Shown here: positions 1 through 7,803 of the stretch, one piece after another
Numbering within the stretch: position 1 is the first letter of the stretch
Layout of the letters: each line of letters begins with the position of its first letter
From: a virus
Taxonomy: Duplodnaviria > Heunggongvirae > Uroviricota > Caudoviricetes
Virus record (IMG/VR): IMGVR_UViG_2667527898_000008
Coordinates: 1 to 7,803 of that record
Reading direction: 5' to 3' (one strand)
DNA length: 7,803 bases
Position numbers and translations under genes: made by a program
The notes under the pieces: generated by a model
Told to the model about the DNA's origin: nothing
Database searches by the model: none
Seen by the model: the letters and a program-made list of their open reading frames with translations, nothing else

Positions 1-159
1 AATCAGAACAATCACGTGGTGATTCAGAACGACGGCCCCAACGGGCGGGCAGAGCCGCAGCTGATGAAAGCGGTGTATGAGATGGCCCGCAAGGGGGCAC
101 AGGATGAACTCCGGCTGCAGTTGCGTGATGGCGGTATGTTATCAGGGAGCGGTGGATGA
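1..159 (+). CDS. H: Tail tape measure protein, C-terminal fragment (5' end lies outside the window)
   Basis: Frame 1 is open from position 1 to a TGA at 157-159 (52 codons, ...LRLQLRDGGMLSGSGG*). It sits immediately upstream of M, where lambda has H, and its stop overlaps the M start (ATGA at 156-159). Identity is by synteny only, not by recognised sequence. Confidence 0.7.
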   Translation, partial: NQNNHVVIQNDGPNGRAEPQLMKAVYEMARKGAQDELRLQLRDGGMLSGSGG

Positions 160-485
160 AAACCTTTCGCTGGAAAGTGAAGCCGGATATGGAGGTGAAC
201 TCGCAGCCATCGGTGCGTGAAGTGCGTTTTGGTGACGGGTACTCACAGCGTATGGCGGCAGGGCTGAATGCTGACCTGAAAACATACCGGGTGATGCTTT
301 CCGTGACCCGGGAGGAGGCCCGGCATCTGGAAGCGTTTCTGGCAGAGCACGGTGGCTGGAAGGCATTTTTGTGGAAGCCACCCTATGCATACCGGCAGAT
401 AAAGGTGACCTGTGCCGGGTGGTCTGCGCGGGTCGGGATGTTGCGCGTTGAGTTCAGCGCGGAGTTTAAGCAGGTGGTGAACTGA
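156..485 (+). CDS. M: Minor tail protein M (tail tip assembly)
   Basis: 109-aa ORF, the same length as lambda gpM and recognisably similar from memory (MKTFRWKVKPDMEV...). SD-like GGGAG lies upstream. The start overlaps the H stop and the stop overlaps the L start. Confidence 0.9.
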   Translation: MKTFRWKVKPDMEVNSQPSVREVRFGDGYSQRMAAGLNADLKTYRVMLSVTREEARHLEAFLAEHGGWKAFLWKPPYAYRQIKVTCAGWSARVGMLRVEFSAEFKQVVN

Positions 486-1183
486 TGCAGGATATTCACG
501 AAGAAAGTCTGAACGAGTCGGTTAAATCAGAGCAGTCACCGCGGGTGGTACTCTGGGAAATCGACCTGACGGTACAGGGCGGTGAGCGGTATTTTTTCTG
601 TAATGAGCTGAATGAAAAAGGGGAGCCGGTCACCTGGCAGGGGCGTAAGTATGAGGCATACCCGATTGACGGCAGCGGTTTTGAGATGAACGGCCGGGGC
701 AGCAGTGCCAGACCGTCGCTGACGGTGTCCAATCTGTTCGGTCTGGTCACCGGGATGGCGGAGGATTTGCAGAGCCTGGTGGGGGCCACGGTGGTCCGCC
801 GCCGGGTGTATGCCCGTTTTCTGGATGCGGTGAATTTCGTTGCGGGCAATCCGGAAGCGGACCCGGAGCAGGAGCTGAGTGACCGCTGGGTGGTGGAGCA
901 GATGTCGCAGCTGACAGCCATGACGGCCTCGTTTGTGCTGGCCACACCGACCGAGACGGACGGGGCGCTGTTTCCCGGTCGTATCATGCTGGCGAACACC
1001 TGTATGTGGACCTACCGCTCTGATGAGTGTGGTTACACGGGCGGGGCTGTGGCGGATGAGTTCGATAAACCCACCACGGATATCCGTAAGGACAGATGCA
1101 GCAAGTGCATGCGCGGGTGTGAACTGCGCAGGAATGTCGGCAATTTTGGCGGTTTCCTTTCCATTAATAAACTTTCGCAGTAA
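485..1183 (+). CDS. L: Minor tail protein L (tail tip assembly)
   Basis: 232-aa ORF, the same length as lambda gpL, with a Cys-rich C-terminus (C173, C182, C205, C208, C212) as expected for the Fe-S-binding gpL. The ATG overlaps the M stop in TGATG (483-487). Confidence 0.9.
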   Translation: MQDIHEESLNESVKSEQSPRVVLWEIDLTVQGGERYFFCNELNEKGEPVTWQGRKYEAYPIDGSGFEMNGRGSSARPSLTVSNLFGLVTGMAEDLQSLVGATVVRRRVYARFLDAVNFVAGNPEADPEQELSDRWVVEQMSQLTAMTASFVLATPTETDGALFPGRIMLANTCMWTYRSDECGYTGGAVADEFDKPTTDIRKDRCSKCMRGCELRRNVGNFGGFLSINKLSQ

Positions 1184-1188
1184 ATCCC

Positions 1189-1932
1189 ATGACACAGACT
1201 GAATCAGCGATTCTGGCGCATGCCCGGCGGTGTGCGCCTGCGGAGTCGTGCGGCTTCGTGATAAGCACGCCGGAGGGCAACCAGTACCAGCCGTGCGTGA
1301 ATATCTCTGCAGAGCCTGAGGCGTATTTTCGTATCGCACCGGAAGACTGGCTGCGGGCAGAGATGCAGGGGGAGATTGTGGCACTGGTCCACAGTCATCC
1401 CGGTGGACTGCCCTGGCTGAGCGAGGCCGACCGGCGGCTGCAGATAAAAAGCGCACTGCCCTGGTGGCTGGTCAGCCGGGGTGACATTCACAAATTCCGC
1501 TGCGTTCCGCACCTGACGGGACGGCGCTTTGCGCACGGGGTGACGGACTGTTACACGCTGTTCCGGGATGCATACCATCTGGCAGGCATTGATATGCCGG
1601 ATTTTCATCGCGGGGATGACTGGTGGTGCAACGGTCAGAACCTTTACCTGGACAATATGGAGGCAACGGGCTTTTACCGGGTGCCCCTGTCCTCTGCACT
1701 GCCGGGCGATATCCTGCTGTGCTGCTTCGGCGCATCGGTGGCTAATCATGCCGCCATTTACTGCGGCAACGGTGAGCTGCTTCACCATCTGCCTGAACAG
1801 CTGAGTAAACGGGAGAGGTATTCCGAAAAATGGCAACGACGAACGCATTCTGTCTGGCGTCACCGCCACTGGCACGCATCTGCCTTCACGGGGATTTACA
1901 ACGATTTGGCCGCCGCCTCAGCCTGTATGTGA
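1189..1932 (+). CDS. K: Tail tip assembly protein K (JAMM/MPN domain plus NlpC/P60-like domain)
   Basis: 247-aa ORF starting 5 nt after the L stop. A complete JAMM motif H-S-H-x7-S-x2-D is at residues 68-81 (HSHPGGLPWLSEAD, nt 1390-1431). An NlpC/P60-like candidate catalytic Cys is in TDCYTLF (C121, nt 1549-1551), with His residues downstream. The 3' 103 nt overlap gene I in another frame; the true 3' end or start may differ from this longest-ORF call. Confidence 0.87.
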   Translation: MTQTESAILAHARRCAPAESCGFVISTPEGNQYQPCVNISAEPEAYFRIAPEDWLRAEMQGEIVALVHSHPGGLPWLSEADRRLQIKSALPWWLVSRGDIHKFRCVPHLTGRRFAHGVTDCYTLFRDAYHLAGIDMPDFHRGDDWWCNGQNLYLDNMEATGFYRVPLSSALPGDILLCCFGASVANHAAIYCGNGELLHHLPEQLSKRERYSEKWQRRTHSVWRHRHWHASAFTGIYNDLAAASACM

Positions 1933-2510
1933 ACACGGCAGCGGAAGCCATCCGCGCACTGTCGATGCAGGTGCCGGGCTTTCGCCGTCAGATGAACGAA
2001 GGCTGGTACCAGATACGCATTGCCGGTGAGGATACGGCACCGGAGGCGGTGTATGCCCGCCTTCACGAACCACTGAGTGAGGGAACGGTTATCCATATTG
2101 TGCCGCGACTGGCCGGGGCCGGAAAGGGTGGACTGCAGATTGTGCTGGGGGCGGCAGCCATCGTGGGCTCTTTCCTCACTGCCGGTGCCTCGATGGCGTT
2201 ATGGGGTACAGCCCTGAGTGCCGGCGGTTTTTCTGCCACCACGATGCTGTTTTCACTGGGGGCCAGCATGATTCTGGGGGGTGTGGCCCAGATGCTGGCC
2301 CCGAAGGCAAAAACACCGGATTACCGCGCAACGGATAACGGCAGACAGAACACGTATTTTTCGTCACTGGACAACATGATTGCCCAGGGTAACCCGATGC
2401 CGGTGCCTTACGGGGAAATGCTGGTTGGCTCCCGCCGTATATCCCAGGACATCAGTACCCGTGATGAAGGCGGGTGCGGAAAGGTCGTGGTTATCGGGCG
2501 GCAGGGGTAA
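1830..2510 (+). CDS. I: Tail tip assembly protein I
   Basis: 226-aa ORF whose N-terminus (MATTNAFCLASPPLARICLHGDLQRF...) and Gly/Ala-rich hydrophobic middle match my recollection of lambda gpI. SD-like GGGAGAGG is at 1811-1818. It lies between K and J. Confidence 0.87.
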   Translation: MATTNAFCLASPPLARICLHGDLQRFGRRLSLYVNTAAEAIRALSMQVPGFRRQMNEGWYQIRIAGEDTAPEAVYARLHEPLSEGTVIHIVPRLAGAGKGGLQIVLGAAAIVGSFLTAGASMALWGTALSAGGFSATTMLFSLGASMILGGVAQMLAPKAKTPDYRATDNGRQNTYFSSLDNMIAQGNPMPVPYGEMLVGSRRISQDISTRDEGGCGKVVVIGRQG

Positions 2511-2517
2511 AAAGAAT

Positions 2518-2552
2518 AAAAAAAATCCCGCAGTGATCGCGGAGCTGCGGGG
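2518..2552 (-). terminator. Intrinsic (rho-independent) terminator for minus-strand transcription
   Basis: On the minus strand a GC-rich hairpin (2527-2533 CCCGCAG pairing with 2545-2551 CTGCGGG, 7 bp, possible extra G-U pair, 9-11 nt loop) is followed by eight U (plus-strand A8 at 2518-2525) and a further U-rich tail. On the plus strand there is no U tract after the hairpin, so it is unidirectional. Confidence 0.6.
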
Positions 2553-2612
2553 ACAGACAAAGATTAGAGTTAAGGAGTTGTTTTTGTTACTCGGGCAAAA
2601 AAACACTAACGC
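2518..2612 (-). ncRNA. Candidate small non-coding RNA (~95 nt) between promoter and terminator, antisense to the I-J intergenic part of the late transcript
   Basis: Defined only by the minus-strand promoter (2619-2646) and terminator (2518-2552). Predicted RNA: GCGUUAGUGUUUUUUUGCCCGAGUAACAAAAACAACUCCUUAACUCUAAUCUUUGUCUGUCCCCGCAGCUCCGCGAUCACUGCGGGAUUUUUUUU. It has no AUG and no purine-rich SD. A 5' stem is possible (UGUUUUU with AAAAACA), followed by a CU-rich single-stranded stretch containing CUCCUUA. No homology to a known RNA family was established. Confidence 0.4.
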
Positions 2613-2618
2613 AGCGAA

Positions 2619-2646
2619 ATTATACGCGCCACAGTCAGTTTGTGAA
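2619..2646 (-). promoter_or_regulatory. Sigma70-type promoter on the minus strand (-35 TTCACA, 16-bp spacer, -10 TATAAT)
   Basis: Minus-strand reading: TTCACA (plus 2641-2646), 16 bp, TATAAT (plus 2619-2624). The -10 is a perfect consensus and the -35 matches 5 of 6. Predicted start site is near plus coordinate 2611-2613. It lies in an AT-rich island flanked by GC-rich tail genes. Confidence 0.5.
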
Positions 2647-2718
2647 AATGTGAAGATATTCAGAATTTTTATGCCATTACCGGTTTTTACCAACAGGATT
2701 ATCGGTGGACATGAAAGA

Positions 2719-2754
2719 AAACCCCGGTATCTGCTGATACCGGGGTTTCTCTTT
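2719..2754. terminator. Perfect palindrome hairpin flanked by an A tract and a T tract; candidate bidirectional intrinsic terminator
   Basis: CCCCGGTATC (2722-2731), loop TGCT, GATACCGGGG (2736-2745) forms a 10-bp perfect stem, extendable to 13 bp with the flanking AAA and TTT. It is followed by TTTCTCTTT on the plus strand and preceded by AAAGAAAA, which gives a U-rich tail on the minus strand as well. Confidence 0.5.
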
Positions 2755-2851
2755 AGCATGGCAGAAATGTGTTTCATGCTTTTCGGGCGAAGGATATCCG
2801 ACTTCTGTACGGAATGGCAAGTGGCGGTTAATTTATTCAGGGGAAGGCTGT

Positions 2852-5800
2852 ATGGGAAAAGGTGGCGGTAAGGCACACACGCCTCGTGAGGCGAAGGATA
2901 ATCTCAAATCCACGCAGATGATGAGCGTGATTGATGCGGTTGGTGAGGGACCGATAGAAGGCCCGGTGAAGGGACTGCAGAGTATCCTGGTGAACAAAAC
3001 CCCGCTGACGGACACGGACGGTAATCCCGTGATACACGGTGTGACGGCGGTCTGGCGCGCCGGGGAGCAGGAGCAGACACCACCGGAAGGCTTTGAGTCC
3101 TCCGGAGCTGAAACTGTACTGGGCGTGGAAGTGACGAAGGCAAAACCGGTGACGCGCACCATTACGTCCGCGAACATTGACCGCCTGCGGGTTACCTTCG
3201 GGGTGCAGTCACTGGTGCAGACCACGTCAAAGGGTGACCGAAACCCGACATCCGTCCGCCTGCTGATTCAGTTACAGCGTAACGGTAACTGGGTGACAGA
3301 AAAGGATGTCACCATTAACGGCAAGACCACCTCGCAGTTTCTGGCGTCGGTGATTCTGGATAATCTGCCTCCCCGTCCTTTTAACATCCGGATGGTCCGG
3401 GAGACGGCGGACAGCACCACGGACCAGTTGCAGAACAGAACACTCTGGTCATCGTACACCGAAATCATCGATGTGAAACAGTGCTACCCGAACACGGCGA
3501 TTGTGGGGCTGCAGGTGGATGCGGAGCAGTTCGGTGGTCAGCAGATGACGGTGAACTACCATATCCGCGGTCGCATCATCCAGGTGCCGTCAAACTATGA
3601 CCCGGAAAAACGCACCTACAGCGGTATCTGGGACGGCAGTCTGAAACCGGCATACAGCAACAACCCGGCCTGGTGCCTGTGGGACATGCTGACTCACCCG
3701 CGCTACGGGATGGGAAAACGCCTGGGGGCGGCGGATGTGGACAAGTGGGCGCTGTATGCCATCGGGCAGTACTGCGACCAGACGGTCCCGGATGGTTTCG
3801 GGGGCACAGAGCCGCGGATGACCTTTAATGCGTACCTGGCACAACAGCGTAAGGCGTGGGACGTTCTCAGTGATTTCTGCTCGGCGATGCGCTGTATGCC
3901 GGTATGGAACGGCCAGACGCTGACGTTCGTTCAGGACCGCCCGTCGGATGTGGTGTGGCCGTACACCAACAGCGATGTGGTGGTGGATGATAACGGCGTG
4001 GGGTTCCGCTACAGCTTCAGTGCCCTGAAGGACCGGCACACGGCGGTGGAGGTGAATTACACCGACCCGCAGAACGGCTGGCAGACCTCCACGGAACTGG
4101 TGGAAGACCCGGAAGCCATACTGCGCTACGGACGCAATCTGCTGAAGATGGATGCGTTTGGCTGTACCAGCCGCGGTCAGGCTCACCGTGCAGGTCTGTG
4201 GGTGATAAAGACCGAACTGCTGGAAACGCAGACGGTGGACTTCACGCTCGGGTCACAGGGGCTGCGTCACACACCGGGTGACATTATTGAAATCTGTGAT
4301 AACGACTATGCCGGGACTATGACCGGCGGACGTATCCTGTCCATTGATGCTGCCACCCGCACCCTGACGCTGGACCGTGAGGTTACCCTGCCGGAGACAG
4401 GTACATCGGCGGTGAACCTGATTAACGGCAGCGGTAAGCCGGTGAGTGTGGACATCACCGCACACCCCGCGCCGGACCGGATACAGGTCAGTACCCTGCC
4501 TGATGGTGTGGAGACATACGGTGTGTGGGGACTCTCCCTGCCGTCACTGCGCCGTCGCCTGTTCCGCTGTGTCTCCATCCGGGAAAACACGGACGGCACC
4601 TTTGCCATCACGGCGGTGCAGCACGTACCGGAAAAAGAAGCCATTGTGGATAACGGAGCCCGCTTTGAGCCGCAGTCAGGCACCCTGAACAGCGTTATCC
4701 CACCGGCAGTACAGCACCTCACGGTGGAGGTGAGCGCAGCTGACAGCCAGTATCTGGCGCTGGCGAAATGGGACACGCCGAGGGTGGTGAAGGGCGTGCG
4801 CTTCAGTCTGCGCCTGACCAGTGGAAGCGATGAGAACAGCCGCCTGCTGACCACCGCCATCACTGCCGATACGGAGCACCGTTTCAGTGGCCTGCCTCTC
4901 GGGGAATACACCCTGACGGTCAGGGCGATAAACAGCTACGGCCAGCAGGGCGAACCCGCCACCACCACGTTCCGGATTAACGCACCGGCAGCGCCTGCCG
5001 GTGTTGAACTGACGCCGGGGTATTTTCAGATAACGGCAGTCCCGAAACTGACCATTTATGACCCGACGGTGCAGTTTGAGTTCTGGTTTTCGGAGGCAAA
5101 AATTGCAGACGCCGCACAGGTGGAAACCTCTGCCCGTTATCTGGGGACCGGCAGTCAGTGGAGTGTCTCCGGTCCGCACATTAAGCCCGGAAAGGATTTC
5201 TGGTTTTATGTGCGCAGCGTCAACCTGGTGGGTAAATCTGCTTTTGTGGAAGCCAGTGGACGGGCGAGCAATGATGCTGCGGGCTATCTGGAGTTTTTCC
5301 GGGAAAAGATAGGAAAAACACATCTGGCAGAGGCGCTGTGGGCAGAGATTGACAACAGCAAGCTGAAGGACGAGATGGCGGAAATGCAGACCACCATCAC
5401 AGAAACCCGCAATGAAATCACGCAGACGGTCAGTAAAACGCTGGAGGACCAGAGCGCCACCATACAGCAGATACAGCGCGTGCAGAAGGACACAAATGAT
5501 GACCTTGCTGCACTTTACATGCTGAAGGTACAGAAAACAAAAAATGGCATACCCTATGTTGCCGGTATTGGAGCGGGGATTGAGGATACTGATGGCCAGC
5601 CCCTGAGCAACATACTGCTGCTGGCTGACCGTATTGCGATGATTAACCCGGAGGACGGCAACACCACGCCGTTATTTGTGGCGCAGGGGAATCAGTTGTT
5701 CATGAACGATGTGTTCCTGAAGCGGCTGTTTGCGGTGAGTATCACCTCGTCCGGCAATCCCCCTACGTTCTCCCTGACGCCGGAAGGCAGGCTGACGGCC

Positions 5801-6382
5801 CGTAATGCGGATATCAGCGGACATATCAGTGCGAACTCGGGCACGCTGAATAATGTCGTGATAGCGGAGAACTGTACCATCAAAGGTACTCTGAGAGCGG
5901 AAAATATCATTGGCGATGTGGTGAAAACGCACAATGTCAGTCTTCCTGATCTCAGGGCTGCAGGGGAGCACAGACACGCGACAGAACGAACGGTTACTGT
6001 CATTGATGATCAGTCGTTTGACCGGAATATTGTTATCCCGCCGGTTTTTTATTCCGGTATTATCTACAAAGGAAGTGATGGTGACGGTGCGACCTCAATC
6101 TGTACGCTGACGGTGAGTGTGAATGATCGGGTGGTGTTCAGCAAAACCTCATCCATCGGTACCAGGCGTACGTCAGGGGGATACCCCGTTCAGGAAGACA
6201 CCATATATCCCGGGTCATCCACTCCGTTCAGCTATTTCATGAGGATGGCGTCAGGGGGAGGTGATGTCAGGATCAAGTTCCGGATTGAGGTCATCTATTA
6301 TGGAACTGCACCGGGTTTTATGACCACAGGGATACAGATCACAACGATGAAGGCGTCAGCTTCAGGATTTGTGGAAAGTTAA
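2852..6382 (+). CDS. J: Tail tip host-specificity protein J (central tail fibre, receptor binding)
   Basis: 1176-aa ORF. The N-terminus ([22 protein letters not shown]...) and long internal stretches (for example [36 protein letters not shown] and [33 protein letters not shown]) match my recollection of lambda gpJ. SD GGAAGG is 4 nt upstream of the ATG. Size and position after I fit. Confidence 0.95.
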
Positions 6383-6703
6383 TCCCGGACGATCGTGATT
6401 GCCGGAAGGAGACAAAAACCGCACAGTATGCGCGGGTGCCTTTGGCTGATGGCCGGAGGGAACACCTGAAAGCCTGATGTGAAAAGGCCCCGAGTCAACT
6501 TCAATGTTAACCCGAGGCCCTGATCCGTCTATCTTAAGCAAGTGGCAGGTTAGCGCCTCTCCGTAATAAGGAGCAAGTGCTGTGTCGCAAAAACCACCGT
6601 GATTTGTATCACTGTAGTGCTCATTATCTGGATCACCCACCGTTCACTGTGTGAATTCCGGTTCCGGATAGCACCTTTTTAATCCTGTAAACCACGATTT
6701 TTA

Positions 6704-6738
6704 CCGCAGACCGGGAAACCGGCACTGCGGTTTTTTTT
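6704..6738 (+). terminator. Intrinsic terminator on the plus strand, immediately upstream of stf
   Basis: Two-tier hairpin: outer stem CCGCAG (6704-6709) with CTGCGG (6725-6730), inner stem CCGG with CCGG closing a GAAA tetraloop (6715-6718), followed by T8 (6731-6738). The minus-strand side is A-rich after the hairpin, so it is unidirectional. Confidence 0.65.
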
Positions 6739-6751
6739 ATGGGGAAAATCT

Positions 6752-7803
6752 ATGACAGTCAGAATATCGGGCGTGCTGAAGGACGGCACCGGGAAGCCGG
6801 TGCCGGGATGCACCATTGAACTGAAAGCCCTGCGCACCACGGAGACAGTGATTGTCACCACGGTGGCGCAGGGGCAGCCGGGGGAAACCGGCAGTTACAG
6901 TTTTGATGTGGAGCCGGGGTGGTACCGGGTGACGCTGAACACGGAAGGGTACGCCCCGTCGTATGTGGGTGACATTCTGGTGAAGGCGGATTCTGAGCCG
7001 GGAACGCTGAATAAATTTCTGATGGAACAGGATGAGGCGCAGTATTACCCGAAAGCGCTTGCAGAGCTGGAAGCGGTGGCAGCGGAAATCCTGAAGCGTG
7101 CTGAAGCGTCGGCGGCGAGTGCAGAGGAAGCGAAGAAACGGGCAGAGAATGCCCGGGGACCGGCGGGCGAGAAGGGGGACACAGGTCCACAGGGTGCCAC
7201 AGGGGCACAGGGACCAGCCGGGGCAACGGGGGCGGTCGGACCAAAAGGTGAGCCGGGGCCAAAGGGAGAACGGGGAGAAACAGGTCCACAGGGACCGAAG
7301 GGCGATAAAGGTGACCCGGGCGGACCGCCGGGGCCGAAAGGTGACACCGGCCCACGTGGAGAGGCCGGACCACCCGGACCACAGGGTCCGGCAGGGCAAA
7401 CCGGCCCGAAAGGGGATAAAGGTGAACCCGGCGCAACAGGTCCGGCAGGTCCCGCAGGCCCTCGGGGAGAAACCGGCCCCGCAGGTCCTGCGGGTCCCGC
7501 AGGCAGTGTCGCCAGTGTTCCGGATGCCAGCACATCACAGAAAGGTGTTGTACAGCTGAGCAGCGATACCAACAGCGATGATGAAACAAAAGCGGCAACC
7601 CCAAAGGCTGTGAAAGCGGTAATGGCAGAAGTGCAGGCAGCAAAAACGAAGGCAGAAGAGGCAGCAACCCGGGCAGCAGTCCCCGGACCGAAGGGGGACA
7701 GGGGGGAACCTGGCGCACCTGGTGTAGTGGGGCCCGCAGGCCCTCAGGGACCGGCTGGTGCAGCCGGAGCCAAAGGTGCCCCGGGGCCAAAAGGGGACAA
7801 AGG
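6752..7803 (+). CDS. stf: Side tail fibre protein with collagen-like Gly-X-Y repeats (5' part; 3' end lies outside the window)
   Basis: The frame is open from ATG 6752 to the window end (350 codons, checked by hand). It is absent from the ORF track only because it has no stop inside the window. The N-terminus ([26 protein letters not shown]...) resembles the lambda Stf N-terminus as I recall it. SD-like GGGGAAAA is upstream. Long Gly-X-Y tracts follow an Ala/Glu-rich helical segment. Confidence 0.85.
7157..7504 (+). repeat. Collagen-like Gly-X-Y coding repeat, tract 1 (about 38 triplets, residues 136-251 of Stf)
   Basis: Translation shows uninterrupted G-X-Y periodicity ([22 protein letters not shown]...) with a single one-residue register interruption at G190/G191 (nt 7319-7324). 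The GC-rich, Pro-coding DNA produces the spurious antisense ORFs 6855-7790 and 7045-7572. Confidence 0.85.
7685..7803 (+). repeat. Collagen-like Gly-X-Y coding repeat, tract 2 (continues beyond the window)
   Basis: [39 protein letters not shown]. It is separated from tract 1 by a 60-residue non-collagen linker ([60 protein letters not shown]). The 13-bp direct repeat CCCGCAGGCCCTC occurs at 7451-7463 and 7733-7745. Confidence 0.8.

Follow-up and report, generated by a model that had tools for sequence, protein, structure and literature searches.

The locus considered here raises the question of why a complete transcription unit should lie on the minus strand of a phage tail operon, and whether its product is an mRNA, a chance by-product or a small regulatory RNA. 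In the window (by which we mean the whole 7,803-nucleotide stretch analysed, positions 1 to 7,803 of the Caudoviricetes record IMGVR_UViG_2667527898_000008) the gap between tail genes I and J measures 341 bp (I stop at 2510, J start at 2852) and has a GC content of 0.405-0.43, as compared to 0.55-0.65 in the flanking genes, in agreement with the AT-rich island described by an earlier sequence-only reading. A consensus scan placed TTCACA, a 16-nt spacer and TATAAT on the minus strand (2646..2619; 11/12 consensus match; three promoter-like sites in the 700-bp region versus 0.8 expected from shuffles), and some 95 nt downstream the same strand carries CCCGCAG (2551-2545), an 11-nt loop, CUGCGGG (2533-2527) and an A followed by U8 (2525-2518). 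Both the near-consensus sigma70 promoter and the intrinsic terminator (7-bp GC stem plus U8) proposed in that reading are thus present where it had put them, the terminator scan itself having returned an overlapping 6-bp version of the stem. As the plus strand has no U-run after the stem, the terminator works on the minus strand only. The RNA delimited by these elements (2612 to 2518) contains neither an AUG nor a Shine-Dalgarno sequence, as had been claimed, and the CU-rich and CA-rich stretches quoted earlier (ACUCCUUAACUC and AACAAAAACAAC) are both found in it; folding of the 95-nt molecule gave the terminator only, plus a weak 5' hairpin (Table 1).

The identity of the unit was settled by comparison with PasB, a small RNA of enteropathogenic E. 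coli. The published PasB Northern probe (AATCCCGCAGTGATCGCGGAGCT) is an exact match to window positions 2524-2546 on the plus strand (0 chance matches expected), and the PasB gene of strain E2348/69 (NC_011601 1466343..1466261, minus) lies between the gene for a tail assembly protein and that for gpJ, antisense to both, in a locus that aligns with the window without interruption from the I stop to about 2675. On the strength of the probe match, the position and the alignment, the unit at 2518-2646 is, by its sequence, an allele of PasB, already found in pathogenic E. coli and hence not new. Its placement in the I-J gap antisense to the operon recurs in 15 further loci, and the window unit possesses the other attributes of the family (a promoter of its own, a Rho-independent terminator and an RNA of ~80-95 nt), together with general features of Hfq-dependent base-pairing sRNAs (a U8 tail, a single-stranded seed and an (ARN)5 run). 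Rfam 15 holds no family for PasB, and searches of the whole window at gathering thresholds and of 2400-2950 at E<=10 returned sub-threshold noise only (e.g. Trp_leader, and Hrs1 with 22 bits, its gathering score being 56).

Table 1. Coordinates of the pasB unit and its flanks in the window, with the basis of each assignment
Feature	Position	Strand	Basis or remark
PasB-family sRNA	2518..2612	-	95-nt primary transcript predicted from the TATAAT promoter; probe match, E2348/69 alignment, fold
-10 hexamer TATAAT	2619..2624	-	ATAAT invariant in 16/16 family members compared
-35-like hexamer TTCACA, 16-bp spacer	2641..2646	-	Consensus scan
Best-conserved promoter block, holding the CRP-like dyad	2646..2672	.	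Family comparison; candidate operator (inferred)
(ARN)5 run AGUAACAAAAACAAC	2577..2591	-	Probable Hfq distal-face handle
Single-stranded seed region	2552..2577	-	Near-constant CUCCUU (2572-2577, anti-Shine-Dalgarno), then allele-specific AACUCUAAUCUUUGUCUGUC
Rho-independent terminator	2518..2552	-	7-bp stem, 11-nt loop, A + U8
Tail assembly protein I (3' flank)	1929..2510	+	RefSeq annotation of the record identical over 2490-2870; ORF list
Tail tip / host specificity protein J (5' flank)	2852..6382	+	RefSeq annotation of that record; ORF list
Distinct 176-bp module that separates the pasB promoter from J	2676..2851	.	Outside PasB; missing in E2348/69

PasB was described as E2348CN_0006 of prophage PP6 in EPEC O127:H6 E2348/69 (Pearl Mizrahi et al. 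2021, Sci Adv, PMC8550237), where Table S6 of that study lists it at NC_011601.1 1466343..1466261, minus strand, with a length of 83 nt. It is an abundant RNA that gives a Northern band of ~83 nt, depends on Hfq for its stability (with a drop in delta-hfq of 6.8 log2 units under the activating condition and of 2.4 under the non-activating one) and reaches higher levels in static LB cultures grown overnight than in DMEM during exponential growth (PMC8550237). RIL-seq gave it 37 partners, the chimeras numbering 258 under the activating condition and 1820 under the non-activating one, and it occupies the position of 3' partner (RNA2) in ~99-100% of its chimeras (PMC8550237). A later study of its distribution (Zhu, Shabalina and Storz 2026, bioRxiv 10.64898/2026.05.13.724894) gave PasB no known function, located it inside phage structural operons, reported it as common in extraintestinal isolates and assigned its seed to the single-stranded region that precedes the terminator. 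Expression, size, Hfq dependence and RIL-seq partners are therefore established for the E2348/69 PasB and not for the window allele. Even so, the Northern-verified RNA of E2348/69 bears out the earlier view of the locus as a prophage-encoded small RNA rather than an mRNA, and the fall of PasB in delta-hfq, together with its near-constant place as 3' partner, supports the probable Hfq binding suggested along with it. We consider that the case illustrates how a reading of raw sequence can recover a genuine regulatory RNA gene, the biological gain being modest.

A chance pairing of promoter and terminator, or a small protein gene, would be an alternative to an RNA gene, and the window does contain two open reading frames, 2364..2876 (-) and 2380..2871 (+), that cross the gap without a stop, while in phage ASU11 a 66-aa hypothetical protein is annotated in the gap. 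Against this, the homologous junctions carry stops in the corresponding frames (in 6/6 frames in E2348/69), the indels that separate pasB alleles are not multiples of three, the E2348/69 allele yields the RNA verified by Northern blot, and the window RNA is devoid of the start codon and ribosome-binding sequence that a protein gene would call for. The conserved protein-coding gene for which the sequence-only reading had allowed is not there, as the homologues keep no frame open across the gap, and we consider this alternative extremely improbable. Coding potential in the two gap-crossing frames of the window was rejected, neither frame being conserved in the homologues.

Compared with the E2348/69 PasB, the window unit has the same I-J position and the same strand (antisense to the tail operon), an identical terminator (the probe site included), an identical 5' part, ARN run and CUCCUU box, the TATAAT -10 in common and a nearly identical upstream block. 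The two differ between CUCCUU and the terminator, where the window shows a 4-nt deletion and 4 substitutions (AACUCUAAUCUUUG versus CACAUUGAUCUUCAUUUG in E2348/69), in the U-tail (U8 in the window, U7 in E2348/69) and in the extra 176-bp module between promoter and J, which is present in the window and not in E2348/69.

The same RNA could be thought of as an anti-sRNA, and the sequence-only reading had named AgvB and AsxR as possible identities. If PasB were a sponge of this kind, the CA-rich stretch would imitate the targets of GcvB, by which GcvB or a different core sRNA would be titrated; in keeping with this AACAAAAACAAC occurs in the window RNA, EHEC prophages do encode anti-sRNAs with ARN motifs, and one chimera with an sRNA region is listed for PasB (the pasA-adjacent intergenic region). 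AgvB (RF02702) and AsxR (RF02703) moreover resemble PasB in being short, prophage-encoded and Hfq-bound, in having ARN motifs and in being built of a conserved terminator module and a targeting part that varies. On the other hand, they lie downstream of the Q-antiterminated PR' and convergently to the stx or moron slot, whereas PasB sits between I and J in the tail operon; they are sponges for GcvB and FnrS, whereas PasB acts as the sRNA partner in RIL-seq; and the two groups show no similarity in sequence or by covariance model. The Rfam AgvB and AsxR models gave no match to the window RNA at the gathering threshold or at E<=10, in spite of the AgvB model finding AgvB in Sakai. The GcvB R1 target consensus CACAACA is missing from PasB, and in duplex energy with GcvB 184 and 238 of 300 PasB shuffles were at least as good (a control sequence with CACAACA beat 300/300 shuffles); furthermore, no GcvB-PasB chimera occurs among the chimera rows examined. 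Identity with AgvB or AsxR is ruled out by location, covariance models and GcvB pairing, and a sponge function of this type for PasB appears very unlikely. What stood of the earlier suggestion is that the locus encodes a prophage sRNA already described, this being PasB instead of AgvB or AsxR; the CA-rich stretch is likewise present, but its pairing with GcvB is no better than that of shuffles, and it reads better as the (ARN)5 Hfq-binding run of the PasB allele.

EHEC does appear to harbor PasB relatives under other names. EcOnc22, 23 and 24, encoded in prophages Sp15, Sp14 and Sp11 of EHEC O157:H7 Sakai (Tree et al. 2014, Mol Cell, PMC4104026, Table S2), are Hfq-crosslinked RNAs of ~85 nt on Northern blots that are destabilised in delta-hfq (PMC4104026). 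The EcOnc22 coordinates fall in the I-J gap of Sp15, on the strand antisense to the tail genes, and this gap holds a PasB homologue (~72-78% identity to the window unit, seed AACUCCAUAACGUUAAUCUUCAUCG, poor -35). The position of AgvB differs between the old and the current Sakai record by +137 to +146, and with this shift, measured at 1.94 Mb and thus away from the locus itself, the EcOnc22 peak lies inside the PasB homologue. EcOnc22-24 very probably belong to the PasB family, a link that is mentioned neither by Pearl Mizrahi 2021 (PMC8550237) nor by Zhu 2026 (10.64898/2026.05.13.724894).

The extent of the family was assessed in 5426 complete E. coli genomes. With the junction (2490-2870) as megablast query, matches were obtained in 1664/5426 genomes (2449 loci), while a sensitive blastn search with the unit and short flanks (2505-2680) yielded 5604 loci in 1814/5426 genomes (about a third), with up to 11 loci per genome, identities from 100% down to ~72%, and ST131 and EHEC strains among the carriers. 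The PasB family is larger and more varied than described. The position between I and J is kept in every locus examined. Phage lambda has an I-J gap of 60 bp, with only a plus-strand hairpin and no pasB unit, so that the unit is to be seen as an insertion, which upholds the proposal of a moron inserted in the tail operon.

Alignment of sixteen I-J junctions separated a constant frame from a variable interior. Conserved were the U-tract, the terminator stem, UUAAUCUU, the 5' GCGUUA, the -10 ATAAT and an upstream block, ATAAAAnTTCTGA-N6-TCACATTT; the CUCCUU box is retained in most members, and an (ARN)2-6 run directly adjoins the C/UUCC box in 15/18 tabulated units (and stands one base away in a 16th). 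The variable parts are the seed beyond CUCCUU, the terminator loop and the -35 hexamer. RNAalifold on the family recovered the invariant terminator stem only, with no covariation and no other helix conserved; covariation support for the terminator is absent because its stem does not vary. The 5' U-run/A-run hairpin seen in single-sequence folds was discarded, RNAalifold giving it no support at family level.

Some loci depart from the simple arrangement. L015 (NZ_CP146515.1, 701-1525) and L012 (NZ_AP042554.1, 696-1121) carry tandem arrays of two to four PasB-like units after gene I, each unit with its own dyad box and terminator; one of the arrayed units has a different terminator (CUCCCGU..ACGGGAG) and retains ACUCCUUAA. 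A divergent subfamily, represented by L016 (704-860) and by the final unit of L015_922, retains GCGUUA, the terminator and the promoter block and has AACGCCAACAGGUUAGUCAACAUCG in place of CUCCUU, from which it follows that the anti-Shine-Dalgarno box is not universal. A pattern scan of one genome per species found the unit beyond E. coli only in E. albertii and in three further records (L027, L029 and L030). Exact matches to the pasB pattern were seen in a Parendozoicomonas contig of 460 bp, a Streptomyces contig of 3.4 kb and a 252-kb contig of an Akkermansia metagenome-assembled genome; these probably represent E. coli contamination or misbinning.

It is quite conceivable, though we stop short of calling it probable, that pasB is to be viewed not as one sRNA but as a diversifying sRNA cassette, in which constant parts (the CRP-like dyad, the -10, GCGUUA, the ARN run, in most members the CUCCUU box, and the terminator) would frame an allele-variable seed. 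Such a cassette would exist in up to 11 copies per genome, sometimes in tandem arrays, and would include EcOnc22-24. Were this the case, prophages would supply their hosts with co-regulated sRNAs directed at different sets of targets and possibly responsive to the carbon source, and the window allele would be one of the members, as yet unstudied, with targets of its own.

The alleles differ in the seed. In the window it reads CUCCUUAACUCUAAUCUUUGUCUGU, and at the allele-specific stretch E2348/69 has CACAUUGAUCUUCAUUUGUCUGUC against AACUCUAAUCUUUGUCUGUC in the window. The window seed allele is present at >=99% identity in only 39/5426 genomes; for 856 genomes the best match reaches 80-90% identity, thus representing other alleles. 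Strains that carry the window allele include UPEC-245U/190328 and O145:H28 RM12761. As for the targets, the six partners with most chimeras among the PasB RIL-seq rows listed were examined (E2348C_2648, napF, map, the nlpD-rpoS region, hflX and fabR), bearing in mind that RIL-seq reports proximity on Hfq and not regulation. For 3/6 the fragment falls on a translation start, namely that of napF, that of yijD (listed as a fabR fragment) and that of the gene which follows E2348C_2648, and the nlpD-region fragment is situated at the start of rpoS. Pairing was measured as the longest perfect match versus 200 shuffled targets, unrestricted full-length duplexfold having given meaningless full-length duplexes. 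By this measure the E2348/69 PasB matches napF over 11 nt (CUUCACAUUGA; equalled by 1/200 shuffles), yijD over 11 nt (UCCUUCACAUU; 0/200) and rpoS over 10 nt (AUCUUCAUUU; 3/200), and only 7-nt matches, no better than chance, were found with map and hflX. The three long matches define the seed of the E2348/69 allele as CUCCUUCACAUUGAUCUUCAUUU. It is exactly in this pairing stretch that the window seed differs, reading CUCCUUAACUCUAAUCUUUG, and its matches to napF, yijD and rpoS (6, 5 and 7 nt, respectively) are at chance level; the two alleles do not share a seed, which leaves family membership unaffected. Owing to these allele-specific seeds, target lists from E2348/69 should not be carried over to strains that have other alleles. 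The CU-rich anti-Shine-Dalgarno stretch to which the sequence-only reading had drawn attention is present, but it is merely the constant edge of a longer, variable seed.

Considering these data jointly, we regard it as probable that the pasB allele is a self-contained sRNA gene of the I-J gap whose product acts in trans, depends on Hfq and occludes ribosome-binding sites. Transcription would proceed against the late operon and generate an RNA of ~80-95 nt, laid out from 5' to 3' as an (ARN)n run, a seed starting with CUCCUU, and a Rho-independent terminator with its U-tail. Hfq would bind the U-tail and the ARN run, and the seed would then pair in trans with the translation-initiation regions of host and mobile-element mRNAs, by which the binding of ribosomes would be blocked. 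Past CUCCUU the seed is not the same in all alleles, and the window allele is accordingly expected to control other mRNAs than the E2348/69 allele.

The location of the gene also invites an explanation in cis, according to which PasB would pair with the I-J spacer and trigger cleavage or uncouple J from I, thereby silencing leaky tail-gene transcripts in lysogens or tuning J in lytic growth. The RNA does lie wholly within the I-J gap on the opposite strand, fully complementary to the spacer of the late transcript, and the position is, as said, constant across the pasB loci examined. Nevertheless, its end is 8 nt beyond the I stop and its distance from the J start exceeds 240 nt; it consequently covers no tail-gene ribosome-binding site. 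Furthermore, the seed varies, whereas any cis-antisense RNA has perfect complementarity to the locus that encodes it; because such complementarity is independent of sequence, the cis model fails to explain why a CUCCUU box and an ARN run should be kept. All RIL-seq partners listed for PasB are, moreover, trans-encoded. We therefore hold cis-antisense regulation to be improbable as the function of PasB, and note that a cis role could exist alongside the trans role that we favour.

The published 83-nt form corresponds, through the E2348/69 alignment, to window positions 2519-2597, so that the 5' end given by RNA-seq coverage (2597) does not coincide with the one expected from the promoter. The TATAAT hexamer does predict the start near 2612 that had been put forward, and the discrepancy reflects either a second start site or processing of the RNA. 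Of the two hexamers the -10 (ATAAT) is kept across the family, but the TTCACA -35 is not kept in distant members, which have TCCGGC, TCCGAA or TCCGCA instead.

Better conserved than the -35 hexamer is a dyad upstream of the promoter, TGTGA-N6-TCAGA at 2649-2664 (centre 2656.5), with invariant half-sites and a variable spacer. The consensus site for CRP is TGTGA-N6-TCACA, of which the dyad has 9/10 core bases, and CRP sites are centred at about -61.5 in class I promoters and at -41.5 in class II promoters. Relative to the start at 2612 predicted from TATAAT the dyad is centred at -44.5, which fits neither class, and relative to G2596, which adjoins the RNA-seq 5' end and has a weak TAGTGT -10 upstream, it is centred at -60.5, a class I position. 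Spot 42 (Spf) is repressed by CRP, and in the LB/DMEM data it behaves in the opposite way to PasB (high in LB, low in DMEM). We tentatively put forward CRP as a possible regulator of the pasB promoter, and consider such control somewhat less likely than not. Neither promoters nor CRP are discussed for PasB by Zhu et al. 2026 (10.64898/2026.05.13.724894).

The remainder of the gap and the neighbouring genes of the window offered several further observations. The module at 2676-2851 contains a 14-bp hairpin (2718-2749) with a U-rich run behind it on either strand, and for this reason looks like a bidirectional terminator. It is missing from E2348/69 and most other junctions, where a shorter plus-strand hairpin (CAGGCACCC..GGGTGCCTG plus Ts) is found instead, lambda having its own form. 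In contrast to the pasB unit, which is diverse, the module hardly varies (95-100% identity across 1446 genomes); transcription from a weak minus-strand promoter (2820..2791) could yield a second RNA of ~70 nt, and it is at this module that the 66-aa hypothetical ORF of phage ASU11 is located.

The gap between J and the tail-fibre gene (6383-6753) is without lom and holds a hok/sok-like type I toxin-antitoxin locus. The annotation of homologues with ~94% identity is Hok/Gef family protein, frame 0 of the plus strand reads ..VICITVVLIIWITHRSLCEFRFRIAPF* (a short Hok-like peptide), and a plus-strand hairpin with T8 lies at 6710-6738, while a minus-strand terminator (6435-6419) could end a Sok-like RNA; Rfam returned nothing for 6383-6753 at the gathering threshold. 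With respect to the prophage of UPEC-245U/190328, the window shows ~96-98% identity over 1-5875 and 6725-7778 and reaches 100% in the stretch 2490-2870. The segment between (5875-6725, comprising the J C-terminus and the sequence downstream) is unrelated to that record, which points to a mosaic exchange of the receptor-binding end of J. Lastly, the region 7100-7600 has a GC content of 0.68-0.73 and a strong AT skew, and the N-terminal part of the tail fibre encoded there carries collagen-like Gly-X-Y repeats, seen indirectly as GPAGPAGPV in a minus-strand frame.

Follow-up and report, generated by a model that had tools for sequence, protein, structure and literature searches.

The gap between the tail genes I and J of the lambdoid prophage analysed here contains a perfect palindrome, which raises the question of what a structure of this kind does inside an operon whose transcription continues into J. 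An earlier note on this DNA had taken the palindrome, together with a weaker hairpin beside it, for a two-way terminator or insulator just upstream of J, with a protein-binding site as the alternative. The window, i.e., the whole 7,803-nt stretch that was analysed, has on its plus strand the tail genes of a lambda-type operon, in which M (156-485), L (485-1183) and K (1189-1932) are followed by I and J, and its segment 2505-2855 was 100% identical to a prophage in E. coli UPEC-245U/190328, where the RefSeq gene names match. As summarized in Table 1, the I-J gap (341 bp) was found to consist of two parts, namely the sRNA gene pasB on the minus strand and a separate 176-bp unit containing the palindrome. 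The earlier description of its position as just upstream of J needs one qualification, in that 103 nt separate the palindrome from the start codon of J (2852).

Table 1. Features of the I-J gap and its borders, in window positions.
Feature	Position	Strand	Basis
I, tail assembly gene	1830..2510	+	upstream border of I-J gap
pasB, published Hfq-dependent prophage sRNA	2519..2612	-	Northern probe match, E2348/69 alignment
pasB terminator hairpin then T8 (plus-strand A8, 2518-2525)	2527..2551	-	terminator scan, repeat search, energy
pasB promoter TTCACA, 16 nt, TATAAT	2619..2646	-	11/12 matches; conserved in E2348/69
176-bp mosaic unit with palindrome, between region common to pasB loci and J start	2676..2851		breakpoint, genome matches
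Full predicted bidirectional intrinsic terminator: A-tract, stem-loop, T-tract	2712..2754	both	two-strand score, folds
Palindrome, 13-bp perfect arms + 4-nt loop	2719..2748	both	inverted-repeat search, hairpin energy
Second hairpin AGCATG (2755-2760)...CATGCT (2775-2780), then TTTT (2781-2784)	2755..2784	+	repeat search, energy
Promoter-like match TTGCCA, 18 nt, TATCCT (hypothetical)	2791..2820	-	9/12 matches = chance level
J, tail tip / host specificity gene	2852..6382	+	downstream border of I-J gap

The two arms of the palindrome, AAACCCCGGTATC (2719-2731) and GATACCGGGGTTT (2736-2748), were 100% complementary and flanked by GAAAGAAAA on the left and TTTCTCTTT on the right, in full agreement with the perfect repeat, 4-nt loop, A-rich left flank and T-rich right flank described before. 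Elsewhere in the 7.8-kb window no perfect inverted repeat was longer than 9 bp, which makes these 13 bp the maximum. When the whole window was shuffled 200 times with dinucleotides preserved, the longest inverted repeat had 11 bp, and none reached 12 bp. Folding of 2700-2800, which the earlier note had put forward as a check, gave -39.4 kcal/mol for the plus strand (z -4.35) and -36.7 kcal/mol for the minus strand (z -5.83), values equalled in 0/200 shuffles in either case, and the folds bore out the predicted structure on both strands, with the stem extended by pairing between the A-run and the U-run. An imperfect repeat at 2678-2688 (TACCGGTTTTT) was 82% complementary to 2719-2729 of the left arm; it was considered as a possible antiterminator and rejected as far too weak against a stem of -19 kcal/mol.

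The palindrome has the anatomy of an intrinsic terminator, with a GC-rich 10-bp core stem (CCCCGGTATC/GATACCGGGG, 2722-2745), a 4-nt loop and a U-rich tract 3' of the stem. Because the A-run flanks the stem, the minus strand likewise reads as the stem followed by UUUUCUUUC; the A-tract mirrors the U-tract, and both strands present a stem with a U-tail, as is expected of a bidirectional terminator. We scored both orientations by combining ViennaRNA energies, a T-weighted tail score and the discriminant of d'Aubenton-Carafa (1990), and obtained +22 for the plus strand (-19.1 kcal/mol, tail TTTCTCTTT with 6 T in the first 8) and +34 for the minus strand (-18.5 kcal/mol, tail TTTTCTTTC with 7 T in 8), of which only the relative values are meaningful, since the discriminant was paired with modern energies. 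The predicted anatomy was thus complete and the score positive on both strands, in line with the two-way terminator structure suggested earlier. A terminator scan of the window listed the palindrome in the minus orientation only (2749 to 2718), because A/T pairs were taken as part of the stem, which left too few T after it in the plus orientation. As for the weaker hairpin, it is indeed present and followed by TTTT as the earlier note had stated, but with its 6-bp stem, 14-nt loop, energy of -7.3 kcal/mol and negative score on both strands it appeared too weak for a terminator, and is at best a minor back-up on the plus strand.

Next to the 176-bp unit, the gap holds pasB. The Northern probe for PasB, AATCCCGCAGTGATCGCGGAGCT (Table S6, PMC8550237), matched the plus strand exactly at 2524-2546, and PasB is therefore a minus-strand transcript here. 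The annotated 83-nt PasB of E2348/69 (1466343 to 1466261) aligned to about 2597 to 2519, while the pasB promoter predicts a start near 2612. The minus-strand promoter pointed out in the earlier note is thus real and is that of pasB, a gene which had gone unrecognised there; pasB had no RefSeq feature in the records inspected. PasB has been reported as Hfq-dependent and abundant in EPEC E2348/69, with a base mean of 482-1,082 as compared with 5-15 for I and J (PMC8550237), and a 2026 preprint places it inside a phage structural-gene operon and describes it as often the sole Pas sRNA of a genome (10.64898/2026.05.13.724894). The gap accordingly holds a published virulence-associated sRNA gene that lacks RefSeq annotation. 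No EHEC homologue of PasB is listed in PMC8550237. In EHEC Sakai, the I-J gap of Sp15 (NC_002695.2 2902000-2903500) contains EcOnc22, an RNA of ~85 nt that is destabilised without Hfq (Table S2, PMC4104026), and this is the position of the PasB homologue, given the shift of ~+128 bp between NC_002695.1 and NC_002695.2. Its homologues EcOnc23 and EcOnc24 are listed for the I-J gaps of Sakai Sp14 and Sp11 (PMC4104026).

The palindrome lies outside both the PasB transcript and its promoter, which reaches 2646, and stands ~70 nt upstream of that promoter. In E2348/69, the strain in which PasB was defined, the palindrome was absent and another hairpin occupied its place. The earlier note had seen the main job of the structure in stopping transcripts that are not antiterminated, for example in keeping antisense transcription that leaves J away from the minus-strand promoter; however, the hairpin of E2348/69 is predicted to terminate on the plus strand only, and PasB is expressed strongly in that strain, so that shielding of pasB is not a general requirement. 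In the palindrome variant it may be a side benefit.

Comparison of related loci showed where the unit with the palindrome begins. E2348/69 was near-identical to the window up to ~2673 and then diverged fully, with J following after only ~75 nt, which places the breakpoint at about 2673-2678, and the Stx phages among the phage records had only 2519-2675 in common with the window. Of 5,426 complete E. coli genomes, 1,445 contained the segment 2676-2851 itself at 95-100% identity, the median being one place per genome; the palindrome was present on 111 IMG/VR contigs, with identical flanks in all of them. The palindrome thus shows strong conservation. Every E. coli genome copy of the palindrome that was inspected sits in the gap before J, and as all examined copies have this one context, a dispersed REP-like element was excluded. 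In ~150 copies, the stem was invariant save for three rare uncompensated single-base variants, with small changes in the T-run, and a pattern with anchored flanks and a free stem retrieved the same set of contigs; no covariation test applies to so nearly invariant a stem. The adjoining pasB segment varied between 60% and 100% identity. Furthermore, the 176-bp unit occurred with two pasB alleles (u0 and u1) and one pasB allele with two units (u1 and u5), and since these pairings vary, the unit assorts as a module, whichever pasB allele adjoins it. One contig whose left flank differed was at first a candidate for a module boundary and was discarded as an IS3-family insertion at ~2700; in some contigs, such an insertion ~15 nt upstream of the palindrome parts it from pasB. 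The 176-bp unit was absent from the three Sakai regions examined, where the hairpin of Sp9 and Sp15 is of the other type and J is missing from Sp6. It carried no annotated feature in 39 of 40 sampled records, a full-text literature search for the palindrome sequence gave no match, and the RIL-seq tables of E2348/69, a strain that itself lacks the palindrome, list no feature between pasB and J.

Several further candidates and signals in the window were also inspected. Two open reading frames of 163 codons (2380-2871, plus) and 170 codons (2364-2876, minus) cross the entire non-coding I-J gap, which is probably due to chance, helped by the palindromes. Two small ones (plus strand, 67 codons from 2671; minus strand, 47 codons from 2820) run across the hairpin without ribosome-binding sites and are unannotated in 39 of 40 sampled genomes, and were dismissed as genes. 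An anti-sRNA of the AgvB/AsxR type was likewise rejected, as those genes occupy the PR' cargo site and not the tail operon, and no Rfam match was obtained. Downstream of J, a sub-threshold Rfam match to the sok antitoxin RNA (6434-6593, plus; 32.5 bits, E 2e-4, gathering score 59) may represent a hok/sok-like remnant. A minus-strand terminator-like hairpin, CCGCGCATACTGTGCGG followed by TTTTTG, lies at 6419-6435 directly past the end of J, and Gly-X-Y collagen-like coding potential with GPAGP runs in the translated reading frames extends over ~7045-7600, where a tail fibre gene probably runs off the window.

The earlier note had missed that hairpins before J are a conserved feature of such tail operons. 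We retrieved IMG/VR contigs by means of three different J N-termini and searched each distinct sequence lying between I and J for sites with a stem of 5 bp or more that includes 3 or more G-C pairs, a loop of 3-8 nt, and 5 or more T in 8. A plus-strand hairpin with a T-run was present in 101 of 104 distinct gaps, the copies not being phylogenetically independent, whereas shuffled sequences lead one to expect ~0.8 sites per 700 nt with both strands summed. All gap types contributed: 27/28 lambda-type gaps (59-66 nt), 34/35 phi80/HK97-type gaps (38-52 nt) with at least 6 unrelated stems, 25/26 pasB gaps of ~240 bp with the stem CAGGCAYCC, and 15/15 palindrome-type gaps (~342 bp), as against 86/89 for the other three types together. 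In all, ~10 unrelated stems were distinguished (CCGCC, CAGGCAYCC, CCCCGGTATC, GGTGC, CCCAGC, GGGCGC, GGCCACC, GGCCGC, GGCGCC and GAGCCGCC). In lambda itself, the 60-bp gap (15445-15504) contains AAACCGCC-TGCG-GGCGGTTT followed by TGTCATTT, which can also be written as GAAACCGCC-TGCG-GGCGGTTT followed by TGTCATTT, and the lambda record shows no feature overlapping 15350-15600 besides the I and J coding sequences. Neither that record nor the searchable literature was found to describe a conserved hairpin before J. In the phi80/HK97 type, the T-run abuts the ATG of J, and a separate Shine-Dalgarno sequence is absent.

Other relatives differ in what they hold between the two genes. A Providencia phage has no I-J gap at all, and inserted genes include an HNH gene in mEp021, a minus-strand Cu,Zn superoxide dismutase gene (sodC) between pasB and J in an 851-bp IMG/VR variant, and a plus-strand lipoprotein-like ORF in a 472-bp IMG/VR variant without pasB; because of the variants with sodC or the lipoprotein-like ORF, we regard the gap as a cargo insertion site. 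A scan of genome contigs with the J N-terminus yielded 5 loci, and of the two examined, the one in Shigella flexneri had a lambda-type gap and the one on a Buttiauxella contig no obvious hairpin. In the E2348-type hairpin, covariation was limited to a single compensatory change, C-G to U-A, plus a wobble; 58/500 shuffles equalled this, and it is not significant. Since the sequence at this position has been replaced repeatedly while the design was kept on the strand of the late transcript, we consider that selection acts on the combination of a stem and a T-run. One possibility suggested by this is that J is expressed under a deliberate antitermination gate; another is segmentation of the late mRNA at the I/J junction. 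With respect to the minus strand, the hairpins of the lambda, E2348/Sp9, phi80 and cargo-ORF types scored positive on the plus and negative on the minus strand, and a minus-strand terminator besides that of pasB itself was confined to the palindrome type (14/15 gaps).

On the basis of the observed anatomy, thermodynamics, scores on the two strands, positional conservation over unrelated hairpins and identity of the neighbouring sRNA gene, the palindrome is probably an intrinsic terminator, predicted for both directions, which serves as this lineage's version of the conserved I/J-junction hairpin. Termination itself and the choice of transcripts affected are what we infer from these data. On the plus strand, polymerase that was not modified by Q at PR' would stop at the palindrome before reaching J, and in a lysogen stray transcription of the tail genes would be halted short of J and the genes beyond. 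The promoter scan revealed no plus-strand promoter between I and the palindrome, and the plus-strand transcripts to be stopped are hence hypothetical and of low level. The Q-modified late complex, by contrast, would pass through: in lambda, loading of Q makes the RNA exit channel narrower and blocks the formation of terminator hairpins (PMC9388147), and late transcription should for this reason read past the palindrome, as the earlier note had also held in agreement with the published mechanism. In the resulting read-through mRNA, the hairpin might additionally shield the upstream segment from 3' exonucleases. On the minus strand, any polymerase arriving in antisense from J would be stopped ~70 nt short of the pasB promoter. 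Taken together, the palindrome is real, non-random and well conserved, and is probably an unannotated member of the class of intrinsic terminators and not a new kind of element.

One property that a terminator as such leaves unexplained is the distance to J, which is 103 nt for the palindrome as compared with 0-45 nt for the analogous hairpins, an extra 100 nt. A possible but rather doubtful explanation is that the 176-bp unit constitutes a second, undescribed minus-strand sRNA gene in tandem with pasB, for which the palindrome would mainly work on the minus strand. In the layout tentatively envisaged, a promoter at 2820-2791 would direct a start near 2784 and give an RNA of ~74 nt ending at 2711, and its putative parts, of similarly limited likelihood, would be a hairpin at the 5' end (2780-2755), a short linker rich in A and G, and a terminator/Hfq-binding module made up of the palindrome and its U-tail. 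This proposal would account for both the 100 nt that are extra relative to the E2348 type and the unusual minus-strand strength, and the palindrome type is the sole gap variant having a strong minus-strand terminator beyond that of pasB. Promoter, hairpin and terminator together would occupy ~135 of the 176 nt, and 2711-2784 on the minus strand folds as two hairpins (-31.9 kcal/mol, z -7.3), with the 5' hairpin, a single-stranded UAAAGAGA linker and a terminator ending in UUUUCUUUC, although the palindrome alone supplies most of that z-score. The I-J gap takes up minus-strand cassettes elsewhere, as seen for pasB and for sodC in the 851-bp variant, and clustering of prophage sRNA genes has been described (PMC4104026). 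On the other hand, the promoter matches at only 9/12, a value at chance level for the scan, and its -10 box, TATCCT, is poor; in addition, no Rfam family scored above its threshold, the best matches of Rfam 15 over 2640-2790 reaching 12-22 bits against gathering thresholds of 39-114. Conservation cannot single out the promoter either, because the whole 176-bp unit is invariant.

Three further explanations were weighed. The hairpin might fail to terminate to any useful extent and act on the RNA level instead, as a barrier to 3' exonucleases or a processing site in the late transcript, which we regard as unlikely; the corollary that mRNA segments proximal to I and to J would gain different stabilities is equally unlikely. 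What speaks for such a role is that a Q-modified complex should ignore the hairpin during lytic growth (PMC9388147) and yet nearly every lineage keeps one, and the phi80-type T-run abutting the J start codon hints at a link to J expression, but a plain stabiliser needs no T-run, and the T-run has been kept beside ~10 unrelated stems. An RNA-level role can also coexist with termination. Less likely still is a functionless relic, namely a terminator left over from a decayed cargo gene between pasB and J that hitch-hikes with J. Cargo genes with their own terminators do occur in other gap variants (sodC on the minus strand and the lipoprotein-like ORF on the plus strand), and the 176-bp unit has no relatives outside the I-J context. 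However, a plus-strand hairpin is the rule at I/J even where no cargo gene is present, and the stem has been kept perfect in ~1,450 genomes and 111 viral contigs beside a pasB segment of 60%-100% identity; because of this perfect conservation beside a variable neighbour, a pure relic is improbable. The protein-binding alternative, i.e., an operator for a dimeric protein, was found very hard to sustain. A dimer could recognise a dyad of this kind, with its perfect 13-bp arms, but GC-rich arms placed between an A-run and a T-run are the anatomy of a terminator, no regulator gene lies nearby, and no second copy of the palindrome occurs in the window or in other contexts. In particular, the ~10 unrelated hairpins found at the equivalent position in other lambdoid phages share a stem and a T-run and no common sequence, which disfavours an operator.

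A predicted terminator thus remains our preferred interpretation of the palindrome, which by itself looks like an ordinary terminator hairpin; its value lies in the pasB context, in the conserved I/J hairpin and in the lead to a second sRNA. A terminator-like hairpin before the host-range gene J has been kept over lambda, phi80/HK97-type and Stx-phage relatives despite the turnover of its sequence. The carriers of the palindrome unit, ~1,450 sequenced strains, include UPEC, O157:H7, O111 and ST131 isolates, among them UPEC-245U/190328 (NZ_CP049845) and O157:H7 FRIK2455, and the predicted minus-strand terminator specific to the palindrome type provides a cheap and testable lead to a second sRNA beside pasB; if such an sRNA exists, about a quarter of complete E. 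coli genomes would have a two-sRNA cassette between I and J.

Among the known systems, the closest in anatomy are the bidirectional Rho-independent terminators of E. coli (TransTermHP, PMC1852404; 10.1101/2022.10.23.513370), which likewise comprise a GC-rich stem, an A-run and a T-run. The classic ones lie between convergent genes, whereas here the plus-strand late operon continues into J and the minus side offers only the 9/12 promoter match at 2820-2791, its transcript being hypothetical. In position, the palindrome corresponds to the I-J hairpin of lambda and to its phi80/HK97 and pasB counterparts, which occupy the same place in the tail operon and have a stem and T-run on the strand of the late transcript. 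It is unrelated in sequence to these hairpins, its stem exceeds theirs in length and strength, and it is the sole one scoring on the minus strand as well; the lambda hairpin is itself unannotated in its GenBank record. In genomic context, it shares its intergenic gap with the PasB locus (PMC8550237; 10.64898/2026.05.13.724894) and with EcOnc22/23/24 of EHEC Sakai (PMC4104026). An insulator role of the kind demonstrated for the terminators of Tn916 (PMC11658703) is one that we infer for the palindrome, which would follow the same logic as these terminators and the Q-lambda system (PMC9388147), in that the downstream genes stay silent unless the polymerase carries an antiterminator.

Follow-up and report, generated by a model that had tools for sequence, protein, structure and literature searches.

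A divergent receptor-binding cassette at the tip of a lambda-type J protein from an Escherichia coli lambdoid prophage

The 7,803-base stretch of prophage DNA analysed here (the window) carries a gene J whose product departs from that of lambda at its C-terminus. An earlier note, made from the letters alone, had read this end of the protein as a swapped receptor-binding module that may specify a receptor other than LamB. Three questions follow: whether the C-terminus is still a receptor-binding domain (RBD) of the lambda kind, whether it was exchanged as a unit, and which receptor it would bind.

Gene J and its neighbourhood

The tail-tip region of a lambdoid prophage fills the window, as judged from the open reading frame list and its translation. 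Only the 3′ end of the tape-measure gene is present at the window start, followed by M (156–485), L (485–1183), K (1189–1932), I (1830–2510), a spacer of 341 nt (2511–2851), J (2852–6382), a second spacer of 369 nt, and the 5′ part of a side tail fibre gene that starts at about 6752 and runs past the window end. J is an intact frame of 1176 codons on the plus strand, as are all of its features described below, and the M, L, K and I frames are likewise intact. With M, L, K and I upstream and side tail fibre genes downstream, the context of J is that of lambda, and the homologous region of E. coli NCTC9112 is annotated in matching order, with a tail fibre gene after J. The exact J protein occurs in a single record, an NCBI E. 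coli draft contig of 7803 bp that is the whole window; the closest complete genomes are those of E. coli NCTC9112 and LZSFT34 (100% identity over 5800–6500). The window ends presumably lie in tail genes that recur in several lambdoid prophages within one genome. The K homologue, a C40 family peptidase in RefSeq, is 247 residues long from its first ATG; the lambda record lists 199 residues, a gap that probably reflects start-codon annotation rather than biology.

J shares 63% identity with lambda J from end to end (BLASTP) and matches lambda gpJ (PDB 8iyk) with E = 0 in a sequence search of the PDB. Six gpJ Pfam families are found in it, all above their cut-offs and in the lambda order. The hub and FNIII/Ig region (3107–5299; Pfam E values of 1e-38 to 3e-41) comprises FNIII-A_GpJ (residues 86–207), the Phage-tail_3 hub domain (331–498), Ig_J (609–712) and Ig_J_second (714–816), and shares 85–100% identity with that of PhiR5_1. 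The central straight fibre, a β-prism assigned to Phage_Tail_Tip (PF09327; residues 871–998, nucleotides 5462–5845; E = 3.4e-22), is about 70% identical to its lambda counterpart and 92–100% identical to that of phage PhiR5_1; the sixth family is the C-terminal RBD. By sequence comparison, the product of J is thus assigned as a lambda-type tail-tip or central tail fibre protein (TipJ/gpJ).

At 1176 residues, J is 44 residues longer than lambda J (1132 residues; J02459, AAA96553), just as the earlier note had it. Two insertions, of 28 residues (837–864) and 19 residues (R1105–S1123), make up this excess, small indels elsewhere balancing out. The note had also described the first 1,000 or so residues as lambda-like, and in 40-residue bins identity to lambda J is indeed mostly 58–95% up to residue 1000, with dips at residues 521–560 (42%) and 801–920 (25–47%, around the first insertion). 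Identity then falls to 55% at residues 1001–1040, 38% at 1041–1080 and 19–25% beyond. The TVTVIDD...FDR block that had been placed near residue 1045 starts at residue 1047 (nucleotide 5990). Over the final 115 residues (from residue 1062, nucleotide 6035), 21 of 95 aligned positions are identical to lambda (22%) and about 20 further residues are unalignable, so the mismatch with the lambda C-terminus that the note had reported holds on alignment, and the LamB-binding domain of lambda is far off. That the divergence is not an alignment artefact is indicated by database comparisons, in which none of 50,697 phage genomes exceeded 33% identity and HMMER returned only an identical partial protein and one relative at 57%.

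The first insertion (residues 837–864, nucleotides 5360–5443) appears as a gap in the alignment with lambda. In lambda, the second FNIII domain is followed by an α-helical shaft of three helices, which flips and partly turns into β-strand on receptor binding (PMC11101478); as 28 residues amount to four heptads, the insertion lengthens this shaft. The earlier note had recorded an extra charged, helical-looking segment here and counted it as a sign of the module swap. The segment exists and its region is 31% charged, but it accounts for only part of the 44 extra residues and it lies outside the swapped module. It is 100% identical in PhiR5_1 J, from a phage with a different tip, and falls within the part of the window (1–5875) in which many Stx-converting phages give matches of about 92%; we therefore regard the helical extension, on this sequence evidence, as a common backbone variant. 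A part for it in the host-range swap is ruled out by its identity in PhiR5_1 despite the other tip.

Both flanks of J differ from those in lambda. The I–J spacer is AT-rich (GC 0.43) and, at 341 nt, unusually long (lambda has about 60 nt); part of it (2673–2852) is absent or replaced in PhiR5_1, NCTC9112 and FHI_NMBU_10. On its minus strand it carries a strong promoter-like site, TTCACA-16-TATAAT (2646–2619), followed by a terminator-like hairpin (2543–2527), and a hairpin with a 14-bp stem lies at 2718–2749; no Rfam family convincingly fits the spacer, which could be a small moron or sRNA. Directly 3′ of J, at 6434–6682, is a degenerate hok/sok type I toxin–antitoxin locus, at the site taken by lom in lambda, 434 and PhiR5_1; no lom follows J in the window (6383–7803). 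The Rfam sok model RF01794 matches 6434–6593 (plus strand) over its full length with E = 9e-6, at 32.5 bits and hence below the gathering threshold of 59, at which Rfam gives no match in the window. A hok-like frame (about 6582–6682) has a GTG start, a frameshifting 10-nt deletion and a 15-nt deletion relative to FHI_NMBU_10, where an intact 46-residue Hok/Gef gene occupies the same site. The side tail fibre counterpart in NCTC9112 is a 517-residue 'prophage tail fiber N-terminal domain-containing protein', with a DUF4376 protein after it; the corresponding genes of FHI_NMBU_10 are pseudogenes.

The receptor-binding domain and its distal loops

The divergent C-terminus (residues 1026–1176, nucleotides 5927–6379) matches PF12421, 'Tip attachment protein J, C-terminal receptor binding domain', with 39.7 bits when the whole of J is searched and 45.1 bits for the C-terminal 173 residues (gathering cut-off 26.2 bits), the match covering residues 1039–1101, that is, positions 15–77 of the 135 in the profile and so its first half. 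An AlphaFold2 monomer model of residues 1004–1176, built from a 10-sequence alignment, is an eight-strand β-sandwich of low to moderate confidence (pLDDT 58, pTM 0.59; below pLDDT 50 in the inserted loop). A Foldseek search of the PDB with this model places four gpJ structures first (E = 2e-9 to 2e-7, TMq 0.54–0.57): lambda gpJ closed (8xck) and with LamB (8xcj), and A8 gpJ closed (9wca) and with OmpC (9wcb). Later matches, weaker by some four to five orders of magnitude, are generic β-sandwiches. The profile match above cut-off, the predicted β-sandwich and the gpJ structures at the head of the Foldseek matches together identify the C-terminus as a gpJ-type RBD, a divergent Ig_GpJ_C domain of predicted lambda fold with rebuilt loops. 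On this point the earlier note was right, and the structural comparison with lambda gpJ that it had proposed points the same way.

Kinship with the lambda domain extends to place and motifs. Like that of lambda, this RBD ends a J protein built of hub, two FNIII domains, α-helical shaft and β-prism; the framework residues that all aligned J types have in common (DDxxFDR, a Cys, an N-G turn, M-x-G-x-G and, near the end, K-x-x-x-x-G) are all present. These motifs, PF12421 and the predicted fold rule out a C-terminus unrelated to that of lambda. Over the domain, however, identity is only 27% to lambda and 26% to 434, compared with 93% to the allele of FHI_NMBU_10 and 58% to J of a Salmonella SSU5-like plasmid.

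Much of the difference is concentrated in four predicted distal loops. Loop 1 (residues 1030–1040, nucleotides 5939–5971) lies between model strands E20–26 and E38–47 and aligns with the region of lambda residue 1012, having the length of the lambda loop and an unrelated sequence. Loop 2 (1066–1079, nucleotides 6047–6088), in the region of lambda 1048, is one residue longer, the addition falling near lambda 1043/44. Loop 3 (1104–1125, nucleotides 6161–6226) holds the 19-residue insertion R1105–S1123 (nucleotides 6164–6220), which falls exactly between lambda V1077 and Q1078; it is missing in lambda, 434, PhiR5_1, 1720a-02 and all other J types in our alignment, whereas the Salmonella relative has a loop 3 extension that is five residues shorter. 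Loop 4 (1150–1160, nucleotides 6299–6331) has a two-residue deletion opposite lambda D1107–I1108 in both BLASTP and MAFFT alignments. As read from the strand order of the model rather than from its coordinates, the four loops would lie at the end of the domain away from the shaft, and the conserved motifs in the alternate loops beside it.

The four loops thus align with lambda positions of about 1012, 1048, 1077 and 1107. Among 1207 natural J homologues, indel and sequence variation peaks at lambda 1012, 1048–49, 1077–78 and 1107, and these peaks were hypothesized to be surface loops (Maddamsetti et al. 2018, PMC6646904); use of OmpF by lambda requires change at both 1012 and 1107 (PMC6646904). 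In the lambda complex, four bottom loops of gpJ, L1–L4, insert into LamB (Ge and Wang, PMC11101478), and we infer that the four peaks of variation are these same loops. The loops share 13% identity with lambda and the framework 32% (Fisher p = 0.03); for the Salmonella relative the two figures are 47% and 65% (p = 0.055). Between the window and the FHI_NMBU_10 allele, 8 of 11 differences fall in predicted distal loops (binomial p = 0.02), three of them in loop 1 and two in loop 2. Within the domain, the loops alone have been replaced and the framework has been kept.

Junction, history and relatives of the cassette

The 5′ junction of the cassette lies at 5875–5926 (about residues 1008–1025), where BLASTN homology ends: at 5875 for PhiR5_1, at 5926 for phage 1720a-02 and at 5857–5886 for Stx2a phages. 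Homology to 1720a-02 returns at 6394, 12 nt past the J stop codon, so that the cassette spans nucleotides from about 5875/5926 to 6393 and residues from about 1026 to 1176. The same border is seen in the protein: PhiR5_1 J is 88–100% identical to J of the window in each 40-residue bin to residue 1000, and the bins beyond fall to 45%, 42%, 32% and 16%. J reads, in these alignments, as a common backbone of the PhiR5_1 and Stx-phage type joined to the cassette at a conserved junction. A literature search found no relevant paper on the PhiR/mEp phages that share this backbone.

Synonymous divergence sets the module apart from its backbone. NCTC9112 carries an identical module on a J hub diverged at dS 0.14, and relative to FHI_NMBU_10 dS is 0.12 in the module and 0.28–0.50 in the backbone. 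GC3 shifts as well, from 0.715 in the hub to 0.53 in the module. The mosaic breakpoints, the dS contrast and the shift in GC3 all argue that the tip is an exchangeable cassette of about 150 residues with an evolutionary history of its own, which bears out the swap proposed in the earlier note; a history of the J 'specificity region' separate from that of the rest of J has been described in general terms (PMC6646904). Comparison of the E. coli alleles of the window and FHI_NMBU_10 gives a dN/dS of 0.28 for the module, against 0.11 outside it. The module is accordingly under purifying selection, and hence functional, although less constrained than the rest of J.

The cassette is rare. Among 5426 complete E. 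coli genomes it is present in three (two identical copies and one at 94.9%), and in none of 50,697 phage genomes, the best of which reaches 33% over the last 173 residues, conserved junction included. A HMMER search of 1.8 billion representative proteins gave the identical partial protein and the 57% relative mentioned above, and when 5.8 billion proteins were searched by word index with the C-terminal 140 and 193 residues, almost all that came back were partial E. coli proteins; full-length J proteins sit inside one 23,296-member cluster in the protein search. Over 100 draft contigs of E. coli encode partial proteins with the same tip, and the tip is also present on two IMG/VR E. coli contigs and one metagenome contig. 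Two scans of GTDB species-representative genomes gave no relative, and one metagenome scan gave only an identical copy.

The only relative of the domain found, at 57–58%, is the tip of a 1543-residue J of SSU5-like Salmonella enterica phage-plasmids. This tip is present on five plasmid records of about 101–108 kb (for example NZ_CP014707.1 and NZ_KP763470.1) and in IMG/VR record IMGVR_UViG_2880329822_000001 (locus L006), which is the Salmonella Anatum plasmid NZ_CP014707.1 (101,118 bp). SSU5 itself is without the module, its DNA homology ending about 680 nt before the J stop. The Salmonella J resembles that of the window over residues 1026–1176 (58%), in its loop 3 extension and in a C-terminal SGF motif, and differs in its length, in a much longer coiled-coil shaft and in residing on a phage-plasmid of about 100 kb. 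In L006, J (1714–6345) has an Ala/Glu/Lys-rich repetitive coiled-coil shaft of about 450 residues, followed by the conserved junction and the related tip; the tip family is thus found on fibres of very different length.

Candidate receptors

Similarity gives little guidance to the receptor. The domain is equally distant (26–28%) from the tips of lambda (LamB), 434 (OmpC) and two phages of unassigned specificity, and sequence comparison places it in no phage with a mapped receptor. It belongs by close similarity neither to the LamB-specific lambda-type allele, from which it is set apart by indels at every hot spot but the one at 1012, nor to the OmpC-specific alleles of the 434 and A8 types. 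Of the OmpC binders, 434 and A8 entered the comparison; the second engineered binder, 1A2, could conceivably be this same allele. Like the tip described here, the 434 and A8 tips are natural alleles from E. coli prophages and follow the common conserved junction, and the A8 gpJ structures match the fold predicted here (Foldseek E = 3e-8 and 2e-7, TMq 0.56–0.57); unlike it, both are without the loop 3 insertion, and the sequence match is 26% over the domain for 434 and confined to the first 97 or so residues for A8 (E = 9e-11). Clues from elsewhere were equally sparse. A literature search gave no receptor data for SSU5-like phage-plasmids, and neither cor nor lom lies beside J in the window; the svsR sRNA was considered and set aside, as it concerns the cI region and not the neighbourhood of J (PMC12803456). 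The receptor is probably different from that of lambda, or differently shaped. The 'non-LamB' receptor of the earlier note is thus plausible, and sequence divergence alone would be compatible with LamB too.

In both solved gpJ complexes of this fold, the partner is a trimeric porin that matches the threefold symmetry of the fibre (PMC11101478; PDB 9wcb). By analogy with these complexes, the receptor most likely belongs to the trimeric porins, an OmpC-type porin being the single best guess and LamB less likely. In our judgement, which is not a measurement, OmpC itself falls somewhat short of an even chance; another porin, OmpF included, is improbable, and LamB about equally so; and something else altogether is a lesser possibility than OmpC, although a better one than either of these. 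Gifsy-1 J, reported to bind OmpC, OmpX and BtuB (PMC12312913), counsels caution against assuming a porin.

We consider with good confidence that the locus is best explained by a gpJ RBD on an exchangeable cassette, in which the β-sandwich is kept and the four predicted distal loops are replaced, forming a fibre tip that would bind an outer-membrane protein. By analogy with lambda gpJ–LamB and A8 gpJ–OmpC, the tip of the fibre would present the domain in three copies, whose distal loops would reach into that protein. Binding would spread the three RBDs and twist the β-prism, the α-helical shaft would flip, and the tail tip would open for DNA ejection; such a cascade from RBD to shaft follows loop insertion into LamB in lambda (PMC11101478).

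The domain could instead still bind LamB; the allele would then be fitted to LamB surface-loop variants of certain E. coli lineages, and the related Salmonella tip to the LamB of Salmonella. Fold family is shared with the lambda domain, LamB serves several unrelated phage RBDs, among them GpJ tips of Drexlerviridae that lack homology to the lambda tip (bioRxiv 10.64898/2026.04.02.716166), and a pair from E. coli and Salmonella at 58% identity would fit any receptor whose orthologues have divergent surface loops. We nevertheless think this unlikely: identity to the lambda domain is 27%, falling to 13% in the loops predicted to make contact, and three of the four loop hot spots carry indels, among them 1107, where changes shift the receptor use of lambda (PMC6646904); the equal distance from the OmpC binders 434 and A8 leaves similarity neutral. 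Somewhat less improbable, but still a minority view, is a receptor class new to lambda-type J, either another outer-membrane protein (OmpA, Tsx, FhuA, BtuB, NupG, OmpX and others) or a surface glycan; the binding site would be the long loop 3. That the 19-residue insertion occurs in no other J type aligned, that the domain is in no sequenced phage, and that Gifsy-1 J has partners besides OmpC would fit such a receptor, as would a weak resemblance to lectin and carbohydrate-binding β-sandwiches (E of about 1e-3, TM 0.3–0.4). These lectin matches are generic, however, and far weaker than those to gpJ, and the trimeric porins of both solved complexes speak against a new class.

The degenerate hok/sok locus next door, the pseudogenized side tail fibre genes beside J in FHI_NMBU_10 and the nature of the window as a short isolated contig might suggest a cryptic prophage whose J C-terminus is decaying and has lost its binding. 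This is very improbable: the J, M, L, K and I frames are intact, dN/dS between alleles is 0.28, identical copies are present in unrelated strains with partial copies on more than 100 draft contigs, and the 58% relative keeps the entire framework in another type of phage. Returning to a functional RBD on an exchangeable cassette, we offer one extension of it as a speculation: the tip and its Salmonella cousin may form a distinct gpJ subfamily, in which a loop 3 extension of 14–19 residues binds a receptor other than LamB, OmpC and OmpF, and whose module has moved between chromosomal lambdoid prophages and SSU5-like phage-plasmids of about 100 kb.

The tip is a further member of a known hypervariable family. 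It shares with the natural variants of the J specificity region both indels at the same hot spots and a separate history (PMC6646904), and for phage biology in general it is variation of the expected kind and no surprise. Its interest lies in the role of the J tip, which sets the cells that a lambda-like phage, or a delivery particle derived from lambda, enters. Grafts of natural gpJ C-termini onto lambda at residue 964, in the conserved junction, have switched its receptor from LamB to OmpC for gene editing in the gut (PMC11338833), and a rare tip with a much enlarged contact loop is a candidate for the lambda retargeting toolbox. It is likewise a natural test case for the effect of loop indels on receptor choice (PMC6646904), and the presence of the module on J of a Salmonella phage-plasmid is a concrete case of receptor-binding modules crossing phage lineages.

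Follow-up and report, generated by a model that had tools for sequence, protein, structure and literature searches.

[quoted passage not shown] (2012, PLoS One 7:e37872). The open reading frame began with ATG at 6752, which was preceded by GGGGA at 6741-6745, and translation kept it open to the window end without a stop (350 codons). The following features were identified in and just before the gene.

6703-6739, + strand: terminator-like hairpin followed by U8, 12 nt before the start of stf, listed for context
6752-7803, + strand: 5' part of the side tail fibre gene (stf-like, EPclC-type collagen-like), by translation, Pfam and DNA identity
6752-7153, + strand: PfN/phage_tail_N domain (PF08400), tail-attachment collar and C-terminal helix, aa 1-134
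7157-7318, + strand: collagen tract 1a, 18 Gly-X-Y triplets, aa 136-189
7310-7333, + strand: register interruption GDPGGPPG, aa 187-194, with the extra Gly G190 at nt 7319-7321, by translation
7322-7501, + strand: collagen tract 1b, 20 Gly-X-Y triplets, aa 191-250, length-variable among near-identical alleles
7529-7654, + strand: phage tail fibre repeat (Pf2, PF03406) in the spacer, aa 260-301, Pfam E=5e-16
7685-7801, + strand: collagen tract 2, of which the first 13 triplets (aa 312-350) lie before the window end

Homologues of M, L, K, I and J were present upstream of stf in the window, forming a lambda-like M-L-K-I-J tail module, and stf lay directly downstream of gpJ. Pfam found phage_tail_N, Collagen and Phage_fiber_2 in the partial stf protein, in the order PfN-Col-Pf2-Col, and the best PHROG families matched were all tail fibre families. 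At the DNA level the gene was 99.0-99.2% identical to P-EibA orf-401 and to a prophage gene of E. coli DETEC-S792. The same gene was carried by phages that had been deposited as isolates and whose host was either E. coli K-12 MG1655 or E. coli C; a literature search on the PhiR12/PhiR5 phages, which carry it, gave nothing useful. The hairpin before the gene had a folding energy of -22.1 kcal/mol (z = -4.25), and none of 200 shuffles folded as well. No Rfam family reached its gathering score in the whole window, and a permissive Rfam scan of 2450-2900 gave only sub-threshold, chance-level matches.

For the N-terminal domain, the PF08400 model was matched over its full length by aa 1-134 (E=3.3e-42), and the N-terminus shared 52% identity with lambda Stf aa 1-129. 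The collar domain of the Ur-lambda side fibre (PDB 9E7M/9MGH, residues 1-91) was matched by the nearest full-length relative with E=4e-29. In Ur-lambda Stf, the collar made by residues 1-91 sits on gpV/gpM, and behind it residues 102-393 are the proximal rod and 394-422 a hinge (PMC12617516). P0001, the closest full-length relative, was modelled as an AF2 monomer from a 32-sequence alignment; the model was of low confidence (mean pLDDT 42, pTM 0.26) and too poor for a fold search, so only its secondary-structure outline was used, cautiously; it placed strands at aa 3-77 and a helix at 96-134.

The Gly-X-Y tracts were far beyond chance. Tract 1 contained 18 triplets before the extra Gly and 20 after it (21 if GSV is counted), in agreement with the earlier note, made from the sequence alone, which had counted about 38, and tract 2 ran, as that note had also said, from residue 312 beyond the window, with 13 triplets up to its end; in the closest full-length relative it has 25. 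The partial protein matched Pfam Collagen (PF01391, E=1.8e-24), which bore out the view that the tracts are of collagen type and the fold not novel, and the best PDB sequence matches of L003, the nearest full-length relative, were type I collagen chains (E=5e-73). Over the 51 triplets, the X position was occupied by Pro in 49% and Asp/Glu in 29%, and the Y position by Lys/Arg in 31%, Ala in 24% and Thr in 16%, with no Cys, Phe, His, Trp or Tyr in any of them. These preferences agree with those given for the EPcl protein class (PMC3368898, Table 4). The related EPclA is shaped like a dumbbell, its stalk is hinged, and its collagen domain is a trimeric triple helix with a Tm of 42 C (PMC3368898); judged from EPclA and from the composition, tracts 1 and 2 would form triple helices as well.

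The spacer between the tracts (aa 251-311) had been described as a 60-residue linker. The length of about 60 residues was right, but it is not a plain linker, since it holds the conserved Phage_fiber_2 repeat (PF03406). This Pf2 repeat was 56% identical to lambda Stf aa 339-390 and matched the Mu tail fibre protein S (PDB 5YVQ/8JU3, E=2.5e-5). After it a helix was predicted to about aa 308, which appeared at 284-308 in the low-confidence AF2 model of P0001.

The sole break in tract 1 was GDPGGPPG, where one additional Gly (G190-G191, nt 7319-7324) shifts the triplet register exactly as had been claimed. It fits the published consensus G-x-P-G-G-P-x-G (PMC3368898). The motif occurred exactly once in 58 of 120 homologues, which showed almost no other kind of break, and stood 10, 18-19, 24 or 27-28 triplets from the tract start; it was absent in the remaining 62. 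Judged by these homologues, the interruption is a conserved, inherited and already published motif of the first tract and no one-off slip. The extra Gly would move the Gly register of each of the three chains by one residue, so that a local irregularity or flexible point is probably created at GDPGGPPG.

The DNA of the collagen region was also searched for repeats and overlapping reading frames, as follows.

7451-7463, + strand: 13-mer CCCGCAGGCCCTC, first copy, encoding part of GPAGPR
7733-7745, + strand: 13-mer CCCGCAGGCCCTC, second copy, encoding part of GPAGPQ
6855-7790, - strand: longest antisense ORF, 311 aa
6737-7399, - strand: antisense ORF, 220 aa
7045-7572, - strand: antisense ORF, 175 aa
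7098-7559, + strand: other-frame ORF, 153 aa

Both copies of the 13-bp direct repeat were found where they had been reported, within a 76%-identical duplication of 68 nt (7401-7468 and 7683-7750). In 2,000 shuffles that kept the protein and permuted synonymous codons, an exact direct repeat of at least 13 nt arose in 59%, and the longest exact repeat of the region itself was 14 nt; the 13-mer is thus no more than the peptide repeats predict. Tandem Repeats Finder revealed no array in the window, only two-copy scraps of 9-10 nt, and the direct-repeat families in the region were 60-78% identical, so that the high-identity tandem DNA repeats of phase-variable loci were not present. GC content reached 71% at 7201-7500. 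The three long ORFs on the - strand, regarded as spurious in the earlier note, had no Pfam match, nor had the other overlapping ORF, and the longest antisense ORF is a by-product of GC-rich, stop-poor collagen coding DNA.

Repeat number did differ among homologous stf genes, as had been expected, instead of being identical. In near-identical alleles (97.7-99.2% identity by global alignment) from RefSeq 'complete genome' assemblies of E. coli, tract 1b contained 13, 15, 17 or 20 triplets and tract 2 contained 25-39. Relative to the window, tract 1b lacked 7347-7373 (27 nt), 7428-7472 (45 nt) or 7385-7447 (63 nt), with an exact microhomology of only 4-5 nt at these junctions, and the indel junction contexts were more alike than the in-register background. 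Such indels may be deletions or insertions and may stem from slippage or recombination. All tract 1 indels were exact multiples of 9 nt, which kept the frame and the Gly register. Most of the 38 near-identical alleles from complete genomes had no length difference along tract 1, and differences were confined to three allele groups (27, 45 or 63+9 nt), from which the variation appears slow and evolutionary as opposed to frequent slippage. Taken with the lack of an excess 13-mer and of a tandem array, this indicates that the locus is, on the alleles compared, one of slow evolutionary mosaicism and not hypervariable. Of the claim that the repetitive DNA is a likely substrate for slippage or recombination, the length variation itself stood, while frequent slippage and a role of the 13-mer did not: the 13-mer was the endpoint of none of the three tract 1 deletions, and this together with the shuffles ruled it out as a special recombination substrate. 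The truncated SCU-104 allele, considered as a slippage frameshift, was explained by a CAG>TAG nonsense substitution without any indel.

At the distal side, three unrelated C-terminal heads were joined inside tract 2, and at least 15 different C-termini existed among the 120 homologues. Pfam assigned no family to the C-terminal heads of the relatives. Genomes with a match had a median of 3 matching places and up to 7. Since the window ends inside tract 2, without the C-terminus, the head type could be proposed only through the DETEC-S792 allele, to which the last 78 nt (7726-7803) are identical. As to the head junctions inside tract 2, selection on folded domains alone could also leave breakpoints there.

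The same variation could be read as that of a fast-switching, contingency-type locus, where slippage in repeats such as the 13-mer often alters fibre length. Alleles that are 98-99% identical elsewhere do differ in length, and the relative P0089 has a true tandem array (8 copies of a 15-aa unit). Such a locus is very unlikely here, given that the window has no array, that its longest exact repeats (13-14 nt) are predicted by the peptide sequence alone, that its repeat families have diverged to 60-78% identity, that tract 1 is of equal length in most of the 38 alleles, and that no tract 1 deletion ends at the 13-mer. That the differences are artefacts, the region being GC-rich and repetitive and therefore misassembled or missequenced in the relatives, is also very unlikely. 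Assembly errors may indeed account for some of the short or odd architectures in the databases. Many homologues come from short contigs and are partial proteins that stop within the collagen tracts, a frameshift affects P0006 where tract 2 ends, and in the old P-EibA record the register is broken by a difference of 3 nt. The compared alleles, however, came from complete genomes, the tract 1 indels left frame and register intact, the same variants recurred in independent genomes (three SW0716xx, two JE86), and the same pattern was reported independently by Ghosh et al.

Two further alternatives concern the function of the protein and of its interruption. The protein might be a bacterial surface collagen-like adhesin or virulence factor comparable to streptococcal Scl, carried as prophage cargo and not part of the virion; in the neighbourhood of the relatives, YadA-like Eib immunoglobulin-binding proteins and an S6 autotransporter are encoded, and a link to pathogenic strains was raised by Ghosh et al. 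This is hardly credible for a protein whose N-terminal domain is homologous to the tail-binding lambda Stf collar, whose gene stands at the stf position straight after J and is carried by phages deposited as isolates on K-12 MG1655 and E. coli C, and whose best PHROG families all belong to tail fibres. The extra Gly, in turn, could be a neutral, inherited scar of an old fusion of two collagen modules, with no role as kink or hinge, which is a reasonable possibility though short of an even chance. GDPGGPxG with similar flanks recurs in alleles that differ everywhere around it, which fits common descent, and the interruption is dispensable, since it is missing in 62 of the 120 homologues, among them P0017, in which a precise loss of tract 1a removes it and restores the register. 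Against a mere scar, the tracts tolerate no other kind of register break, a single exception apart, and this one is kept at several different distances from the tract start. There is also an analogy with C1q and mannose-binding lectin, in which single interruptions produce bends.

For the side tail fibre, a working model could be drawn as follows. Like those of Ur-lambda Stf, the three N-terminal domains (aa 1 to about 91) would attach to the tail tube and tip, and a short helix (aa ~96-134) would gather the three chains. Tract 1 (115 aa, about 33 nm) would be a triple-helical rod replacing the Ala/Ser-rich coiled coil of lambda Stf, Pf2 and the following helix would make a node, whose counterpart in lambda Stf is adjoined by the hinge, and tract 2, which in the closest relative measures about 75 aa or some 21 nm, would be the distal shaft, bearing a small exchangeable C-terminal head outside the window. 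In the biased, non-tandem Gly-Pro DNA, short microhomologies may now and then give rise to indels that keep the register (multiples of 9 nt), and co-resident prophage copies may cross over there; over evolutionary time both would alter shaft length and swap heads. A more ambitious form of this model, which from the allele comparison we consider rather doubtful, would have the collagen tracts, chiefly tract 2, serve as preferred crossover zones, their low-information Gly-Pro DNA being common to many co-resident prophages, which would thereby exchange receptor-binding heads and tune shaft length (e.g. to O-antigen or capsule thickness), with the one-Gly insertion as a functional hinge.

As a discovery the region matters little. 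The protein class, the domain order, the interruption and the length variation have all been known since 2012, when the near-identical P-EibA gene was named; Ghosh et al. (2012) described both the interruption, as a conserved G-x-P-G-G-P-x-G, and collagen lengths that differ by multiples of three residues. The practical use lies in annotation: collagen-like side tail fibre (EPclC type) is the appropriate name for the gene, the spacer is to be marked as a Pf2 repeat, and the long ORFs, both antisense and in the other + frame, are to be disregarded. Caution is advised with assemblies that break or collapse in the collagen region. How prophages exchange receptor-binding heads is neatly illustrated by the mosaic joints in tract 2, and this is relevant to host-range prediction and to the engineering of fibres of defined length.

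All of the EPclC features that could be looked for were present: PfN (PF08400), two Gly-X-Y domains (aa 136-250 and 312-350+) split by Pf2, a single G-x-P-G-G-P-x-G in the first collagen domain, a PCoil that is absent or short (collagen starts at aa 136, straight after the PfN match, and nothing corresponds to the Ala/Ser-rich segment of lambda) and a prophage tail module. PF06820 (PfC) had no match at E<=0.01 in the closest full-length relatives (L003, L004, L007). The nearest system is P-EibA ORF-401 (AAF63232, 479 aa), listed as EPclC with collagen lengths of 117 and 75 aa (Ghosh et al. 2012). It shares the PfN-Col(interrupted)-Pf2-Col order without a long PCoil, a Col1 of about 117 aa, the location after J in a P-Eib-type prophage and 99.0% DNA identity over 1,049 aligned nt, whereas its record lacks one codon (7374-7376 of the window) and a lom gene stands between J and stf, where the window has none. 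EPclA and EPclB of E. coli O157:H7 (ECs2717, Z1483), which were biochemically characterised, share PfN, the collagen X/Y preferences and the role as trimeric side tail fibre, and EPclB also has Col-Pf2-Col with the same interruption, but both carry a PCoil of 109-116 aa between PfN and Col and a PfC (PF06820) end.

Lambda Stf (Ur-lambda; orf-401 + orf-314 in lambda PaPa) resembles the protein in the collar domain (52%), in Pf2 (56%) and in the position after J, and presumably in tail attachment and in the role of accelerating adsorption; the collar is homologous to Stf 1-91 by sequence, with docking predicted. In lambda, however, the rod is an Ala/Ser-rich coiled coil of roughly 290 aa, compared with a predicted collagen rod of 115 aa here, the distal domain is gp37-like in place of a second collagen tract and a small head of ~95 aa here and in relatives, and a Tfa chaperone follows where relatives have a DUF4376 protein. 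Beyond the window, the gp37-like domain with Tfa was not found in the full-length relatives, whose C-termini had no Collar or Phage_fiber matches, and Caudo_TAP was matched weakly by one relative only (E=1e-3). Further afield, C1q, the collectins, Bacillus anthracis BclA, streptococcal Scl and phage HylP share the Gly-X-Y stalk, predicted to be triple-helical here as well, with trimerising non-collagen domains, a repeat number that is polymorphic between strains and the tolerance of single interruptions. They have no homology to the present protein outside Gly-X-Y, and here, in contrast, the stalk would belong to a virion fibre that has a lambda Stf-type collar as its anchor.

The side tail fibre gene (stf) of the window was located in a lambda-like tail module, which was recognized with PHROG families and with the annotated genes of E. 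coli NCTC9112, the closest genome (96.7% over 7.7 kb). All coordinates given in the earlier note were correct, and its interpretation was essentially right, with the corrections that the linker is a Pf2 (Phage_fiber_2) domain, that nothing is special about the 13-mer and that the variation is slow rather than frequent.

Tail module genes (PHROG families and NCTC9112 annotation) and layout of stf
156-485: M homologue
485-1183: L homologue
1189-1932: K homologue
ending at 2510: I homologue
2852-6382: J homologue; stf comes next
6752 (ATG) to window end, + strand: stf, 350 stop-free codons, GGGGA six bases 5' of the start
aa 1-135: non-repetitive N-terminal part
7157-7318, + strand: tract 1a (aa 136-189), 18 perfect Gly-X-Y triplets
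7319-7321, + strand: extra glycine G190, a single added residue between tracts 1a and 1b
7322-7501, + strand: tract 1b (aa 191-250), 20 triplets
aa 251-311: non-collagen spacer
7685-7801, + strand: tract 2 (aa 312-350), truncated at the window end after 13 triplets

The Gly-X-Y periodicity of the tracts was far beyond chance, and the collagen-repeat search suggested earlier revealed a Pfam Collagen match in the partial protein (E=1.8e-24). For the nearest full-length relative, that of E. coli DETEC-S792, the top PDB sequence matches were type I collagen chains. Among the 51 triplets of the window, the X position was occupied by Pro (49%), Asp/Glu (29%) and Ala (18%), and the Y position by Lys/Arg (31%), Ala (24%), Thr (16%), Pro (16%) and Gln (10%); Cys, Phe, His, Trp and Tyr were absent from both. 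The published profile of the collagen-like proteins of E. coli prophages was reproduced (X: Pro 48%, Asp/Glu 36%; Y: Lys/Arg 31%, Ala 21%, Thr 20%; PMC3368898, Table 4). The collagen-like side tail fibre has been known since Ghosh et al. (PLoS One 2012;7:e37872, PMC3368898), who divided the 'EHEC prophage collagen-like proteins' into four architectures (EPclA to EPclD). EPclC is composed of PfN-Col-Pf2-Col (PfN, phage_tail_N; Col, collagen domain), its C-terminus being unrelated to PfC (PF06820) and the coiled-coil region PCoil usually absent. The best phage match to the window gene, P-EibA ORF-401 (98.4% by megablast, 99.0% by global alignment, a single 3-nt indel), is listed in Table 3 of that paper with 479 aa and collagen lengths of 117 and 75. 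The related EPclA forms trimers with a collagen CD spectrum and a Tm of 42 C, and its molecule is a dumbbell with a hinged stalk (PMC3368898).

The interruption of tract 1, GDPGGPPG, fitted the consensus G-x-P-G-G-P-x-G of PMC3368898 exactly. Exactly one such motif was present in 58 of the 120 best database homologues, reading GDPGGPxG in 56 of them, and almost no other register break was found in any tract of the 120. It followed 10, 18-19, 24 or 27-28 triplets according to the allele class. The interruption is therefore conserved and inherited, and no random slip. It is also dispensable, since the motif was absent from the other 62 homologues, and in one of them (P0017) the whole tract 1a including the extra glycine was precisely deleted, which restored an uninterrupted register. 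The extra glycine offsets the register of each of the three chains by one residue and, by analogy with the single interruptions in C1q and mannose-binding lectin, probably makes a local soft spot. In one NCTC9112 allele (L010), Gly187 of the triplet directly before the interruption (equivalent to window nt 7310) was changed to Cys (GGT>TGT), which is either a genuine loss of a tract glycine or a sequencing error.

Tract length was compared across nine loci whose 5' parts were near-identical (97.7-99.2%, global alignment); seven of the loci belong to complete genomes of E. coli and two to phage records. Tract 1 had the architecture [19]-1-[13, 15, 17 or 20] triplets and tract 2 had 25, 30, 31, 33, 37 or 39, so the repeat number does vary among related prophages (13-20 in tract 1b, 25-39 in tract 2), as had been expected.

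Deletions in tract 1 and at the spacer start (window coordinates)
7347-7373: tract 1, 27 nt, exact microhomology CCGG
7428-7472: tract 1, 45 nt, exact microhomology CCGGC
7385-7447: tract 1, 63 nt, exact microhomology GGTCC
7504-7512: spacer start, separate deletion, 9 nt, microhomology CAGTGT

Slippage or recombination in the repetitive DNA had been proposed to vary the fibre length. Lengths differed among alleles, but tract 1 was without length change in most of 38 near-identical alleles from 5,426 complete genomes, which argues against frequent slippage; the variation is slow. Tandem Repeats Finder revealed no array in the window, just 2-copy scraps of 9-10 nt, and Gly codon use in 7157-7801 was near-even (GGT 15, GGA 14, GGG 13, GGC 9), giving low repetition at the DNA level. 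Repeated 11-mers were nevertheless slightly more numerous (15) than on average in synonymous shuffles (7.4 +/- 4.3), 6% of which reached 15. The 13-mer CCCGCAGGCCCTC (7451-7463 and 7733-7745), singled out earlier as a direct repeat, did not stand out, since 59% of 2,000 shuffles with the protein kept and synonymous codons permuted contained an exact repeat of at least 13 nt; the five copies of GPAGP in the protein are enough to yield such repeats. It lay within a 68-nt duplication (7401-7468 and 7683-7750, 76% identical) encoding GPKGD(K/R)GEPGA..GPAGP(R/Q)G in both tracts, and it was not an endpoint of any of the three deletions in tract 1. The contexts of the three junctions were identical at 25-31 of 48 nt; the in-register background was 19 +/- 6. 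The tract DNA is a poor substrate for slippage, though one on which rare illegitimate or homeologous recombination could act. Every tract 1 deletion was a multiple of 9 nt, most likely because selection retains just those events that keep the Gly register; Col domains typically differ in length by multiples of three residues (PMC3368898). Individual alleles also included a 15-aa unit repeated eight times in a true tandem array (45-nt units; P0089), a frameshift at the tract 2 end (P0006), and in E. coli SCU-104 a CAG>TAG nonsense substitution in tract 2 which inactivated stf with no indel, the gene being annotated by PGAP as two pseudogene fragments.

Past a common tract 2 start, three unrelated C-terminal heads were found, ending in ..LFQRIV, ..GLFQRAY and ..IGIDNGM, and allele similarity stopped inside tract 2, near window nt 7723 in one class and 7778 in another. 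At least 15 different C-termini were carried on one PfN-collagen scaffold among the best 120 database homologues. Genomes with a match had a median of 3 matching places, up to 7, so recombination partners are at hand; NCTC9112 itself had two stf alleles with different heads. The window is itself a mosaic, since its J-stf spacer was identical to that of NCTC9112 (369/369 nt, with a 21-codon hypothetical ORF as the sole annotated feature), while its only difference from DETEC-S792, which has a P-EibA-type head, between 6854 and the window end was at 7725, with seven more differences clustered at 6817-6853. Tract 1-tract 2 fusions with loss of Pf2 also occurred in relatives (P0059).

The J-stf spacer (6383-6751) had no lom gene, unlike lambda, P-EibA and DETEC-S792. 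Just 12 nt upstream of the stf start codon, a strong hairpin with a U8 tail was observed (6703-6739, + strand; -22.1 kcal/mol, z = -4.25, equally good fold in 0/200 shuffles). Should this be an intrinsic terminator, stf could be expressed only if late-operon transcription reads through it or is antiterminated. The I-J gap (2511-2851, 342 nt, GC low at 47%) contained a perfect 14-bp inverted repeat at 2718-2749, AAAACCCCGGTATC-TGCT-GATACCGGGGTTTT, and on the - strand a promoter-like TTCACA-N16-TATAAT (2646->2619, 11/12 of consensus), with a terminator-like hairpin CCCGCAG..CUGCGGG + U8 about 70 nt downstream (2549->2519). Together, these - strand signals (2519-2646) could mark a ~90-nt small RNA lying antisense to the tail operon; its fold z-score was just -1.36 and no Rfam family was found at threshold. 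Over stf, three long ORFs lay on the - strand and a fourth on the + strand in another frame. None had a Pfam match and all coincided with the GC peak (71% at 7201-7500). The antisense ORFs were rightly called spurious, and all four arise as by-products of Gly-Pro coding DNA, which is poor in stops.

With homology and domain order established, we infer an assembly in which three N-terminal domains would dock on the tail and a helix (~aa 96-134) would trimerise the chains. Tract 1 would form a rod of ~33 nm (115 residues x 0.286 nm), the Pf2 node and a helix (~aa 284-308) would bring the chains back into register beside the position at which lambda has its hinge, and tract 2, ~21 nm in the closest relative, would bear the exchangeable head. 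Both helices were taken from a low-confidence AF2 model of a close full-length relative (P0001).

The gene after stf in the relatives encoded a DUF4376 protein of 191-223 aa, in the place of lambda Tfa, with a weak Caudo_TAP match in one of them (L007). A YadA-like immunoglobulin-binding Eib gene came next in DETEC-S792, NCTC9112 and two other loci (L001, L009), and an EaaA/S6-type autotransporter was additionally downstream in P-EibA and DETEC-S792. In the window protein, aa 1-134 matched the 'Prophage tail fibre N-terminal' family over its full length (PF08400, E=3e-42) and were 52% identical to aa 1-129 of lambda Stf. The DETEC-S792 protein matched PDB 9E7M/9MGH (E=4e-29), the collar domain (Stf residues 1-91) of the side fibre of Ur-lambda; this domain makes contact with gpV and gpM (PMC12617516). 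The supposed 60-residue linker was about right in length (aa 251-311) but was no plain linker, as aa 260-301 matched 'Phage tail fibre repeat' (PF03406, E=5e-16). This Pf2 stretch was 56% identical to aa 339-390 of lambda Stf, where Pfam placed the repeat at 358-396, and was present too in the solved tail fibre protein S of Mu. Ur-lambda Stf has a proximal coiled-coil rod at 102-393 and a hinge at 394-422 (PMC12617516). The collagen tract 1 of the window thus sits exactly where lambda Stf has its Ala/Ser-rich proximal coiled coil.
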